DNA of 64,000 nucleotides. It comes from a virus. Of this stretch, positions 1 through 64,000 are shown piece after piece; position 1 is the first letter of the stretch, and each line of letters begins with the position of its first letter. The position numbers and the translations under genes were made by a program. The DNA lies in IMG/VR virus record IMGVR_UViG_3300043803_000951, positions 4,473 through 68,472 of that record, one strand, 5' to 3'. The notes below the pieces were generated by a model. It searched no databases, was not told the origin of the DNA, and saw nothing but the letters and a program-made list of their open reading frames with translations.

Positions 1-737
1 TCAACGTATTCGCTGCGGTTGTATTCGGGATGGAACTTCCTGACCCTTTCCTGATCCAGCAGGCTCTTGTCGTTCAAGCGGATAAGCTCCGAGGCAAGAA
101 CTCCCGACGGGTCCACGGGGATGATGCAGGGGCGGGTGAAAGCCTTGGTCTTCCGTCTCACCTTGGAAATCACCATCCGCTCAAGGTCCACCTCGTCCCA
201 CCGCAGCTCCTGGGCATCTACCAAGGCCATTCCCGTATGCCACATGACCGTGACCAGCCAGCGGACCATCGGATGGACCCCCTTGGTTTCCATGAGCTTC
301 CGGTAGTGGTGGTCGCGGATAGGAGGACGGCTAGGCGGACGCTTCGGGGGAGGCGGGGAGATGGACTCGATGACGTTCGGCTCCACCCACCGGTTCCTCA
401 CCAGCCAGCCAATGAAGGACCGGCAGATGGACCATTCGATCTGCGTGACTCCCCCGTTGCGGTAGGCTGCGAGGTAGTCCCGGTAGTCCACCATCGTCTG
501 CCGGCTCAACTGCCGCCCATTAAGCCACCGCTCGAAGATTTTCAGGGCAGCGATGGTGCGGCTGATGGTGGATTCCGTCCAAGCCCCCTTCTTCTCGGCC
601 AGATACCAGCCGATGACGACGTGGGCGGGGGGCAGCTCGTAGACTCCCCGCTTCAGCTTGGCGGGTTCCTGCGAGGGCATCACCACCTCCCACCGGCCTT
701 CGATGGCGAGGGGTTGGATGGGGTTGTCCATGGTCAT
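1..737 (-). CDS. int: Tyrosine recombinase/integrase, 3' end runs off the window
   Basis: Hand translation (absent from ORF track): MTMDNPIQ...core-binding-like helices...VTVMWHTGMALVDAQELRWDEVDLERMVISKVRRKTK; box I-like motif and catalytic-Lys hairpin; ATGA overlap with upstream gene. Confidence 0.85.
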   Translation of the reverse strand, partial: MTMDNPIQPLAIEGRWEVVMPSQEPAKLKRGVYELPPAHVVIGWYLAEKKGAWTESTISRTIAALKIFERWLNGRQLSRQTMVDYRDYLAAYRNGGVTQIEWSICRSFIGWLVRNRWVEPNVIESISPPPPKRPPSRPPIRDHHYRKLMETKGVHPMVRWLVTVMWHTGMALVDAQELRWDEVDLERMVISKVRRKTKAFTRPCIIPVDPSGVLASELIRLNDKSLLDQERVRKFHPEYNRSEYV

Positions 738-1108
738 GGGGTTCCTTTCGATTTCAGGTATCTCGTCAACTCCTCCTCATCAATCCGGACTGTCCGATGG
801 CCCAGCCGGGTGGCCTTGATCTTCCCCCTCCCCACATCCTTGCTCAATGTGGCAGGCAGCATACCCGCCAACTTGGCGGCCTCCGCTACCGAGAGTCCCG
901 GAGCGTCTCCCAATCGCTTGGCGGGCCGTTTACGGCGCAAGGCGGTGGCCTTATTCGAGCCAGCCCTGAACCCACAGGGAGCATCATTGCCCGTCCGCTT
1001 GGCCCATTGGTTGAACCGGAGCCGGAACAGCTTCATCGAGGACGGCCCGAACCCCCAGTCAAGGCCGGCCGGGGATTGGTCAATTGAGGGGAAGGTTGGC
1101 TGGCTCAT
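734..1108 (-). CDS. Excisionase-like HTH DNA-binding protein
   Basis: C-terminal LSVAEAAKLAGM...GKIKATRLGHRTVRIDEEELTRYL resembles MerR-like/Xis HTH; coupled to integrase. Confidence 0.75.
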   Translation of the reverse strand: MSQPTFPSIDQSPAGLDWGFGPSSMKLFRLRFNQWAKRTGNDAPCGFRAGSNKATALRRKRPAKRLGDAPGLSVAEAAKLAGMLPATLSKDVGRGKIKATRLGHRTVRIDEEELTRYLKSKGTP

Positions 1109-1389
1109 TGGGTTCCCTTCGCTTCCCCGGATTCCTTGTTCCTTCCCGCCTCATTCAAAACCAACGGGAGGGTTGTTCCAAAGCCTCCCCTACCCCTCAT
1201 GGAGATGAGGGGATCGGGAGCCTTGGATGATGCCTCAAAACCAGACGGTATGGGCGTTCCATAGACCCGTGGATTAAAAGCCTTGCGGCTCCCTAGCGTC
1301 GGCCCCACGGGAACAATTGCTCCTGCCGATGTAGCTTCGCTGGCTGCTACCGTCAGAACCGGGAGCCACCCCGGGACGTTTGTGACTGA

Positions 1390-1592
1390 AGGAAAGAAGC
1401 CCCATCCCAAAGTGACGCCCGAAGTGTCCGGCAAAGAAGGACGAAGATTCGGCTTTGGGATGGGGGCTGAAGTCTTGTAGGAGCATCGCCCGATCTTTGC
1501 CAAACCGCCATCGTCTTTGCTGGGCGTCAACCCAGGGAAGCCTTTGCTTCCGTAACGTGGAGAGTTTTTGTTCATCAGATTGAAAATTGCAA
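1390..1592 (-). promoter_or_regulatory. Putative promoter and attenuator-like structured leader upstream of xis/int
   Basis: TTGCAA at 1587-1592, small hairpins, long stem 1399-1412/1453-1467 followed by a pyrimidine tract on the minus strand. Confidence 0.5.
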
Positions 1593-1969
1593 GGTGTTTC
1601 TATTTCGTTGAAGGACAATCGCATTCAGGCTGCCCATCTGTCAATAGGCAACTTTCCTTTTCATGGGGGAACTGGACTCCCGGGCACGTCATCTGCGGCT
1701 CACCGACAATCTTCCCCTGCCGCCACAGGCGCCGTAGCTGGATGAACTCCTCAACGGCCACGCTCCCTGAGGCGATGGTCCGCATCTCCCCCTTGCCGGG
1801 CAGGTAGATTCGGTAGTGGGTGGGGTTCACAGTGCAACCTCCACCACCTTGCAGATGGTTTTCCGGTGGCCTTTCCACAGCGATCTCGCCTCCTTCATGG
1901 TGTGGCACATGCCGATCAGGTTCCGCTTCTGGTAATCGCACCAGACAATGACGCGGTATTTCGGCGGTT

Positions 1970-2227
1970 TCACTGGGTTCCTTTCTCGCGCTCAGCAAGC
2001 ATGGCGTCGGCGAATACGTAGGCCATCTTGGCAATATCGGATGGTGGTTTCCTGACCATCGCCCCGTCGGCCAGTATGCCAACCAATGCCTGCCCCGCGA
2101 ACCAGTCGCGGAGGGTCATGCCTACACTGGCTTGGTATTGATGCCAAACCCGACCGTCTTCGCCGTGCATGGTGTCGCCGAGTGGTCCATGTGGAAAAGC
2201 GGGTCCGCCTGTTGGGTCAGTGCTCAC
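1970..2227 (-). CDS. Conserved small phage hypothetical protein
   Basis: GGPAFP...GMTLRDWFAGQAL...AYVFADAML motif common in phage accessory genes; GTG start overlaps upstream stop. Confidence 0.75.
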   Translation of the reverse strand: MSTDPTGGPAFPHGPLGDTMHGEDGRVWHQYQASVGMTLRDWFAGQALVGILADGAMVRKPPSDIAKMAYVFADAMLAEREKGTQ

Positions 2228-2394
2228 TTGCTCCCTCCCTTGTTCTTCCGTCTCCGCGAATAGGCGCTGGCCGGGTCGGGGTGGAGGCGTGCCCAAGCCG
2301 CGGCGGCCTTGTAGATGCTCATGGGTGAGCCCATTTCCGGATGGCCGGCGGGCAGGGACTTGCCTAGGTGGCCGGCTTCAATTCTGACTTTCAT
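2224..2394 (-). CDS. Small hypothetical protein
   Basis: MKVRIEAGH...; stop/start overlap and AAAGGAAACCA junction motif. Confidence 0.5.
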   Translation of the reverse strand: MKVRIEAGHLGKSLPAGHPEMGSPMSIYKAAAAWARLHPDPASAYSRRRKNKGGSK

Positions 2395-2659
2395 TGGTTT
2401 CCTTTGGTTCGTTGTGGAGGACTGACTTCGTTGCTTCCTTGGCGCCCTGCTGGAAAAGGGGGTAGACCCCGAATCGCTTGGCGTCGCTGGCCGCAAACTG
2501 GAACCCCAGCTTCCGGAGGCGATCAATCTGCCTGTCCGGGTGGGTGGTCCGGCCCGACTGGATGGCCAGGGCCAGACTCATGCCCATATGCCAGCCGAAG
2601 GCGGTGATGGCGGACTCGTAGTTGGGCGTAGGCGCCCATTTGGTGGGTGGGTTGGTCAC
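2378..2659 (-). CDS. Hypothetical protein
   Basis: GTG start in coupled junction; ordered minus-strand operon. Confidence 0.55.
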   Translation of the reverse strand: MTNPPTKWAPTPNYESAITAFGWHMGMSLALAIQSGRTTHPDRQIDRLRKLGFQFAASDAKRFGVYPLFQQGAKEATKSVLHNEPKETNESQN

Positions 2660-2820
2660 TTGTTTCCTTTCCTGTAGTTCTTCCGATAGTTCCGCATAAA
2701 CTGGATGGCCACCGCATACCGTTCCGGGCTGGCCCATTTCTCCCGGAATCTTTCCCCGCGCTTCTCGTATGCAAGGAACCGATAGCCGTCGGCCCTCGTA
2801 TCGCCTTGCTTGAAATCCAT
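2656..2820 (-). CDS. Small hypothetical protein
   Basis: Hand translation MDFKQGDTRADGYRF...; fills gap and overlaps next start. Confidence 0.5.
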   Translation of the reverse strand: MDFKQGDTRADGYRFLAYEKRGERFREKWASPERYAVAIQFMRNYRKNYRKGNK

Positions 2821-2843
2821 TGGCTACTTTTGGTTGGAGTTCC

Positions 2844-3185
2844 CTATGCCCATCTTTCCCGCCCGGCCCAATCGAGCCCGCGGAAAACCTTCCCGTCCCT
2901 CACATCCCCGCGGACAGGCAGCCCATTGGCCCGCTTGACCAGCGTAATAGTGCGGGCCGTTACCCCCATATCCTGGATGATCCGGACGTATTCCTCCCCA
3001 GCCTCCAGTCGCCTAAGGATTTCCGGGGTGACTTCCTTCATCCGGGCCGGCGACAAGGGCGCCCCGTTGCGGTGGGAACGCTTGCCCCGTGGTGCTGAGT
3101 GAGAAGACGGGGCAGTGTGGCGGATAAGCCCCTTGGCCGCACAGGCTTTGGCGGCGTTGGCCAGTTCTAGGAGGGCGGGGTTCAT
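2844..3185 (-). CDS. Putative HTH DNA-binding protein
   Basis: EILRRLEAGEEYVRIIQDMGVTARTITLVKRANGL is HTH-like; ATGA overlap at 3182-3185. Confidence 0.55.
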   Translation of the reverse strand: MNPALLELANAAKACAAKGLIRHTAPSSHSAPRGKRSHRNGAPLSPARMKEVTPEILRRLEAGEEYVRIIQDMGVTARTITLVKRANGLPVRGDVRDGKVFRGLDWAGRERWA

Positions 3186-3427
3186 TTCAGTGATACGGTG
3201 AAGTGGATGTTGCTGCCGGTGGTTTCGGATTGACCGCTTTTGTAGCCGACGAAGGCCGTGAACTCGGCGAACCGCATACGGGGATCGTATCCGCCCATAT
3301 TCGGGCTGAAGGCAATCCCGCGCTTCCCCCACTTCCGGCGGGCCATCCGGTCCGCGAAGATTTGGGCGGCCTCCCGCATTCCTTCCGCCTTCACATTCCT
3401 CATCCCGGAGCATAGGTAGGTATTCAC
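3182..3427 (-). CDS. Hypothetical early protein
   Basis: Coupled to flanking genes. Confidence 0.6.
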   Translation of the reverse strand: MNTYLCSGMRNVKAEGMREAAQIFADRMARRKWGKRGIAFSPNMGGYDPRMRFAEFTAFVGYKSGQSETTGSNIHFTVSLK

Positions 3428-3780
3428 AGGGAGCCTTTCGCCTTCAGGAGGACACGCCTTGCTTTCGCAATTGTCTCATCGGAAGGCATTTCGTTCTCCG
3501 TTTCATCTATCCATTTCAGGAACAACTCAAGCGCCTCAACCATCTCCGGCGTAAGGTTTACCACCTTCACGATATACTCCGCATTGGCCGCCGCGACCAG
3601 CTTGTTTGGGTTCCCCATGTTCACCACGGGCGCCCCGTCCTTGTCGGCCACAAAGCGGCGGTCGTGGACGAACCAAGGGAGCGGGCTATGGGCCGGCAGC
3701 TCCCCATACGCATCCGCCTTGGCCTTGGCGTGGGCGGTTGAGGAGTAGAGATTGGCGGACTGGATTGCTTTGGTTTTCAT
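3424..3780 (-). CDS. Conserved phage hypothetical protein (HS/TPxPW...ANA..I type)
   Basis: HSPLPW...AANAEYIVK...PEMVEALE; similar to 5698-5961. Confidence 0.7.
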   Translation of the reverse strand: MKTKAIQSANLYSSTAHAKAKADAYGELPAHSPLPWFVHDRRFVADKDGAPVVNMGNPNKLVAAANAEYIVKVVNLTPEMVEALELFLKWIDETENEMPSDETIAKARRVLLKAKGSL

Positions 3781-3792
3781 TGGCTTGGCAGG

Positions 3793-4233
3793 TTAGTAGC
3801 GGACGAGGTAGGTAGTGCCCTGATATTTCACTTCCGAATAGTCAACGCGGAGGTTGTCGGCCGTTTTGTCCCAGTCGATTGCGATGTAGCCGGGCAAGTC
3901 TTTCGGCAAGTCGCCAATGTCCTCCAGAAGCTCCATACAGTAGTCAACGAACTCGCTTTCCGGGATCATCGTCGCCCCGTCTTTCCAGTCGCTGATTTCC
4001 TCGCTGAGGGATTCCAGTTCCGCGAGTTCCTTCTGTTCGTCCTCGTCAAAGTCGGCCTCCAGCTTTTCGAGTTCTTCAACCGCCTTCTCGAATGCTTCCG
4101 GACTGGCCGTCTCGTCTGCCTCCGTCTCGTCCCGTTGCTCAATGGCTTCGTCGATGGCGTCCCGCTTGGCCTCCAGTTCTTCAAGCCGTTCCTGAAGGTC
4201 GCGGGTGTCAATGATTCCAGAATTACGTGGCAT
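3793..4233 (-). CDS. Acidic ArdA-like antirestriction (DNA mimic) protein
   Basis: Very D/E-rich; C-terminus LPGYIAIDWDKTADNLRVDYSEV...YLVR resembles the ArdA C-terminal domain. Confidence 0.6.
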   Translation of the reverse strand: MPRNSGIIDTRDLQERLEELEAKRDAIDEAIEQRDETEADETASPEAFEKAVEELEKLEADFDEDEQKELAELESLSEEISDWKDGATMIPESEFVDYCMELLEDIGDLPKDLPGYIAIDWDKTADNLRVDYSEVKYQGTTYLVRY

Positions 4234-4326
4234 AGCTTTGTCTTTCCTGTCGCCCGGCCTCCGCGTAATTGCCGAGGGCGGGCCGCAAGAGCCGGAAGGA
4301 TTCGCTCCGGCGGGCGGGGCGCTGGA

Positions 4327-4716
4327 TCAATCCTCCGCCAAGTCCTGAAGGACGAGCTTCTGGCAATCCGGCGGCAAGTCGGCAAACCGGATGCGCTTGC
4401 CAAGGTGGTTACGCCCGCCAAGGCGGCAAGGCGGGAAGTCTGCCGGCCCACGGTCGCTTTCCCCATGCTGGCCGAATCCCTGAGGATGGAATGGCTCCGT
4501 GCTCATGCCCGCGTAGGCGAAGCTGTCCGGAGAGTAGCGGGTGCCATCCTTCTGGATCATCGGCTTCAGGTAGACGGCGGTGTAGCGGTCAAACGTGCCG
4601 CCCCTGTTTGGCCCACCGTTATCGTAAAACCTGGCCAGCTTGTTGCGGGTGTTGACGAGGCGGGCGCGGATTGCCATATGGTCGGTTTGCTTTTGGGATT
4701 TGGTTAGAGAGTTCAT
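4327..4716 (-). CDS. Hypothetical early protein
   Basis: YDNGG...DRYTAVY...MSTEPFHPQGFGQHGE...LGKRIRFADLP, phage early-gene-like motifs. Confidence 0.7.
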   Translation of the reverse strand: MNSLTKSQKQTDHMAIRARLVNTRNKLARFYDNGGPNRGGTFDRYTAVYLKPMIQKDGTRYSPDSFAYAGMSTEPFHPQGFGQHGESDRGPADFPPCRLGGRNHLGKRIRFADLPPDCQKLVLQDLAED

Positions 4717-4752
4717 CGGTTTTGCAGTTGTTCGTTATGGTCTAGGAAATTG

Positions 4753-5301
4753 TCACTTGGCTTCCATTTCAAAGTCTTCGCGGCAAGCCCTGGCGGCCTC
4801 TTCACGACTAGGAAATTCCTCTTCACTTGCCCACTGCTCAACCTCGGAATCGGACGTCTCGAAATACCAGCGGCCCGTCTCCGGATTGCGGGTAACGGCC
4901 CGCCCGTTACCCTGAAGCCATTCGTCGCTCACCTGCCCGAAATCTTCCGGAAGCAGGTAGTGCTCCCCGAAAATCTTGGCCGCATCTTGCAAAGCATCCC
5001 CGATTTCGTCCGGATATCCACGGTCCCAGAAGCCTACGCCGTGGCCGTTCCGGCTAAACCAGAAGTCCCGCCCGTTTTGATCATCGTCGCCGGCCTTGGC
5101 CAGCAATTCAGCGTTGGCTTCCTGGAATGACCGGCAAGCCACGTCCGCTTCCAGAATCCACCAAGCGGGGAGTTCGGGCGCCAGTTCATCGGCCCGCCCA
5201 CATTCGGCGTAATCGCAGCCGGAAGGCGGGTAGGCGTCGGTTGTAAACAGGGCGGCCTCTACGTAGCCGCGGAGGAATGGGGAGGCTTCGGAGAGTTTCA
5301 T
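4753..5301 (-). CDS. Conserved acidic phage early protein
   Basis: YVEAALF...GRDFWFSRNGHGVGFWDRG motif; probable start MKLSEA at 5301. Confidence 0.7.
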   Translation of the reverse strand: MKLSEASPFLRGYVEAALFTTDAYPPSGCDYAECGRADELAPELPAWWILEADVACRSFQEANAELLAKAGDDDQNGRDFWFSRNGHGVGFWDRGYPDEIGDALQDAAKIFGEHYLLPEDFGQVSDEWLQGNGRAVTRNPETGRWYFETSDSEVEQWASEEEFPSREEAARACREDFEMEAK

Positions 5302-5314
5302 TTGGTAAAGTGGG

Positions 5315-5467
5315 TTATGGGTTACGGCTGGAAATCCAAATTGCAGAGTCATTCCGGGCATCCCGCTTGGTCCGGCAGTAGCCGCCGGCCAGTAGGTTGC
5401 CCGCGTTGTCGGTGACGGACCAGAGCCAAGCCCGGCCGGTTTTCGTAAAGGTTGCGTTCATTGTCAT
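5315..5467 (-). CDS. Small hypothetical protein (50 aa)
   Basis: Hand translation MTMNATFTKTGRAWLWSVTD...; AGGAG before ATG. Confidence 0.55.
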   Translation of the reverse strand: MTMNATFTKTGRAWLWSVTDNAGNLLAGGYCRTKRDARNDSAIWISSRNP

Positions 5468-5481
5468 TGTCTCCTAGGAAA

Positions 5482-5688
5482 TTACAGGCCCAAAAGTTCC
5501 CGCTGGCGGGCCGTCCCGAACTGGCGGACGTAGGCGTTGACCTCCCCGGCAGTTTCGGGGCAGATGCCGTTACGGTGGGTTTCGGGAAGGTCGCCGTTCG
5601 TTTGGATAGTGAAGGGGCGGGCGCCGGGGATAGTTACCCGGACGATTCGGTTTCCGTTGCGGTCGCGGTCGGTGGTGCAGGTTGTCAT
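5482..5688 (-). CDS. Small hypothetical protein
   Basis: Fits minus-strand gene tiling. Confidence 0.6.
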   Translation of the reverse strand: MTTCTTDRDRNGNRIVRVTIPGARPFTIQTNGDLPETHRNGICPETAGEVNAYVRQFGTARQRELLGL

Positions 5689-5697
5689 GGGATAGCC

Positions 5698-5961
5698 TTA
5701 GGAATTGACGGGGACGTTGGTAGCGGTGGCGATGGCGGCGCGAAGCCCGGCCTTTGCGTCCCCGTCCATTGGCCCGGGGCTTGTGTTATCTTCCAACGCC
5801 CGCAATGCGGAGAGGCAAGCGGCCAGCAATTCCGGGGCGGAGGCGATTAGGCGGGCGTTGGCTTCGGATTTCGGCCCGGTGTCGCAACTGATCACGCCGT
5901 CTTGCGTGTCCACAAGGTCGCCGTCGTTTAGCCAAGGCCCGGGAGTGTGGGTCAATTTCAT
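5698..5961 (-). CDS. Conserved phage hypothetical protein
   Basis: HTPGPW...EANARLIASAPELLAAC motif. Confidence 0.75.
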   Translation of the reverse strand: MKLTHTPGPWLNDGDLVDTQDGVISCDTGPKSEANARLIASAPELLAACLSALRALEDNTSPGPMDGDAKAGLRAAIATATNVPVNS

Positions 5962-6042
5962 TCTAGTTTTCCAGTTAGGGGTCCGGCTAATTCCGGCCCG
6001 CCTTGCCCGCCGACCTGAGCCGGAAGGCAACGCGGGGCGGGA

Positions 6043-6906
6043 CTACCAAGCCATCGCCTTGGCGAACCGTTCAATCTCCGGCCAAGCTATCCGGTGGCAA
6101 CCGGCGACGATTCCCTGATCATTCACGGCGTCCAATTGGTAGCCGCCGACAGTGTGGGCTTCCCCGTTCTTATGCCATCCCCGGGAACGGAGCGCGGAAG
6201 CAAAGCGGAAAGTCCGTTCCGCATCGGCCAAGGGAACCCGGGCGCCCTTAGTTGTCACAAGCTCCAATCCCTCCGCCCGGAGCATTACGGGCCAATGGTA
6301 GGAAGGCCGCACGGCAGCATCCCCGGCCAGCCAAGCCGCGATTTCCTCTGCGTCACGGGCAAGCCTAGCCTTCTCCCGTTCCCGGGCCAGCTTGGCCGCC
6401 TTGGCCTTGGCGCGAGTCTCCGCCGCGGCCAGCCGGGAAACCGTCTTTTCGTCCACCTTGCGACGGAGCCCGAAGAAAGCGGAGATTTCCCCGGCCTTGC
6501 GGATACAGGCCGCTTGCGCCGCAAGGTAGCTGTCCCTGCCCGTCCGCGCCTTGGCGGCCTTGCTGGCGTGGATTGCCGCCGTCTTTACCGCATGATCAAA
6601 CAATTCGCTTGGCTTCACGTCCGCCAAGCTCATTCCGCGCCCGATTCCGTCAGCAACAAACACGGGAACTCCGCCCGGAATTGCGCGGCGAACTTCGTTT
6701 TGTGCCTTGGCTGTGGTGACGGAGTAGCTTGTCGCGTTGAAAATGACGAAAGGCTTGCCCTTGTGCTCGCAATGGCGGGCGATTTCCGTCGCGTAGCTGA
6801 GAATTGCTGGCCCGTTGAATGAGAGATTGCCGGGGCATCGGCCATGCGGGGCGGACTTGTGAGCCCAAACGTGGGGGAGTTCTGCGGAAGTGAAGACTGT
6901 TTTCAT
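6043..6906 (-). CDS. Conserved phage early protein
   Basis: 287 aa; HVWAH...ILSYATEIAR...YSVTTAK...AGCHRI motifs; fits tiling. Confidence 0.75.
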   Translation of the reverse strand: MKTVFTSAELPHVWAHKSAPHGRCPGNLSFNGPAILSYATEIARHCEHKGKPFVIFNATSYSVTTAKAQNEVRRAIPGGVPVFVADGIGRGMSLADVKPSELFDHAVKTAAIHASKAAKARTGRDSYLAAQAACIRKAGEISAFFGLRRKVDEKTVSRLAAAETRAKAKAAKLAREREKARLARDAEEIAAWLAGDAAVRPSYHWPVMLRAEGLELVTTKGARVPLADAERTFRFASALRSRGWHKNGEAHTVGGYQLDAVNDQGIVAGCHRIAWPEIERFAKAMAW

Positions 6907-6925
6907 TGCTTTGAGGGATTGGAGG

Positions 6926-7024
6926 TTACAGGGGCAGGAAAATGAGGGCGATGGAGTAGGCTAGCAGGCTCGCCACTACGGCGAAGACCAGGAAGGCGAC
7001 AAGGAAGGAAAGGATGGGGCGCAT
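6926..7024 (-). CDS. 32-aa single-pass membrane peptide
   Basis: MRPILSFLVAFLVFAVVASLLAYSIALIFLPL fills the intergenic gap exactly. Confidence 0.5.
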   Translation of the reverse strand: MRPILSFLVAFLVFAVVASLLAYSIALIFLPL

Positions 7025-7031
7025 ATGTGGA

Positions 7032-7358
7032 TTAACGGTTAGATTTAAGGATGCCGGCCGCTTCCATCGCCTTCCGCCAATACTTGGCAAGGCGGGGCGG
7101 ATTTGATCGGCAAAAATGGATTGATTCGGATTCGTAAGCGCCAGTCCGGAAATCCTGCTCTGCGTAGCTGGTCAGCCATTCCCCAACGCGGCCCGATGCT
7201 GGCCGATCTGAGCATTCCGGGAAGCCTTCCATTTCGCGGACAAGCTCCCGGAAGGTGAATTCCCGCTCTTCAAAAACGAATCCGCGCTCCGCGGCTTCGC
7301 CATAGCTGGCCGATTCGTCCGTCACAATCTCAAATGTTTTGCTGATCAGGATGGGCAT
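7032..7358 (-). CDS. Hypothetical early protein
   Basis: MPILISKTFEIVTDESASYGEAAERGF... Confidence 0.65.
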   Translation of the reverse strand: MPILISKTFEIVTDESASYGEAAERGFVFEEREFTFRELVREMEGFPECSDRPASGRVGEWLTSYAEQDFRTGAYESESIHFCRSNPPRLAKYWRKAMEAAGILKSNR

Positions 7359-7378
7359 AACAAGGGGAGGTTTGGCGG

Positions 7379-7757
7379 TTAGGGTGCGAGCTTGCGATCC
7401 GTCGCATTGGAACCGACGAAATAGGGGCGCATATTGTGGGACCAATAGTGGCCGGAAATTCCGAGGTCCGTGATTTCCTTCTTTTCCCATTCGGCCATGG
7501 CCGGGTCAAACTTCACAAGCCGTCCGTCGCTTAGGGTGTAAAGGAAAGTGAGTTTATCAAAATACCAACGGTCCCGCCGGCAATCCATGTATCCGGAAAG
7601 GTAGGCCCATTCGTATGCCGGGAGGTTGAATTCCTTTCGCAATTCAAGCCAGCGACGTGTAAGCTCTTCGCTGGCCATGCCGTAGCATTCGGCCCTTGAA
7701 AGCAAGCCTTGCACGCGAGTCTTCGCGGCGGACGGGGAACGGGGACGGAGTTTTCAT
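7379..7757 (-). pseudogene. Early gene with apparent frameshift near the 5' end (or true GTG start at 7714)
   Basis: ATG at 7757 is one base out of frame with the 7379-7714 ORF across a CCGTCCCCGTTCCCCGTCC repeat. Confidence 0.4.
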
Positions 7758-7846
7758 TGGTAGGGATAGCTAGGAAAAGGAGCGGTTCATTCCGCCCCCA
7801 CCATAACCCCCGGCCGGTTAGGCCAGAGGCTAGGGCGGGAGTCCGG

Positions 7847-8083
7847 TTAGATTTGCCCCTCTTGCCAGAAGGAAAGGCCAGAAAAACTACCGTCCGCCCG
7901 GTATGTGAAGGCCAAGCGGGAAACGTGGGCGCGAGGGTTCTCTAGGACAATTTCAACGTCGCCTTCCGCTTCCGGGGAGGAAATTCGGCAAACTCGGTAG
8001 GTTGCGCCGTCCTCCTTCTGGAAGGCGAGAACTTGGGAAGTGACAGCTTGAGCGAATGTGACAAGGTTTGTGGTGCGCTTCAT
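7847..8083 (-). CDS. Hypothetical protein, first gene of leftward early operon
   Basis: MKRTTNLVTF...; upstream AT-richer intergenic region. Confidence 0.55.
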   Translation of the reverse strand: MKRTTNLVTFAQAVTSQVLAFQKEDGATYRVCRISSPEAEGDVEIVLENPRAHVSRLAFTYRADGSFSGLSFWQEGQI

Positions 8084-8477
8084 GAGTGTGATGTGTGAGA
8101 TGTGATTTGTTGCGACGAGAGATACTAGGAAATGGCGATCCCCGCTTGCGCCGCGTTCGCGACACTCCAATCGCATCAACGCATCCGGATACGTGGATAT
8201 GTTGCAAATGTTTTACCCCTAAAACAAATTGCCGCAGAACACGACAACAGGCCCGCCACCGTTGGATTGCAAGCACTTACAAAAGGAGCCTTTCCGGGCA
8301 AATCCGGGAGCGCGAAGAGCCCCCCGGAGTCCCCTTTGGCCTGGCCGGTAGGTGCGTGTGGTATCAAATACATAGGTTTGTAACGGTCACGGCTTGTTTT
8401 GGATTTTGGCTTTGGGTTTTTTGGGCTCATTTCCATTTCTTGATTTACTTGTGGGGGCCTTTGGGGACACTTCTTGC

Positions 8478-9098
8478 ATGACTAAAAAAGAACGCAAGAA
8501 GCTATATCTTGCCCGCCGATTATCTTCCGGGAAATGCGCCCACTGCAAAAGCCCGGTGGCCCCCGGTAAGACGTGCTGCCAGCGCCATCTGGACATACTC
8601 AAGACAAACCACGCCATAAGGCTAAAGAACCGTGATCTGCTTGGGCTTTGCGTGAAATGCGGAGGGGCCGTGTCTAAGGGTCGCTATTGTGATCGGCATC
8701 ACCTAATGAGGAGGGCAATCCGGTCCGCGAGAAAGCTAACGGCGATTGGCAGGGTTGAGCGGAGCATAAAGAAGCGACTGAGGGCAGTAACGCGCCATGC
8801 CGCCCCAGTCCCATTCAAGGAGCTGGTTGGATGTTCCTCTCGGGAACTAGTCACCCACCTCGAATCCCTGTGGAAGCCGGGAATGAGCTGGTCGAACTAC
8901 GGCTGGGGGACTGGAAAGTGGCAGTTGGACCATATCCGCCCGATCTGCTCATTTGACCGGACTTCCCGGGAGGGCCTGAAGGAAGCCTTCCACTTCAGCA
9001 ATACCCAGCCATTGTGGCATGAGGAGAACATGGCGAAGGCTGCTTCCATTCCTGAGGAGTCCTCTGGAGATTTGTCTATGCGTTCGTGCCCTGCCTGA
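8478..9098 (+). CDS. HNH/endonuclease VII-like homing endonuclease with N-terminal Zn fingers
   Basis: CxxC...CxxH repeats; LVGCS...HLES.W.PGMSWSNYG...WQLDHIRP...FHFSNTQPLW..EN..K. Confidence 0.85.
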   Translation: MTKKERKKLYLARRLSSGKCAHCKSPVAPGKTCCQRHLDILKTNHAIRLKNRDLLGLCVKCGGAVSKGRYCDRHHLMRRAIRSARKLTAIGRVERSIKKRLRAVTRHAAPVPFKELVGCSSRELVTHLESLWKPGMSWSNYGWGTGKWQLDHIRPICSFDRTSREGLKEAFHFSNTQPLWHEENMAKAASIPEESSGDLSMRSCPA

Positions 9099-9146
9099 GA
9101 TTTGCCCCTTGACAAGGAATCCCCTCCCGCCAACCCTCCCCCAACA

Positions 9147-9377
9147 ATGAGCGACAAGGAATCAAAAGCAATTCCGCCCTCCGTTGAGACTGGGCGGCTG
9201 ATCTACGGCCAACCCAACGACTGCTGCGACGACGGGACGCTGGGTCAGCAGATCGAAATCGAAACCCACGACGGCGGTGGCGGAAAGTATCTGACCATCA
9301 AGACGGACCGCTGGTCGTTTGATTCGGCGGAGCAACTGGTTGAACTGCTGGAAGAGGCGAAAAGGAGACTGCTATGA
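9147..9377 (+). CDS. Hypothetical protein
   Basis: TTGACA upstream; coupled to next gene. Confidence 0.65.
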   Translation: MSDKESKAIPPSVETGRLIYGQPNDCCDDGTLGQQIEIETHDGGGGKYLTIKTDRWSFDSAEQLVELLEEAKRRLL

Positions 9378-9760
9378 CCACTGAACCTACAAAAATGACC
9401 AAGGAACTCCACCTGAAGCTGGTGGCGGCATGGTGGGATGGGGAGCTGGAGTTCAACTATTCCGATACGGGCTGGTCGAAAGCAAAAGGCACTCCCGCCA
9501 GCGATAGCTCTCTCGCTTGCTACCGCATCCGCCCCAAACCCACCCTGCGCCCGTGGAAGCCGGAGGAGGTGCCGGTTGGGGCGCAGATAAAGCTGAAGGG
9601 CTCGAAGGCAATCCGCCATTTGCTTGTTTGCACCACCGACCACGAAATCGAGGCTGGCCGGACATTCCGAGGACCCCACAAGTGGGCGTTTGATGAGTGC
9701 GTCCACTCCCTCGACAATGGTAAAACCTGGCTGCCCTGCGGCGTGGAGGAATCCAGATGA
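9374..9760 (+). CDS. Hypothetical phage protein
   Basis: YRIRPKPTLRPW...SLDNGKTWLPCG motifs; ATGA overlaps. Confidence 0.7.
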   Translation: MTTEPTKMTKELHLKLVAAWWDGELEFNYSDTGWSKAKGTPASDSSLACYRIRPKPTLRPWKPEEVPVGAQIKLKGSKAIRHLLVCTTDHEIEAGRTFRGPHKWAFDECVHSLDNGKTWLPCGVEESR

Positions 9761-9984
9761 CCCCCCAAGACCACCTCAACCGGGCTGCCCAACACGGAGC
9801 GCCTGGCCTATACCCTTCCATCCACGCATCTGGATGGCCCACAACTCACTGGAATGCGATGCGGAATGCGGCTCCCAGCGTTGGGTATCGTCCAATCCGG
9901 GATACGGTGGCCTATCCGGACCCCAAACCCGGTGAACTCGGAGCGTCCCTTGTTCGGGCCGGATCACTGAGGAGGATTCCATGA
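9757..9984 (+). CDS. Hypothetical protein
   Basis: ATGA overlaps at both ends. Confidence 0.5.
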   Translation: MTPQDHLNRAAQHGAPGLYPSIHASGWPTTHWNAMRNAAPSVGYRPIRDTVAYPDPKPGELGASLVRAGSLRRIP

Positions 9985-10112
9985 CCTACGACCCTGAAAC
10001 CGCCGGCCCTTCCGGCCCCAACTGGGGGCTGCTCTTGCTGCTGGCCCTGAGCGCCCTGATGTTTGGATTGGCCGTCTTCGGGGCCTTCACCCTCGCCAAG
10101 CTGATCCTATGA
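9981..10112 (+). CDS. Small membrane protein
   Basis: GAGGAGG RBS; WGLLLLLALSALMFGLAVFGAFTLAKLIL hydrophobic helix. Confidence 0.55.
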   Translation: MTYDPETAGPSGPNWGLLLLLALSALMFGLAVFGAFTLAKLIL

Positions 10113-10247
10113 CGGCCGATCTGAGGGCCTTCAAGGTCGTTTCCGGTAAGTTGGTAGCCAATCTGCCTCCCGAGCCCGTGGCGGACCTGCCAGAGCCCGA
10201 GGAAGGGCCTTCTAGGAAGACAAGGAATGACGAGGAGGACGTGGGGT

Positions 10248-10635
10248 GGAGGCAGTGGGATTGAAGACCGCCTCAAGCTGCTGCGGCCAGGAATGCCGGG
10301 TTGAAGGGAAGACGACCAACTACTACGTGTGCGTATGGTGCGGGAAGACGTGTGATGATTTGATTGGGTTGATGGAGGATTGGGATAGGAAGGAAGACCA
10401 TGAAGAAGGAAAAGACCGTGAAGATTCCAGAGGCTGAATACCGCTGCCTCGTAAACTCATCGCAGATGCTGGGCAGGATTGCTGCTACGGTGGGCGACTG
10501 GTGCCGGACCCCGGAATCCACCACCTACGAGGCTGTGCTGGCCATGAAGGCGGAGCTGTATCGGCTACGGGCCGACGGGCTGGAGCGTGATTTGCAGGAT
10601 GAGATCGAGCGGAGGAGGCAGTGGGATTGAAGACC
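10248..10635 (+). repeat. 22-bp direct repeat GGAGGCAGTGGGATTGAAGACC at 10248-10269 and 10614-10635
   Basis: Exact match read from sequence; each copy spans a stop/start junction. Confidence 0.9.
10400..10630 (+). CDS. Hypothetical protein
   Basis: Fits operon tiling. Confidence 0.6.
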   Translation: MKKEKTVKIPEAEYRCLVNSSQMLGRIAATVGDWCRTPESTTYEAVLAMKAELYRLRADGLERDLQDEIERRRQWD

Positions 10636-10869
10636 ATCGCCACAATCGTTCAGGGAGGTGTCCGCACTGGGATAATCAGTGGCCCGGACGCCTGCAACCA
10701 GACCATCCGGGTAAACGGGCACATCTGGCGCTTCGACTACGACCGCTGGGGCGGCCCGCTGTGGCTCAAGAAGGATTTCCATACCCCCAGGAAGTGCCAG
10801 TGCCCAAACAAGGCCGTCTGGAAGGCTTGGGAGCGGTGGTTGAAGCGGTGGGAGAGGAAGAGTCAATGA
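10621..10869 (+). CDS. Hypothetical protein
   Basis: Fits tiling; W-rich small phage protein. Confidence 0.6.
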   Translation: MGLKTIATIVQGGVRTGIISGPDACNQTIRVNGHIWRFDYDRWGGPLWLKKDFHTPRKCQCPNKAVWKAWERWLKRWERKSQ

Positions 10870-11114
10870 TCATCATCAAACCAGACGGGATCATCCACCA
10901 CGGCTACGGACGCGACCGATTCAACCCGGACCAGGAACCGGTGGGGCAGGTAACCAACGGGCCGCCCAGTGAGTGGTGGTGCGTCCGGCGGGGCGGCAAG
11001 ATGGCCAGTGGCTGGATTCGCCAGCCGGACCACTGCTCCTACCATTGGCAGGTGCTGGCCTACGCGGCCAATAGCTGCGACGAGTTTCTGGAGGAGTTGA
11101 GGAAATCCAGTTGA
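10866..11114 (+). CDS. Hypothetical protein
   Basis: MIIIKPDG...; ATGA overlap. Confidence 0.55.
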   Translation: MIIIKPDGIIHHGYGRDRFNPDQEPVGQVTNGPPSEWWCVRRGGKMASGWIRQPDHCSYHWQVLAYAANSCDEFLEELRKSS

Positions 11115-11282
11115 CCCGGCCCGGGCGGTCGGGGTAGTTGTGGGGGCGTTGCGAGTGGACTGAGAGACCACTTTCAGCGAATTGTCATGAGTTTGGGTGA
11201 AAATTTTAACCGTCCGTTGCGTGCGTTGCCGTTCCAAATTCCGGCACTCTCAATTTGCACGCAGCGGGCGGTTTTCTGTTTC
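11111..11282 (+). promoter_or_regulatory. Putative promoter and attenuator-like leader upstream of HNH/replication operon
   Basis: TTGACC-17-TAGTTG; long stem 11208-11224/11257-11273 followed by a T-rich tract just before the ATG. Confidence 0.55.
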
Positions 11283-11289
11283 TACGACT

Positions 11290-11583
11290 ATGATGTATTC
11301 TGAGAAGTTGCGTGACCCGCGCTGGCAGAAGTTGAGGCTCAAGATTTTTGAGCGGGACGGGTGGAAGTGCGTGGTGTGTTCGGCCAGTGACAAAACACTC
11401 GAAGTCCACCACATGCGCTACCGGCGGCATCCGTGGGATGTGCCGCAGAAGTATCTCCAGACGCTTTGCAGCCAGTGCCACCGCAGCAAGCACTTCAAGA
11501 AGCCAGAGCCTCCGGACCCGAACGCATTGAGCGGAGAGGAAATGCGCGGCGCCTTTGAGGCGATGATGAGGGCACTCGAATGA
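11290..11583 (+). CDS. HNH endonuclease
   Basis: WQKLRLKIFERDGWKCVVC...LEVHHMRY...LQTLCSQCH. Confidence 0.85.
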   Translation: MMYSEKLRDPRWQKLRLKIFERDGWKCVVCSASDKTLEVHHMRYRRHPWDVPQKYLQTLCSQCHRSKHFKKPEPPDPNALSGEEMRGAFEAMMRALE

Positions 11584-12497
11584 GCATCCAGATCATGAGC
11601 CTCGCGTGGAAGGCTAAGCTCGGAAGCCACACCAAGAAAATCGTCCTGCTCGCGCTTTCTGACAACGCGAATGACGACGGGTTCTGCTGGCCGTCACTGG
11701 ATACGATTCAGGAGAAGTGCGACCTTTCCAGGCAGTGCGTCCTCAACCAAATTGAGGCGCTTGCTGAGTCGGGAATCTTGCTGGTCGAGAAGAGCCACCG
11801 GAGGAACAACCGATACCAAATCCTGTCCGGACCGCTCTCGAAATTGGCGGCCGTTGAGTCTACGGCGTTGACCCAAGAGGATGCGTCTAGGGTCTACCGC
11901 GTAGACCCAGTTGAGTCTACGGCGTTGACCCATAGAGTCTACGGCGTAGACTCCAACCGTAAAGAACCATCAATTAAACCATCAGGGAAGGAATGGCCGG
12001 ACGAGGAGAACATCGAGACTGCTTCCCTAAAAGCTGCTCCTTCCCAAGGCGAAGCCCCCCACGTTCCGCCGCCCCCCCCGTCGAAGTCTCGGGAGAAGTT
12101 CACGCCGCCAACCCGGGCCGAGCTTGACCTTGAGGCTGCCAAGCACGGCCTTCCCGAAACTCAGGTTACCCAGTTTGAGTGTTTCTACGGGAGCAAGGGC
12201 TGGGTGGTTGGTAAGTCTCCAATGAAATCGTGGAAGCTCGCGCTCGCAGGATGGGCAAACCGGTGGCGTGAGAGCGGTGGGCGATTCCAAAGCCAATCCA
12301 CCACTCCGAAACCCAAACCATTCCACCCCCACCAGAAGCTGATCGACGAGATTCGCTCGAAGCTGGCAACCCACCCGGCGGACATGGAGCGGGTTCTCGA
12401 TAGCGGCCGGCAACCCACCCAGGAGGAATCCCGGGAATACAACCAGCTCCGGGACAAGATGGCGGAGCTGATGATGGACAACGGAGGTGGTAAGTGA
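11580..12497 (+). CDS. Phage replication initiator with N-terminal winged HTH
   Basis: KIVLLALSDNANDDGFCWPSLDTIQEKCDLSR; internal iterons; directly upstream of DnaB. Confidence 0.85.
   Translation: MSIQIMSLAWKAKLGSHTKKIVLLALSDNANDDGFCWPSLDTIQEKCDLSRQCVLNQIEALAESGILLVEKSHRRNNRYQILSGPLSKLAAVESTALTQEDASRVYRVDPVESTALTHRVYGVDSNRKEPSIKPSGKEWPDEENIETASLKAAPSQGEAPHVPPPPPSKSREKFTPPTRAELDLEAAKHGLPETQVTQFECFYGSKGWVVGKSPMKSWKLALAGWANRWRESGGRFQSQSTTPKPKPFHPHQKLIDEIRSKLATHPADMERVLDSGRQPTQEESREYNQLRDKMAELMMDNGGGK
11856..11953. repeat. Four 19-bp quasi-palindromic iterons, putative replication origin
   Basis: GRGTCTACSGCGTWGACYC at 11856, 11890, 11913, 11935; A-rich stretch follows. Confidence 0.8.
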
Positions 12498-13846
12498 AGG
12501 ACCCAACGATCCCGCCCCACTCCATCGAGGCTGAGGAGGGAATCCTCGCCTGCTGCCTGCTATCCCCGACGGAATCCATCGGCAAGTGCCTTGAATCCCT
12601 GAAGGCCGGCCCGGATTGCTTCTACGACATCCGCAACCGCGACATCTACTCGGCGCTGCTGGAGATGTATGAGGCCCGCCAGCCGGTAGACATCATCACC
12701 CTCCACCAGAAGCTCAAGGCGGACGGGACGCTGGACATGTGCGGCGGAATGGCCCGTCTGTCCGAAATCCCAAACCGGGTGCCCAGCGCGGCCAACCTGT
12801 CCTACTACATCGACATCCTGCGGGAGAAGCACGTCCTCCGGTCCGTCATCGCAACCTGCACCACCACCATCGCTTCCGCCAGCCAGTGCGAGGGCGGGGT
12901 TGAGGAACTGGTCAGCGGGTTCGAGCAGAACGTGATGGCCATCGGGGCCTTCCGGGTTTCCTCGGAGGCTGAGGACCACGATGGGAAGTCGGTGGCCATC
13001 GCTTCCTTCGCGGCCATCAACGAGCGCATCCGCGGGAATGTGGATGCCCTGCGGACGGGCTGGAGCAATTTCGACGGCATCACCAAGGGCGGGCTCAAGC
13101 CCAGCCGCTACTACGTGATTGCCGGCCGCCCCGGGACGGGAAAGACGGCGGTTCTGGTGAGCCTGCTGATGAGCGTCTGCCGGACCAGTGGGGCGAGTGT
13201 AGGGCTGATCGAGCTGGAGATGGATGCGGCGGAATTGGGCGACCGGATGCTGTCCGTTGAGTCCGAGATCGACGTGACCGCGTTCCACCAGCAGAACCAT
13301 CCGTCCGATGAGCAGGGCAAGCAGATGGCCGGAGCGGCCCGACGGATGAAGGCCATGAAGTTCTCCATCTCCGACCGACCGAACTCCTCGGTGGCCGCCA
13401 TTGCGGCCAAGGCGCGGAGGTGGGTGGTGTCGAAGAAGATTCAGGTCCTCGGCATCGACTACCTACAACTCGTCGAATCCCACAAGGGCAAGGACCGGCG
13501 TGAGCAGGTGGATCACATCAGTCGGTCCATCAAGCTGCTCGCCAAGGAGCTGAAAATCCCCATCATCGTGCTGGCCCAGTTGAACCGGGAGTTCGACAAG
13601 GAGAAGAAGCGGAAGCCCCGCCTGAGCGACCTCCGGGAAAGCGGAAGCATCGAGCAGGATGCGGACTTCGTGGGGATGCTCTACGACCCGAGCGAAAAGG
13701 AGGAGGATGATAAGCGGGACCGCCTCAGCCCCGTGTCCATCAACATGCTTGTAGCCAAGCAGCGCGGCGGCATTGCCGGGATTGACCTGAAATTCAAGTT
13801 CCGCCCATGGCTCACCCGCTTCGACCCCGAATCCCCCATCCTCTAA
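12494..13846 (+). CDS. dnaB: Replicative DNA helicase
   Basis: PPHSIEAE, AGRPGTGKT, IDYLQL, LAQLNR, PRLSDLRESGSIEQDAD. Confidence 0.95.
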   Translation: MKDPTIPPHSIEAEEGILACCLLSPTESIGKCLESLKAGPDCFYDIRNRDIYSALLEMYEARQPVDIITLHQKLKADGTLDMCGGMARLSEIPNRVPSAANLSYYIDILREKHVLRSVIATCTTTIASASQCEGGVEELVSGFEQNVMAIGAFRVSSEAEDHDGKSVAIASFAAINERIRGNVDALRTGWSNFDGITKGGLKPSRYYVIAGRPGTGKTAVLVSLLMSVCRTSGASVGLIELEMDAAELGDRMLSVESEIDVTAFHQQNHPSDEQGKQMAGAARRMKAMKFSISDRPNSSVAAIAAKARRWVVSKKIQVLGIDYLQLVESHKGKDRREQVDHISRSIKLLAKELKIPIIVLAQLNREFDKEKKRKPRLSDLRESGSIEQDADFVGMLYDPSEKEEDDKRDRLSPVSINMLVAKQRGGIAGIDLKFKFRPWLTRFDPESPIL

Positions 13847-13868
13847 CCCCGTAAATTCCCCATTGACA

Positions 13869-14180
13869 ATGAACCCCCAGGAATCAACCTCCCCCAACGA
13901 CTGGAAGGTGGAGCGGCTGGACGGCGAATACTTCCGGTTTCGCGTGGGCAGCAAGTCAAGACCCGGCAAGTCCCACTTCGTAGACCTCGAAGAGGCTGCG
14001 TGGGCAGGCCAGTGCGACTGTGAGCGGTTTGCGTTCGTGGTGGGTGTGGAGCGGAGGGCCGGCAAGAAATCGGAATGCCGCCACATCCGCGTGGCCCGCG
14101 AGGCTTGCAAGGATTGGCTATGGTCCGAGATAGCGCCGATGATTTCCAAGCAGATGAACCAACAGAATACGATTCAATGA
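13869..14180 (+). CDS. SWIM-type Zn-finger protein
   Basis: CDC.RF...CRHI motif. Confidence 0.6.
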   Translation: MNPQESTSPNDWKVERLDGEYFRFRVGSKSRPGKSHFVDLEEAAWAGQCDCERFAFVVGVERRAGKKSECRHIRVAREACKDWLWSEIAPMISKQMNQQNTIQ

Positions 14181-14698
14181 GCGAAGATTCCCCCGACTAC
14201 AAGGTTTCCACCTACGACTCCCTGAAGGCCCGCATCCGCGACTGGCAACTGGCGATGGGACAGCCTCTGCAAGACCCGAAGTTCCCCACCCAGCAGTTCC
14301 AATACGTCCGCGAGGAGTGGGATGAGCTGCTGGAGGCCCAGCTCTACGGGACGCTCAAGGACGAGGTGGACGCCATCGGCGACATCGCCTTCACGCTGGT
14401 CGGCCTTGAGAACGCTGGCGGGCCTTCCCATGTGAACAAGGCGTGGTTCACGCTGGAGCTGATCTGCGGCCAGCGGGGATTCAGCCTTGCCCAAATCCTT
14501 GAGCGCATCTGCGACTCCAACGAGACGAAGTTCTGGTCCGAGGAGGATGCGCTGAAAACGTATCCGGGCGGGGTTGACAGCGGTGGCGGCCACATCGTTG
14601 ACAAGGTGAACGGGCGTTGGGTTGTCCGGGGCGCCTACACGAACAAGGTCGTCAAGCCGCCCACCTACAAGGCCCCCGACTTCACGGGGATCATCTGA
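14177..14698 (+). CDS. MazG-like NTP pyrophosphohydrolase
   Basis: REEWDEL...EVDAIGDI...SNETK...KVVKPPTYKAPD. Confidence 0.8.
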   Translation: MSEDSPDYKVSTYDSLKARIRDWQLAMGQPLQDPKFPTQQFQYVREEWDELLEAQLYGTLKDEVDAIGDIAFTLVGLENAGGPSHVNKAWFTLELICGQRGFSLAQILERICDSNETKFWSEEDALKTYPGGVDSGGGHIVDKVNGRWVVRGAYTNKVVKPPTYKAPDFTGII

Positions 14699-15018
14699 TG
14701 GCAATCAACCAGAACCCCAAATGCCTCGCCCGCAAGCCCCGTCCGCGCATCCCGTCGATCAGCAAGGCCCGCCATGCTCGTCTTCGCGAATACGCTACGC
14801 TGCGGAAGCAGTTCTTGCACGCCAGACCGCGCTGCGAAAGGTGCAAGAAGAAATCGACCGACATCCACCACAAGCGCGGCCGGGTTGGCCGCCTGCTCTG
14901 CATGAGTGAGCACTGGGCATCCGTATGCCGCTCCTGTCATAATTGGATCGGCGAGAATCCCAAGGAAGCCCGGGAGCTGGGGCTGCTGTGTGAGTTGGGG
15001 AAATGGAATACGCCGTGA
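14698..15018 (+). CDS. HNH-like nuclease
   Basis: CERC...DIHHKRGR...VCRSCHNWI. Confidence 0.75.
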   Translation: MAINQNPKCLARKPRPRIPSISKARHARLREYATLRKQFLHARPRCERCKKKSTDIHHKRGRVGRLLCMSEHWASVCRSCHNWIGENPKEARELGLLCELGKWNTP

Positions 15019-15401
15019 GCATAACCAGTAAGTGGTTCAAGGATTATGAGCGAAGACAACGTGGAGAGCCTACTCCCAAAAAACCTGATGCAGGTGGGAG
15101 ACAAGATGGCCATCACGGTGAAGTATGTGGTCCCGTCCCTGAATGCGTTGTTCGCGATGAACCACTGGCAAAGGGCAAAGGCAAGAAAGCTGACGGCCGC
15201 CGCTTTCGCGTCAGCGTTGTCTCCCGAAGGAGTCGCCTTCTTGACCCCGACAATCTCTGTGGAAAGGGCCTCGTTGATTGTCTCCGCTATGCGGGAGCAA
15301 TTGAGCAGGACGATCCAGGATCGGTCGAGTATCGCATTAGCCAGGAAAAAGTTGCGAAAGGCGCGGAAGAAACCGTAGTTACGGTCGAGCGAATTGAATA
15401 A
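15003..15401 (+). CDS. RusA-like Holliday junction resolvase, catalytic half
   Basis: LLDPDNLCGKGLVDCLRYAGAIEQDD matches RusA DxDN..K...D.L...G.I.DD. Confidence 0.75.
   Translation: MEYAVSITSKWFKDYERRQRGEPTPKKPDAGGRQDGHHGEVCGPVPECVVRDEPLAKGKGKKADGRRFRVSVVSRRSRLLDPDNLCGKGLVDCLRYAGAIEQDDPGSVEYRISQEKVAKGAEETVVTVERIE
15046..15378 (+). CDS. Overlapping ORF carrying a RusA-like N-terminal motif
   Basis: AITVKYVVPSLNALFAMNHWQRAKARK resembles the RusA-family PSxN...HW..R N-terminus. Confidence 0.55.
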   Translation: MSEDNVESLLPKNLMQVGDKMAITVKYVVPSLNALFAMNHWQRAKARKLTAAAFASALSPEGVAFLTPTISVERASLIVSAMREQLSRTIQDRSSIALARKKLRKARKKP

Positions 15402-15417
15402 AGGAGGTGATTATGAC

Positions 15418-15474
15418 GTGAAGGGCACCAAGAAAGGTGGTAAGAAGGGTGGCAAGAAGGGCTGCGGCTACTGA
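15418..15474 (+). CDS. 18-aa basic peptide MKGTKKGGKKGGKKGCGY
   Basis: AAGGAGGTGAT at 15401-15411, then GTG start; KKGG repeats. Confidence 0.55.
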   Translation: MKGTKKGGKKGGKKGCGY

Positions 15475-16745
15475 CTTGCCGGAGCGCCGTCCAGATTGGG
15501 CGGCGTTTCTGCCTCTACTCCACCCAGCCCACCCCCGGAACCCCCATCTCCTGGAGCCAGCACTGCTTCCTTGAATCCCTCGCCGCCTGAGGAACTGGAC
15601 ACCAGCACCCGATCCGCATCTCCACCTTCCCATTGGATGCGCGTAAGACTTCCCCTGGGGTTCCGCATGTCCGCAAGGCGGAATTGTAAAATTGGCAATG
15701 ATGACACGTTCTTAGTCTTAGCCACCAGCGCCCTCCGACCTCTGTCGTCAACAAGTTCGTCCCCGCCCGCAGTGACAGGATCGACCTGACATAAATCCAC
15801 CCCAACCGGAGTGCCTCGGCGGTTCCCAGTGTAAGGAAGGAGGTAACTGCCACCCGGCCCATCACCCTTAGATAATGCGCCAGCCGGGAGAGCCGTTTGC
15901 GCCACAAACCTGTGGAAAACCGAGAGTATTTTCGGATAGAGGCGGGTGATGATGGAGCCCCATGACGTTGTGTATCCATGACGATTGACGAGTTTTGCGC
16001 GGTCAGCCTCCACATTCCTTGTGTAGGCAAACCATTCCGGGTTGGGAGTGACCTCCAGAGTCCACTGGAAGCTGCTCACTGGCCCCTGTGATTCGATGGC
16101 GCAGTTGACGACGTTGCGGAGGAGGGCCGGAAGCTCAGTCTCCTCGGCGGACTTCCTCAGCTCCTTGTCGCGGAGGCGGCGGAGAGCGTTGGGAAATCTG
16201 CTGAGCACTATCTGCTTCCAATTTGCCCTATACGGGAAGGCGTGGAGCTGGCCGAACCCGAAGTCTACGTGCCTGAGGTCCCCCACCATCCACCGTGGCA
16301 TCTCCTGCGTAATGGCGATCCAGACGGCCTTGAAGGTGGCAAGGTCGGCGATGGCGGACCGTTTCCACGCGGCCTTGACGAACGCCTCATCACTCACCTC
16401 GTCGTCCTCGCTGCATTTCAGCTTGTCGAACTTGATGGCCTTGGCGGACTTGTTGATGCCCTCGTAGCGTTCGTGGTATCGCGGCGTGATACCGTAGACC
16501 GGATGGGCCACCTCCTTCCACCATTCGTCAGCCACGATGGGCATGGAGGCGTTACCGGAGATGGAGTTGGCGCGGACCAGCTCCCCGACCAGCTTGCGAA
16601 TCTTAATGGGGACGGCTCCGGTGAGCAGGACGGCCCAATGGGGCTTCCCATCGACGGTGCCCCCGGTGGCGTAGAAGGGGACGGCCCATTCCGGGCACTC
16701 CATGACCCAGAGTTGGCGGTCGGTGGTTATGGCGAATTCACTCAC
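15468..16745 (-). CDS. Hypothetical protein coupled to TerL, possible HU/IHF-like segment
   Basis: Start overlaps terL stop; ...KAVWIAITQEMPRWMVGDLRHVDFGFGQL. Confidence 0.6.
   Translation of the reverse strand: MSEFAITTDRQLWVMECPEWAVPFYATGGTVDGKPHWAVLLTGAVPIKIRKLVGELVRANSISGNASMPIVADEWWKEVAHPVYGITPRYHERYEGINKSAKAIKFDKLKCSEDDEVSDEAFVKAAWKRSAIADLATFKAVWIAITQEMPRWMVGDLRHVDFGFGQLHAFPYRANWKQIVLSRFPNALRRLRDKELRKSAEETELPALLRNVVNCAIESQGPVSSFQWTLEVTPNPEWFAYTRNVEADRAKLVNRHGYTTSWGSIITRLYPKILSVFHRFVAQTALPAGALSKGDGPGGSYLLPYTGNRRGTPVGVDLCQVDPVTAGGDELVDDRGRRALVAKTKNVSSLPILQFRLADMRNPRGSLTRIQWEGGDADRVLVSSSSGGEGFKEAVLAPGDGGSGGGLGGVEAETPPNLDGAPASQ
15515..16030 (-). CDS. Nested Cys-rich Zn-binding protein in alternative frame (start uncertain)
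   Basis: RLRTCHHC...RTCG...GCWC...CW motif. Confidence 0.45.
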   Translation of the reverse strand: MPTQGMWRLTAQNSSIVMDTQRHGAPSSPASIRKYSRFSTGLWRKRLSRLAHYLRVMGRVAVTSFLTLGTAEALRLGWIYVRSILSLRAGTNLLTTEVGGRWWLRLRTCHHCQFYNSALRTCGTPGEVLRASNGKVEMRIGCWCPVPQAARDSRKQCWLQEMGVPGVGWVE

Positions 16746-18199
16746 AGGATCATTACCGTCGGCTTGGGCTTGCTGGCTCCGGGGACGCGCTTGTTCAGCT
16801 CGCTCGGGACAGCGCAGGAAAGCATGTAGGTCAGCGCGTCGAAAATGTGCTTGTGTTCGGAGTGGGGGTCAATCGCATTAGTGCCAGTTCCGGGCCGTAT
16901 CTGCTCCAGCATCGACTGGACGCGCTGGCAGTTTGACCCCACAAAGATGCGCTGCTCGAACAGGAGCCGGTGGAGGAGGTCCCGCCGGGCTGCAACGGAG
17001 TGGCGTCCCTTGCGGACGGGCAGCAGCCGAATCTTCCCCTCGGAATACTTCTCGATCAGCATGGCTTCCGTGCCGTTGATGGTCATCGACTGGTTCATGG
17101 ACGACGTGTCCGACCAATGCTGCCAGAGGACCGGGGCTTTCCCGTGGCAGGCTGACCGCCTTTCCTCCCAATACCCCATCTTCTCCAGCACTACCTCCGT
17201 GAAGTTGCTGAGCCCCCGCTTGGTTTCCTGAAGCCACACCTGCTCGTCGATGATGTCGAAGGCAATCTCCCCGTCCACCGACCGTGGAACCCCCATCACC
17301 CAGGCGGTGTTGAGGTTGCCGATGTCCCAGCCCGTGTGGAATACGTGGGATTCCCGGGGTGGGTCAATCAGCTCCCATTCCATCTTGTCCCGCTCCGAGG
17401 TGAGCGTGGGGACGATGTGGGTTTCCTCTCGATACACATCCTCGAACGTAGTTCCTTCCGTGACGAAATCCACCCACTCCCCGTAGTAGTAGCGGGCCAG
17501 CTTGTTCTGGTCGTTCGCGTAGGTGTCGTGGATTTCCTGCTTCTCCTCGGCCGTCAGGAAGGCGTTGTCGTCAATCGTCCAGTGGATGCGGTCGTGGTCC
17601 TTGATCTTGTTCTCGATGAACCGCTTGTAAATCCAGTGACGCTTTCCCTCTTGGGCTGGGTTGGTATCCAGCAGGAATTGCTGGCGTTCCCGGGGAACCA
17701 CCATCGACCGCAAGCACTGGCTGATGGTGGCGAATACGTTCTCGTCCTTGAAGTTGTCCGCTTCGACAAGATTCGCCAGCGAGAATTTCACACCCTTCAG
17801 CTTCTGCTCCACCTCATGGTCATGCTCCAGCGAATGAAGCTGGACCTCTGATTCCCCGCCGTAGTAGTTACGGACGCGGAAGTAGCACATCTTGGTTGTG
17901 GCCGAGATGGATGGCTCCTTGCTGATCTTCAGGCCGGCATATTTTGCCCATGCGTAGAGCCGTCCAGACCCTGTGTTTACCAAGTCACCCCATACACCAA
18001 GCTCACCGTTACGCAGGGTGCGGGCTATGATTCCAACAACAGCCCCGTCATTTTCCCAAGCGTGGCGGATGATCTTGTCCGCAACAGCAATAGTCTTTCC
18101 CACACGACGCGGGCCATCAATTAGCAAGAACCGGCTGTAATTGTTCAGAACATCAACCCCCTTTGGGTTCATTGGAGGAAGATTGAATTCGTCAGGCAT
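16742..18199 (-). CDS. terL: Terminase large subunit
   Basis: Walker A GPRRVGKT, Walker B NLVEAD, coupling motif LDTNP, nuclease GWDIG and HIFDALTY. Confidence 0.9.
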   Translation of the reverse strand: MPDEFNLPPMNPKGVDVLNNYSRFLLIDGPRRVGKTIAVADKIIRHAWENDGAVVGIIARTLRNGELGVWGDLVNTGSGRLYAWAKYAGLKISKEPSISATTKMCYFRVRNYYGGESEVQLHSLEHDHEVEQKLKGVKFSLANLVEADNFKDENVFATISQCLRSMVVPRERQQFLLDTNPAQEGKRHWIYKRFIENKIKDHDRIHWTIDDNAFLTAEEKQEIHDTYANDQNKLARYYYGEWVDFVTEGTTFEDVYREETHIVPTLTSERDKMEWELIDPPRESHVFHTGWDIGNLNTAWVMGVPRSVDGEIAFDIIDEQVWLQETKRGLSNFTEVVLEKMGYWEERRSACHGKAPVLWQHWSDTSSMNQSMTINGTEAMLIEKYSEGKIRLLPVRKGRHSVAARRDLLHRLLFEQRIFVGSNCQRVQSMLEQIRPGTGTNAIDPHSEHKHIFDALTYMLSCAVPSELNKRVPGASKPKPTVMIL

Positions 18200-18204
18200 T
18201 GTCG

Positions 18205-18717
18205 TTAGGCTTCACAAGCCGCTGTAGTTGTTTTTCGACTGATGTGCGATGCGAACTCGCCGTGGTGAATGACCTCTGCGGCTATTCTGGCGGCGGATGC
18301 TTCTTCTTTGGAACCGAAGAACCCTAGGTGTATATTCTTGCTGTTGATCCCGATTTGAGCTTGGTATTTCTTGAGCGCCCTACTCCAGCTAACGCCCAAA
18401 ATACCAGTCGTTGAGTTGCGCTTCCCGAGGGTATTTCGCCCGTTCTCGGATACGGATGCCTCGCGAAGATTTTCAATCCTATTGTCAGACGAATCCCCAT
18501 TGATATGGTCTATGCACTTGGATGGAAAACGTCCATTCACTATCGCAAACGCAACCCGATGGATGAGCATATTCCTACCCAGGACACGAACCACCAAGTG
18601 GCCCCATGGACTCACCACCGACCCAGCTACAGCCTTCCCGTTCTTTCTCCGCCTCAGAATGCCAGTGTCAGGGTTGTAATCAAAAACCTCCCGCAGTATT
18701 TCTGGAGTAATTTCCAT
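18205..18717 (-). CDS. HNH-AP2 homing endonuclease
   Basis: DYNPDTG...IHRVAF...IDHINGDSSDNRIENLR...GVSW...YQAQI...HLGFF...EEA. Confidence 0.9.
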   Translation of the reverse strand: MEITPEILREVFDYNPDTGILRRRKNGKAVAGSVVSPWGHLVVRVLGRNMLIHRVAFAIVNGRFPSKCIDHINGDSSDNRIENLREASVSENGRNTLGKRNSTTGILGVSWSRALKKYQAQIGINSKNIHLGFFGSKEEASAARIAAEVIHHGEFASHISRKTTTAACEA

Positions 18718-18721
18718 GTGA

Positions 18722-18845
18722 ACAAAAAGCAGCCCTCACGAAGCCCTGGAGGTGCATACGCACTAAGCGTAATCAGGGCCACGGAGGGCAAAATTTGCTT
18801 GTCTAAACACAGGCCCAGAAAGCACCACACCTCCAGACCCAACGA
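18722..18845 (-). promoter_or_regulatory. Attenuator-like structured leader of the HNH-terL operon
   Basis: Stem 18732-18789 with U tract just before ATG; CTGGAGGTG/CACCTCCAG complementary pair. Confidence 0.5.
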
Positions 18846-18956
18846 CCGCAGCTTGACGCTAAATTCCACAGATGCAAGGCTGGAGCTGCTGGATTTGCTG
18901 CGACAACATCTTGTCTGGACTTTGCAAACTGACGGATGCAGCCTTCCACCCCAGAT

Positions 18957-19250
18957 ATGAAGGATTTAGGCGAATCTTACGAAAAGACGGTTCCCATGCC
19001 GGAACCTTCTACGGACAATTCAAAGAAGAAGACCTACCCCAAGCTGTGCTTGCGCGACAAGACGCTGGCGGCGGTATTCGGCAAGGACTTGCCCAAGGTC
19101 GGAACCGAGATCGAGGGCGAAATCATGCTGAAGGTCACCGGCATCCGGGACGACGAATACGGCAAGAGCGTGGATTTCGACGTGGTTTCCATGGAGTTGG
19201 AGGGAGCTGAATCGGAGGAGGATTCCGAGGAAGATGGCCAAGAATCATAA
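18957..19250 (+). CDS. Small acidic hypothetical protein
   Basis: Codon usage like structural genes; upstream of portal. Confidence 0.6.
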   Translation: MKDLGESYEKTVPMPEPSTDNSKKKTYPKLCLRDKTLAAVFGKDLPKVGTEIEGEIMLKVTGIRDDEYGKSVDFDVVSMELEGAESEEDSEEDGQES

Positions 19251-19502
19251 GATTCTGGTCCAGACCTCCAAGGATGGGTCGCTTGCCATCGGCATCCACG
19301 CATCCAAGTTGGTTCCTAAACGGGTAGCGAACAAGCTGGTATGGTCGCTTGCAGCCATCAACGAATTAGCGGGGTTCCTGATCGAACCAGTTCCGGGCGT
19401 CATAATCCGCCCGCGCATTGTTGTCCGTATCGAGGGGCGAGCCTCGCGGCAGGCAATGGAAGCCTACGCAATCCACCTCGCACGTAACCGCAAGCTGTCC
19501 CT

Positions 19503-21968
19503 ATGCTCGATCTCAAAGAACTTGAAAAGAAGGGTTATTCAGAAGAGGCCCTCAAGACCATCTTCCAAAAGGATACCCATGTCCTGAAGAAGTCCCACCC
19601 GAAGGTGGCCGAGCTGATTGATCTCCACGTCAGCCGCATCGACGACGGGGTTCTCCGCTCCCTCCAGCGGTCCCGGGAGTTCTGGGCCATCGACAAGGCT
19701 TACGATGTCAGCCAGGACCAGATTCCCTACACGTTGGTCAAGGGCCTCATCAGCAAGAACGTCGGCCCCGAGGAGCTGCTGAATGTCGCCAAGGACTGGG
19801 GGCTGGACCACATGCTCACCGGCAAGGCGGACGCCAACGGGAATCCGATTGGCTGTGACGGGAAGCGGTGCGACAAGGCGGCCCAAGCCTACGAGCTCCA
19901 TCTCCCCACCTTCTTCACCATCTACGTGCCGTTGGTGATGGCCTACCACAAAGCCCGGTGGGCCAAGCTGTTCAATGATCGCAACGTGGACCCGCTCTAC
20001 AAGCTGGAGCCCACGATGCTGTCGATGAAGCGGAAGCTGCAAACCCGCATCATCACCTCCCGAATTCGGCGGATGACGCAGGACATGGGCTACCAAGCCT
20101 ACGAGCGGGATTCCATCCACAACAGCCTCCTCTACGGCGTGTGCATGAACTTCGCCGAGGACTCCTGGTTCTCTGAAAAGCACGTCTTTAACGGTAAAGA
20201 AACAGTAACCAAGTCGGGCATCCCGTTCACCATCCCCCACCCGGGCCGGACTTTCTGGGACCTGACCAAGCCGCTCCATACCCTCAACACCGATTCGGGT
20301 GTCAGCTATGCCGGATACTGGACCATCCAGCGTCTGATAGATGTCAATGCCGAGCCGGCCTACTGGAACAAAGAGAAGATCGAGATTGGCTCGAACTCCA
20401 AGTGGCGCTCCTCCGGGCTCTTCCAGCTCTATCAGGAGCTTTACCCCTGTGCGGCCAAGTTCCCGGACAAGCTGATCGGGCCTCAGAACGACCGAATCCA
20501 GGAAGCCTTCCGCTACAACTACTCGTCCGACAAGGATTCCGCCATCGACGTGACGGTGATGTTCCACCGCATCATCCCGAAGGATTGGGGCCTGTATGAC
20601 TACGACCGCCCGGTGTGGCATCGCTTCGTCTACGCCGGCTGCAAGGTCATCCACGTCAAGCCGTTCCCATATTGCCCGGCCAACGTCTACCAATACGACG
20701 CTGACGGGAACCGGGGCCGGGTCACCGGCATCGGCCTTGAGCTGCTTCCGTATCAGGACCACATGGGCAACCTGTTGTCCCAATACCTGCTGTCGGTGAA
20801 GAAGAACCTGACCCGCATCGTCGCCTACGATCAGGACATCCTCTCCAAGGACACCATCGACACCATCCGCAACGACGCGGAGAACGCCCTGCGTGGCATC
20901 CAGTTCGTCCCCTACGACGCCCGGGAGCTTCGCAACATGGGCAAGGGCGGGGTCGGTGAGGCCCTCACTCCCCTTCCGCTCCAGCCCCAGTCAACCCAGG
21001 AAGTCCTGAACGCCGTGACAGCCCTGCTGTCGATGGTGGAACGGGCGCTCGGGTTTTCCCCGCAGGAAATCGGAGCCTCAGCTTCCCATCAACAGTCCGC
21101 CACGGAGGTCATCACGATCTCCAACAACACCTCCCAACGCCTCCAGCTCACCGGCTCCTATATCGACGAGGCGATGGCAGCCCGGGCGAAGATGCTATAC
21201 GAGGCGATGCTGGCCTACGATTCCGACGAGGTGCTGGCAGAAGTAGCCGACCTCACTGAAGATGGGGCGAAGATTCTCAAGGAGATGGGCTTTGAGCTGG
21301 AAGAGGACGGAACCCACTCGGTTGGTGTCCGCGGTCCCAAGTCCGCCCTCATCCTTGAAGGCATCGGCATGTTTAAGGACCCGTCCGGCCGCATCAACGA
21401 GCCAAAGGTGGCTGAGCTGATGACAACCTTCTTCGACCGGATGCTGAGCAACCAAGCCATCGTCCAGACCGTCGGCGTGAAGTTCCTGTTCGACCGGTTC
21501 AACGACATCACCCAATGGTTCCAGCTCCCGGTGGACTTCCGCCTCCCGAGCAACTTCAAGGACCCGAACGCCGCCGAGAACCAGCAGCAGGCCCAGGAAG
21601 CCCAAGCCCAACAGCAGCAAGCCGCTATGCAGGCAATGCAGCAGATCGCCGCCGAGGTCAGCCAGCAGGTGGTGGGTCAGGCCCTCCAACAGGCTGGCCA
21701 GCAGATTCAGGAAGCTGTGGCTGTCCCGCTGGCTGAGAAGCAGGCCCAGCTTGAACAGGCCCTCATGGGCATCATGCAGCAAGTCCAGCCCACCCAGCAG
21801 GCCCTTGCCCAGATTGCCCAGCAGATGCAGGTGGACCAGCAAGCCAACCAGCAAGCCATCACGCAGGTTGCCGGCGTCACAGCTTCCCAGCAGGGGCAGA
21901 TTGACCAGATTGCCGGGGTGCTTAAGGGGATTGACCAGACGATTACCGGGCAAGCCCCGATGCAATGA
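19503..21968 (+). CDS. Portal protein with Q/A-rich coiled-coil C-terminus
   Basis: 821 aa, between terL and scaffold; QQSATEV motif and Gln-rich tail as in P22-like portals. Confidence 0.8.
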   Translation: MLDLKELEKKGYSEEALKTIFQKDTHVLKKSHPKVAELIDLHVSRIDDGVLRSLQRSREFWAIDKAYDVSQDQIPYTLVKGLISKNVGPEELLNVAKDWGLDHMLTGKADANGNPIGCDGKRCDKAAQAYELHLPTFFTIYVPLVMAYHKARWAKLFNDRNVDPLYKLEPTMLSMKRKLQTRIITSRIRRMTQDMGYQAYERDSIHNSLLYGVCMNFAEDSWFSEKHVFNGKETVTKSGIPFTIPHPGRTFWDLTKPLHTLNTDSGVSYAGYWTIQRLIDVNAEPAYWNKEKIEIGSNSKWRSSGLFQLYQELYPCAAKFPDKLIGPQNDRIQEAFRYNYSSDKDSAIDVTVMFHRIIPKDWGLYDYDRPVWHRFVYAGCKVIHVKPFPYCPANVYQYDADGNRGRVTGIGLELLPYQDHMGNLLSQYLLSVKKNLTRIVAYDQDILSKDTIDTIRNDAENALRGIQFVPYDARELRNMGKGGVGEALTPLPLQPQSTQEVLNAVTALLSMVERALGFSPQEIGASASHQQSATEVITISNNTSQRLQLTGSYIDEAMAARAKMLYEAMLAYDSDEVLAEVADLTEDGAKILKEMGFELEEDGTHSVGVRGPKSALILEGIGMFKDPSGRINEPKVAELMTTFFDRMLSNQAIVQTVGVKFLFDRFNDITQWFQLPVDFRLPSNFKDPNAAENQQQAQEAQAQQQQAAMQAMQQIAAEVSQQVVGQALQQAGQQIQEAVAVPLAEKQAQLEQALMGIMQQVQPTQQALAQIAQQMQVDQQANQQAITQVAGVTASQQGQIDQIAGVLKGIDQTITGQAPMQ

Positions 21969-22270
21969 TAACCGTCAAGAAGCGGGAGCTTACAAGGTCC
22001 TCAACCGACCCCATCCAGATGTGGTTGGCGGAGGACGCAGCCTTCAAGTTCCGGGCAGTCCTCGCGGGCAGGATAGCAGAGCTGGAAGCTGAGTTCGTAA
22101 ACGAGTCCATGAGATGGTCCACGAAGCTCGTTTCCGGTGAGGTTCCCCAGAGCGCCCAAAGTAAATTGAGCCTTGCAACTCGCTATCAGATAGCCCTAGA
22201 TGTCCTCAACGAAATGGGCCAAGCAGACGCGCCCATGAGCCATGTAACGCTGGAATTGCCGTATGCCTGA
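21965..22270 (+). CDS. Small head-module protein
   Basis: Between portal and scaffold, coupled to both. Confidence 0.65.
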   Translation: MITVKKRELTRSSTDPIQMWLAEDAAFKFRAVLAGRIAELEAEFVNESMRWSTKLVSGEVPQSAQSKLSLATRYQIALDVLNEMGQADAPMSHVTLELPYA

Positions 22271-23669
22271 TCCTATCGAAGCCGCAGCCGAATCAAAGAT
22301 CGCCACTACCCCGCCCGCCGAGGAAAAACCAAAGGTCCGGGAGACACGCGAGGAGGCCGCCGGGAAAGCCGTGAACGCAGCACGGTCCCTGTTCAGCCGG
22401 ATGAACAACGCCCCCGAGGAGAAGAAGGAAGACGATAAGCCCGTCGAGCCCAAGGCTGAAAAGAAAGCCGAGGCGCCCAAGGCTGAGAAGAAGGAACAGC
22501 CACCCGAGGAAGAGAAGGTGGTCAAGCGCAAGGCCAAGAAGGAGACGAAGGAAGATTTGGTGGATGCCCTTGCTGAGGCCCAGAAGCCCCTTGTAGAGGC
22601 CATCCGAAAGCAATCCGAGAAGGCAGCCCCGGAGAAGCCCGAGGCCGCCAAGCCCCAGCTCAGCAAGTCCGACGAGAAGATGGTCGCCCGGCTCAAGAAG
22701 CTGGAGGAGATCAATCCCAACTACAAGGAGGCGTCCAAGGCATTCCTGGACTTCAAGGAGAAGGAACGCGCCTACCAAGCCGAGTGGGAGAAGCGCAACC
22801 CGGACAGCGAGTTCGAGCCGGATGACGATTCCCATTCCCGTTTCTACGAGAAGAACGAGCCGCAGGTGGACGAGGAGGATTTCGAGGAAGCCAAGGAAGC
22901 CCTTATCCGCGAGCAGGCCGAGAAATCCGTCGAGGAGCGTGTCCGTAAGGAGCTTGAGCCCGTCCGGCGCAAGCAGCAGGAGGACACCGCCAAGGCATCC
23001 GCAGCCCCGAAGATCGAGAAGACATTGGTGGAAATTGGTCGCAATGCCGCCGCCGCCATCGACCCTGAATTCGCCAAGCTCAAGGACCTGAGCAAGTTGG
23101 CCGAGGAAGACCCCATTGCCGCGGAGATTCTCACGGAGTCCGCAAATCGCTGGTTCCCGCTGGCTCAAGGCGCATCTCTGCTCTACTCCGGCCATCCAGC
23201 CGATGCCTCCAACCCAGTGTTCCAAGCTGTTGGCGAGCTGGTCAGCAGCCTTGAGGAGCAGATTTCCTCCATGGATGCCGACGACCAAGTGCGCGACGGC
23301 AAGCGGTTCGCCACCATCTCCGCCTATTCCAAGATGGACGACCGCCAGCGTGCCCGCCACTGGTATATCGGTGAGAACGAAGTCGTCGAGTTTGTCAACA
23401 AACGGATGGCTTATGAGGCCAAGGAAACCTACGCCGCCGAGGTAAAACGGGCCGATGCACTGGCCAAGCGCCGTGGGTATGTCCAGAATACGGCACCAAA
23501 TGCTTCCCGATCCACCACCCCAAAACAGGAGGGTAAGCCGCCCCAGCAGCCCTACGAGCAGCGTTCCGTCCGGGTGGGTGGCTCAGGCGCACCCCCACCA
23601 GCCCCGTCCGCTGGGGAGTCCGAGGCGCTAAAAGGCAAGGGCGGCTTCGCAAAGAAGTTCGGCTGGTGA
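22263..23669 (+). CDS. Putative capsid scaffolding protein
   Basis: E/K/A/P-rich, helical, immediately upstream of capsid gene. Confidence 0.65.
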   Translation: MPDPIEAAAESKIATTPPAEEKPKVRETREEAAGKAVNAARSLFSRMNNAPEEKKEDDKPVEPKAEKKAEAPKAEKKEQPPEEEKVVKRKAKKETKEDLVDALAEAQKPLVEAIRKQSEKAAPEKPEAAKPQLSKSDEKMVARLKKLEEINPNYKEASKAFLDFKEKERAYQAEWEKRNPDSEFEPDDDSHSRFYEKNEPQVDEEDFEEAKEALIREQAEKSVEERVRKELEPVRRKQQEDTAKASAAPKIEKTLVEIGRNAAAAIDPEFAKLKDLSKLAEEDPIAAEILTESANRWFPLAQGASLLYSGHPADASNPVFQAVGELVSSLEEQISSMDADDQVRDGKRFATISAYSKMDDRQRARHWYIGENEVVEFVNKRMAYEAKETYAAEVKRADALAKRRGYVQNTAPNASRSTTPKQEGKPPQQPYEQRSVRVGGSGAPPPAPSAGESEALKGKGGFAKKFGW

Positions 23670-23697
23670 AAAGTGGGTCCTGTAACAAGGACCTACT

Positions 23698-25425
23698 ATG
23701 GCTGATTATTTCGAGAAGTGCTCTCCGCTGCTGCGGACCGATTACGATTCGTGCGGTGGCCTGACGCTGTGCAACGTCGCCCCCGTTTCGGATACCCAAC
23801 TGGACTCCATCTTCACGGACGGCGGTGGCCGCTTCCGTGGCATCGGCACCCTGCTAGAAGCCGACATGATGGGCAAGGCGTGTCAGGTTGAAGAGAATGC
23901 TCTCTACAACTTCATCATCGCCAACGTCGAGTCCTACCAGACCGCAGTGAAGGCGAACAAGCGCCTCAACTCCGGCATCACCGAGGTTGAACCGTTCCTG
24001 CGCGTCCGCCGCAAGGGCATCATCAACAACCTGTTCTGGTCCGTGAAGACCGCCACCAACGGCTCCGTGAGCGTCAATGGCACCACCGCCGATGCGTTCT
24101 TCGACCTCCAGTCCCAGACCTCCATCCCCTCGGATGTCGCCTGGTTCGCCGTGGGTGACGAAATCATGATCTCCGGCAAGTCCACCGCCGGCCTCGCTAC
24201 CCGCACCAACTGGCGCGTCGTATACTCGAAGATTCAGGGCGATTACGTCCGCGTGTATGTGAAGTCCCGCAATACCGGTTCGGCCCTCGCGTCCGGCAAG
24301 CTGGAGTTCCCCACCGCAGGCGTCGCCATCACGCTGGCCAACAACAGCTCGCCCTACGAGTCCCGCTGCAACAACCTGCCGCGCCTCAACACCACCAGCG
24401 ATTACCTCATCTGGCTCCAGAACAGCCGCTGGTCGATCTGCAACGACGAGCACACCCAGAAGTTCCGCAAGTATCTCCTGGAGAACAACCCGCTCTACCG
24501 GGAATACTACAACGTGGAAGAGGGCGAATACAACCGGCAGGTCCTCACCGACTTCCGGAACAAGCTCACCCACTCCTTCCTGTTCGGCAAGAAGGACGCT
24601 AACCAGACCGAATCCCTCTGGCCGAATCTGGAGCAGATCAACTCCGGCTCCGATCAGGTGTTCGGGGAATACATCTACCTCCCGGGAATCGAAGGCCGCT
24701 GCGTTGAGCGCCGCGCCTACTCTCAGGGTGTGTATGAGCAGTTGGCTGATTGCGGTCGCGTGCTGGACCTCCAGGGTGACATGATTAACTGGCCCGAACT
24801 TCAGGACTACATCTACACGATGTATCGTATCCGGAAGTCCAACGGCCTCCAGAGCAAGATCATCGAGATCGTCACGGATTCGGCGTTCCGGCAGTTGTTC
24901 GTCAAGGGCCTCTACCAGTATCTCCGTAGCCAATACGGCGGCGATCTGCGTGTCCAAGCGAACTTCCCGGCGTTCCCGAAGGCCGAGAAGACCCCGCTGG
25001 GCTTCCTGTTTACTGACTTCGAGCTGGATTACCCGGCCGGCGTCACGCTGCGTGTCGTCTCCCATGAGTCCTTCGACGACATCGTTAACGCCCACACCCG
25101 CGAGTCCGCTGCGCTGTCCAATTCTGGCCGGTGGTTGTGGATTCTGGCATGGGACACCATTGAAATGGGCGTCATTGACTCTCGCTACCGCGATCTGTCC
25201 AGCGGTGGGATTGAGGACCTTGCGCGCATAAATGGGGACTACTTTTGTAGGATGGATAATCCCGTGCGTTCCATCCGGCACTATTTGCTGAAGTGGACTA
25301 CAAATGTGTCATGCCCAGCAGCTTCGCTGATCCTGGAGAACTTTGCGTTCCAGACCCCGGAAAGCGAGTTCAAGGTTGGTTCTTATTCGGACGTGAAGGG
25401 TAACGACCCTAGCAACGACGCCTAA
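23698..25425 (+). CDS. Putative major capsid protein
   Basis: 575 aa, strongly biased codon usage, follows scaffold, followed by strong terminator; no sequence family recognised directly. Confidence 0.7.
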   Translation: MADYFEKCSPLLRTDYDSCGGLTLCNVAPVSDTQLDSIFTDGGGRFRGIGTLLEADMMGKACQVEENALYNFIIANVESYQTAVKANKRLNSGITEVEPFLRVRRKGIINNLFWSVKTATNGSVSVNGTTADAFFDLQSQTSIPSDVAWFAVGDEIMISGKSTAGLATRTNWRVVYSKIQGDYVRVYVKSRNTGSALASGKLEFPTAGVAITLANNSSPYESRCNNLPRLNTTSDYLIWLQNSRWSICNDEHTQKFRKYLLENNPLYREYYNVEEGEYNRQVLTDFRNKLTHSFLFGKKDANQTESLWPNLEQINSGSDQVFGEYIYLPGIEGRCVERRAYSQGVYEQLADCGRVLDLQGDMINWPELQDYIYTMYRIRKSNGLQSKIIEIVTDSAFRQLFVKGLYQYLRSQYGGDLRVQANFPAFPKAEKTPLGFLFTDFELDYPAGVTLRVVSHESFDDIVNAHTRESAALSNSGRWLWILAWDTIEMGVIDSRYRDLSSGGIEDLARINGDYFCRMDNPVRSIRHYLLKWTTNVSCPAASLILENFAFQTPESEFKVGSYSDVKGNDPSNDA

Positions 25426-25448
25426 GAATCTCAGCTAGACTGAGCGAC

Positions 25449-25476
25449 AGCCCTCGGCGAAAGCCGGGGGCTTTTT
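25449..25476 (+). terminator. Rho-independent terminator
   Basis: AGCCCTCGGC-GAAA-GCCGGGGGCT-TTTT. Confidence 0.85.
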
Positions 25477-25478
25477 GT

Positions 25479-26240
25479 TTGACTCCAAATGGGTTTCAGA
25501 ACAACGCTGCGCCAGTGGAATCTCAGTCTATTTTGGAAAGTAAATCAGCGAAGAAGGATTACAATAAGGCGTGGCTTGAAAAGGTTCGAGGAGACGAAAA
25601 GCTGAGGCTGGCATTGAAGTCCAAAAAGCAGTGGAACTACATCAAGCGAAGGATTGACGAAGACGGAGACGCAATCGGAGCTGACGAGTTCAGGACACCA
25701 GACGGACTCATTTACTACGCGGCCGGAATGTTGGTGCTCATTAAGGCGATTCGGGATCACAAGGAATTCATGCGGGAGCGCGACAAGTTGATTCGTAGGC
25801 GGAAATACGCGGAGCGGATTAAGAATCCTGAGTGGCTGGATCGTCGCAGGAAAAGAACCAACGCATACCAGAAGAAGATGCGGGCTGAGTCGGCGCATCA
25901 CAAGATCGCTGGAGTTCTTAGAATTAGGCTGTGCAATGTGGTTCGTTGCCACGGCGGCAAGAAGCTCACCTCCACAGTGGCCCTCCTCGGCTGCTCAATC
26001 GAGGACCTCAAACTCCACCTCGAATCCCAATTCAAACCCGGGATGACTTGGGAGAATTACGGCCGGAAGAAGGGAATCCAGTGCTGGGAGATAGACCACA
26101 TCCTCCCCTGCGCCTCGTTCGACCTGACCGACCCGGAGCAGCAGAAGCGATGCTTCAACTACACGAACCTCCAACCCCTGTGGGCGAAGGACAACCAATC
26201 CAAATCCTCGTCGCTCCCTGCGAATCCCGCTTGCCTATAA
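25479..26240 (+). CDS. HNH/endonuclease VII-like homing endonuclease (start uncertain)
   Basis: LLGCS...HLESQFKPGMTWENYG...WEIDHILPCASFDL...FNYTNLQPLW..DN..K; paralog of 8478-9098. Confidence 0.85.
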   Translation: MTPNGFQNNAAPVESQSILESKSAKKDYNKAWLEKVRGDEKLRLALKSKKQWNYIKRRIDEDGDAIGADEFRTPDGLIYYAAGMLVLIKAIRDHKEFMRERDKLIRRRKYAERIKNPEWLDRRRKRTNAYQKKMRAESAHHKIAGVLRIRLCNVVRCHGGKKLTSTVALLGCSIEDLKLHLESQFKPGMTWENYGRKKGIQCWEIDHILPCASFDLTDPEQQKRCFNYTNLQPLWAKDNQSKSSSLPANPACL

Positions 26241-26280
26241 CGATAAAGCGTAGGAGGCTTCCTGCCGGAGGTTCAACCCA

Positions 26281-26619
26281 ATGGCACTCGACATAGAAAA
26301 TCTAGGATCAACCGGAGTAGCGGTTGTTGAAACCCGTGTAGACAGGACCACTGTGGACCCGGCTGTGGATGGGATTCCAAATGTGACCCACCAGGCCACT
26401 ATCGGGCTTCAGGGCCTTGTGCTGCTGGGGACAGGAACCTTGCTCAAGGGGAACTATTGCAAGATTCGGGTCATCACGGCCGCAACCTTCAGCGTGGTTG
26501 TTGGCCACAAGCTGGACGGGACGTTCACCGGGGTTGCATTCCCTGTCGGCTTTGAGATCGAGGGCCACTTCACCCAGCTTGCCCTGAGCGGCGGGTCCGT
26601 TGTCGTTTACAAAGCCTGA
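26281..26619 (+). CDS. Hypothetical virion-associated protein
   Basis: GGAGG RBS; beta-rich composition. Confidence 0.6.
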   Translation: MALDIENLGSTGVAVVETRVDRTTVDPAVDGIPNVTHQATIGLQGLVLLGTGTLLKGNYCKIRVITAATFSVVVGHKLDGTFTGVAFPVGFEIEGHFTQLALSGGSVVVYKA

Positions 26620-26633
26620 TAACCCAAACCATT

Positions 26634-26903
26634 ATGGCTCCACAGAACCAGAATGATGCACTGGACTCCGCGATGAGGCGGCTGGACTCACTGCAATCGT
26701 GTCTCAACGGGATTCTGGCGGAGAACGTCCGAACTAACACGATCCTTGAGAAGGTTGTCCAGCCAAAGCTGGACTTGGTGGACAAGCATGAGGGATTCCT
26801 GAACAGGGCTTGGGGCTGGCTGGTGGGGCTTTCGGTTGGAAGCGGGATGATTGGGGCCAAGGCCGCCAAGACGTTTGGGCTGTTGGGGGACACACACAAA
26901 TGA
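26634..26903 (+). CDS. Coiled-coil protein with C-terminal membrane helix
   Basis: AWGWLVGLSVGSGMIGA hydrophobic segment. Confidence 0.6.
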   Translation: MAPQNQNDALDSAMRRLDSLQSCLNGILAENVRTNTILEKVVQPKLDLVDKHEGFLNRAWGWLVGLSVGSGMIGAKAAKTFGLLGDTHK

Positions 26904-27271
26904 GCGAACAATCTTCAGGGCCGTTCAAGAACCAGGACTGGGGGCTTAAATTCCGCGACAAGTGGTCGTGCAAGGTCACGATGGACTGCATTCGTGCGAA
27001 TGCAGAAGCCATTGCTGCGCTGATTGAGCCGATGCTTAACGGGGTTCCTCCTAGTGGGACGGCAAGTGGCGACCTGAAGGGAACGTATCCAAGCCCGCGG
27101 ATTGACTCGATTGTTGGCTACGACGGTCATGGTATTGTTCTCTCTAGGGGCGCATTCTTCATCTACGACATCAGCAGTGGATTCTACCATAGGCTCTACA
27201 TCGACTCGGACGAGACTGGGTTCCCGCAGACAATCCTTGGCCCGGCAAAGACTTACGCAGAAATCATCTGA
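26900..27271 (+). CDS. Hypothetical fibre-related protein
   Basis: PSGTASGDLKGTYPSP motif typical of fibre repeats. Confidence 0.6.
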   Translation: MSEQSSGPFKNQDWGLKFRDKWSCKVTMDCIRANAEAIAALIEPMLNGVPPSGTASGDLKGTYPSPRIDSIVGYDGHGIVLSRGAFFIYDISSGFYHRLYIDSDETGFPQTILGPAKTYAEII

Positions 27272-27275
27272 TCCC

Positions 27276-30200
27276 ATGAGGAAACTTCTACCATTTTTAC
27301 TGGCTGCGTTTTCCGCCCTTGGCGCGGACGTGCTTACCCCCGGGCTGTTCTATCGGACGGACACCAGGGTTGTTGGTGCTACCAATCTTTACTTCGTAAA
27401 CCAGCACATCACCAACTCCACGATCAATGGGGTGTCCAGCGCGGCCATCGCGACCAACAGCGCGGCCAACAAACTCGACATCACCAACGGCACCGCCGTT
27501 AACCTCACGGGTGTTTTGACCGGCGTGCGGTTGGACGGCACCACGCTTTACGGCGGCGACGGGAGCAACAATCTGACCGCCAACACCATGTTTGCCCTCG
27601 GGCTGCGCGGCGTCAACGGTGAAACGGTCAGCGTGTATCCAACAGCGCACACAACCAAAAACATCGCCAGCCTCGTTGGACTCAACACCGGACTGGTAAC
27701 CACCAACGCGACCGTCGAAGTGCGCGGTTATTACGAGCCCGGCGACGGTGGCGGCGGGACGTTCTATTACGCGCCGTTTGAGGCGACCAACAGCGGCACC
27801 GTGTTTCAGTCGGGCAGCGGTTCGTTCGTTTGGAAGCGGCTGCTCGAAGGCCCCGCCATCGACATTCGCTGGTTTGGCGCCCGCAACAACGGTTTCCAGA
27901 CCAACGAGGTTTACGATTCGACTGCCGCCATTGAGGCCGCGGTGGATTATGCGAACGCCACCGGCTCGGCTGTATTCATTCCCGAAGGTGAGTGGATTTC
28001 CAGCGGCGGCCACGAACTTGACGGAATCCGCATGTATGGAATCAAGGAGTTGAACCGCTTCGGTGTGGGCGGTCCGAGCCCGTTTAACACCAACGCCACG
28101 TCGGTTTTGAGGCACAAAATCGGCGCGACCAATCACATGGTTCGGCTGTTGCGCGGCGCTCAGACAGACACGTTCAGCATGCTTGGCCGGCGTTGGTATA
28201 ACCGCCGCAACGAATACACGATTACGGCGTCAAGCTCGTCCACAATCACCGTCGCCACCAACGGCTTGCCGGCGGACCCGGCAAACCCGGCAATTCTTCC
28301 ATATTACGGTGTTGGACTTCTTTACACCGCCGAGGGCGTCAACGCGGGAACGATGGTCTTCACCGACATCAATCAGACAACTGGTGTGCTTACGTTCTCA
28401 TCGACGTTTGACTATTTTTGCACCGCGACCAACGGCCTGATTCCTGCCGGCTGGAAGGTAAGCATAAGCCCGACAGCCAACCTCTACAATCCGCGCACCG
28501 ATGCCTACACGACCGATTTCATTGACCCCACGCAAGCGGGGTGGAATGCCATTCAGGTAGATGGCGACCATTGCCGCATTTACGACATGACCCTCTACGG
28601 GTTCCACGTCGGCGTGAGCATTGGAAACGTTTACTGCACCCGCGTTGAAAATCTCACGTCGCAGGGCATGGCGCTGGCCAACATTGCAAAATCCAATCCG
28701 TTCTACGGTTTCGACAGCTACATTTCCGGGCTTTCGCTGCAATGCAGCTACACCGAGGATTTATACAATCCGCAGGCGAGCGGGGCGCCGCTGGAATACA
28801 TCGGTTCGCTGCTGGTTGGCACCGACATCATGGACGTGGCCGCCCGCTACACGCCGTTTGGCATCATGTTCCCGTCCAACGCGGACCAGTTCAACGGGCG
28901 CACGGTCATCGACCTGCCCATCACGGGCGTTTGGTTCGGTTCGCCGAATACGCTGACGTTCGACGACCTATTGTCCGACAGCGCGTTGCATTTCGGTGTG
29001 TTTGGAGAATATGGCAACAGCGCTCAAACCAGCTTCATCATCAACAACGCCAAGTTGCGAAGCCCGGCCGAGGCCAGCCCATCCGTTCCGCCGTATCAAC
29101 TCGCCCGCCCGACGAAGTGGACCAACCCGACGGCGATGTGGGTGAACAATCCCAGCGCGACGCGATTCAATATTGGTGTGTTGGACATTCCCGACCTAGG
29201 ACTTGGCAGCGGGCAACGCTTTACTAGCGGGCTTTACTTCGCGCCGGGCGGCACCGGCACCCGGTCAGTCGGCACGCTGGCAAGCACCCAAGGCGCCACC
29301 AACTTGCTCAACGGTTCCTCCGACGGCGTGACGTTCGGCATCGGTCACAACGGCTCGTTTGACGTGACTTTGGATGACTTGACGGCAACCAACAGCGTGA
29401 CAGCCGCGACGGTGACCGCGACTGGTTCCGCAACCGTGGGCACGGCCGCAAACGGTCTTTCGCTCACAGTGAACGGCGGCACCAGCGGCACGGGAATGTT
29501 GCGTCTGGTGCGCGACGGCGTGGGGACTAATTCCATCGGCGTGGGAACGCGGGCGCTGACGTTTCGCGAGACGACGCAAAACCGGACCTTCGCCCAATTC
29601 GATACGGACGGTTCCACGCTCAACCGCCTCACGTTCGGCGGCAGCGCCACCACGACTCCTCGGGATGCCTATATCGTCGGCGAAAATGCCAGCGGAACGG
29701 ACCAAGCGGGCAAGATACTCTACGTCCGCCCCGGCGCCGGCACGGGCAACTCGACCAGCGGAGGTTCGATTACATTCCAGACGCCGGACGCGACGAGTTC
29801 CGGGTCAACCCTTCAATCCCACACGTCCAAATTCACCATCCAGCGCGACGGCGACATTGCGATTGGTGACGCCGCCCAGATTGAGTTCGGCACCCGCGCC
29901 GCGCTGTCGTCGCCTTCGACGGGCGTGTTGAGTGTGAGCGGGGTGAAGCTGGCCACGCAGCCCGCCACGGAGACGCTCACCTACTCAACTACCAACGTGA
30001 CCATCACCGCGGGCAAAGGGCCGATGCAACGCAGCCTGCTGACGGTCACGAACGACTTCCAGTTGCTCTGGTCGGGATTGACGGACAACGACGGCGGCGT
30101 GGTGCATCTGATTCCAGCGACCACCAACGTCAACGTGCTCGTCAGTTCACCCGGCCGCGCCGCGGGCAGCTCCGCCGCGACGGCAACGGGCTCAACCACG

Positions 30201-30302
30201 CTCACCATTACCGGCGCCACGAACGGCTGGGCGGAACTCGCGTGGAGCGTCGTGTCGGTCGGTGGAACCAACCGTGTGTCGGTCAACCTTGGAGCTTACT
30301 GA
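27276..30302 (+). CDS. Tailspike/fibre-like protein with pectate-lyase-like beta-helix and N-terminal signal peptide
   Basis: RGYYEPGDGGGGTF; DIRWFGA...DSTAAIEAA...VFIPEGEW; start MRKLLPFLLAAFSALG. Confidence 0.8.
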   Translation: MRKLLPFLLAAFSALGADVLTPGLFYRTDTRVVGATNLYFVNQHITNSTINGVSSAAIATNSAANKLDITNGTAVNLTGVLTGVRLDGTTLYGGDGSNNLTANTMFALGLRGVNGETVSVYPTAHTTKNIASLVGLNTGLVTTNATVEVRGYYEPGDGGGGTFYYAPFEATNSGTVFQSGSGSFVWKRLLEGPAIDIRWFGARNNGFQTNEVYDSTAAIEAAVDYANATGSAVFIPEGEWISSGGHELDGIRMYGIKELNRFGVGGPSPFNTNATSVLRHKIGATNHMVRLLRGAQTDTFSMLGRRWYNRRNEYTITASSSSTITVATNGLPADPANPAILPYYGVGLLYTAEGVNAGTMVFTDINQTTGVLTFSSTFDYFCTATNGLIPAGWKVSISPTANLYNPRTDAYTTDFIDPTQAGWNAIQVDGDHCRIYDMTLYGFHVGVSIGNVYCTRVENLTSQGMALANIAKSNPFYGFDSYISGLSLQCSYTEDLYNPQASGAPLEYIGSLLVGTDIMDVAARYTPFGIMFPSNADQFNGRTVIDLPITGVWFGSPNTLTFDDLLSDSALHFGVFGEYGNSAQTSFIINNAKLRSPAEASPSVPPYQLARPTKWTNPTAMWVNNPSATRFNIGVLDIPDLGLGSGQRFTSGLYFAPGGTGTRSVGTLASTQGATNLLNGSSDGVTFGIGHNGSFDVTLDDLTATNSVTAATVTATGSATVGTAANGLSLTVNGGTSGTGMLRLVRDGVGTNSIGVGTRALTFRETTQNRTFAQFDTDGSTLNRLTFGGSATTTPRDAYIVGENASGTDQAGKILYVRPGAGTGNSTSGGSITFQTPDATSSGSTLQSHTSKFTIQRDGDIAIGDAAQIEFGTRAALSSPSTGVLSVSGVKLATQPATETLTYSTTNVTITAGKGPMQRSLLTVTNDFQLLWSGLTDNDGGVVHLIPATTNVNVLVSSPGRAAGSSAATATGSTTLTITGATNGWAELAWSVVSVGGTNRVSVNLGAY

Positions 30303-30303
30303 G

Positions 30304-31044
30304 ATGACCCGCATCCTCCTTTCCCTCCTGCTCGCGCTCACCTGCTACGCGCCGACGCCGCTTTTCTTCGCGCAGAATGGGGCGATGACGGCGGCGTTTA
30401 GCCCGGCGGATGTCAGCGGGCTCAAGCTATGGCTGGTCGCAGGCGACGTGTCGGGGGCCGATGGCGACACGGTGCAAACTTGGTCAGCGCGCACCCCGAC
30501 CACGATCAATGCGACGCAATCCACGTTGGCATCTCGCCCAACGCTTCAACTTTCTGAGATCAAAGGGCAGTCGGCCATCCTGAGCGACGGGGTAAATGAC
30601 TTCATGACGCTCAGTGCGTCAATCGTGACAACGGGAAGCTGGACGGTGATTACCGTGCAGAAGCGACTTTCGTCCGGCGGGCTCGGCGGAAGTCTTGGCA
30701 ATAACGTCGGCGTTGTTCCACCATTTGCGGCACTCGAATACGGATCGCTTTCTCGGATGTATATCGCGAGCCGGACAGACCAGAAATACTCCACAATTCC
30801 GTCGCACGCCTACCATGTCATCACCTCGCAGGACAACGCCGGCACGTTGGTCATGCGCGTGGATGGCGTTAATCAATCACTGACTGCGGCGGCAACAACC
30901 GGGTCGTCGAACTTTGAGCGAATGTTCTCCAGATTAGGTGAATATTGGGGCACTTACATCGCTGAAATACTCGCTTGGGAACGGGCGCTGAACTCAACCG
31001 AACTCGGCCAGATCGAAACCTACCTGCTCGGGAAATACTTCTGA
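30304..31044 (+). CDS. LamG/concanavalin-like lectin domain protein with signal peptide
   Basis: FSPADVSGLKLWL...DGVNDFM...IAEILAWERALNSTELGQIETYLLGKY. Confidence 0.75.
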   Translation: MTRILLSLLLALTCYAPTPLFFAQNGAMTAAFSPADVSGLKLWLVAGDVSGADGDTVQTWSARTPTTINATQSTLASRPTLQLSEIKGQSAILSDGVNDFMTLSASIVTTGSWTVITVQKRLSSGGLGGSLGNNVGVVPPFAALEYGSLSRMYIASRTDQKYSTIPSHAYHVITSQDNAGTLVMRVDGVNQSLTAAATTGSSNFERMFSRLGEYWGTYIAEILAWERALNSTELGQIETYLLGKYF

Positions 31045-31415
31045 TGAGAACGCTGCTCACATTTGTCGCGGGCCTCACTGCGCTGGCCCAGACCAGCACC
31101 ATCGTCATTGTCCCCGCCGCCCTACGCGACGCGGCCAACGCGCTGGCTAAGGCTGAGTTCGACCCGGTTGGCGGGGAGTTCACGTTCACCGCCGCGCTGG
31201 TCACGCCACCCGCGACCAACGTGACGCACTTCTGGTGTGCGGCTCCGTTCTCCGCGACCAATCGCACCAAGCTCAACGTGTTGACCAACACACCACCATT
31301 TGCCGGCGTGACGCTGGTGCTAGACTACGACCTCACCAACGGCGCCGCGCCCTTCGAGTTCCTCGCCACCAACGGCCTCGCGCCCTACTCGCCGTCACCT
31401 TTCCAAACTCCGTAA
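31044..31415 (+). CDS. Hypothetical protein with signal peptide
   Basis: MRTLLTFVAGLTALA-Q; coupled start. Confidence 0.65.
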   Translation: MRTLLTFVAGLTALAQTSTIVIVPAALRDAANALAKAEFDPVGGEFTFTAALVTPPATNVTHFWCAAPFSATNRTKLNVLTNTPPFAGVTLVLDYDLTNGAAPFEFLATNGLAPYSPSPFQTP

Positions 31416-31461
31416 TTTGCGGATTGCAATCCAAGCCAACCCATAAGAATCTACAACCACC

Positions 31462-31659
31462 ATGAAGTCCTGGAAGACAACCATCGCTGGCGTTGGCGCA
31501 ATCCTCACCGCTGTCGGCCACGCCCTATCCGCCCTTTTTGACAACGACCCGTCCACGGTAGTTCAACTGGACGTTACCGTTGGCGCAATCCTTGCCGGTG
31601 TTGGCCTCATTGCCGCCCGCGACAATGGTGTTACAAGTGAACAGGCTGGGGTGAAGTGA
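31462..31659 (+). CDS. Putative holin
   Basis: MKSWKTTIAG, two hydrophobic helices, GLIAARD. Confidence 0.65.
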   Translation: MKSWKTTIAGVGAILTAVGHALSALFDNDPSTVVQLDVTVGAILAGVGLIAARDNGVTSEQAGVK

Positions 31660-31829
31660 ACTGGATTGGCCAGATTGTAACCGCGCTGCTCCGCTGGCTA
31701 CAAGGGCTGGCGGAGCGCGACAAAACCATTCAAGATGCAAAGACTCCGAAGCCTATTCGTGACGCTTGGGCTGGTTATCTGCGCGACCGGCTGCCTCCCA
31801 AAGACGGTGGTGGTGGACAGCCAAAGTGA
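31656..31829 (+). CDS. Putative i-spanin-like protein
   Basis: Hand translation MNWIGQIVTALLRWLQG...; overlaps lipoprotein gene in another frame. Confidence 0.45.
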   Translation: MNWIGQIVTALLRWLQGLAERDKTIQDAKTPKPIRDAWAGYLRDRLPPKDGGGGQPK

Positions 31830-31950
31830 CGTGGTGAGGATCGGCCCGAACGTGAAGGGATCGGTCTACATCTATCGCGATGGGCAATGGGTCCGCACCG
31901 GCAAGGTCCATTTGCCTGAAGGTTGGTATGCCGGACCAGGACCCAAATGA
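31735..31950 (+). CDS. Putative o-spanin-like lipoprotein
   Basis: Signal peptide with lipobox ATG-C. Confidence 0.6.
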   Translation: MQRLRSLFVTLGLVICATGCLPKTVVVDSQSDVVRIGPNVKGSVYIYRDGQWVRTGKVHLPEGWYAGPGPK

Positions 31951-32150
31951 ATCCATCTATCGGAACGCTGTGGCGCTTCAAGGAACTCAACGACGAGACC
32001 CCTGAGGAGGTGGCCAAAAACCGCTTCGTCGTTGTCGCTCACGATGACGGATGGGTTGAATACACCCAATATGACCAATCCTTGCCCACCCGCCGGCCCG
32101 TCTCCGAATTCCGCAAGCTGTTCGAGCCTATCCTACCATCCATTGAATGA
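31947..32150 (+). CDS. Hypothetical protein
   Basis: ATGA overlaps. Confidence 0.55.
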   Translation: MNPSIGTLWRFKELNDETPEEVAKNRFVVVAHDDGWVEYTQYDQSLPTRRPVSEFRKLFEPILPSIE

Positions 32151-32638
32151 CGAATGACCCGGAATCAGGTGTGGTTGAATCCAACCTCCCGGTCGTAAAT
32201 CCCAAGATTGGCAAGGGAAAAGCCAAGCGGAAGGCTATGACCGAGGTGGAGGCCAAGGCTGCCGCCAAGGCGCTTGGGCTTAACCTGATCACCGGTCAAT
32301 ACATCACCAAGGCCCACCAGCTTGGGCAATACCTTGAGGAGCAGGGGGCTGTTCAGGTAAGCCGGTCGATGTATCTGCTGACCACCGAGCATGCCCTGCT
32401 GGCAGCGGACAAGGTGATGGGGATGATGGATGAGAAAGGTGACCCAGAGATGACCCTCTCCCTGTTCAAGGCCCACCAAGGCTACCTGTCCATCGTCCAG
32501 TCGGCGGCAAATGGTATTGCCAAGGCCAGTCAGATTGTGGAGCCTACCGATGGAGAGGCTGTCAGGATGCCGCCCCCTCCTGGAGCGGTGGTGCAAATCA
32601 CTACCACCGCCCCATTGCAGGTAAACCAATCCGCATAG
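32147..32638 (+). CDS. Hypothetical protein
   Basis: Fits tiling. Confidence 0.65.
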   Translation: MTNDPESGVVESNLPVVNPKIGKGKAKRKAMTEVEAKAAAKALGLNLITGQYITKAHQLGQYLEEQGAVQVSRSMYLLTTEHALLAADKVMGMMDEKGDPEMTLSLFKAHQGYLSIVQSAANGIAKASQIVEPTDGEAVRMPPPPGAVVQITTTAPLQVNQSA

Positions 32639-32641
32639 CTT

Positions 32642-33109
32642 ATGCCATACTTTGTCCGTTACGGTATCACCCGTCCGCTGCGTATTCCCACTGGAGACAT
32701 CGTTCCCTTCGAGTCCATTGGGGACGACACGGGCCTGCTGGAAACCAATAACTCCCTCACCTCCTCCGAGCTTCGGAAGCTGCAAGCCCAATCAAAGATG
32801 GGTGTGAAGGAGGTGAGTCCAGAGGAGTTCGCCGAGCTAAAAAAAAAGGCGTCCGCTGGCGAATTGCGACTGAGATCAGTGAGGAGTCGAAGCGCCGAGC
32901 CAGAACTACGGGTGGAGCGATTGGAGCAGCCCCAAAGAAGTGCTGCGGACGGAAATAACCTGCTGGACCCCACGGTGGGGAACAGCCAGAAGCCCGGGAA
33001 CGGCCACCCACTGGAAGTGCCGGACGAAATCCCATTGCCACCATCCATCAAGGCGGCTACCAAGCCGGTCGCAGCCAAGCCGAAGAAGAAGGCTGCTGCC
33101 GAGGAGTAA
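32642..33109 (+). CDS. Hypothetical protein with -1 frameshift signal
   Basis: CTA AAA AAA AAG at 32837-32848. Confidence 0.65.
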   Translation: MPYFVRYGITRPLRIPTGDIVPFESIGDDTGLLETNNSLTSSELRKLQAQSKMGVKEVSPEEFAELKKKASAGELRLRSVRSRSAEPELRVERLEQPQRSAADGNNLLDPTVGNSQKPGNGHPLEVPDEIPLPPSIKAATKPVAAKPKKKAAAEE

Positions 33110-33112
33110 CCC

Positions 33113-33925
33113 ATGATGACATTCGCCGAGCTGTTCACGGAAGTATCCAACAACGTGTGGCCTGAGGGCCGCTCGGCACGATTGCTTACCCTCCACAAGA
33201 CTTGGCTACGGGACTGCCTGATTGACGTTCAGCGGAAGGTCAAGTGCTTCCAAGTATCCCACATCCACTACGTCGGCCTCCAGTCCACTTACTTCTCCTG
33301 CGGGGCTTCTGTGTTTGAGGCTCCCCAGGGTGGAATCATCAAGGAATTCTGGACCGAGGACAACGAAACCCGCTGCAAGAAGGTCCATGGGTTGCCCCAG
33401 ACCAAGGACGCCTTCCAATGCACGCTGGAGAGCAAGGCTAACTGCGCTTGCACGGACATCGAGGACCCCTACCAATACTACGCGGTCGGGGACGACTACT
33501 ACGCCTACCCGGAACTCCCGCTTGGCCTGAAGTATCCGGACGAGACGGTGGACAGCGACAGCCGCTCCTGCCTGCGGTCCTTCGCCATGTTCGACGGGTT
33601 CATCTGGACCTTCCCGGCACTATCCTCGCTGGAGACGGGCGTGCTGCGCTGGGACGGAATCAAGAAGACTTGGCAGGACACCGACATCGTTCAGTGGGTG
33701 GATGACGAGGGTAGCGTTGACCGCGACCTCATCAAGGCTTGCGAGCTGTATCTGGAATACAAGAAGGCCCGCAAGGAGAACTGCGACAACGACGACTCCA
33801 GAATCTACCTGTCAGAATACAACGCCCATATTTCTGACATGATTATCGACTGCAAGCGCAGCCACCGGCTTCCCGACGGACGTTCCTGCTTCACTGCCTG
33901 TGGTTCAGGAGGTTCCTGTGGCTGA
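33113..33925 (+). CDS. Putative head-tail adaptor protein
   Basis: MTFAELFTEV N-terminus, size and position; Cys-rich. Confidence 0.5.
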   Translation: MMTFAELFTEVSNNVWPEGRSARLLTLHKTWLRDCLIDVQRKVKCFQVSHIHYVGLQSTYFSCGASVFEAPQGGIIKEFWTEDNETRCKKVHGLPQTKDAFQCTLESKANCACTDIEDPYQYYAVGDDYYAYPELPLGLKYPDETVDSDSRSCLRSFAMFDGFIWTFPALSSLETGVLRWDGIKKTWQDTDIVQWVDDEGSVDRDLIKACELYLEYKKARKENCDNDDSRIYLSEYNAHISDMIIDCKRSHRLPDGRSCFTACGSGGSCG

Positions 33926-34172
33926 GTATCAGGGCAGGAAGGTGAAGCTCAACACGCCCTTCCGGACTCCCGGAGAGCGGAAGAAGCGAGCTGTCTACGT
34001 CCGCAACAAGAAGGGGCGCGTCATCAAGGTTCGCTTCGGCGACCCCAAGATGGACGACTTCAGGTCCCACAAGGACCCGAAACGCCGCAAGAGCTTCCGG
34101 GCTCGCCACAATTGCAGCGAGAAGAAGGACAAGACCAAGCCCGGATACTGGGCCTGTTCTTACGGGTGGTAG
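33918..34172 (+). CDS. Small basic conserved phage protein
   Basis: KVRFGDP...RRKSFRARHNC...PGYWAC motif. Confidence 0.75.
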   Translation: MAEYQGRKVKLNTPFRTPGERKKRAVYVRNKKGRVIKVRFGDPKMDDFRSHKDPKRRKSFRARHNCSEKKDKTKPGYWACSYGW

Positions 34173-34173
34173 G

Positions 34174-34827
34174 CTACACCATCGCCTCATGGCCCGGGTC
34201 CAACATGCTCATGGCATTGTCCATGACCCGGTGCTGGATGTCTGACTCGTTCTCATACTGGACGAACAGCCTTGGCTGAACGCAGTAGGCTTTCGCTGTT
34301 GGCAGGTGGTTCGAGATCAGGCAGTCAATCGGACCAACCCCGTGGATGTGTGGGCAAATCTTCCTGGCGAACTGATGGGTCACCGCGTAGCTGGAAGTGG
34401 TCATCATCGTATTCACCCGGATGATTGAGGGTGATAGGCGTCCCTGAGGCTTGGAGGCGTATCCTCCTCCGAGATACAATGCGTCCCAATCCTCGGGAAT
34501 CTCAGGCAGAATCTTCTCCCATTGCTCCCTGAACGGAAGCCGGTCAACGGCATGGTCGGCATAGCGTCCCGGCTTCACCTCGTCCGCGTCATCCTCAAAA
34601 ATAAGCGTCCGCTTCCAGCCGTGGTGGGAGATCAGCTCAAGGACGCCACGATGGGAGGCGGTGCAACCGTAGTTCCCGCTGAATGACCCGTCCGGCATGG
34701 AGCCTTCGTGGGCCTCGAACCGGTCAGCCGTAATCCCGGTTGACCTACACATCTTCAGGAAATGATACCACCGGTCAGTTCTGGAGGCGCGGTTGATGCA
34801 GATGATCTTGTCGAAGTAGTCGTTCAT
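34174..34827 (-). CDS. Glycosyltransferase family 25-like
   Basis: CINRASRTDRW, GCTASH, LIFEDD, DWDALYLG. Confidence 0.85.
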   Translation of the reverse strand: MNDYFDKIICINRASRTDRWYHFLKMCRSTGITADRFEAHEGSMPDGSFSGNYGCTASHRGVLELISHHGWKRTLIFEDDADEVKPGRYADHAVDRLPFREQWEKILPEIPEDWDALYLGGGYASKPQGRLSPSIIRVNTMMTTSSYAVTHQFARKICPHIHGVGPIDCLISNHLPTAKAYCVQPRLFVQYENESDIQHRVMDNAMSMLDPGHEAMV

Positions 34828-35372
34828 TTAAGTCGGTAGTTCTCCCAGCAGAAAGGGGCGTCGTAGGTGAGTTCGTGGGTTTCCAGCAGGCGGGTCCGGA
34901 TGGCCTCCCATCGTTCCTGGAAGTTACTGACTACCCGGTGGAACTGGACTTGGATGTTCCTGACCATGGTGACCTTCCCGCTGTCCAGCAGGGCTTCGAG
35001 AATCTCGTATTCAGCTCCCTCGCAGTTGAGCTTCATAAGGTCAACGGGCTCATCCACGACCTCGTTCACATCAACGATTTCCACCTCCACCTCCTTGTCT
35101 GACTCTGCCCACATACCCGTGGAATCCCCCTTGACGCCAATAATTACAGTCCCATTTCTTCCGCCGATGGCGAATGGGAACAGCTCGATAGAGGGGTGGA
35201 GCTTATCCTTGATGGCCTCATGGAACACCGGCTCAAAGCACCAAACCCTACATCCGTAGCGGCGGTGGATTTCGTTGGCGAAGCGGCCCTCAAACCCGCC
35301 CGCGTCAAATACGAGGCTGGATGGGTTGAGCGGGTATTCGTAGCGAATCTCCTCGGTAAACGGCTTCATCAT
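34824..35372 (-). CDS. FkbM-family methyltransferase
   Basis: VFDAGG..G, CFEP, DLMKLNCEGAEYEIL, IQVQFH. Confidence 0.9.
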   Translation of the reverse strand: MMKPFTEEIRYEYPLNPSSLVFDAGGFEGRFANEIHRRYGCRVWCFEPVFHEAIKDKLHPSIELFPFAIGGRNGTVIIGVKGDSTGMWAESDKEVEVEIVDVNEVVDEPVDLMKLNCEGAEYEILEALLDSGKVTMVRNIQVQFHRVVSNFQERWEAIRTRLLETHELTYDAPFCWENYRLK

Positions 35373-36049
35373 TCTTCCTTCAGGTGTAGTTCAGTGTTGT
35401 CGTCAAGATTGCAGAATCGCGGGTGGTTCCCCTTCACGAACGGAACATCGTGTTCCTTGCCACCCTCAAGCCCGTCGATAATGGGGCTGTAAACCTCCCC
35501 ATCCCCAAGGGTGGCGGCCCACCAGGAGAAGGTGGAGTTGCCGCGGAATAGCACGTCCGCATGGACCATCGCAAGAAAGTCCGGCACGAACGAAAGGCTG
35601 TCCGGAAACCCGCAGCTATCACTCTTGATGTCGTCGCTGACCATCTCGTAGTCGCGGAATCCATGGCGGGGAATCTCAGTGGCGTAGGACCTCATTGACA
35701 CCACCGGGTAGCCGTAGCCGAGGTAGTCCCCGGCCCGGCGGTGGGCGAGGACCTTCTTCTGGGATTGAACCCTGCGTCTGACCATCTTCACCATGCTGTT
35801 GGCTGGCCGGAGCCACTTCTTCAGTTGGCTGCGGGTGTAGATGAGGTCCTTCTGGCGCTGCCGGTATTCCCCGATCTCCAAGTCATCCTGATGGCGAGGG
35901 CGTGTGGTGGGAATCCCGAAGACGATGTTGCCTTCCCAAGGGGGTGTAATCAGCTCCTTTCCCTCAATCTCCGAGAGGGCCTTGGCGTAGGCCCATTGGA
36001 ACAGCTTGTTACCGAACCGTCCGATCAGCGGTGTATAGATGCCTGCCAT
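35369..36049 (-). CDS. GT11 alpha-1,2-fucosyltransferase-like
   Basis: GRFGNKLFQWA, HRRAGDY, SDD, NSTFSWWAA. Confidence 0.85.
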   Translation of the reverse strand: MAGIYTPLIGRFGNKLFQWAYAKALSEIEGKELITPPWEGNIVFGIPTTRPRHQDDLEIGEYRQRQKDLIYTRSQLKKWLRPANSMVKMVRRRVQSQKKVLAHRRAGDYLGYGYPVVSMRSYATEIPRHGFRDYEMVSDDIKSDSCGFPDSLSFVPDFLAMVHADVLFRGNSTFSWWAATLGDGEVYSPIIDGLEGGKEHDVPFVKGNHPRFCNLDDNTELHLKEE

Positions 36050-36148
36050 TGACTGGCGCGACTATTGCCGATGGGAAGCCTTAATCAACCACTAAATCGA
36101 ACATTGCCTATTGACTGAGAGCCGCAGGCTCCCATCCTCACCCCGCCG

Positions 36149-37798
36149 ATGTTGAAGATTCACCGCCAAGCTCCCGTAGGCCCACCTGACTCCATGTGGA
36201 AGCCATTGGCTGATGAGCGGGCCGCCAAGATTGCGCTGCTGGAGAAGCGGTTAATGGAGGAGGAAGAATCGGCCCCGCCGCCTTGGCCGACTGAGCGGAC
36301 CATCACCGTCATCCTCACCGTCCACGGGGACAAGCGGTTGCCAATGGCCAAGGAAGCCTACCGGTCCATATTGGCTGCTGGATTCAAGGCTGACCAGATT
36401 CGCATCTGCCTAACCCACCCTGCTGGTGTTGGATACGGGATGACGCTCTCCGCATTCCGGGATTGTGCCTGCGTTGACCAACTAGGCCCCATCGACAACA
36501 ACTCCGCATGGCTCCAATCCTGTGAGCGGGCCGAGTCCTCCCACATCATCATCCTCCACGACGATGACCTGATGAAGCCCGGCCTCGCGGACAAACTGCG
36601 GGAGCGGGATGATTGGGAGGTGGCTTACTGGGATGCGGACCTGATTGGGGATGTCCAATCGTCCGTCCGATACTTCAAGTGCAAGCCGGGAGTCTACAAC
36701 GGGCAGCTAGTCCGGGAGGTCCAGTCCGAAAATGAGCTGACCATCTCAACGATTCAGGGATGCTTTCCGCGCCACATAGCCATCGAAGCCTTCTCCCGTT
36801 TCCAGGGCGAATTCAACCAGCCTGAGTTCCAGTTCCGGCCCGGGATGTGGGTTGGGAATGACTTCCTGATCTGGTGGCTGGCCGGCGGCTCAAGCAAGGT
36901 CTGGATTGTTGGGGAGTCATTCAGTTGCTGCCGTGGTCACACAGGCTCAACAACCGCCATCGGGCTCCAGGATGGAAGGATTGCCCCGATGTATGGTGAG
37001 ATGAGGCGCCGGCTTGGGGCGATCCCCAAGAGGCGGGTCATTTTCGGCCACGCCTTCGGGGAGGTGGGAAAGTTCTGCCGCCACTTTGAATCCTTCAAGA
37101 CCCGCCATCAGGTGGTGTTCTTGTGCCACTCGGCAAGCCAAAGAATCCCATCCAACTCCAGCCGCGTAATCATCCCGGACTCAGGGCTGAAGATTCCACG
37201 GAACCCGGCCGTGTCCGTCTCCAACCACGCCTCGAAGTTCATCTTCCCGCAAGCCTGCAAGGCTGCCTTGGATGGGTTCGATGAGATGATGTGGGTGGAG
37301 ACGGACTGCCAGTTCTCGGGGGACAACTGGGACGATGTGTTGCGCCATGAGCACTCAGGCGCCGGGGATGTGGTTTGCTCCGGGACCCCGGTTATGTGGT
37401 CCACCTTCTACTCCAAGACCAAGACAGCCGCGGCAGCGATTGAATACGCCAGCAACTACCACAGGCTCACTGGCAGGGTTGCCGCCATCGAGGGCACCCT
37501 GAATGACAGTCCGTGTGTTTTCCCCAATGGAGCCTTGTCCTGGTATTCCCGGGAGCTGATGGATGAGTGCTTTGTGGCCCGGATGAAATCGGGGCTGGAG
37601 CAGTTCGCTTCCGGTGACCAGTTCGACCTTGAGTGCGGGAGATACATCTGGAGCCGGTTTGGCGAGAACTCCTTCAAGAAGGTTGGGATTACCCCCTCAT
37701 CCTACTCCGGCTGCGGGGACCACTGGTATAGCCTCAATGACCGCTTGCAAATGCTTTCCAGCGGTAAGATTGTCGCCGTCCATCAGGTCAAGTCATGA
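36149..37798 (+). CDS. Two-domain GT-A fold glycosyltransferase
   Basis: IIILHDDD and WVETDC DxD-like motifs; cluster context. Confidence 0.6.
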   Translation: MLKIHRQAPVGPPDSMWKPLADERAAKIALLEKRLMEEEESAPPPWPTERTITVILTVHGDKRLPMAKEAYRSILAAGFKADQIRICLTHPAGVGYGMTLSAFRDCACVDQLGPIDNNSAWLQSCERAESSHIIILHDDDLMKPGLADKLRERDDWEVAYWDADLIGDVQSSVRYFKCKPGVYNGQLVREVQSENELTISTIQGCFPRHIAIEAFSRFQGEFNQPEFQFRPGMWVGNDFLIWWLAGGSSKVWIVGESFSCCRGHTGSTTAIGLQDGRIAPMYGEMRRRLGAIPKRRVIFGHAFGEVGKFCRHFESFKTRHQVVFLCHSASQRIPSNSSRVIIPDSGLKIPRNPAVSVSNHASKFIFPQACKAALDGFDEMMWVETDCQFSGDNWDDVLRHEHSGAGDVVCSGTPVMWSTFYSKTKTAAAAIEYASNYHRLTGRVAAIEGTLNDSPCVFPNGALSWYSRELMDECFVARMKSGLEQFASGDQFDLECGRYIWSRFGENSFKKVGITPSSYSGCGDHWYSLNDRLQMLSSGKIVAVHQVKS

Positions 37799-38649
37799 AC
37801 AGAGTCCCCATTGAAACAACGGCCCCGACGCCCTACTTCAAGCGTCGCCTCTACGCCTTCACGTCCGACCATGGGGAAGCCGGGGCGACCCAGACTTCCG
37901 TGGCCAACCTGATGAAGGGGTGGGATGCGGACCTCTACCTGTTTGGCGGGGACAACGCCTACCCATCCGGCTCAGTAGCCCAAACCGCAGCAGCTTGGGC
38001 GGTGTGGGCTTCGGAGATCGCGAGCGAGAAAGTCTACGCAGCCCTCGGCAACCACGACCTCGACACGGATACGTGGCAGCCCCACGTCAACTTCTTCACC
38101 TACTTCCCTGGGAATCGCCGCTACTACTCCGTCCGGGACGGGAATGTGGAGTTCTTCATCCTGAACAGCGGCTACAATACAGCCGGGACGATGGTGGAGC
38201 CGGACGGCAACACTTCCACCAGCAACCAGAAGCAGTGGCTGGAAGCGGCCGTTGAAGCCTCGGATGCCCATTGGAAGATCGCCATCTTCCACCACCCCGC
38301 CTACACCTCCGGGGTTTCCTACGCTCCCGGGAAGACGGCGCTGCGGTGGGATTGGAGGAACCTAGGGATTGACCTCGTTCTGTCCGGCCACTCCCACAAC
38401 TACGAGCGCCTAATCATCGACGGGATGACGTATGTAGTGGCGGGGATTGGGGCAAAGTCCCTGGTCGCATTCGCAGCCACTCCGCTCACCGGAAGTCAAG
38501 TCCGGGACTACACCCACTACGGGGCGGTCAAGATCATCGACAACGGGGACGAACTGGACGTTGAGGCTTGGTCCACTGACTCCGTTCTTTTGGACAACTT
38601 CCAGCTATCGAAGGCTCCGTCAGACAAAACACCAGACTTGGTTGAATGA
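37795..38649 (+). CDS. Metallophosphoesterase (purple acid phosphatase-like)
   Basis: SDHG, GDNAY, GNHD, FHHP, SGHSHNYER. Confidence 0.9.
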   Translation: MNRVPIETTAPTPYFKRRLYAFTSDHGEAGATQTSVANLMKGWDADLYLFGGDNAYPSGSVAQTAAAWAVWASEIASEKVYAALGNHDLDTDTWQPHVNFFTYFPGNRRYYSVRDGNVEFFILNSGYNTAGTMVEPDGNTSTSNQKQWLEAAVEASDAHWKIAIFHHPAYTSGVSYAPGKTALRWDWRNLGIDLVLSGHSHNYERLIIDGMTYVVAGIGAKSLVAFAATPLTGSQVRDYTHYGAVKIIDNGDELDVEAWSTDSVLLDNFQLSKAPSDKTPDLVE

Positions 38650-39059
38650 AACCAATCTCCATCTACACCCTCAACCCAAAGCTGAAGGCGCTTGGGTTCC
38701 ATGAGATCAAACTGGCTGACTCCAGCTACGTCGCACCGTCCTATGGCTGGCTGAAAGAGTTCTCCGACTACCTGTTCCGTGGGTGCCCGCCATACTACCG
38801 GGAAACCTTCGACTGCGAGAACATTGCCCGCTGGGCGATGGCGGAAGCGGACAAGGCGCTGGTGGACTCGGGAACCCGTGATGCTGGCCACACATTCGGG
38901 GAGGCTACCGGAGTGATACAGGTGAATGAAAAGTTTGACAACCATACCCTCAACTTCTGCTACTGTGACGACGATGAAATCTACGTGGTCGATGCCAAAG
39001 CGGGCCTGCTGGCTCCTATTGCTGGCTACAACGCTGCTTGGTCTTCCTGCCGGCTGTAA
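38646..39059 (+). CDS. Papain/transglutaminase-like Cys-His-Asp protein
   Basis: FDCENIA...NHTLN...YVVD. Confidence 0.55.
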   Translation: MKPISIYTLNPKLKALGFHEIKLADSSYVAPSYGWLKEFSDYLFRGCPPYYRETFDCENIARWAMAEADKALVDSGTRDAGHTFGEATGVIQVNEKFDNHTLNFCYCDDDEIYVVDAKAGLLAPIAGYNAAWSSCRL

Positions 39060-39097
39060 GGCCACCGGGGACCGTCCGCCAACAATGCGCTGACTGC

Positions 39098-40072
39098 ATG
39101 AGCAACCTCCAGCTTCCACCCCCAATCTCCATCCAGGCCCATGAGCAGGGATTCGAGGCTGGAATCTTCAAGGCCAACGGAGGCCCGAACACCTACCTGT
39201 TCAACAACGCCTTCTTCCTGCGGGGTAAGAAGCTGTGGATGGCCGCCCGGCAGACCCACATGATCGGCGGGAGGTGGAGTGAGTGCATGAGTGACCTGAT
39301 GGCCTACCCGGTCAATGGGGACATGACGCTGGGAAGCCCGGAGTCCATCTACTACCCACGGCGTTCCCCATCCGAGAACATCGAGGACCCGCGGGTGATT
39401 CCATATGGGGACGGGTATCTGGTCAGCCTGTGTAGCTGGGAGCGGACACCGCGCCCTGAGAACGTGCAAGCCCAGCAGGTCTGCTGCTACATGGACGACC
39501 AGCTCCGCATTGAGAGTGTATGGACCCCGGAATATGGCAAGAACTCCGGTAGATTCGGTGGGAACATCGGCTTCGAGAAGAACTGGATTTGGTGGTTGGA
39601 CGCGGAAGGCCAGCTCTGCTTCACCTACATGACCCACCCCCACCACGTCGCCATCACGGACGGGCGGAAGGTCATCGCCTCCACCTCGGACGACTACGAC
39701 CATCGCTGGCTGTTTGGCCATATCCGCGGTGGGACTCCTCCCATCCAGATGGGGGACGAGTATGTGGTGGCCTTCCATTCCTCGCTGCCGTGGAAGTCGG
39801 TCCGCGGTCTGGGCCTGAGGATGAAATACTTCTTGAGCTTCCTCAGCTTCGAGCCGACCTACCCCTACAAGGTGAAGCGGATTTGCCGGCGCCCAATCCT
39901 GAGCGGGACGGACCAGGACCCGGTAATCCGGGAAAGCCCCGCAGTGGTGTTCCCGTGTGGGTTGGTGAAGATTGGGGACGATGCGCTGGTGAGCCTTGGC
40001 AGCAACGACATCTCCATGGGGTGGGCGAGGATTCCTCTCAAGCTGATCGACTCATGGATGGAGCCGGTGTGA
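39098..40072 (+). CDS. GH130-like five-bladed propeller glycosidase/phosphorylase
   Basis: EDPRV, EKNW, RGGTPP, FHS, VVFPCG. Confidence 0.75.
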   Translation: MSNLQLPPPISIQAHEQGFEAGIFKANGGPNTYLFNNAFFLRGKKLWMAARQTHMIGGRWSECMSDLMAYPVNGDMTLGSPESIYYPRRSPSENIEDPRVIPYGDGYLVSLCSWERTPRPENVQAQQVCCYMDDQLRIESVWTPEYGKNSGRFGGNIGFEKNWIWWLDAEGQLCFTYMTHPHHVAITDGRKVIASTSDDYDHRWLFGHIRGGTPPIQMGDEYVVAFHSSLPWKSVRGLGLRMKYFLSFLSFEPTYPYKVKRICRRPILSGTDQDPVIRESPAVVFPCGLVKIGDDALVSLGSNDISMGWARIPLKLIDSWMEPV

Positions 40073-40126
40073 GAGTTGTCTCTTGACGGCCAGTCCGTTC
40101 TGGATAACCGTAGCTCCGCCTTCTAA

Positions 40127-41086
40127 ATGAGCAACCACCTGACAATCGCCTGGATCACCAACCGGCTGGATGCCCGCCCGGAATACTTCCTCCACAGCCT
40201 CGCCAACGAACTGAATCGAACCCAGTTCAACCGGGACAACCTCACCATCCTGCTGGTGGACTTCCACCTCCACTATGATGGGGACCTGACCCGAAAGACC
40301 CTCTACTCGCTGCTCATCCAAGAGGCCGGGTTACAAGGCTTGGTCCGCCACGTCCCCACCGCCCCGTCTGTCTGGCAAGGCCCGCACAGGCTGACCAAGG
40401 AGGACCACTTCGACGCCGCAGCCGTCCGCAACGGGGCCGTGTGTTATGCCAAGGATGGCTACTTCGCCTGCGTGGACGATCTGAGCGTGATGCTGCCCGG
40501 CTGGCTGGATGGGGTGATTGAGGCCCAGAAGACCCACTACATCGCCTGCGGGGCCTACAAGAAGGTCAAGAAGCTGGTGGTCGAACGGGGAGTCGTGAAG
40601 TCCTTCGAGGAGAATCCGCCGGGGAATGACCATCGCCTCAACTACCCGACGATGTGGAAGTGGTGTAGTGGGCAGTGGATGTATGGGTGTAGCTTCGCGG
40701 CTCCTGTGGAAGCTATACTCAAGGTGAATGGTTGGCCGGCGTGGGATTGTGGGGGTATGTCCTACGAGGACGCCTTGCTCGGGGTAACAATGCAGCGCAA
40801 TGGATACCTGTTCAGATACGACCCAAGGATGATGACCTACGAATCCGACGAGTTGCATGGGCAAGGCAAACCGTTCCGGAGAGACGACCCCGGCGTAAGT
40901 CCGAATGACAAATCCCACGCACTTCTTGATAGGTGTAAAGGTTCTGTGCGCTTCCACAACGAGTTTGGGGAAGGTATCACATCGCTGGCCGACTTGCGGC
41001 AGCGAATCCTTGCTGGTCACCCATTCCCAATCCCCACCACCCCAACCCATGAGTGGTTCACCGGGAAGGCCCTGCCAGACCTATGA
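40127..41086 (+). CDS. GT-A fold glycosyltransferase (GT2/GT7-like)
   Basis: VRNGA...CVDD...KVNGW...YEDAL. Confidence 0.7.
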   Translation: MSNHLTIAWITNRLDARPEYFLHSLANELNRTQFNRDNLTILLVDFHLHYDGDLTRKTLYSLLIQEAGLQGLVRHVPTAPSVWQGPHRLTKEDHFDAAAVRNGAVCYAKDGYFACVDDLSVMLPGWLDGVIEAQKTHYIACGAYKKVKKLVVERGVVKSFEENPPGNDHRLNYPTMWKWCSGQWMYGCSFAAPVEAILKVNGWPAWDCGGMSYEDALLGVTMQRNGYLFRYDPRMMTYESDELHGQGKPFRRDDPGVSPNDKSHALLDRCKGSVRFHNEFGEGITSLADLRQRILAGHPFPIPTTPTHEWFTGKALPDL

Positions 41087-41694
41087 ACCCACCCACCTGC
41101 GTCATCACCCTGAAATCCCAGCCGGACCGCTGGACGCGCTGCTTCACCCACCTGAACGAGCGTGGCTACTGGGCGCAACCGTGGGCTGGGATTGACGCCG
41201 ATAAGATGGGGCTGGTTACGACCCACACCCATCGCCTTCCCGACGGCCGGGACTACACTCCACCTCCCTACCACGTAGGCTGCTGCCTGTCCCATTGGCT
41301 ACTCTGGCGCGATCTGTGGCGGAACTGGGGAGGCTCCTCCAACCCGGTTGCGGTGATGGAGGATGACGTGGAGCTGCGGGAAGACTGGGAGCCCATGCTG
41401 TATGCGGCCCTGAAGGACCTCCCGGACGACTGGGACATCCTGTTTGCCGGGAGCTGCAATGCAAAGTTCAACGGGGCAACCCACTACAAGGGCAACCTGT
41501 GGCAAGCCAAGGAGCCGCTATGCACCCACTTCTACCTCGTCCGCCCGAAAGCCCTGCCTGTCCTCATCGAATCCTGCGAACGCATCTACACCAAGATTGA
41601 CTGGGCGATTGTGGAGCAAGCCCTGCCGAAGCTGAATTCGTTCGTGGTCCTGCCAAGGATTGCCGGCCAACACGGGACTGAGCTGATCGAATGA
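41083..41694 (+). CDS. Glycosyltransferase family 25-like
   Basis: GCCLSHW, VMEDD, LPDDWDILFAG, CTHFY. Confidence 0.85.
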   Translation: MNPPTCVITLKSQPDRWTRCFTHLNERGYWAQPWAGIDADKMGLVTTHTHRLPDGRDYTPPPYHVGCCLSHWLLWRDLWRNWGGSSNPVAVMEDDVELREDWEPMLYAALKDLPDDWDILFAGSCNAKFNGATHYKGNLWQAKEPLCTHFYLVRPKALPVLIESCERIYTKIDWAIVEQALPKLNSFVVLPRIAGQHGTELIE

Positions 41695-41738
41695 GTTGCC
41701 CGTTGACAGCCGGCAACGGTTGACCAACCTATCCCAGA

Positions 41739-42386
41739 ATGAAGTTGCTTCCGCTCCCTGACGACCTGAAGGCCCATGTCCTTGCCCATTTCAATACCGT
41801 GACGGACGGGTGGTGCTGGGAAGACAAGGCCATCAAGCTGGCTGAGGTGGTGTGGACGCTGAAGCCGAAGCTGACCGTGGAGGTGGGGGTGTTTGGCGGG
41901 AAGTCCTTCATCCCCATGGCAGCCGTGGTGGCCCATCTGGACCAGAACACGGGGAACCATAGCGCGGTGGGGATTGATGCGTGGGCGGCTGCGGCTGCGC
42001 TGGAGAACAACCTCGGCACGGCGCATGAGCAATTCTGGAAAGATCAAGCCATGTTGGATGCCGTCCACGCCCGGGCAATCGGCCGGTGCAATGCGCTGGC
42101 CTGCCGGAACGTGAAGCTGGTCAAGGCTTGGTCCGCCAATGCGATCAACGATTTTGGGTCGGGTGAAATACAGGTCCTTAGTCTCGATAGCAATCATTCG
42201 GAAGAAACGTCGTCCCGAGACGTTATGACGTGGTGGGTGAAGCTGGCAAAGGGCGGAGTATTCATCTTCGACGACACCGCTTGGGAATCCCAGCAGAAGG
42301 CCGTCAACTGGCTCAAGGAGCGCGGGGAAGTCATCTGGGAATACAACCAGAACGGGAACTCGACGATGTTATTCCTTAAAAGCTAA
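41739..42386 (+). CDS. Class I SAM methyltransferase (Methyltransf_24-like)
   Basis: VEVGVFGGKS, GIDAW, LDSNH, GGVFIFDD. Confidence 0.85.
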   Translation: MKLLPLPDDLKAHVLAHFNTVTDGWCWEDKAIKLAEVVWTLKPKLTVEVGVFGGKSFIPMAAVVAHLDQNTGNHSAVGIDAWAAAAALENNLGTAHEQFWKDQAMLDAVHARAIGRCNALACRNVKLVKAWSANAINDFGSGEIQVLSLDSNHSEETSSRDVMTWWVKLAKGGVFIFDDTAWESQQKAVNWLKERGEVIWEYNQNGNSTMLFLKS

Positions 42387-42454
42387 TTTGGTTCGGAACG
42401 TGGCCGGGCAGGCTTTCGTGGAATTAACTGCCATCGGTCTGGAAATTCCGTTTA

Positions 42455-42503
42455 CGGGGCGCTTCTGGCTTATGCTTTCGCCGGTTAGCGCCCCGACCTT
42501 TTT
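42455..42503 (+). terminator. Terminator-like hairpin ending the glycan cluster
   Basis: CGGGGCGCT...AGCGCCCCG then TTTTT. Confidence 0.55.
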
Positions 42504-42542
42504 CGGCTTGCTCCTTTACCGATAACGACTGACTGTTCCCCC

Positions 42543-43232
42543 ATGGGCAGTCCAGTTGTATCAGGAGACATTGAGAGTCTCAATCTCTCGAACTCGTTGT
42601 GCGCGGAGGAACTCAAGCATCTGCGCCTTCGCGACCAGATGAAGGAGTTCCTTGACTGGTTCATCGACGAGACGGGCGACGTGAGCGATGCGTTCCTTGA
42701 GAACATTGCCGACAAGGTGACTCCAATCGGGACGATCCTGCTGTGGAGTTCAGCTACCCTCCCGTCCCCAAAATACCTGCTGTGCAACGGTCAGGCCATC
42801 AGCCGGACAACCTACGCTTCCCTGTTCGCCCGGATTGGCGTCATTTTCGGGGCCGGTGACAGCTCCACGACCTTCAACCTACCGAACCTGACCGACCGGG
42901 TTCCGGTGGGGATTGGCCAGCAATACACGATGGGGCAGCAGGTTGGCTCAAAGGAGGTGGCCCTGACCTCGGCGATGTTGCCGCTCCATTCCCACACCAT
43001 TCCAGTAAGGCGGGCGGATGCGGTTGAGTTTTTCGGAAGCTCGATGGCTAAACTGGAGGTTTTTCAAGTTTACAACAGTGGAACAACAACCCCAGTAGTG
43101 GACGGAGCTATATCTGGAAATAACCCAGAATCAGCTACGGTTACCACCGCCGAATCAGGCTCTGCAACCCCCACGAACGTAAACCTCCTCCAGCCTTCGC
43201 TGGGTGTGAACTTCATCATCAAGGTCCTGTAA
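42543..43232 (+). CDS. Phage tail collar domain protein
   Basis: PIGTILLW...YLLCNGQAISRTTYASLFARIG...TFNLPNL...QPSLGVNFIIK. Confidence 0.9.
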   Translation: MGSPVVSGDIESLNLSNSLCAEELKHLRLRDQMKEFLDWFIDETGDVSDAFLENIADKVTPIGTILLWSSATLPSPKYLLCNGQAISRTTYASLFARIGVIFGAGDSSTTFNLPNLTDRVPVGIGQQYTMGQQVGSKEVALTSAMLPLHSHTIPVRRADAVEFFGSSMAKLEVFQVYNSGTTTPVVDGAISGNNPESATVTTAESGSATPTNVNLLQPSLGVNFIIKVL

Positions 43233-45361
43233 TGGCTGCCCCCTGCAAGGACATCCTGCTGGAACCATTGGCCGGAGGGCTGGACCTAAAGAGCCAGTCC
43301 GGGGCCGTGGCGTTCGGCAACTTCCGCCTCATCCTCAACATGGATGGGTCGCGGCAAGAAAGTTGGTGCAGGCTCAATGGCTGGCGGCGTTACGGGTGGG
43401 ACCAAGAATGCGTCAACAACCTCGACCTCCACGACCAGATGGTGGATGGGTCGGGGTTCTACTCGACTCCCTACGACTACACCACGCCCGAGCGTCGGGT
43501 AACCATCGGTCAAGTTTTCAGTCAATGGAATGGGTCCTCTGGCTACGGCCAGCTACTCGATGTGGTGAAGACCGTCCCCGAGTCCACCGACGAGTATTGC
43601 GCTCCGGAGACTTACTACCTCGGCGGGCAATGCCGGGAAACCCCGACGCTGCTGGCCTCGGTAGCCTCCACCTCCGGCAAGCGTAGGCTGGTGGCTGGAA
43701 CCAAGTCCCGGCTGTATGCCAACGACGACAGCGGCGGGAACTGGACCATCATCGCGGACGGGCTGGGTGGGATACCCCTGTCGGGAGACTGCAACTGTGC
43801 GGACCGGCGGACCACGCTGGCCCAGCTTGGGAACACCGTCCTGTTCACCAACGGGATTGACCCGGTGATGGCTTGGGAGATCGGGGAGACAGCCACGGGC
43901 TGCTACTACTGGTCGGCCGACTTCATCACCGAGCTTCAGGCGATTGGTATTTCCTATGCCCAGACGATTGCCGTCTGGAACGGGTTCGTGTTTGTGGGGA
44001 ACGTGATGGATTCCGGAGCCATCCGGTCCAGCCGGCTCTACTGGAGCGACTACAACGACCCCTACTCTTGGATTCCCTCGGAGGATTCCCTGAGCGGGTT
44101 CCATGATTTTGGCCTTGGCGAGCAGATACGCTCCATGAAGCCCATCGGCGGGAGGCTCCGTATCTACACGGACAAGGCCATCTACGACTTGACCCCATCC
44201 AGCGACGCCACACTGGTCCACAACATCCAGGAAATCTACCGGGGCACCTCGATCCCCAAGTTTCCCCATGCGATTGTGGATACCGGGACAGCCCATGTGT
44301 GGCTGGGGGACGATGACATCTGGGGGATGAGCGAATACGACCGCTCCCCGCAGCGGGTGGAATGGATGAGGCTGGCCGGGGCTGCCATCTACAAGGGCAT
44401 CTCCTCGGAGTATCTGGCTGACCTACCAACGGGAATCCTTGGCAACTACGGCCCCATCAACAAGAGCCTGTGTTCGCTGGCTTCGGGCTGGTGGAACCCG
44501 ATTGACCAGTCCATCTGGTTCTCCTGGCCTTCAGCTTCTTCTACGTGCCCGAACCTGACGCTGGTGCTCTGGGCTTCAACCCAGAAGGCCACCATCATCG
44601 ACCACGGGATCACCGCCGCCACTACCCATCGTCCCGACACATCCCCATCGCTGCGGGATTGGTTGGGGACTAATGGGCTGTGTGACCCCGAAACCATCCG
44701 GGAAGCCAAGGAGGGGGTGCCTTGCCCGATTGAGTTTGTTGAAGGGAACTTTGACGGCCTCTTTAACGCTAACGAGTCCGCTTCTGACGGGGTGAGCGGG
44801 AGTTCCTTCTTCGGCCAGTTCTGCAACCTTACGGTGGCTGATCTGTGCGAGTCCTGTGATGCCGGGGAGCGGTGGTTGCTGGTGAGTGCCAGCGACAAGG
44901 GCATCAAGGAGTTCACGGACCAGACATATTCCCGGGAGCAAATCACCTCGGTTGATGAGGTTTCCTTCCCGGCTGTCGGGACTGCCACCTACGAGCAGGG
45001 GGGCTACGCCTCCTTGATGCAGTCGGATGCCACCAACTTCCGCACGAATACGGAGAAGATGGTGCAAGCCATTGCCGTGGAGTTCACTGCCGAGGACCAG
45101 ACCACCGCCGGCCAGCTCAACTGCGCCATCGGGACAGGCTCCCAGCCGAAGTGTTTGGACTGGGAAACATCGGACCCGGTTGATCTCGACTGCCTTGATG
45201 TAGATTCGACGGCGGGGACAAGGCCGATGGAGATTCCACGGTTCGCCTTCTGGTCCTCCGGGGTCCATGTGGCCTTCCGGTTGTGGACCACCGGCTCCGG
45301 GAATTCTTTTTGTATCAACAGCCTGACCATGAAGGGGCAGGGCATCAGCAAGTGCTGGTAG
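43232..45361 (+). CDS. Putative tail nozzle/stabilisation protein
   Basis: 709 aa beta-rich, RLYWSDYNDP.SW motif, precedes ejection genes. Confidence 0.65.
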   Translation: MAAPCKDILLEPLAGGLDLKSQSGAVAFGNFRLILNMDGSRQESWCRLNGWRRYGWDQECVNNLDLHDQMVDGSGFYSTPYDYTTPERRVTIGQVFSQWNGSSGYGQLLDVVKTVPESTDEYCAPETYYLGGQCRETPTLLASVASTSGKRRLVAGTKSRLYANDDSGGNWTIIADGLGGIPLSGDCNCADRRTTLAQLGNTVLFTNGIDPVMAWEIGETATGCYYWSADFITELQAIGISYAQTIAVWNGFVFVGNVMDSGAIRSSRLYWSDYNDPYSWIPSEDSLSGFHDFGLGEQIRSMKPIGGRLRIYTDKAIYDLTPSSDATLVHNIQEIYRGTSIPKFPHAIVDTGTAHVWLGDDDIWGMSEYDRSPQRVEWMRLAGAAIYKGISSEYLADLPTGILGNYGPINKSLCSLASGWWNPIDQSIWFSWPSASSTCPNLTLVLWASTQKATIIDHGITAATTHRPDTSPSLRDWLGTNGLCDPETIREAKEGVPCPIEFVEGNFDGLFNANESASDGVSGSSFFGQFCNLTVADLCESCDAGERWLLVSASDKGIKEFTDQTYSREQITSVDEVSFPAVGTATYEQGGYASLMQSDATNFRTNTEKMVQAIAVEFTAEDQTTAGQLNCAIGTGSQPKCLDWETSDPVDLDCLDVDSTAGTRPMEIPRFAFWSSGVHVAFRLWTTGSGNSFCINSLTMKGQGISKCW

Positions 45362-45388
45362 TCGTTAGCGATAAAGTTATTGCATTCC

Positions 45389-45592
45389 ATGGCAACCAAT
45401 CTGAATCTGAGGCGGACGGTGGCCAAACCAGAGGCGGCTGAGGAGTTTTCCTTGGAGCCCCTACCCGAACTGCCAATCGCCCTGCGTAACCGGCTGCCCG
45501 ATCTGGAGCTATGGGTGAAGCAGGTGCGGGGAAGGGACGAACGGAACGGGGCTCGGCTGCGGGCTATCTTGGTGAATCTGAAGGGGGAATAA
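45389..45592 (+). CDS. Small hypothetical protein
   Basis: Fills gap before ejection genes. Confidence 0.45.
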   Translation: MATNLNLRRTVAKPEAAEEFSLEPLPELPIALRNRLPDLELWVKQVRGRDERNGARLRAILVNLKGE

Positions 45593-45595
45593 TCT

Positions 45596-46627
45596 ATGGC
45601 ATTCAAGGACCCGCTTTTTAGCGCAATCGATATGTTCGGTGGAAAGACCGAATATGAGCCCCTCTATTACTCCAAGCCGCTGAAGCAGGCCACGGAAGAC
45701 TCCATCTCCCAGATGGCCGTGGACCGGGCTGGCTACAACCGGGACATCGGCAACATCGAGGGAGAGGTGGCAGGTGCCCAAGCCCTCTACAAGCAGATCA
45801 CCCCCGAGGACGTATCCACGTTGGGCCGCATCGCCCAGCAATCCTCGATTAACCCGCAGGACCTGTTCGATGTGCTAGCCTCCCGCTACCAAGGGATGGC
45901 TGACTCCTCGCTGGCCAAGCTGAACGCGGGTGGGCTGAGTGCGCTGGACAAGCTGAACCTCAGCCGGTCGGGCCGGGGAGGACGCGGGAATGCCCGTAGC
46001 CGCTACGAGAACATCCTGTCCGCCAACCGGTTCTCCCAGTCGGCAGTTCCTCTTTTCAGTCAGGCAATGGGGTCTGTCACGCCCGCCGTCACCGCTCTCT
46101 CCAACGTGGGTGCCCAGAACGCCCGGACGGCCATGGACGCCATCTCCCAGCGGGGCAACCTGCCGCTGCGTGGGGTGGGTCTTTCCTTCCTGCCGATGGA
46201 TGCGAGGGGTCAAGCCTCGAACACGCAGGCAGACCTCCTCGGGAAGATCGGGGCTGCGAACGTCGCCAACATCTTCGGCATCGAGTCCAAGGACAACTTC
46301 GCCCGGAAGCTCGGGAAGTATGGGAATGAACAGGCTGGCCAGATCATGGACCTCGCCAAGTCCGCAGCCTCCATGTATTTCACCGGAGGTTTGGGCGGGA
46401 TGGGTGGGATGGGTGGGGGTGGTGGTGAGGGTGGTGGTGGATTCAGCCAAATCTTCGGAATGCTCAACAAGGGTAAGGGTGGTGGCGGCCAACAGCAAGG
46501 CGGCTACATCCCCTCCTACACGCCCGTCTACCAGCCCCAGCAGTATCAGCAGCCCAGTTTCGGATACAGCACACCGGCCTACGGGCAGCAGCAGCAACCT
46601 GGCTACTCCGGCTACTTCGGAGGCTAA
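45596..46627 (+). CDS. Putative internal virion/ejection protein
   Basis: A/G/Q-rich, Gly-rich hydrophobic segment, no Cys. Confidence 0.6.
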   Translation: MAFKDPLFSAIDMFGGKTEYEPLYYSKPLKQATEDSISQMAVDRAGYNRDIGNIEGEVAGAQALYKQITPEDVSTLGRIAQQSSINPQDLFDVLASRYQGMADSSLAKLNAGGLSALDKLNLSRSGRGGRGNARSRYENILSANRFSQSAVPLFSQAMGSVTPAVTALSNVGAQNARTAMDAISQRGNLPLRGVGLSFLPMDARGQASNTQADLLGKIGAANVANIFGIESKDNFARKLGKYGNEQAGQIMDLAKSAASMYFTGGLGGMGGMGGGGGEGGGGFSQIFGMLNKGKGGGGQQQGGYIPSYTPVYQPQQYQQPSFGYSTPAYGQQQQPGYSGYFGG

Positions 46628-46639
46628 CCGCTAAATCTT

Positions 46640-47530
46640 ATGGCAGTCTACTTCAACAACCCGGTGATGGCCCAGCAGCGCATGGCGGACGACCAGCTCC
46701 CCATGCAGCAGGAAGCCCTGCGGCTCCAGGAGCTGGCCCAGTTGCTCCAAGCCTCCCAGCAGAACAAGCAGACCGATTCCCAGGAGCGCCAGAACCGGGA
46801 GCGGGTGGGCGCCCAGCGGTATCAGACGGATACCTACGGGGAAGTGGCGCGGGGACAGAATGAGATTGGCCGAAGGAATGCCGAGAACGACATCCTCAAG
46901 GGCATCAACGAGCTGTCCCTCAATCGCGACAGGCTCAACCAGCAAGCCGAGCAGTTCCGCATCCAAGCCGGACTCAGCAAGGAGCAGATGGTGAACGCCT
47001 TGGAGATTGCCAAGGTGAATGCGGGACGGAATCCGCTGCGCTCGCAAGATCAGGCGGACATCCTCCTGAACAACGCCGAGGTTGAATCCGAGAACGCAGC
47101 CGCCCAGCGGGCCATTGCGGCAGTTCAATCTCTTGCCGGCCAGTTTCAGGCTCAGGATGAGGAGGCATTGGCGAACGAATGGCTCACATCCAAGACAGGC
47201 GCCAAGGAACAGGTGGCCAAGAAGGCTCCGACCGGATTCTACATCCAGCAGGCTATCAACCAGCTTTCCCAATCCAACCCGGAAATTGGGAAGATGCTTG
47301 TGCCTAGCGGGACCAACGCCGTTCAACTGAATCAACGACGGCCCATTACATTCGGCGGCAACCCGGCCCTGACAACCCCGCTGCAATCCACCAACGCACC
47401 AGCCTTGACCCAAGAGGACGTGCTGGCCAATGCCCTGCGACTGATGCAGGGGTCCTTGACCAACGGCGCATCAGGCGGAAGGATCAACCGGGTTCGCTCT
47501 GGTCGATTCAGCATAAACGCTGTCAACTAG
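46640..47530 (+). CDS. Putative internal virion/ejection protein
   Basis: Q/N/A-rich coiled coil, no Cys. Confidence 0.6.
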   Translation: MAVYFNNPVMAQQRMADDQLPMQQEALRLQELAQLLQASQQNKQTDSQERQNRERVGAQRYQTDTYGEVARGQNEIGRRNAENDILKGINELSLNRDRLNQQAEQFRIQAGLSKEQMVNALEIAKVNAGRNPLRSQDQADILLNNAEVESENAAAQRAIAAVQSLAGQFQAQDEEALANEWLTSKTGAKEQVAKKAPTGFYIQQAINQLSQSNPEIGKMLVPSGTNAVQLNQRRPITFGGNPALTTPLQSTNAPALTQEDVLANALRLMQGSLTNGASGGRINRVRSGRFSINAVN

Positions 47531-47577
47531 TTGTTGATTCCCCAAGTTGAAAGCGGCAATCCTTCGACCAGAAGGCT

Positions 47578-50500
47578 ATGCCGCAATATCAACTGGTTGA
47601 CAACGAGACGGGCCGCGAACTTCTGGTAGAATCGGATTCCCCGCCAACGGAGGCGGAGGTTTCCAAGCTATTCCAGAACCACGACGCCTTCAAGGTGGCC
47701 ATTGCCGGCCCCAAAGGCTCGGAGGAACGCCGCCGGGTAATGGCGCGGGAGGTGGCTGACCAATCCCGCCAAACCTTCACCGAGGAATCGGGTGGATCAA
47801 CTGCCGGCCCCCTGCTGAGCGGAACAGCATCGCTCGGCCAAAGCCTTTCCGCTGCTGGCACAAAGATTCTCGGTGGCGCAGCTTCCGGATTCGAGATGCT
47901 GAAGGAGGGCCTTGGTGCACCCGAGGGTGGATTTTCGCTTCCGGAGCCGGGCAAGCTACCAAGAACTCCAGCCGAAGTTGAGCAGGACATTCAGGCAAAT
48001 CAGGTTCGCCAGCAGGCCAGAGAGCTTCAGGCCCAAGCTGAGGCGACTTACCCGGTAAACCCGAAATATCCTTGGGCAAATCTTCCCGGTCAGGTTGTTG
48101 GGTCGGTGGCGCAAATGCTGGCGACTGGTCCTGCCAGAATCCCAGCCTACGCCCTGAGCGCATTGGAGGGTGGTATGGAGCAGGCCCGTGAGTCTGGAGC
48201 AACACCGGCCCAGGTCCAAGCCCAAGGACTCGTAGAGGCTGCTACTGGCGCCGTCAGCGAGAAGCTGCTGGGCCTTGCCCCATTCCTGAAGGATGCGGGG
48301 AAGATGACGGCCCGCCAATTTGCCCGTCAGGCCCTCACCCCCACTGCGGGGAAGGTTGCCCTTCAGGAAGCCATCCAAGAGCCCACTGAGGGCATCCTGA
48401 ACCGATTGTCGTCCAAGTATGTGACGGGCGCGAATCCAGATGAGGCTGTGTGGGACCCGCAAACCCTCGCCATGGAAGCGGTTGGGGGTGGGTTAGGTGG
48501 TGCGGGCCTGTCAATCCCCACCCTCGCCGGGGCAAAGATTCAGCGGCAGCGGGATGTAATGGGGCGCCGGGAACTTGGATTGGCTGGCCGTTCCGAGCAG
48601 CAGCTCCAAGCTGAGCTGGAAGCGTTCAACCAAGGAATCCAGCAATCCCAACTGACCGGAGGTGGTGTGGAGCTTGTGCAACAGACGGGTGATCCTTACC
48701 GGAACCAGCTCAACCTGTCCGCCCAGAACGCCCCGCCGCAGTTTCAGATGGTAACGTCTCCGCGGACTGCCCGGGGATTGCTCAGAAGCGAAACCGACTC
48801 AGGGCTTGGAGACTTTGCGCCCCCGGATGGTCGCACCCCCATCGACCAGTTCATTGGCCGGACCCGCCAAGCTGCCGTCCCCAGTGCTGAGGATCGCCGG
48901 GCTGCCCTTGAGGCTGGCCTGACTCTCCCGCAGGATACTGGCAAGTTCGCTTCGGACGAGCCCCAAGTGGCTATCCCTCCCCGCTACGCCCAAGCCCCGC
49001 AGCTTGCCTCCCTCGGCACTACGCCCCGGACGGCAATGACCACCTCCCCGATTGATGAGGCCATCATGGGCGGACGGTTGCAGCGGTCTACTCTTCCCCC
49101 AATCAACCCGCAGCTCCAGCAGCTTCAGGACTTGGCGGAATCCGAGCTGAACGCGATTGAGCGGTTCCCGAACCGGGACACCAACCGCCGGGATTCCCTG
49201 CTTGGGGCAGCCCCGCAGGTGGTCCAGATGCTGGACACCCGAATCAACAACTCCATCGGCAAGGTGAGTGACGCGGAGGTTGGGCGGTTGATGGATTTGC
49301 GGGAACGGCTGGCCAAGTTCTACAACGACCAGACGGCCTACAATGAGCTGACGGCTGAGGCGATTGGGGTTGCCCGCGATACCCGCCGTCCGGCTCCGCA
49401 GATGGCGGCTGGTCTTTCCCAACTGGAACAATCCCGGCAAGCCCAGTTCCCTGCCGGCGGTGCGGCTGTCCAGCCTGAGCAGCCACAATCCATCCAACCC
49501 CAAGGCGACTTGATGGCTCGCCTCCGCGAGGCTCGCCAGATGGACGTTCTCCGCCAACCCTCCCCGATGAGCGCGGCCCAACTGGGGACTGGCCAGCCGG
49601 TGGGTGGGCCTCCCGCAGTGGCGGACCTGACCCCGTTCCTCCAGTTCTATGAGGCGCAGGCGTCTGCCCCGCAGGCTCCTGTTCAGGCAGCACCAGAAGC
49701 TCCCGTAACCCAATCCGCCCCCGTCCGTCGTGGGGTGCGGATGCGGGCCAAGACTTCCCGTTCAATCGGGATGAGTAGAAAGCCCTCGCAAACCATCACC
49801 GGCTCCAATGTGCAAACGGGCACTGAAATGCCGGTGCTCCCCACGGGAGGCGAGGCGCCCATTTCCCGCACGGAATCGAAGCCAAGGCAGATGAGTGATG
49901 AGGAGCTTGCCGCCATGAAGGTGGCAAAGCTGAAGGGCGCCGAGCATCGTGGTGATGGAATCACGTTCGTTCCGGAAAAGTTGATGACTCCGGAGCGGCG
50001 TAAGGCAATGAAGCGCGGTGGCTCACTGATTGAGGTCAAGCCAATGGCTGATGTCACCGGCGTTCAAACCGACCGAGGATACGCCATCTTGGACAGGCGG
50101 TCACGGATTGCATTCAGGGGCAATGAGCCGGTTCAAGCCGAAGCTGTTGACGCCTATGGAATAAAGCCCCCCAAAGGCTACGTTCGCCAAGGTGAACTCT
50201 ACGTTTACCAACCCATTTCCCGCAGCGAACCTGCGGCGGCCCAAGGAGTCGCTACCGAGGGGGTCGGGGTTTCCTCATCCGAGGAGACCCCGGCTTTCGG
50301 GGTTCGTCGCTACGGGGATGCGCTGTTCATCTCCATCGCCGAATACAACCGGCTCCGCCCGCAGATTGATGAGCGGCTGGCTGCCGGGGATGAGGTAGCC
50401 AAGCGGATTGACGACATCGAGGTGAACGCGGAGCAATACGTCCGCTCCTCGGCGGGCTTCGGAGCCCTGACTCCCGAAGGGCAGGAGCAGGCCGTCGGGA

Positions 50501-53500
50501 ACTTCAAGACCAAGCTCTACCAGTCGGCCGCCAAGTGGCTGGCTGGTGGGGAGTTCCAGTTCTCCCCTCCCGTCATCGCCAAGTCCGTCGCCATGGACAT
50601 CGGCAAGAGCGTGGCTGAGAAAGACCGCAAGCGCACCCAGTCGGGTGAAACTTCCGAGGAAGATGGGGAGGAGGTTCGCGGGGACTTTGAGTCCCTCAGT
50701 GAACGGGTGATGCCCAAGCAACCCCTGAAGGCGCCTCCTGCCATCAGGAAGGCCGACCAGGACATTGTGTTGGTAGTTGCGAATGTTCGCCGACAATTCG
50801 GACTAAACGAGGCCCAGATGGCAAGAATCATGGGTGCATACGTTGACCCGGAGATGGAGGCCAATCTGGACGACGAGGAGCTGGGTGTCCTTGAGCGGGT
50901 GCGGCCGATGCTGGCCCGGCTGGAGAATGTGAGGTATTCGGTTGCAGGTGGAATCCAGTTGACCGAGCAAGGCCCGTTCTACTCCCAGCTCACCCGCACA
51001 ATTCAGGGGATGGGGCAGGAGACGATGACGGTGGGGCAGGCTCGCAGCGCCATTGAGAAGGGGGCCAAGAAGGACGAGGTTGCGATGAGCGGTATTTTCA
51101 CCGACCCGCTGAGCCCTCTCTACGGGAAGCAGCCCGGGGATAAGGTGACCAAATCCGAGCTGATTGGCTACGCGCTGGAGCGGCAGGCAAAGGTGGAGGA
51201 TGTGGTGTTGGGTGAGCCCCGTGGGAAAAACCTATCCGGCACATATCAAGACCGAAAAACAGGGGAGTGGGTTGTTTCACAAAATGGACGCGAGGAGAGG
51301 TTTTCTTCACTCAATGAAGCGGCCCGGCGTGGTGATGAGTTGAACCGGATTGCTGATCAGTCCAGGGAGACCAGCTTCTCCTCCTACCAACTCCCCGGCG
51401 CGGACGAGGGGAGCTACCGGGAGATGTTTGTGACGTGGCCTTACACCGGGAAAAGCCTGCGGGTGGATTTAACGCCCGACAACAAGTGGGGTGTTTTTAG
51501 TGGAAAAACATTGCTGGAGAAATACACGGACAAAATCTACGCGGAGCACGCGCTCAAGCATCGTCTAAATTGGCGGGACGGCCATTCGCAATACGCTTCC
51601 ATCGCGAACCCCATCGTCCGCATCCGCCGCAACATCCGCACGGACGCGAACGGGAAGAAGACCTACTTCATCGAGGAGATTCAGGGGCCTCAGAAGGCCA
51701 ACCAAGAGAAGATGCCGCCAGAGCTTCGCAAGCGCATCTACGAGATCGGAATGAAGCGGGCCATCCGGGATGCCGTGGACAGCGGTGCGGACGCGATTGC
51801 TTGGACGACTGGGCAGCAGCAGGCTGACCGGTATGATTTGAGCAAGCAGGTTCTCCACGTCGCGTGGGAGAAGAACGACGACGGGACCTACAACATCAAC
51901 GCCCCTCAGCCCGACGGGAGCCCGGGGGTTTACAAGGAAGACCTGTCGCTGGATCAGGTTGAGGAGCTGGTCGGGAAGGACCTCGCCAAGAAGATTGAGT
52001 CCGGGGAAGGCCGGCAGCAGGAAAAGGACGGCGGCTACCGTAGCTGGAAGATTCTGGAGGGAGTGGACCTGATTGGTGGAGATGGCCTCAGGCGCCTCTA
52101 CGACCAGACCCTCCCCTCCATCGCGAATGATCTCGCCAAGAAGTTTGGGGTGAGGGTTGGGATGGGGGAGATTGCGACGGCTGCTAAATATCAATTCTCG
52201 CCACGAGCCGCCCGCGATGGAACAGGGAAGCCAATCCTGTTGAACGGCGTGCAGGCGTATGTTTTGCAGGACATCGCTTCCGGCGATTATCTCGCAGACA
52301 GGAACCAAAACACCTTCGCGCGAAGACCGCAGGATGGTCAGTTATTCTCAAAGGGTGAAGCTGACTCCATTGCGGACAAGAAGACTTCTGACTTTAAGGC
52401 CAACGTCCACTCCCTGGCAATCCCCGAAGCCATGAAGGCTGCGGCGAAGACTGGCCTGCCGCTGTTCTCCCTCTCCTCCCTCATCCGCGAGCCCATCGGC
52501 CTTGCCCGTGCCCAGCAAGCGGTCGCCCGGTGGAAGCAGGAGAATGGGGTGGAGGGAGCCCTCATCGAGGTGGTGGATGATCCCGAGCTGATGACCCCCG
52601 ACGGGCGGCCGGTCGCGGCGATGGTGAGGACAATCCCCGGGCAACCCCCGGTAATCACCGTCAACGCGGCCCAGATTTCCTCGGAGCAGGAGCTGATCGA
52701 GAAGCTGTGGCATGAGGCCCTCCATCCGGTCTGGGAAGATCAGGGAGTCCAGCGGGCTTGGCAGGAGGTCCTCCAGACCCTTCCCCGTAACGCCATCCAA
52801 GCTGAGCTGGCCCGTGGGTATAGCCCCCTTGAGGCCACGATGGAGGCGGCCATCAACTCCGCGGCTACGCAGGCTGCGAATACGCCCCTGCGGACGGCTT
52901 GGAAGAAGTTCCTTGATGCGGTGTGGGAGGCGATGGGGCGGGTATTTGGGTTCACCACGAAGCCCAAGGATTTCGAGAAGCTGATGGAGGAGGCGCTGCG
53001 GTCGCTGAGCCGGCCGTATAATCAGGAAGGAGAATTGCGCTACTCCGTGGCCAACACCATCGCCATGGTCAGCTCCGCCAAGGCGACCAAGGCAACCCTG
53101 GAAACCTCAGGCGACCCACAGGCTGTGGCGATGATGGGACAGGCAGCCGCCTCCCTGATCAACCCGGCGTTCAGCGACCTGATGAACCGGCTGAGCGTAG
53201 CGGAACCGGGCACCGCGGACGCCACCACCTACACCTTCCTGAAGGCAGCGGACAATATGGCTGCGTCCGGGGCTGCGGTGGTGGAGTGGGCGCAATCCCA
53301 TCAGGACCCAATCCCTGCGTTCACGAACCTGAGCGACCTCCCTACGGGCTGGCGGTCCGTGGTGGGGAATGTGGTGATGGGCGCCCACCTTCAACTGGGC
53401 CAGCAGATGGGGTCCATTGACCGGGCGATTGAGCGGGAATCCGCCAAGCTGGTGGAGGCTGCCGCGGACCTTGAGGATGCGAGCAAGGAGCGGCTGTCTG

Positions 53501-56500
53501 CTGAGGCGGCTGAGACTCAGGCGCTGGACCTACTGGACGGCCTGATGCGGACGATTGTGGTTGAGCGCAAGAAGATTGGCACCTCGTCGGCCACACTCAG
53601 CCGTCAACAGGCAGAGGACCAAGCCAAGGCAATCTTTGGCATCAAGCGCAACAAGCTGTCGGCCCTGACCATTGCCATCCAGACGATGGCGCGGGAGATG
53701 CCGGTGGAAGGGTTCGTCAACAACGAGGCTGCCCTCGCTTGGTTCGATGAGCGTCAGAGCAAGAACCCAATCCTAGGGGACAGCGCGGCGGATGTGGTGA
53801 AGGCTTTCCGGGAGGCCCTGTCCCGTCAGGCCGACCTCACCAAGCGCATCGAGCAAGTCCGGGCCTTCACGCTGGACAGTGTGGATGCGGTGCGGGAGGT
53901 GGGGGAGATTGCCAAGCTGATCGGCAAGAACAAGAAGGCCACCATCAACAACTACGCCAAGCTCCGCAGCGAATACGAGGCTGGGTTCCGTCGGTTCAAG
54001 CTGGCATCCAAGAAAGCCACCGACGCCTCTACGCGCCTTGACGGGCTGCTGGCGGCCAAGGAAGCCCTGAGTGGGCTGATGGCCTCACCTGAGTATCTGG
54101 AGAAGACCAATGACGCCTTCCTGCGCGGCCGGGGCAGCCTCAGCGGGTTGATGAGCGAGGTGAAGAGTGATGGGCGGCCGACCGGGGTGGTGGAGGTCTA
54201 TGGTCCCTCTGCCTACGTGGCGGCCGGAAACCGGGTGGCCAAGGACAAGGACCTCGCGGCTCTCCGTCGCAACTCCACAATTGAGACGTGGGGGAAGAAG
54301 GGGAAGGAGAAGTCCGGCACCATCTACGAGATCGACTACCGACCTGACTTCGCCATCGAGGCCAAGAATGTGGAGGCCATCGACCGGTTGTCCCAAGAAA
54401 TCACGCAGGCCCTGAACGACGAGTCCTCCCCGTTCTACCTGACGGACCCGTTGGCTAGGTCGTCCTACACCCAACTGGGAGCCTACCTTGCCCAGTTTGT
54501 GGCGACCAACCGCTACCTCATCGAGCAGCAGTTGTCGGACACGATGCTGCTGACCGTCCTGAAGGGCGGACGAATCTTCTCCGGTAAGGCGGGAATCCTG
54601 AGTGCGTTCGGGGGCGCCCTCTACACCACCCGAATGAATGCTGCCCGTGCGATTGGTGGGCGGGGTGGGATGGAATGGGAGAAGGCCAACCGGGCATCCG
54701 ACCTCTTCGAGAAGAAGGCCGGCAACGTCCTCAAGGCGACCCGGGTTGAGAACGCAGTGGCCCGACGTAAGGCCATCGAATCCCACGGGCTGAACCCGGA
54801 CAGCCGGGAAGGGATTGCCCAGTGGTCGGCCCATATCTCCTCCGTAATTGGCTCCTTCCAGAACCCGTCGCAGGACCGCCTAAAGGAAGGTGACTATGTG
54901 GGCGGGATGGTGGTGACAAAGGAGGACCTCAAGTCCGCCGAGATTCAGAAGAAGTTCTCCACCGGGGTAGTGGGCGACTTCTCGTCCATGACGGCTGACC
55001 TGAGCGAGGTGGTGAATCCCGAGGAGAAGTTTGGCAGCGGGGATTCCGCCGTCCTGTTCACCCGTGCGGCCGAGGATTACGGGCTGAAGACCCGCCGCCA
55101 GTTCTCCCAATGGGGCCGGCAGTTCAAGGAAGACTGGGCCACCGCATCCGAGAAGGACCTCGAAGCCTTCCGGCTTAATCAGGCTCAGTCGACCGGGGAT
55201 GAACCGGTGCCAATGGTCTGGACTGAGCGCGAGAAGCTGGCCGACCGGGAGATCGAGGGGCCGGTGTATTCCCACCTGACGGAGACGAACCAAGAATACT
55301 CCAGCAAGGCGCCCGCTTCCATCCGCCCGGCTTATGCGCGGCTCCGTAGCGCCATCAAGGCTGGCCGTGGACCCAAGACCGTCGAAGGTATCGGCGAAGC
55401 CATCTCCCAGCTCACGTCGGACGCGGAAGGCAATGCGACCATCGACCCCATCACGGCCAAGGAAGCCTTGCTTGGAGCGATTGATTTGGACGTGAATGCA
55501 ATTGGCAAGGCCATCGGGGAATGGCACCAGTCCACCCTCGGAAACTCCGACCTTCCCGATGTCCTCATCGGCGTCAAGGCGGCCAACGGGGCACTCGCCC
55601 TAGCCCGTGGAAAGATGGTGGCCCCGACGTGGTTCTATGACTACGGCCTCCACGACGACATGGAGCGGGCGGTGTTTGTGGCGCAAGGCAAGCGCATCCT
55701 GCTGATGAAGGTCTACGAGACGATGGGGACCTTCAAGGAAGCGGTCCGCCGGAACCTTGATGAGGCCAATCGGGAGATCGAGGAGAACGCCAAGAAGCGG
55801 AAGGCGAACGGGGATGTGGTTGGCTACGACGCAGCCGAGGCTGAATACGACAAGAAGTCCAAGGCCAAATACCGGGACGGCGGGGAGTTTGCCACCCGGA
55901 AGGGACTCCAGCGTTCCTTCGACACGCTCGAAGCCCTCCAGTCCGAGCTGAAGTCGGTCCTTCAGGTGGCCAATGAGGCAGCGGTGGACCAGCTCAAGGC
56001 AAGGACGATTGGTTCGCTGGCTAGGCTCCAAATCTCCGTGCTGCTGTCCAGCGTATCGTCCATCCTGAACAACATGACCGCGGTGGTTGCTGACCCATGG
56101 CGAACCTGGTCCCAGAGCGAGAGGTTCTTCCTGAAGGTTGGCAAGACCACCAAGGCGGTGAAGAACGCCTTCAAGTTCATGGCCAGCGACATGGTGGCAA
56201 GGCTCCCTGCATCAATCCGCAACAAGCTCACCAAGAAGCGGAAGATGGTGCTGATCTCAACCGTTAGCGACTTCCTGAGAACCATGATGGCGGAGCGGGA
56301 CATGATGGAGCAGACCGGCCAGTTCGAGGAATTCGAGTCCATCAAGGACAAGGTTGCCGCCATCCGGGCCAACCCCCTGTCGTTCGGCCAGTCCACCACC
56401 ATGGAATCCTCCAAGTTCGAGCGGGCCATGAGCTGGCTGTATAGCAAGGCCATCTACGGGGTGGCTGTGGCTGAATGGGTGCGGGACCGGGCTCCCGGAT

Positions 56501-57894
56501 ACTTCGACAAGGTTATCAACCGGGTGCTGGCCGAGGATGCCAAGGAGTTCGAGCTGTGGCTGTCCCCCCATCTGTGGAACTGGGCTCGTAACCAGCCCGG
56601 AGCAACCGTTGAAGAGAAGATCGAGAATGCCCGCAAGTCAGTCATCCGCGGCAGCGATCTTGGAATCAGTGACGAGAACATAGCCTCCATCCGCGACTTC
56701 ATGAGTGCGGCTGGATCGCTGGAGTCGATGGCAATCCGGCTGCTGTCTGACAACGGGGACAAGAAGATGACCACGAAGAAGTCCTCCCTGAGCGATGGCG
56801 AGCTTCAGTCCGTCCAGTATGATGCTGGCCGGAAATACAACGTCCGCGCTTCCTCAACCTCCCCCGACGTGATGAAGGGTGGGCCGGGCATCAAGGGCAC
56901 GTTCAAGAATATCCTCCACACCTTCCTGAGCTGGACTTTCCACCGCATGGGGACGGACGCCAACCAGTTCTTCAAGAAGCGCGGCGGCGGATGGAAGAAG
57001 GAGGTAACGGCTGCATGGGGAGTCGCGATGCTGGTCTTGGCCACATTGCTCCTTGGCGCCATGGTAAAGATTCCGAAGGACATCTGGCGCTGGGTCACAG
57101 GCGATCCCGCCACGACCCCCAATATCCTCCAGGCTGTGGACAGCCCTGAGATGGCCATGCGCTACATGGCGGCATCAACCGCCCCGGTATTCCCGATTGG
57201 TGGTCAGGTCATCGCCGAGATGATGGGCGGGTCTGGTATCTCCAGCCCGCTGGACAACAACGTGCTGGACAACAACCCCCCAGCCCAGTTCCTCGCCTCC
57301 ATGGTCCAGACGGGCCAACGCATCTACCAGACGGGCGACCTCAAGTATCCGCTGGTGGACTTTGCCCGGAAGAACTTCTGGCCCGCCGGACTGGTCCTGA
57401 ACCGGGTAATGGAAGGGGATACCGAAGCCCGGGCTGCCAAGCGGGCTGTCCGGATGGCGGCTGCGGGGATGGAGGTCAGGCCGTCCGGAAGTGGAATTGG
57501 TTCCCGGGAAACTCCCATCACCCCCATCACCCGGAACGCCATCGCAGCCCTCTACGAGGGGGACACCGGGGCCTTCAATACGGCCAGGGAGAAGGCGATT
57601 GCCCACTACGTGGGTCAGGGGAAGACGCCCAAGGAGGCGGCCAAGCGGTTTGATTCCTCGGTGAGTGGGCGGGACCCGCTGCGATCTGTCCTTGGCCGGA
57701 ATCCCACCGAGGAGGAGGAAGCTACTATCCTCCGCCGGCTCAACCCCAGCCAGCGCCGGGCAGTCGGGAAGTCCCGGTCGCTGTTCCGCAAGCCCAAGAA
57801 GATCAGGTTGGGTAGGAGCAAGTCGCGGAAGGTCCGCCTTGGCAGGAAGCGGCCCGCTCGGCGTTCCTTGCGATTGCGGCGAGCTGCCTCTTAG
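47578..57894 (+). CDS. Giant polyvalent internal virion protein (3438 aa)
   Basis: FYSQL..., YFIEEIQG nuclease-like motif, WHEALH zincin motif, RYS/LFS linkers, C-terminal hydrophobic helix and basic tail. Confidence 0.8.
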   Translation: MPQYQLVDNETGRELLVESDSPPTEAEVSKLFQNHDAFKVAIAGPKGSEERRRVMAREVADQSRQTFTEESGGSTAGPLLSGTASLGQSLSAAGTKILGGAASGFEMLKEGLGAPEGGFSLPEPGKLPRTPAEVEQDIQANQVRQQARELQAQAEATYPVNPKYPWANLPGQVVGSVAQMLATGPARIPAYALSALEGGMEQARESGATPAQVQAQGLVEAATGAVSEKLLGLAPFLKDAGKMTARQFARQALTPTAGKVALQEAIQEPTEGILNRLSSKYVTGANPDEAVWDPQTLAMEAVGGGLGGAGLSIPTLAGAKIQRQRDVMGRRELGLAGRSEQQLQAELEAFNQGIQQSQLTGGGVELVQQTGDPYRNQLNLSAQNAPPQFQMVTSPRTARGLLRSETDSGLGDFAPPDGRTPIDQFIGRTRQAAVPSAEDRRAALEAGLTLPQDTGKFASDEPQVAIPPRYAQAPQLASLGTTPRTAMTTSPIDEAIMGGRLQRSTLPPINPQLQQLQDLAESELNAIERFPNRDTNRRDSLLGAAPQVVQMLDTRINNSIGKVSDAEVGRLMDLRERLAKFYNDQTAYNELTAEAIGVARDTRRPAPQMAAGLSQLEQSRQAQFPAGGAAVQPEQPQSIQPQGDLMARLREARQMDVLRQPSPMSAAQLGTGQPVGGPPAVADLTPFLQFYEAQASAPQAPVQAAPEAPVTQSAPVRRGVRMRAKTSRSIGMSRKPSQTITGSNVQTGTEMPVLPTGGEAPISRTESKPRQMSDEELAAMKVAKLKGAEHRGDGITFVPEKLMTPERRKAMKRGGSLIEVKPMADVTGVQTDRGYAILDRRSRIAFRGNEPVQAEAVDAYGIKPPKGYVRQGELYVYQPISRSEPAAAQGVATEGVGVSSSEETPAFGVRRYGDALFISIAEYNRLRPQIDERLAAGDEVAKRIDDIEVNAEQYVRSSAGFGALTPEGQEQAVGNFKTKLYQSAAKWLAGGEFQFSPPVIAKSVAMDIGKSVAEKDRKRTQSGETSEEDGEEVRGDFESLSERVMPKQPLKAPPAIRKADQDIVLVVANVRRQFGLNEAQMARIMGAYVDPEMEANLDDEELGVLERVRPMLARLENVRYSVAGGIQLTEQGPFYSQLTRTIQGMGQETMTVGQARSAIEKGAKKDEVAMSGIFTDPLSPLYGKQPGDKVTKSELIGYALERQAKVEDVVLGEPRGKNLSGTYQDRKTGEWVVSQNGREERFSSLNEAARRGDELNRIADQSRETSFSSYQLPGADEGSYREMFVTWPYTGKSLRVDLTPDNKWGVFSGKTLLEKYTDKIYAEHALKHRLNWRDGHSQYASIANPIVRIRRNIRTDANGKKTYFIEEIQGPQKANQEKMPPELRKRIYEIGMKRAIRDAVDSGADAIAWTTGQQQADRYDLSKQVLHVAWEKNDDGTYNINAPQPDGSPGVYKEDLSLDQVEELVGKDLAKKIESGEGRQQEKDGGYRSWKILEGVDLIGGDGLRRLYDQTLPSIANDLAKKFGVRVGMGEIATAAKYQFSPRAARDGTGKPILLNGVQAYVLQDIASGDYLADRNQNTFARRPQDGQLFSKGEADSIADKKTSDFKANVHSLAIPEAMKAAAKTGLPLFSLSSLIREPIGLARAQQAVARWKQENGVEGALIEVVDDPELMTPDGRPVAAMVRTIPGQPPVITVNAAQISSEQELIEKLWHEALHPVWEDQGVQRAWQEVLQTLPRNAIQAELARGYSPLEATMEAAINSAATQAANTPLRTAWKKFLDAVWEAMGRVFGFTTKPKDFEKLMEEALRSLSRPYNQEGELRYSVANTIAMVSSAKATKATLETSGDPQAVAMMGQAAASLINPAFSDLMNRLSVAEPGTADATTYTFLKAADNMAASGAAVVEWAQSHQDPIPAFTNLSDLPTGWRSVVGNVVMGAHLQLGQQMGSIDRAIERESAKLVEAAADLEDASKERLSAEAAETQALDLLDGLMRTIVVERKKIGTSSATLSRQQAEDQAKAIFGIKRNKLSALTIAIQTMAREMPVEGFVNNEAALAWFDERQSKNPILGDSAADVVKAFREALSRQADLTKRIEQVRAFTLDSVDAVREVGEIAKLIGKNKKATINNYAKLRSEYEAGFRRFKLASKKATDASTRLDGLLAAKEALSGLMASPEYLEKTNDAFLRGRGSLSGLMSEVKSDGRPTGVVEVYGPSAYVAAGNRVAKDKDLAALRRNSTIETWGKKGKEKSGTIYEIDYRPDFAIEAKNVEAIDRLSQEITQALNDESSPFYLTDPLARSSYTQLGAYLAQFVATNRYLIEQQLSDTMLLTVLKGGRIFSGKAGILSAFGGALYTTRMNAARAIGGRGGMEWEKANRASDLFEKKAGNVLKATRVENAVARRKAIESHGLNPDSREGIAQWSAHISSVIGSFQNPSQDRLKEGDYVGGMVVTKEDLKSAEIQKKFSTGVVGDFSSMTADLSEVVNPEEKFGSGDSAVLFTRAAEDYGLKTRRQFSQWGRQFKEDWATASEKDLEAFRLNQAQSTGDEPVPMVWTEREKLADREIEGPVYSHLTETNQEYSSKAPASIRPAYARLRSAIKAGRGPKTVEGIGEAISQLTSDAEGNATIDPITAKEALLGAIDLDVNAIGKAIGEWHQSTLGNSDLPDVLIGVKAANGALALARGKMVAPTWFYDYGLHDDMERAVFVAQGKRILLMKVYETMGTFKEAVRRNLDEANREIEENAKKRKANGDVVGYDAAEAEYDKKSKAKYRDGGEFATRKGLQRSFDTLEALQSELKSVLQVANEAAVDQLKARTIGSLARLQISVLLSSVSSILNNMTAVVADPWRTWSQSERFFLKVGKTTKAVKNAFKFMASDMVARLPASIRNKLTKKRKMVLISTVSDFLRTMMAERDMMEQTGQFEEFESIKDKVAAIRANPLSFGQSTTMESSKFERAMSWLYSKAIYGVAVAEWVRDRAPGYFDKVINRVLAEDAKEFELWLSPHLWNWARNQPGATVEEKIENARKSVIRGSDLGISDENIASIRDFMSAAGSLESMAIRLLSDNGDKKMTTKKSSLSDGELQSVQYDAGRKYNVRASSTSPDVMKGGPGIKGTFKNILHTFLSWTFHRMGTDANQFFKKRGGGWKKEVTAAWGVAMLVLATLLLGAMVKIPKDIWRWVTGDPATTPNILQAVDSPEMAMRYMAASTAPVFPIGGQVIAEMMGGSGISSPLDNNVLDNNPPAQFLASMVQTGQRIYQTGDLKYPLVDFARKNFWPAGLVLNRVMEGDTEARAAKRAVRMAAAGMEVRPSGSGIGSRETPITPITRNAIAALYEGDTGAFNTAREKAIAHYVGQGKTPKEAAKRFDSSVSGRDPLRSVLGRNPTEEEEATILRRLNPSQRRAVGKSRSLFRKPKKIRLGRSKSRKVRLGRKRPARRSLRLRRAAS

Positions 57895-58195
57895 TCAGCT
57901 TCTTGCTGGATAGATGGGAGAACGGGCGGTCCTTCGACTTGCTCGTTCTCCTGATGTATTTGCGGAGCTTGGATAGGTCCGAGAACTCGTAGCCACAACC
58001 CCGCAGGAAGTCGTCCACAACCCAAATTGGCTCGTCCGCCCATTCCGGTTGCTGGGAAATCCAAGAAACAACCCCAACTGGAAGTCCAGACTTATTCGCG
58101 ATCTCCTTCAGGGTCATGGGCTTCCCCCTCCCGCTCCGGGCGCTCATGCGGACTACGGGAGGGGGGAACTCGTTCAGGATGGAGAGGAGGGTCAT
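57803..58195 (-). CDS. HTH (XRE-like) DNA-binding protein
   Basis: MTLKEIANKSGLPVGVVSWI; 3' end overlaps giant gene convergently. Confidence 0.6.
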   Translation of the reverse strand: MTLLSILNEFPPPVVRMSARSGRGKPMTLKEIANKSGLPVGVVSWISQQPEWADEPIWVVDDFLRGCGYEFSDLSKLRKYIRRTSKSKDRPFSHLSSKKLTKRQLAAIARNAERAASCQGGPSATCSYPT

Positions 58196-58260
58196 TTGTG
58201 GTTGGTGGTGGTCTGGTAGCCAATATCGCCGCAATTTTGTGGCTCACTCAACTGTTCGGG

Positions 58261-58575
58261 CTATTCATCCGCGTAGTCCGCACAGTATTTTTCCCACGTT
58301 ATCGGCGTCGCCTTCATGCCTTCGCATCCCGGCAGTCCGCTCGCCACGAGCTTTGCCACCGTGTCGGCGCATTGCTCGTCAGTCGGCACTTTTCCGCACG
58401 GGCCAATTTTCAGTTTCACGCCAGCCTCACAAGGATTGCCCTGCTCATCTTCTCCGAGGCCAAAGACCTCGAAGAGCAGCAGGATGCTTTGTTCGTCCGC
58501 AGCCCAGCGCCAGCCAAGCCCGAACCTGTCAGTGGATCCAACGGCTACGCCGTCGGCGGTTTCAGTGGTATTCAT
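58261..58575 (-). CDS. Cassette 1 hypothetical protein
   Basis: ATG inside attC loop; stop next to the GTT core site. Confidence 0.7.
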   Translation of the reverse strand: MNTTETADGVAVGSTDRFGLGWRWAADEQSILLLFEVFGLGEDEQGNPCEAGVKLKIGPCGKVPTDEQCADTVAKLVASGLPGCEGMKATPITWEKYCADYADE

Positions 58576-58617
58576 AGTTTTTTCTCGGCGTAGCCGTGGC
58601 TCACTTCGGCGTTAGCT
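58519..58617 (+). other. attC-like site A
   Basis: CCCGAAC...GTG(G)ATCCA(A)CGGCTACGCCG / CGGCGTAGCCGTGGCTCAC...GTTAGCT. Confidence 0.8.
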
Positions 58618-58968
58618 GCCTTGCGGTGCGTCCATCACCCACACGATGTCAGACAGTCGCACGTCCACGCCACGCTCGGCGGGATAGGCGATTCGGTTGG
58701 CCTCTGGCTGTTCGTCCATCGGCTTGATGTCGAGATGCACCCATTCCTTGTTCAGCACTTTCGCAAATGAGAAGTCTATCACTTCCCCTGTGCGAAGCTT
58801 CATGGCGTAGTCGAAAGGGTCTTGGCACGCCTTGGCGAGAGCCGCACTTCCGGTCAGGATTTCGATTAGTCTGCCTTCCTCATTTTCATACGGTTCACCG
58901 GCAGCTAACAAGTCGCTGGAGGCAACAGCGCCCCCGCCTTCTGTTTTCGTTTGGTCTTGGTTGTTCAT
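58612..58968 (-). CDS. Cassette 2 hypothetical protein
   Basis: DPFDYAMKLRTGEVI...RGVDVRLSDIVWVMDAP; TAA stop lies in the core site. Confidence 0.75.
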   Translation of the reverse strand: MNNQDQTKTEGGGAVASSDLLAAGEPYENEEGRLIEILTGSAALAKACQDPFDYAMKLRTGEVIDFSFAKVLNKEWVHLDIKPMDEQPEANRIAYPAERGVDVRLSDIVWVMDAPQGS

Positions 58969-59028
58969 ATATTTTTGGTGTTGTCGGAGTCTTCCGCCGG
59001 GGCGCTGTGCCTCAGCTTGTCGTTAGGT
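58903..59028 (+). other. attC-like site B
   Basis: AGCTAAC...TG(G)AGGCA(A)CAGCGCCCC / GGGGCGCTGTGCCTCA...GTTAGGT. Confidence 0.85.
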
Positions 59029-59306
59029 GTCTCGCCGTAGATGCACGCAAAGTTTCCATCCGTCTCGACGCTATCCACGGTTGCGCCTTCCCATCCGCCG
59101 GAAGCGGTGATCGTGATGCCGTGTCGCAGCCGCACACAGACGCCATCCCACCATCCCTTGTCTGGTTCTTGGTTTCGGTCATACATTTCGCCCCATTCAG
59201 GGTTTGGCGTTTTCCAGTGCTTGCAGTCCCGACACCTAACCAGGGCGGTGCAGCGAATGACGCCGGGCGCATCTGGTTTGCAATCAGGAATCTTGGGTGG
59301 CGTCAT
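58965..59306 (-). CDS. Cassette 3 Cys-rich hypothetical protein
   Basis: CRDCKHW...GVC...FAC; ATGA overlaps inside attC sites at both ends. Confidence 0.7.
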   Translation of the reverse strand: MTPPKIPDCKPDAPGVIRCTALVRCRDCKHWKTPNPEWGEMYDRNQEPDKGWWDGVCVRLRHGITITASGGWEGATVDSVETDGNFACIYGETPNDKLRHSAPAEDSDNTKNI

Positions 59307-59327
59307 CGCTGACCTTTCTCGTTCGGC
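59234..59327 (+). other. attC-like site C
   Basis: ACCTAAC...GGT(G)CAGCGA(A)TGACGCC / GGCGTCATCGCTGACC...GTTCGGC. Confidence 0.85.
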
Positions 59328-59842
59328 TTCAAGAACGCGATCCAATGCGTCTGCGCCTGCTTGCCAGACTTGTGACCATAGAGCGGCAACATCGGTGTGA
59401 GCTTCAAGATTTCCGAGACGGGGTTTTCCGTGGCCGTCCACTTAAAGATGAGCGTGCCGCCCGGCTTGAGCACGCGGAAGCCCTCCGCGAATCCGGCGGC
59501 AATCATCTTCCGCCAGTCACCATCGAGCCACCCGTATTTCATCGCGAGGAATCCGATTTTTCCCGACCGCTCGAAGTGCGGCGGGTCGAACACGACATGC
59601 AGGAAGGTTTCATCCTCGAACGGCAGGGCAGTGAAGTCCGCGAGGATGTCCGGGTCGGTTTCCGTCCATTCTACCGTCCCGCGCTTCGGGCGGTTCATCG
59701 CGTGGCGTTCGCGGCGACGGTCAGAGAACACGGCCCGAGGGTCTTCTTTGTTGAACCACATCATGCGCGGGCCGCAGCACATATCCAGCACTGAAGCCGA
59801 ACCATGCGTTGCACCGGACGCCGTGGGCGATTCCGCCATCAT
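59303..59842 (-). CDS. Cassette 4: SAM-dependent amino-methyltransferase (probable DNA m6A/m4C)
   Basis: VLDMCCGPRMMWF, VVFDPPH, RVLKPGGTLIFKW. Confidence 0.85.
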   Translation of the reverse strand: MMAESPTASGATHGSASVLDMCCGPRMMWFNKEDPRAVFSDRRRERHAMNRPKRGTVEWTETDPDILADFTALPFEDETFLHVVFDPPHFERSGKIGFLAMKYGWLDGDWRKMIAAGFAEGFRVLKPGGTLIFKWTATENPVSEILKLTPMLPLYGHKSGKQAQTHWIAFLKPNEKGQR

Positions 59843-60489
59843 AGCATGATCCTCTCATACACCCCTGCCGTGGCCCGAAGATCATTCCGAAGATAATCCA
59901 GCGCACTTTCCGGGGCTTCCCGGTAAATACGGGCGAAGTGCGCCCCATTCCCGGTCTTCCCAGGAATCCCCAGCGCCTTGCAGACCGCATCCAGCCCATT
60001 CCCGGAGCGTTCCCGCCCCATCACCACCTCCTCCATGAGGTCAACGAAGTTGTCGTTCCAGTAGGAGCGACCACGAAACCGGTCAAGGAATCGCCCGGTG
60101 GGAATCCCGTGGACCGCACAGCGGAAGCGGATGAAGGGGAGGTCGAAGCCCTTGATGTTGAACCCACCCACCGCAATCTGCTGCTGTAGATACACGTTCA
60201 ACTGGCTGACAATCTTCCGCAGCGTGTCCTTCTCGTCATCCCCGTGGGCCAGCAGCAGGTCGCCATTAGGCTTACGGACGCCGGCTGCGATGACGAACCC
60301 CGTCAGCGGACTTAGGGCTGCGTCGCGGATGCGGGCTTCCTTCTTCTCCTCGATGGATGCCTTGATCTTCTCGGGGTCCTTGAGGTTCGCGGCGGCCTTG
60401 AACTCCGGCATGGAGGCGGCCAGTTGATCCTCGGGGAGCGGGGAGGTTTCGATGTCGAAGACGGCGTAGTCTGAGTTTGCTTGTTCCAT
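59839..60489 (-). CDS. DEDD 3'-5' exonuclease (PolB exonuclease-like)
   Basis: FDIET, GFNIKGFDLPFI, LDAVCKALG, YLRND. Confidence 0.85.
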   Translation of the reverse strand: MEQANSDYAVFDIETSPLPEDQLAASMPEFKAAANLKDPEKIKASIEEKKEARIRDAALSPLTGFVIAAGVRKPNGDLLLAHGDDEKDTLRKIVSQLNVYLQQQIAVGGFNIKGFDLPFIRFRCAVHGIPTGRFLDRFRGRSYWNDNFVDLMEEVVMGRERSGNGLDAVCKALGIPGKTGNGAHFARIYREAPESALDYLRNDLRATAGVYERIML

Positions 60490-60492
60490 AGG

Positions 60493-60669
60493 TCAGTTGA
60501 TTTTGCGGATGTTGGATGGCCCGTAGATGTGGAGGAATCCAGGCTCATGCTCCACCACATACCGGGTCTTCCCCGCCTTGGTGGTGAATACGGAGCGGAC
60601 TTCGCCCGTGAGTTGGAAATCTCCGGTGAACTTCTCCACCCGGTCGCCGATTTTGATTTGGTCTTCCAT
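60493..60669 (-). CDS. Small SH3-like hypothetical protein
   Basis: IGDRVEKFTGDF...RYVVE...LHIY. Confidence 0.65.
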   Translation of the reverse strand: MEDQIKIGDRVEKFTGDFQLTGEVRSVFTTKAGKTRYVVEHEPGFLHIYGPSNIRKIN

Positions 60670-60679
60670 TTGTAGTTTG

Positions 60680-60905
60680 TCAGTCAAAAGTAAAACCCCC
60701 ATTCCACGTAGTAACTGTCCAGAAACACCGCTTCCTGAGGGTATCCGCCCCACACGGGGAGGACAAATTGGATGGGCACTTGCCCCAAGTTCAGCGCACT
60801 CCCGTCTTGTCACGGGCGGTCCAAACGCCAGAAGGCGGCAACAGCGCGGCAGTTGACGAATGCGCTGAACTTGAGAGACAGGTCCTTGCCCGGCCTGTCA
60901 GCGGG
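60680..60905 (-). ncRNA. Candidate structured non-coding RNA
   Basis: 16-bp inverted repeat 60786-60801/60858-60873 plus other hairpins in a 240-bp intergenic gap. Confidence 0.35.
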
Positions 60906-60913
60906 ATTGTGGA

Positions 60914-61528
60914 CTAGGCCCAGTCGTCCGGTTCGGTCTGGGACGTGGAACCTGCGGCGACGAGCTTCTTGTATTCCTCACTCGCAACAACCTTCTTCTC
61001 CAGCCACTCAGGCAGCTCGGCCACCTTCAAGTCCTCGGGGGATTCAAGTTGGGCGACGGTGAAGGTTGTGGGGACTGTCTTGGCGACAATCTGCTGGCCC
61101 TTAGGGGCGGGCAGGATCGCGGTGATGTTGGCGTAGGTCTTCCCATTGCTGTCCTCATGGAGGACGTTAACCTGACAGGGACGACCCACCAGCTTGCTCA
61201 CGTCGAAGGCGTTGGCCACCTCGTCGGACGGGAACGACTTGCCGAACCAGCTCTCAATGGAGGGACGCAGCATACCCTTCGGGTGCATGGAGGCGGTGAA
61301 CGTCTTGCTCAGGCAGCGGGGCTCGTCCGGCTGGCCGTCCCGCTTGACGGGGGGCTGGTCGGGGAGCTCGAACTGGAGGACGTATTTGCGCTTGGTCTTG
61401 CCAAACTTCTCGTCGATGTGGGTGCCGATGTCGAACAGTCCGACACAGACTGCGGGGTGGACACCGGGCTCGACCGAGGGGCCTGAATTTGCACCGGCGC
61501 CGGGGATGAATGGGTTTGTGGTAGTCAT
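60914..61528 (-). CDS. Putative ssDNA-binding/replication protein
   Basis: AVCVGLFDIGT...SKTFTASMHPK...FDVSKLVGRPCQVNV; acidic-aromatic tail EPDDWA. Confidence 0.7.
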   Translation of the reverse strand: MTTTNPFIPGAGANSGPSVEPGVHPAVCVGLFDIGTHIDEKFGKTKRKYVLQFELPDQPPVKRDGQPDEPRCLSKTFTASMHPKGMLRPSIESWFGKSFPSDEVANAFDVSKLVGRPCQVNVLHEDSNGKTYANITAILPAPKGQQIVAKTVPTTFTVAQLESPEDLKVAELPEWLEKKVVASEEYKKLVAAGSTSQTEPDDWA

Positions 61529-61561
61529 TGTGATTTTGAATTGAACCGTTGTTGACGACGT

Positions 61562-61628
61562 GAGGTTGGGTCGGATGACGGAAGTTGTCAATAGGCAACT
61601 TGACATTCCTTGGGATCGGACGCAGTTT
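61562..61628. promoter_or_regulatory. Back-to-back divergent sigma70-like promoters
   Basis: TTGACA on minus strand (61586-61591, 17 bp, CAACCT) and plus strand (61600-61605, 17 bp, CAGTTT). Confidence 0.55.
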
Positions 61629-61636
61629 TTCCGCCG

Positions 61637-61909
61637 ATGAAGTTCGGTCGCAACTACATGAGCAAGGTGGACTGGAAGCTCCAGGATTCCGTCCTTGCCC
61701 GCAAACTGGGATGCAGCCCCACCACCGTATGGAGATGGCGGAAGGCCCTCCGGCAACCCAACCCGTTGATGTATCGTGCCCATCCCGGCCTATCCAAGAA
61801 CAACAGGCGGGAGGGGTGGGACTGGTCGCTGAGGGATGTGGACCTTGCCAAGAAATACAAGCTGAGCCGGGAGCGGGTGCGACAAATCAGAAAGGCCCTT
61901 GGGAAATGA
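61637..61909 (+). CDS. Double-HTH DNA-binding protein
   Basis: LARKLGCSPTTVWRWRK and LAKKYKLSRERVRQIRK. Confidence 0.7.
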   Translation: MKFGRNYMSKVDWKLQDSVLARKLGCSPTTVWRWRKALRQPNPLMYRAHPGLSKNNRREGWDWSLRDVDLAKKYKLSRERVRQIRKALGK

Positions 61910-62271
61910 CCTTCAACCCCGAAACCATAGCGGCCGTGGAATCCCTCCTCGCCCACATCCGGGCTGGAACTCCACGTCCAGAAACCATCGCCCACGAAAC
62001 CCCCATCAACCCCGTGGAGCTGGAGGAGGTTGTCAACCACGGGTCCATGAAGTTCCTGCCTGCCGATCTGGACATCCTCGCCGAGGCGGGCAGTGAGTGG
62101 ATGGTGAGGAACCGTAAGCCTGACAAGAACGGGATGATGCCCCCGCTTCAGGTCAAGCAGTGGAGGACCGTGATTCGCCATCGACTTTTTTGGGCCTCCC
62201 TCACAGCCCCATCTTCCGCGTGGGCAGCCTCAACCCTGTGCAATCCCATCGCGGCTCACACGAACCTGTGA
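61906..62271 (+). CDS. Hypothetical protein
   Basis: Coupled starts and stops. Confidence 0.6.
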   Translation: MTFNPETIAAVESLLAHIRAGTPRPETIAHETPINPVELEEVVNHGSMKFLPADLDILAEAGSEWMVRNRKPDKNGMMPPLQVKQWRTVIRHRLFWASLTAPSSAWAASTLCNPIAAHTNL

Positions 62272-62450
62272 CCGCTGCGGAAGCCATCGCCTCCGTTGAC
62301 GCTGGCAAACCCATCAACCCCGACGACTACGACCAACTCATCCGGGCTGCCACTGGCGACTACGGAAGTCCCGAACGATTCAAGCTGTCCGTCTACCGCA
62401 AACTGAACCAACTGCTATGGGAAAAACAGAAGCCAAAGAAATCCCGCTGA
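62268..62450 (+). CDS. Small hypothetical protein
   Basis: GTGA overlap. Confidence 0.5.
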   Translation: MTAAEAIASVDAGKPINPDDYDQLIRAATGDYGSPERFKLSVYRKLNQLLWEKQKPKKSR

Positions 62451-63049
62451 TCGCCCTTACCGGCTACTCCCGCTCCGGGAAGGACACCGCTGCCGACCAC
62501 CTCGTATCCTTGGGCTACGAGCGACGGGCCTTCGGGGACATCATCAAGGGGTTGGTGAGGGATGCTGGGCCGACAACCTTCCGGTTCTTCAAGGACTGGC
62601 TATTGGACACCGGCCGCAACCAGCTCCGCATCTCCGAGATCGCCTACGGGTGGAGCTTGGTGAAGCTGTGCGGGGTGGACCCGTTCACGCAGGACGACGA
62701 GGTGAAGCCGAACCTTCGAGCCCTGCTGGAGGACTACGGGATTTACCGCTACGATGAGGTGAACCGGCTATTCTTCTCCACCCTGCCATCCAAATGTGTC
62801 AATAGTCGCCTCTGCCGGGCTCAGGAGGCCCGCGAATGGAGGGACCGAGGTGGTGTGCTGGTCGAGGTGGTCCGACCCGGTGGCAAGCCTCACACGGACC
62901 AGGAACGACGGTGGGTGGAGGAACTCCATGAGGCCGGCGCAATCGACACGATCCTGAAGAATGACGATTCCATCGACAGGTTGAACCGGGCCATCGCGGC
63001 CATTGCTTCCGGCAAGGCTTCAGGGATTGTCAGCGCATCCAGCCTATGA
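62417..63049 (+). CDS. Deoxynucleotide monophosphate kinase-like P-loop protein
   Basis: IALTGYSRSGKDTAADHL...RAFGDIIK...VEVVRPG...LKND. Confidence 0.8.
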   Translation: MGKTEAKEIPLIALTGYSRSGKDTAADHLVSLGYERRAFGDIIKGLVRDAGPTTFRFFKDWLLDTGRNQLRISEIAYGWSLVKLCGVDPFTQDDEVKPNLRALLEDYGIYRYDEVNRLFFSTLPSKCVNSRLCRAQEAREWRDRGGVLVEVVRPGGKPHTDQERRWVEELHEAGAIDTILKNDDSIDRLNRAIAAIASGKASGIVSASSL

Positions 63050-63243
63050 AAACCTTCCAGGACTACCTCGAATCCGTGGAGCGCAACAACCCGTCCATGG
63101 TGGGGAGGAAGCTCACCCTCCACTGGGATTCGCTGGAGCGGCTCCTTGAAAGCGCCTATCGTCAAGGGCGTGAGGACGGGACCGAGCCAATTCATGGGGC
63201 GAATAGCTCAATGCCGGACTTCATGAGGGGATTTTTCAAATGA
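63046..63243 (+). CDS. Hypothetical protein
   Basis: ATGA overlaps. Confidence 0.6.
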   Translation: MKTFQDYLESVERNNPSMVGRKLTLHWDSLERLLESAYRQGREDGTEPIHGANSSMPDFMRGFFK

Positions 63244-63500
63244 CTGCCGAACAACAAGACGACAACGAGCGCAACCAGTTGATGGCGATGATGACCGCTG
63301 TGGTCGCCAAGCTAGGGGAACACTTCGGCTCCGTCCGCATCATTGCTACCCGGGAGAATAACGGGGATACCGAGTCATTCACTGTGGGTTCTGGAAACTA
63401 CTTTGCCCAGCTAGGGTCCGCGTTGGAGTGGGTGGACAAGCAGCGTGAACAATCCCGGCTGGAGAAGCAGGATGAGTGGGATGGCGAGGATGAGGGCTAG
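63240..63500 (+). CDS. Hypothetical acidic protein
   Basis: LGEHF.SV.I...GSGNYFA. Confidence 0.65.
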   Translation: MTAEQQDDNERNQLMAMMTAVVAKLGEHFGSVRIIATRENNGDTESFTVGSGNYFAQLGSALEWVDKQREQSRLEKQDEWDGEDEG

Positions 63501-63740
63501 TCGCAGTCGGGTGGATCGAAAACCCAGCTAGCCACCTCCTCGGGATTCGCTGATGTCCCCGTCGTCTCGTCCAGATACGGGTTGGCCGTCGAGCACTCCA
63601 GGCTGTCCTCCCTCAGCGGCAGGCACTCGCTCAAGCAGACGCAGCAAGTGGGTTGCGGCAAGTCGTTGGTGGGCAAGCCCATTGGCCGACACTCCACCCA
63701 GCCACCGCTCGATGGCAAGCCTTTCCTTGTTGTTCATTGG

Positions 63741-64000
63741 TCAGCCCTTTCTGATTGGGCGGTAGTGGGGGATTGAGGCGACCTTGCCAAGGGTCCTAAT
63801 GCGGAATCTGCGCGACTCCATCTTGCCAGCGCGGACCGCATCGGCAAGGAAGTGGGAGGTCGTGGAGATTGCCTTTTCCATCTCACGGGCGATCTCGTTC
63901 GAGGTCAGCCAACCCTCTGGAACCTCATCGGTTGAGGACTGCTTAATCTCCTTATGAATCCTCAGCAGGAGGTCCTTTGTTGAAATGGCTTTCGGGTTCA
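63741..64000 (-). CDS. Winged-HTH-like protein, 5' end at window edge
   Basis: Hand translation ...VPEGWLTSNEIAREMEKAISTTSHFLADAVRAGKMESRRF...PHYRP. Confidence 0.55.
   Translation of the reverse strand, partial: NPKAISTKDLLLRIHKEIKQSSTDEVPEGWLTSNEIAREMEKAISTTSHFLADAVRAGKMESRRFRIRTLGKVASIPHYRPIRKG

What the first reader, a model, noticed from the sequence alone, without database searches (positions are those of the whole stretch)
58239..59842. Phage-borne integron cassette array with inverted genes whose ends are encoded inside attC sites
Seen: three complete attC-like sites (58519-58617, 58903-59028, 59234-59327) with AAC...GTT cores and paired arms in which the left arm has two unpaired extra bases. 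A right-arm remnant lies at 58239-58260 and a left-arm remnant at 59796-59825. Every unit has complementary ends, the signature of an excisable cassette: GTTCGGGCT/AGCCCGAAC (9 bp), GTTAGCTGCC/GGCAGCTAAC (10), GTTAGGTGTC/GACACCTAAC (10), GTTCGGCTTCA/TGAAGCCGAAC (11). Known: in canonical arrays the gene usually lies on the attC top strand, and integron elements are regarded as mostly chromosomal or plasmid-borne. Here the plus strand is the top strand but all four genes are on the minus strand and are phage-type accessory genes. Inference: a phage gene-shuffling system that uses an IntI-type recombinase in trans to swap genes inside an early operon.
Basis: partly seen in the sequence, partly recalled or inferred. 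Interest (0 to 1): 0.92.

Follow-up and report, generated by a model that had tools for sequence, protein, structure and literature searches.

The report
Reversed integron cassettes in lake phage
A lake-water phage keeps four small genes in mobile cassettes of the bacterial integron type, built back to front so that the genes read through the recombination hairpins; phage cassette arrays are already published, so this is a well-supported new example with an unusual layout.

Summary
A covariance model built only from 7 clinical class 1 integron attC sites finds the three sites and nothing else comparable in the window: 58903-59028 (30.6 bits), 58519-58617 (21.6) and 59234-59327 (17.4, filters off), all on the + strand. 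Hits in the published attC cluster of phage TJE1 score 17.7-36.8 with the same model.

The site geometry is canonical: AAC/GTT cores, 5-6 nt unpaired spacer, 3 bp, extra base, 6 bp, extra T, stem. All four units have exact 9-11 bp complementary ends. All four genes lie on the attC bottom strand, with starts and stops inside the sites.

Cassette 3 recurs at 86.5% nucleotide identity in another metagenome contig, with homology ending at the GTT cores. Its family sits in real cassette arrays, always reversed, and its end boxes covary. The methyltransferase is a reversed cassette in two other viral contigs.

The 68.5-kb phage record encodes no integron integrase, so any recombinase must act in trans. 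That step is inferred.

Phage attC clusters are published (Qi et al. 2023), and earlier unchecked notes of this scan describe reversed phage arrays on other DNA. I found no paper describing the all-reversed layout with sites inside coding sequence. Interest is moderate.

The parts
58239..58262 (+). Right half of an upstream attC (attC0): L' box, spacer and R' core GTT (58254-58256), which marks the start of cassette 1.
   Evidence: Shares GTGGCTCACT with the right arm of attC1. No left-arm partner within 400 nt (best score 7.0). The R' box is complementary to 58517-58525.
58255..58611 (+). Cassette 1 (TT of R'0 to G of R'1): ORF1 plus attC1.
   Evidence: 9-bp complementary ends. ORF1 lies wholly inside this unit.
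58261..58575 (-). ORF1, 104 aa, unknown function. Its start codon is in the attC1 loop.
   Evidence: No Pfam or PHROG family. Only 2 homologues in 5.8 billion proteins, at 92% and 87% identity.
58519..58617 (+). attC1 (99 nt), top strand on +.
   Evidence: R1 21.6 bits, E 0.0033 for the window. Scanner score 14.5, spacer 5/5, 19 pairs, 2 extra bases on the left arm. Fold z -3.63. 72% similar to an attC in L047.
58612..59022 (+). Cassette 2: ORF2 plus attC2.
   Evidence: 10-bp complementary ends. The ORF2 stop TAA is the reverse of TTA in the R' box GTTAGC.
58612..58968 (-). ORF2, 118 aa, a phage-type small protein family ending in ..WVMDAPxGS. Its N-terminal ~25 residues are encoded by the attC2 left arm and loop.
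   Evidence: In 15 viral loci it occurs without a model hit. In L028 it lies directly after the exonuclease.
58903..59028 (+). attC2 (126 nt).
   Evidence: R1 30.6 bits, E 1.5e-5. Scanner score 15.5, 20 pairs, 2 extra bases on the left arm. Fold z -4.25.
59023..59321 (+). Cassette 3: ORF3 core plus attC3.
   Evidence: 86.5% nt identity to L036 over 59022-59325 only, with unrelated flanks. 10-bp complementary ends.
58965..59306 (-). ORF3, 113 aa, Cys-rich core CRDCKHW...GGWxGATVDSVETDxNFxC. Its start lies in the attC3 stem. Its last ~19 codons run out of its own cassette through the attC2 right arm. ATGA overlaps occur at both ends.
59234..59327 (+). attC3 (94 nt), the weakest of the three.
   Evidence: R1 17.4 bits, found only with filters off. 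Scanner score 13.0. Fold z -1.20. Homologous attC in L051 with compensatory stem changes.
59322..59829 (+). Cassette 4, cut short inside its attC: methyltransferase core plus the attC4 left half (R'' box 59792-59802, spacer, 3 bp, extra G, 6 bp, extra A, stem).
   Evidence: 11-bp complementary ends. Left-arm geometry read. No convincing right arm.
59303..59842 (-). ORF4, 179 aa, phage-type DNA methyltransferase. Its conserved core (about residues 15-172) sits between the two R boxes.
   Evidence: phrog_954 E 2.6e-63. 252 GenBank phage records match about residues 10-172. It is a reversed cassette in L060 and L062.
59839..60489 (-). Flanking phage backbone gene: PolB-like 3'-5' exonuclease. Its stop overlaps the ORF4 start.
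   Evidence: PF10108 E 2.5e-13. 82% nt identity to relative L001, which diverges right after the stop codon.
57803..58195 (-). Flanking gene downstream of the array, 130 aa, unknown function.
   Evidence: weak phrog_935 only. No viral relatives.

Best explanation
The stretch 58239-59842 is a genuine integron-type cassette array without an integrase (a CALIN). It lies in the replication and recombination operon of a temperate lake-water phage. It holds three complete attC sites, a right half site at its left end and a left half site at its right end, which bound four cassettes.

The + strand is the attC top strand. The phage's coding strand (-) is therefore the recombinogenic bottom strand, and every gene is reversed: its attC lies ahead of it, not behind it.

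Shown:
- the site architecture;
- the end complementarity;
- the reversed orientation;
- translation starts and stops inside the sites;
- recurrence of cassette 3, and of the methyltransferase in cassette form, elsewhere.

Inferred:
- The cassettes were made and moved by an integron integrase of a host. It binds the folded bottom strand and cuts at the AAC that pairs with G/TT of R'.
- The array reached the phage as a block or by successive insertions during infection or lysogeny.
- The outer sites were later cut by illegitimate recombination.
- The genes are expressed by read-through of the phage operon with ATGA-type coupling.
- The inner cassettes could still be excised if the phage meets an IntI.
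For: 1. Independent model. R1 was trained on 7 clinical attCs only.
- It hits the three sites on + at 30.6, 21.6 and 17.4 bits. The next best in 6 kb is 7.2 bits.
- Held-out true attCs score 25.1 and 30.6 bits.
- The TJE1 sites, within the published CALIN from which two attCs were assayed, score 36.8, 29.9 and 17.7 bits.
- All 12 hits at E up to 1 in 94 kb of plasmid DNA lie in the cassette arrays downstream of intI1.

2. Canonical geometry as described in passages of Nivina et al. 2016 (PMC5027507).
- Spacer of 5-6 nt, a 6-bp stem between the extra bases, and a T as the last extra base on the bottom strand.
- Lengths of 94-126 nt fall within the 57-141 bp range.

3. Polarity control. At 13 cassette junctions of five class 1 arrays with genes on +, the left arm has more extra bases in 12 and ties in 1.

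4. Four of 4 units have exact 9-11 bp complementary ends.

5. Cassette 3 as a unit is shared with L036 from G of one R' core to the next. That span includes attC3 but not attC2.

6. The ORF3 family lies in real arrays. L047 has 4 model hits and L049, L044 and L036 have 1 each, all on the strand opposite the gene.

7. Covarying end boxes. Of 12 loci with both flanks, 6 keep a GTT...AAC inverted repeat. It occurs in three sequence versions with matched changes on both sides: GTTAGGTGTC, GTTCGGCT and GTTGGGCT.

8. Stem covariation over 13 environmental sites.
- 89.4% of cells are paired.
- 16 of 22 pairs change on both sides.
- 0 of 500 shuffles reach this.
- Slid controls give 24-37% paired.
- Caveat: the alignment was fitted to the model.

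9. The methyltransferase is flanked by opposite-strand attCs in L060 (34.5 and 18.8 bits) and L062 (34.5 and 17.6 bits).

10. Contigs of two further runs bridge both junctions of the array with the phage backbone at 100% identity (records 3, 5, 8, 12).
Against: - No integron integrase is present. TIGR02249 finds nothing in the 68.5-kb record, which is 91% complete. The phage's own tyrosine recombinase scores 17.8 bits against a cut-off of 265. The host is unknown, so the enzyme is inferred.
- The first extra base on the bottom strand is C in all three sites, where it is 'usually a G'. Among the 13 environmental sites it is C in 6, G in 5 and T in 2.
- attC3 is weak. It scores 17.4 bits, is found only with filters off, and folds no better than shuffles.
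- Both outer sites are halves, so cassette 4 cannot leave by attC x attC. The array may be a fossil.
- ORF2 and the methyltransferase have close plain relatives without attC in other phages. L021 is 92.7% nt identical over 58611-58896. L059 is 97.3% identical over 59325-59797. None of the 15 ORF2 viral loci has a model hit.
- My model is home-made from 7 sites, with rough E-values. IntegronFinder and HattCI were not available.
- The genome search with the same model on the own record returned no match, unlike cmsearch. I cannot explain that difference.
Confidence: 0.8

Rival explanations
1. Fossil array. The cassettes entered the phage once and are now ordinary, fixed phage genes. The attC sites persist only because they have become coding sequence and coupling signals, and they no longer recombine.
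For: - Both outer sites are halves.
- Every start and stop lies inside a site, with ATGA overlaps, so selection on the proteins could hold the sequence.
- No IntI in the record.
- Plain, attC-less versions of ORF2 and the methyltransferase exist. This fits domestication by loss of attC, as suggested in the discussion of Loot et al. (bioRxiv 10.1101/2022.09.11.507474, passages).
Against: - End complementarity of 9-11 bp has no role in the integrated double-stranded form, yet it is exact in 4 of 4 units.
- The geometry of all three sites is intact.
- The end boxes covary across ORF3 homologues.
Confidence: 0.3
2. A phage-owned system. The sites are used by a phage recombinase that is not IntI, for example the phage's Xer-like integrase. 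They only resemble attC.
For: - The phage encodes a 342-aa tyrosine recombinase (PF00589, E 5.3e-10), nearest to XerC-type models.
- Unchecked notes of this scan describe integron-like phage systems with their own recombinase.
Against: - The sites fit a model trained on class 1 attCs as well as the sites of the published TJE1 cluster do.
- The same cassette family sits in an array of ordinary long attC repeats in L047.
- The integrase lies about 58 kb from the array beside an excisionase-type HTH gene, as for prophage integration.
Confidence: 0.06
3. RNA or expression signals only. The hairpins are terminators, attenuators or translational couplers of the operon, and their likeness to attC is chance.
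For: - They lie in the mRNA sense strand and hold the starts and stops.
- Close relatives of ORF2 and the methyltransferase do without them.
Against: - This does not explain the complementary ends across each gene.
- It does not explain the asymmetric extra bases with a conserved A (T on the bottom strand) in 13 of 13 sites.
- It does not explain movement of gene plus hairpin as a unit.
- It does not explain occurrence in cassette arrays.
Confidence: 0.03
4. Assembly chimera of a bacterial integron fragment with a phage contig.
For: The record is a metagenome assembly. The array ends in half sites.
Against: - Contigs from runs X6 and X7, which are not flagged as possible sources, bridge both junctions with no differences.
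- The array genes overlap the flanking phage exonuclease by ATGA.
- Composition is even across the region.
Confidence: 0.02

Closest known systems
Clusters of attC sites lacking an integrase (CALINs) in phage genomes: Qi, Rajabal, Ghaly, Tetu and Gillings 2023, Front Microbiol (PMC9892861; abstract and sections 2.1 and 3.4 read), for example Tetrasphaera phage TJE1
   Same: - attC-bounded cassettes inside a phage with no IntI.
- A DNA methyltransferase among the cargo. The paper reports five methyltransferase cassettes.
- Sites score in the same range with my model: TJE1 17.7-36.8 bits, this window 17.4-30.6 bits.
   Different: - In TJE1 the three sites and the three genes are on the same strand, the usual layout. 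Here all four genes are on the opposite strand.
- Here gene starts and stops lie inside the sites and the R boxes are coding sequence.
- The paper's text has no passage on reversed genes.
Cassettes of bacterial integrons (class 1 mobile integrons; sedentary chromosomal integrons)
   Same: - AAC/GTT cores, spacer, extra bases and variable loop.
- The R'' box of each cassette is complementary to the start of that cassette.
- The same geometry is seen in attCs of plasmid R46 and four other plasmids.
   Different: - No IntI, attI or Pc.
- The genes are reversed. In bacteria, cassettes with their own promoter, such as toxin-antitoxin cassettes, are noted as a distinct type (Richard et al. 2024, PMC13108822, passage). 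That such cassettes are often reversed is my recollection, not a call.
- The first extra base is C, not G.
Cassette insertion outside integrons at attG (5'-GWT-3') sites: Loot et al., bioRxiv 10.1101/2022.09.11.507474 (passages read)
   Same: It offers a route by which an IntI could place cassettes in a phage genome. It also proposes later domestication by loss of the attC.
   Different: A single attG insertion leaves a whole attC at one end and none at the other. Here both ends are half sites, so at least one further, non-IntI event is needed.

Membership tests
attC site (integron cassette recombination site) | Conserved AAC ... GTT triplets within R''/R' boxes | tested here: met
   Present in all 3 sites. 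Model positions 5-7 and 54-56 are matched.
attC site (integron cassette recombination site) | Imperfect hairpin with an unpaired central spacer of about 5-6 nt on each arm; total length 57-141 bp | tested here: met
   Spacers 5/5, 5/5 and 6/6. Lengths 99, 126 and 94 nt. Criteria from Nivina 2016 passages.
attC site (integron cassette recombination site) | [quoted passage not shown] | tested here: met
   Two extra bases on the left (top-strand) arm in 3 of 3 sites. The model alignment gives 3 bp, extra base, 6 bp, extra A, which is T on the bottom strand.
attC site (integron cassette recombination site) | First extra-helical base of the bottom strand usually G | tested here: not met
   It is C in 3 of 3 sites. 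This is a tendency, not a rule. Among 13 environmental sites the bottom-strand base is C in 6, G in 5 and T in 2.
attC site (integron cassette recombination site) | Recognised by an attC covariance model (IntegronFinder or HattCI+Infernal) | tested here: inconclusive
   The published models were not on hand. A home-made model from 7 class 1 attCs finds all three sites at 30.6, 21.6 and 17.4 bits. True held-out sites and the TJE1 cluster sites score 17.7-36.8 bits.
attC site (integron cassette recombination site) | Recombined by an integron integrase as a folded bottom strand | not testable with these tools
   Needs a conjugation assay as in Qi et al. 2023.
Integron gene cassette | The R'' box of a cassette's attC is complementary to the first bases of the same cassette (circular permutation signature) | tested here: met
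   9, 10, 10 and 11 bp exact in 4 of 4 units.
Integron gene cassette | Gene plus its attC occurs as a unit in unrelated contexts, with breakpoints at the cores | tested here: met
   - Cassette 3 versus L036: homology covers 59022-59325 only.
- ORF3 family in the arrays of L047 and L049.
- The methyltransferase is in cassette form in L060 and L062.
- Not shown for cassette 1.
Integron gene cassette | Gene on the attC top strand with the attC downstream (typical, not defining) | tested here: not met
   All 4 genes are on the bottom strand. The polarity rule was checked on 13 real junctions.
CALIN (cluster of attC sites lacking an integron integrase) | Two or more attC sites close together with no IntI nearby | tested here: met
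   3 complete sites within 0.8 kb. No TIGR02249 match in the 68.5-kb record. Definitions from Cury 2016 and Qi 2023 passages.
Complete integron | intI gene with attI and Pc next to the array | tested here: not met
   No IntI. The only tyrosine recombinase scores 17.8 bits against a cut-off of 265 and lies about 58 kb away. attI and Pc were not searched.

The most novel reading that the evidence does not exclude
Phages keep a distinct, back-to-front class of integron cassette. In it the attC precedes the gene, the phage's sense strand is the recombinogenic strand, and both R boxes and part of the hairpin are coding sequence. A move then changes the protein's tail, which is read from whichever attC lies next. 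Such cassettes would form a shared pool between phage operons and bacterial integrons. In a bacterial array they would sit antisense to Pc and stay silent. The same phage gene families (the methyltransferase, ORF2) exist in near-identical plain and cassette forms, so this pool could show how cassettes are born or lost.
Probability: 0.35. Interest if true: 0.8.

Novelty: new variant of a known kind. Interest (0 to 1): 0.58.

Why it matters
Integron cassettes are a main route by which bacteria trade accessory genes, and how cassettes arise is unsolved. This locus adds a clean, internally controlled case of a phage that carries them.

It has three features I did not find in print (searches; text search of Qi et al.):
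- Every gene is reversed relative to its attC.
- The recombination boxes lie inside conserved coding sequence and covary between the two ends of the gene.
- A gene can borrow its last codons from the neighbour's site.

Two cargo genes are typical phage genes that also exist 93-97% identical without attC in other lake phages. Those pairs are material for asking how cassettes are made or domesticated.

If the layout is general in phages, integron-finding pipelines that expect a gene followed by its attC would mis-assign the cargo.

Tried and rejected
- Relatives of ORF1, ORF3 and the left flanking gene in viral contigs: none.
- Relatives of the ORF3 family and of ORF1 in genome contigs: none. 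No host could therefore be named.
- tblastn of ORF2 and ORF3 against 50,697 GenBank phage records: no match.
- Pfam and PHROGs on ORF1-3: nothing.
- Protein atlas for ORF2 and ORF3: best scores 0.88-0.89, below the level that counts. The nearest clusters are mostly viral, which is a lead only.
- The genome search with model R1 on the own record: 16 candidates scored, no match. cmsearch on the window finds the sites. I treat the former as a limit of that tool's first look.
- Sequencing runs: no RNA holder listed.
- Read laying on contigs of four runs: no joints, no circles, no deletion variants. Contigs drop rare variants, so this says nothing about excision.
- I considered that the left half site and the right half site might be two halves of one attC, from a circle opened in its loop. 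Rejected: the arms are not complementary, and the left remnant matches the right arm of attC1 instead.
- I considered de novo birth of the R'' boxes of cassettes 2 and 4 from phage genes. The window's methyltransferase ends resemble the cassette form in L060. They differ from L059 by synonymous codons. Allele mosaicism by homologous recombination therefore explains the pattern without de novo birth.
- The 7-nt inverted repeats around plain ORF2 genes overlap AGCT/CTAG palindromes. I dropped them as not significant.
- A weaker scanner hit at 37202-37314 (score 10.5) is not supported by R1.
- A first alignment that included the long GES attC was misaligned and not used.
- One search was an empty script.
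Full report
**Context**

The window is bases 4473-68472 of a 68,472-bp IMG/VR virus record that CheckV rates 91% complete. It encodes:
- a large terminase, a DnaB-type helicase and a replication initiator;
- a 3438-aa protein that ends at 57894;
- a tyrosine integrase next to an HTH_17 excisionase-type gene, just upstream of and overlapping the window start.

It is therefore a temperate tailed phage. Runs that hold the stretch are lake-water metagenomes. The finding lies between a PolB-like exonuclease gene (59839-60489, PF10108) and a small unknown gene (57803-58195). All of these genes are on the minus strand.

The four pairs of complementary ends are exact: 9, 10, 10 and 11 bp.

My structure scanner gives three hits of score 11 or more in the 64 kb. 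They are exactly the three sites, each with a 5-6 nt spacer, 16-20 pairs and two extra bases on the left arm. None of six shuffles gave such a hit.

Bottom-strand folds of attC1 and attC2 beat all 200 shuffles. attC3 does not (z -1.2).

**Independent attC model**

No published attC model was on hand, so I made one from real sites.
- I fetched plasmid R46 and four other plasmids with class 1 integrons.
- I located their attCs at the cassette junctions.
- I aligned seven short ones and built model R1 with the canonical structure.

Results with R1:
- Whole window, both strands, E up to 10: two hits, 58903-59028 + (30.6 bits) and 58519-58617 + (21.6 bits).
- Filters off on 6 kb: the third is 59234-59327 + (17.4 bits), and the next is 7.2 bits.
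- Held-out attCs (arr-3, GES) score 25.1 and 30.6 bits.
- The three hits in phage TJE1 (36.8, 29.9 and 17.7 bits) lie in the attC cluster described by Qi et al., who assayed two attCs from it.
- All 12 hits at E up to 1 in 94 kb of plasmid DNA lie in the cassette arrays downstream of intI1.

**Geometry and orientation**

The model alignments give, for each site: R'' box, spacer, 3 bp, one extra base, 6 bp, one extra A, then the stem. This matches passages of Nivina et al. 2016:
- a 6-bp stem between them;
- a conserved T last;
- spacers of 5-6 nt.

The one departure is that the first extra base is C on the bottom strand, where G is usual.

The complementary ends are symmetric under strand reversal, so they cannot set the orientation. 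Three other things do:
- At 13 junctions of real arrays with genes on +, the left arm has more extra bases in 12 and ties in 1. Here the excess is on the left arm of the + strand.
- R1 hits only the + strand.
- The unit shared with L036 contains attC3 and not attC2.

So + is the top strand, and all four genes are reversed.

**Genes and sites are interleaved**

- ORF1 starts in the attC1 loop.
- ORF2 stops with the TAA that is the reverse of TTA in the R' box of attC1, and it starts in the attC2 loop.
- ORF3 starts in the attC3 stem. It crosses its own R'' box (residues VRC) and its cassette's first bases (residues TPN). It then runs 19 codons into attC2.
- The methyltransferase ends 19 nt inside attC3 and starts in the attC4 left half.
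- ATGA overlaps link the exonuclease, ORF4, ORF3 and ORF2.

**Evidence from elsewhere: ORF3**

ORF3 has 27 homologues. They share only the core, while both tails vary. Seventeen metagenome loci encode relatives.
- L047, a 4.1-kb contig, is a plain cassette array. It has long repeated attCs and genes in the usual sense. The ORF3 homologue and its neighbour are reversed among them.
- R1 hits L047 four times and L049, L044 and L036 once each, always on the strand opposite the ORF3 homologue.
- Of the 17 loci, 14 show the C-terminal motif and 3 (L041-L043) do not. Of those 14, 12 have both flanks.
- Of the 12 loci with both flanks, 6 keep a GTT...AAC inverted repeat at the same two places in the protein. 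It occurs in three versions with matched changes.
- L037 and L038 keep a decayed repeat without the cores. L039, L040, L046 and L048 keep none. L037/L038 and L039/L040 are duplicate pairs.
- L036 shares 86.5% nt identity with the window over 59022-59325 only.
- attC1 is 72% similar to an attC in L047, and L051 holds an attC homologous to attC3 with compensatory stem changes.
- Over 13 environmental sites, 89.4% of cells pair and 16 of 22 pairs change on both sides. That alignment was fitted to the model.

**The phage-type cargo**

The methyltransferase (phrog_954) belongs to a family found in 252 GenBank phage records, which match about residues 10-172.
- In L060 and L062 it is flanked by opposite-strand attCs.
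- In L059 a copy 97.3% identical over 59325-59797 has no attC. Its ends differ by synonymous codons.

ORF2 ends in GS in all 24 aligned relatives.
- Four proteins share the attC-encoded N-terminus.
- None of the 15 viral loci with ORF2 relatives has a model hit.
- L021 matches only 58611-58896.

Both genes therefore circulate in cassette and plain forms.

L001 is the closest relative phage found by the exonuclease search. It diverges right after the exonuclease stop codon.

**What is not shown**

- No IntI is encoded and the host is unknown.
- No recombination was tested.
- Both outer sites are halves.
- The array is real DNA, not a chimera: contigs of two further runs bridge both junctions.

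**Comparison and verdict**

Qi et al. 2023 described 17 phage attC clusters, five methyltransferase cassettes, and IntI1 recombination of five of six tested phage attCs. In their phage TJE1 the genes and sites share a strand.

Earlier unchecked notes of this scan report reversed phage arrays on other DNA. I found no paper on that layout.

The locus is a member of the known kind in an undescribed layout. It is well supported structurally, and its activity is inferred.

Noticed in passing
L047:1-4095: A metagenome contig that is a cassette array. It has at least six attC sites, including a homogeneous ~120-nt type. Most genes are in the usual sense, and two neighbouring cassettes (the ORF3 homologue and a 127-aa ORF) are reversed, with shorter attCs of a different type.
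   Followed up: partly
L059:2380-3100 and run X13 contig laid on window 59328-59785: A methyltransferase core 97-98% identical to the window's but without attC. The last conserved residues (HWIAFLKP) are kept with different codons, so the ends have a separate history from the core (a mosaic allele).
   Followed up: partly
L051:4001-4934: A broken ORF3 homologue (in-frame stop after ...CIYR) is followed by an attC homologous to the window's attC3, with compensatory changes in the upper stem. The start of a further similar site lies at the contig end.
   Followed up: no
window 37202-37314: An AAC..GTT hairpin with two extra bases on the left arm (scanner score 10.5) lies inside the glycosyltransferase region. 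The attC model does not support it.
   Followed up: partly
window 59960-59985: A weak partner (score 9.5) for the attC4 left arm lies inside the conserved exonuclease gene, with no GTT after it. This is probably chance.
   Followed up: partly
L028:3274-4600: In a distant relative the ORF2 homologue follows the exonuclease directly. An intergenic hairpin (4509-4587) precedes the replication genes. The attC model gives no hit there.
   Followed up: partly
window 47578-57894: A single 3438-aa open reading frame ends just before the array and converges on it. It was not analysed.
   Followed up: no
L062:2120-3100: A 34.9-kb viral contig carries its own small reversed array: two attC hits, a decayed site with the R'' box GCGCCTAAC, the methyltransferase and one further small gene.
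   Followed up: partly

Follow-up and report, generated by a model that had tools for sequence, protein, structure and literature searches.

What are the hairpins that lie at three successive gene junctions in a phage gene run, and what do they do with the start and stop codons that they contain? The question is raised by a gene cluster that appears to sit in the minus-strand early/replication operon of a lake-water phage of ~68 kb. We analyzed bases 4473–68472 of a 68,472-base IMG/VR virus record with an estimated completeness of 91%; this 64-kb stretch is referred to as the window, and positions are counted from its first base. Near-identical DNA is present in lake-water metagenomes, for which 24 sequencing runs are listed with no RNA runs among them. 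An earlier note on this DNA had proposed that the junctions are attC sites, which double as translational couplers and supply interchangeable protein termini. From the evidence given below, the region 58216–59860 is probably a CALIN (a cluster of integron-type attC sites lacking an integrase) in the minus-strand operon of the phage, with four cassettes that each consist of their own attC followed by an ORF, and with hairpins that may couple translation.

Genes, junction hairpins and end repeats of the array

The array adjoins a gene for a PolB-type 3'-5' exonuclease (59839–60489, minus strand) that belongs to the same minus-strand gene run. In the coding direction the first gene, g4 (59303–59842, minus strand), encodes an orphan DNA methyltransferase of 179 aa (PHROG 954, E 2.6e-63, residues 15–176). 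It is followed, all on the minus strand, by g3 (58965–59306; 113 aa, with a CRDCKHW...NFxC core), g2 (58612–58968; 118 aa) and g1 (58261–58575; 104 aa), none of which could be assigned to a Pfam or PHROG family. For g3, AlphaFold gave a poor model (pLDDT 57). A crude scan found no sigma-70-like promoter on either strand between 57000 and 64000, and no terminator on the minus strand. This is the evidence that bears on the suggestion of the earlier note that a Pc promoter would not be required.

Inverted repeats flank all three junctions within the array. Read along the coding (minus) strand, sites A, B and C each consist of AAC, a spacer of 5–6 nt, a 5' arm, a loop, a 3' arm, a second spacer of 5–6 nt and GTT; the spacers measure 5/5 (A), 5/5 (B) and 6/6 nt (C), and the loops, which are A-rich, 33, 61 and 34 nt. 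The attC-like site A (58523–58613, minus strand; 91 nt, 18 bp) includes a 12-nt perfect inverted repeat and is made up of the AAC at 58611–58613, the 5' arm at 58586–58605, the loop at 58553–58585, the 3' arm at 58531–58552 with a bulged T at 58541, and the GTT at 58523–58525. In the likewise attC-like site B (58907–59024, minus strand; 118 nt, 19 bp) the corresponding parts are the AAC at 59022–59024, 5' arm at 58999–59016, loop at 58935–58998, 3' arm at 58915–58934 and GTT at 58907–58909, and the stem runs as 4 bp, a bulged C (58919), 5 bp, a bulged T (58925), 7 bp, a bulged G and 3 bp. Site C, the third attC-like site (59238–59323, minus strand; 86 nt, 16 bp), has its AAC at 59321–59323, 5' arm at 59299–59314, loop at 59265–59298, 3' arm at 59247–59264 and GTT at 59238–59240, with a stem of 3 bp, a bulged C (59250), 6 bp, a bulged T (59257) and 7 bp. 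The bulges of sites A–C are confined to the 3' arm.

Reading of the sequence confirmed what the earlier note had stated about the codons within these sites. Site A has the ATG of g1 (58573–58575) within its 33-nt loop. An ATGA in the loop of site B (58965–58968, TCAT on the plus strand) contains both the stop of g3 and the start of g2, and another in the 5' arm of site C (59303–59306, TCAT on the plus strand) contains the stop of the methyltransferase gene and the start of g3. The TAA stop of g2 (58612–58614) overlaps the AAC triplet of site A and is the TTA of the core GTTA in GTTAGCTGCC (58611–58620), while g1 stops ahead of the next AAC. The N-termini that the note had quoted do come from within the sites, being encoded across the 3' arm, the spacer and the GTT box, as AVGSTDRFG (g1), AVASSDLLA (g2), VIRCTALVR (g3) and SGATHGSA (g4), and the C-termini of g3 and g4 run past the predicted crossover: their tails, PNDKLRHSAP... 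and PNEKGQR, start at the AAC triplet, so that g3 takes its C-terminal 18 residues from site B, and g4 its final 5 residues and its stop from site C.

At the two ends of the array we found partial sites, which in our reading have decayed. In site D (59792–59860, minus strand), which contains the ATG of g4 together with the stop of the exonuclease gene and supplies the g4 leader, the 3' half alone is left, as ..GCAACGCATG followed by GTTCGGCTTCA; neither an AAC box nor a matching 5' arm can be read from its sequence, and its fold is no better than expected (z = +0.85). The ..CGCATGGTTC motif of site D is present twice in a related locus, L017. Site Z (58216–58262, minus strand), after g1, has an AAC box (58254–58262) and a short hairpin of GTGAGCCA with TGGCTAC (58240–58247 with 58216–58222); no GTT box follows this hairpin, and the attC-pattern scan missed the site.

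The three junctions fold strongly as RNA, at −31.4, −39.4 and −42.4 kcal/mol (z = −3.5, −5.6 and −3.2, the value of −5.6 belonging to site B), and 0 of 200 shuffles folded equally well. Control junctions gave z = +0.85 (exonuclease/g4) and z = +0.90 (next upstream). DNA folds reproduced the stems of the RNA folds at all three junctions. A custom scan of the whole 64-kb window for the pattern AAC, 4–7 nt, stem, 4–7 nt, GTT returned three sites, which are A, B and C, against a random expectation for sites of at least 16 bp of 0.025 on average (40 Markov-1 sequences of the same length). The site pattern is thus in excess of chance. Run unanchored at the same thresholds, the scanner recovered 0 of 15 genuine Vibrio attC sites, and these could be analyzed only if their known ends were given as anchors. 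It thus picks up sites with unusually good pairing and is no general attC finder. A search of 57500–61000 against Rfam gave no match at E up to 1.

A second regularity is found at the ends of the gene bodies, all four of which are flanked by perfect inverted repeats of the form GTT.../...AAC, of 9–11 nt. The repeats are GTTCGGGCT/AGCCCGAAC for unit U1 (58254–58525; 9 nt, 58254–58262 with 58517–58525), GTTAGCTGCC/GGCAGCTAAC for U2 (58611–58909; 10 nt, 58611–58620 with 58900–58909), GTTAGGTGTC/GACACCTAAC for U3 (59022–59240; 10 nt, 59022–59031 with 59231–59240) and GTTCGGCTTCA/TGAAGCCGAAC for U4 (59321–59802; 11 nt, 59321–59331 with 59792–59802). U4 is the body of g4, and U3 together with site C forms the cassette 59023–59321. 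The start and the end of an integron cassette are expected to be complementary, since circularization restores the R box, and such complementarity is found here. In the window there are five perfect GTT.../...AAC repeats of at least 9 nt spaced 150–700 nt apart, compared with a random mean of 2.05 per 64 kb; four of these five are consecutive within 1.55 kb, where ~0.05 would be expected.

Among the g3 homologues the repeats also covary. The pair GTTAGGTGTC/GACACCTAAC of the window is found in locus L053 as well, L059 and L063 have GTTCGGCT/AGCCGAAC, and L061 has GTTGGGCT/AGCCCAAC. A repeat of at least 7 nt whose two arms lie close to the ends of the homology match was present at 6 of the 13 loci that encode g3 relatives, a count from which L060 was left out, as its repeat lies wholly inside the match. 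At one of these six loci, L064, the AAC arm lies ~60 nt beyond the match end.

These counts bear on an alternative explanation, an ordinary compact operon in which the inverted repeats are due to chance or provide short patches of homology for general phage mosaicism. The window contains 15 pairs of single 12–13-nt inverted repeats, so that these are no rarity, and a methyltransferase block shared with L017 ends inside the gene. The three stems of 16 bp or more and the four consecutive GTT/AAC pairs are nevertheless far in excess of expectation, and the same geometry recurs in unrelated contigs. This explanation is already disfavored by the scan, the repeat counts, the covariation of the repeats and the cassette-boundary data below, and we regard it as very improbable. 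Shufflon or invertase sites, transposon terminal repeats and dif modules were considered as well and dropped, as the repeats of the individual units share GTT/AAC alone, and inversion of a unit would destroy its ORF.

attC architecture and the coding strand

According to published descriptions, attC sites have conserved AAC and GTT triplets within R boxes of the form RYYYAAC/GTTRRRY and an unpaired central spacer of 5–6 nt (Nivina 2016, PMC5027507; Nivina 2020, PMC7439510). Extrahelical bases are located at position 16, usually a G, and at position 23 or 24, a conserved T, with a 6-bp stem between them (Nivina 2016, PMC5027507; Nivina 2020, PMC7439510). In these accounts the sites are 57–141 bp long, have a terminal structure of 3–100 nt and are cut between A and C (PMC5027507, PMC7439510). 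In the top strand it is the AAC arm that has the bulges, and in the bottom strand the arm opposite to it (Nivina 2016, PMC5027507).

The sites in the window agree with all of these structural features, save that the first bulge differs in its base and precise position. The distal bulge is a T, which occupies position 23 in A and B and position 24 in C if the count starts at the outer end of the 7-nt GTT box; 3–4 bp precede the first bulge, and a further 5–6 bp lead up to the bulged T. The first bulge in B and C is a C at position 17, and the two bulges are separated by 5 bp in B and 6 bp in C, compared to the 6 bp published for attC. Two of the six R boxes, ACCTAAC of site B and GTTAGGT of site C, fit the full 7-nt consensus, three are off by one (AGCTAAC, GCCGAAC and GTTAGCT) and GTTCGGG is off by two. 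To our knowledge, strict conservation in natural attC sites is limited to the triplets. We aligned 12 sites of this attC-like family with MAFFT, in an alignment that places the 5' ends of four long sites out of register; the distance from the bulged T to GTT is fixed in the family, with the T at position 23 in 10 of the 12 sites and at 24 in the other two.

The position of the bulges also determines which strand is which. As a strand control we analyzed the Vibrio anguillarum chromosomal integron in phage record MK672802, which contains 15 repeated attC sites and whose annotation places most cassette ORFs on the plus strand. With the same code, the basal bulges were placed on the 3' arm of the strand opposite to the ORFs in 14 of these 15 sites. 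Since in the window the bulges lie opposite the AAC arm on the coding strand, the coding strand corresponds to the bottom strand of attC. It follows that the crossover is at the AAC end and that a cassette comprises its own attC and then its ORF. All four ORFs are located on the strand with bottom-strand geometry, and each attC lies upstream of its ORF and moves with it; the arrangement thus differs from the typical one, with a top-strand ORF and a downstream attC. The converse assignment, with the top strand as the coding strand and with leaders that belong to the upstream cassette, was ruled out by the bulge rule from the literature, the Vibrio control and the boundaries of L053 described below.

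In the proposed arrangement, the four cassettes would follow each other as g4, g3, g2 and g1, with intact sites C, B and A and the decayed sites D and Z at the ends. A cassette read in the coding direction would begin at the C of AAC and continue through the spacer, 5' arm, loop, bulged 3' arm, spacer, GTT box and ORF body, up to a terminal ...AA. Leaders would in this arrangement travel with their own gene, and the tails alone would depend on the neighbor.

The earlier idea of interchangeable termini consequently holds in part. The C-terminal tails do depend on the neighboring cassette; the N-terminal leaders, by the bulge rule and the boundaries of L053–L055, move with their own gene. The reading phase across the GTT box is not the same in the four cassettes, so that free swapping of N-termini would mostly break the reading frames.

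Homologues, cassette boundaries and the recombinase

The g3 family comprises 27 members in public protein sets, and 13 metagenome loci encode relatives. Its members share the core from CRDCKHW to NFxC, and their N-termini vary in length and sequence. The homologue comparison that the earlier note had called for, with its prediction that conservation ends at a PN dipeptide, was borne out for this family: PN occurs at the aligned position in 13 of the 27 members, and the tails beyond it are unrelated.

At the DNA level, L053 matches the window over 59325–59022 at 86.5% identity and over nothing more of the 1.9 kb compared, which corresponds to site C plus the g3 body. The homology is bounded by two AAC triplets, within 4 nt. 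Two further loci that are nearly identical to each other, L054 and L055, match 59322–59020 with a gap of 33 nt inside the site, and here too the homology ends at most 4 nt from the AAC triplets at either cassette end. All three loci thus carry site C together with the g3 body, which shows that the attC precedes its ORF and moves along with it, in agreement with the bottom-strand reading. After PN, the same cassette continues as KQICNQ... in L053 and as DKLRHS... in the window, the change of tail with neighbor that the earlier note had anticipated. Taken together, the attC architecture in scan and published features and the cassette-boundary behavior at L053–L055 support the earlier note in treating the junctions as attC sites.

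L061 has five co-oriented sites in 3.1 kb, with intervening ORFs on both strands, and looks like an ordinary cassette array in which some cassettes are reversed. In three of its five sites the first bulge is a G after 3 bp, at position 16. The site that precedes its g3 homologue is 72% identical to site A of the window and supplies this homologue with the leader MNTNETT..., compared with MNTTETA... in g1.

For g2, 15 loci were found in IMG/VR; all 15 relatives match through the last residue, and in 13 of them the match begins at residue 20–34. L002–L004 share a terminal ..AGCTAAC with the window, and the homology ends there. In L005, L006, L009 and L011 the g2 homologue directly follows the exonuclease gene, without g4 or g3. 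For g1 two homologues were identified (92% and 87% identity), with the entire leader conserved. No relatives of g3 or g1 were found in IMG/VR by a pattern scan or in GTDB genome contigs, and none of g3 in GenBank phages.

Matches to g4 occur in 252 GenBank phage records, and the alignment ends at residue 172 in 14 of the 15 listed; when the DNA of the array was searched for distant similarity to GenBank phages, the methyltransferase core alone was matched. In L017 the shared block around the methyltransferase gene has an identity of 97% over its 473 nt and of ~99% in the central 445 nt, and lies between unrelated flanks; its outer 12–18 nt on each side differ at synonymous positions only. As the ~99% block ends 5–18 nt inside the arms, away from AAC and GTT, it looks like the product of homologous exchange. 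In L018 and L020, g4 homologues with 79% identity have hairpin sites of their own, and the L020 site downstream of the methyltransferase gene folds weakly (z = −0.2).

Logan contigs of four runs, compared with 57500–60600, contained no joints and no rearranged forms. The closest relative, L032, has an exonuclease with 77% identity, on a contig that ends ~110 nt past the exonuclease gene. Of the sequencing runs, X6 and X7 contain the same phage in fragments, and X12 has the methyltransferase context of L017.

A search for the integron integrase (TIGR02249) gave 0 matches in this 91%-complete record and in five related records, and no attI-like site was identified. With no intI and attI beside it, the array is filed as a CALIN and not as an integron. 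The phage does encode a tyrosine recombinase, which is weakly Xer-like (45 bits; 17.8 bits with the IntI model). This protein is 99% identical in a close relative, G006, and absent from four of the five related records searched, which are fragments.

The sites could accordingly belong to a hairpin cassette system that mimics attC geometry and is served by another recombinase, such as the Xer-like tyrosine recombinase of the phage. This would fit with the absence of IntI from all six records searched, with the presence and near-identity of the Xer-like protein in G006, with the inversion of the ORFs relative to classical cassettes and with the C, in place of G, at the first bulge of the window sites. 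It fits less well with the records that lack this recombinase, which include G001 (L017) with its intact site, within the limits of fragmentary records, and with the G at position 16 in L061. Moreover, the AAC/GTT triplets, the spacer length and the T at 23/24 are, as far as the published descriptions cited above go, exactly the IntI-specific features. We consider such a system unlikely, and attC sites in a CALIN the better account of the array.

Translation through the junctions and comparison with known systems

In 7 of the 12 aligned sites an ATG within the site opens a long downstream ORF. In six of these seven, translation in the frame with AAC as a codon would end at most 7 nt from the ATG, and four of the six are ATGA overlaps, including one in site A that is currently unused. 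L018 provides a further example, in which a repeated site gives two successive ORFs the same ..PTAGGEA tail and the overlap is GTGA. The phage makes weak use of Shine-Dalgarno motifs, which are present in 14 of 44 long ORFs against a background of 21%.

Given these features, the hairpins might be purely mRNA elements that act in translation or processing at the junctions and have no role in DNA recombination. The strong RNA folds (−31 to −42 kcal/mol, z −3.2 to −5.6), the start codons and stop/start overlaps within the hairpins, and the A-rich loops in a phage with weak Shine-Dalgarno use are all in line with this. Such a role leaves unexplained, however, the invariant AAC and GTT at fixed spacing, the bulges on one arm, the complementarity of 9–11 nt between body ends with its covariation, and the ending of homology at AAC triplets; in addition, 5 of the 12 family sites have no ORF start. 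We therefore give a role in mRNA alone only a small chance, slightly below that of a system served by another recombinase.

In the interpretation of the array as a CALIN, which we favor, each attC would supply the translation start of its own gene and the first 13–25 residues. The bodies of g1 and g2 would stop at or before the next AAC; g3 and g4 would read AAC as Asn and enter the attC of the neighbor, where an in-frame TGA overlaps the neighbor's ATG. In the mRNA, ribosomes that finish the upstream ORF may open the hairpins, resulting in coupled translation of a promoterless array that would be transcribed from the phage operon.

More tentatively, and with somewhat less than even confidence, we suggest that in one lineage of attC sites the variable loop has come to serve as a standard gene junction, with an A-rich start and a stop in the frame that reads AAC as Asn. 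Antisense cassettes could then be stacked in any order into a coupled, promoterless operon, and phages could reshuffle accessory genes, probably for anti-defense, with proteins that read through active recombination sites.

In the usual picture, a cassette is an ORF followed by a non-coding recombination hairpin, and a single platform promoter serves the array. The array described here departs from this, as the hairpin precedes the gene, carries the start codon and the first 13–25 residues, and takes up the C-terminal end encoded by the upstream gene. Active sites would combine recombination with polycistronic translation in the same 90–120 nt, which would explain how promoterless reversed cassettes can be expressed. 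Phage mosaicism would then be tied directly to integron biology, in an array that includes a methyltransferase cassette of the anti-restriction kind.

CALINs with methyltransferase cassettes are known in phages, according to a recent survey with 17 CALINs (Qi 2023, PMC9892861). The array shares with them the co-oriented attC sites between small ORFs, the lack of an integron integrase and the orphan DNA methyltransferase cassettes; typical cassettes in that survey consist of an ORF and then attC (Qi 2023, PMC9892861), whereas here the bottom strand encodes every ORF, and each ORF starts within the attC of its own cassette. Start codons or stop/start overlaps within sites are not known to us from that work, supplementary tables aside. 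Among the papers listed in full-text literature searches, supplements aside, no report of start codons in attC loops or of arrays of reversed read-through cassettes came up.

With classical attC sites, as represented in PMC5027507 and MK672802, the sites in the window have in common the AAC/GTT triplets, spacers of 5–6 nt, two bulges opposite AAC, the T at 23/24, a length within 57–141 bp and the pairing of cassette ends. They differ by the C at position 17 as the first bulge (B, C), unusually perfect stems of 16–19 bp, long A-rich coding loops and antisense ORFs. Read-through of a recombination site has a parallel in ORF-11 and ORF-18 of attI1, where, as described in a review (PMC8876359), a short frame spans the crossover and ends at a stop in the core site of the neighbor, a frame for which coupling of translation with the following gene has been proposed. 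That case concerns attI, one small leader ORF and the first cassette only, whereas here full-length proteins run through attC at every junction. A further likeness is to synthetic attC sites within coding sequences, in which, by the description in Nivina 2020 (PMC7439510), attC structure and protein coding are superimposed. Those sites were designed, whereas the ones described here would be natural and would comprise translation initiation regions as well; if active, they would represent a natural counterpart to the engineered coding-sequence attC.

Sites downstream of the exonuclease gene in related phages

In four of the compared loci (L005 and L008-L010), from phages in which the exonuclease gene is followed by a homologue of g2 with nothing between them, a 15–16 bp AAC...GTT site lies immediately 5' of the start of the next gene (L005:3403-3485; about 3509-3587 in L008-L010). 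One and the same genome position thus repeatedly hosts such sites. The AAC/GTT frame was absent from two further strong inverted repeats in the window, one with 16-nt arms (60786-60801 / 60858-60873; 94%, 56-nt spacer), which separates the gene for a 289-aa protein from the ORF that follows it in the same operon, and one with 13-nt arms (1400-1412 / 1453-1465; 100%, 40-nt spacer).

Variant elements in other loci

Locus L018 carries a hairpin element of ~55 nt, with one copy on each side of the methyltransferase gene (L018:2425-2500 and L018:2960-3040). The element has GAC instead of AAC, its stem and loop contain a GTG start together with GGAGG and an overlap of the form GTGA, and its repeats give two consecutive ORFs the identical C-terminal tail PTAGGEA. 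Contig L061, which has five co-oriented sites, harbors sites of a second subtype that are long (122-nt) and GC-rich (L061:2920-3041, L061:2070-2191 and L061:221-388). The ORFs that begin in these sites on the opposite strand repeatedly show the N-terminus MPEPHAA.SG.PVTSTL, and one of them runs on into a 147-aa membrane-like protein.

Methyltransferase core in metagenomes

Thirteen lake or freshwater metagenome runs (X11-X23) each contain exactly 0.22 of the words of the compared stretch. In X12, the one of these runs examined, this share corresponds to the methyltransferase core (window 59325-59797) in an L017-type context (near-identical methyltransferase block, unrelated flanks), at a depth of 27. 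Phages with this context may therefore be widespread.

Other genes

A single ORF of 3438 aa (47578-57894, plus strand), the 3' end of which is convergent with the cassette operon, probably encodes a giant virion or injected protein. At the left edge of the window, a tyrosine recombinase of 342 aa is encoded on the minus strand (G000:C1:4181-5209 in the source record, equal to L001:1426-2454), and is shared at 99% identity by the related record G006 (L066). It shows a weak likeness to XerC/XerA (45 bits), and scores 17.8 bits with the IntI model.
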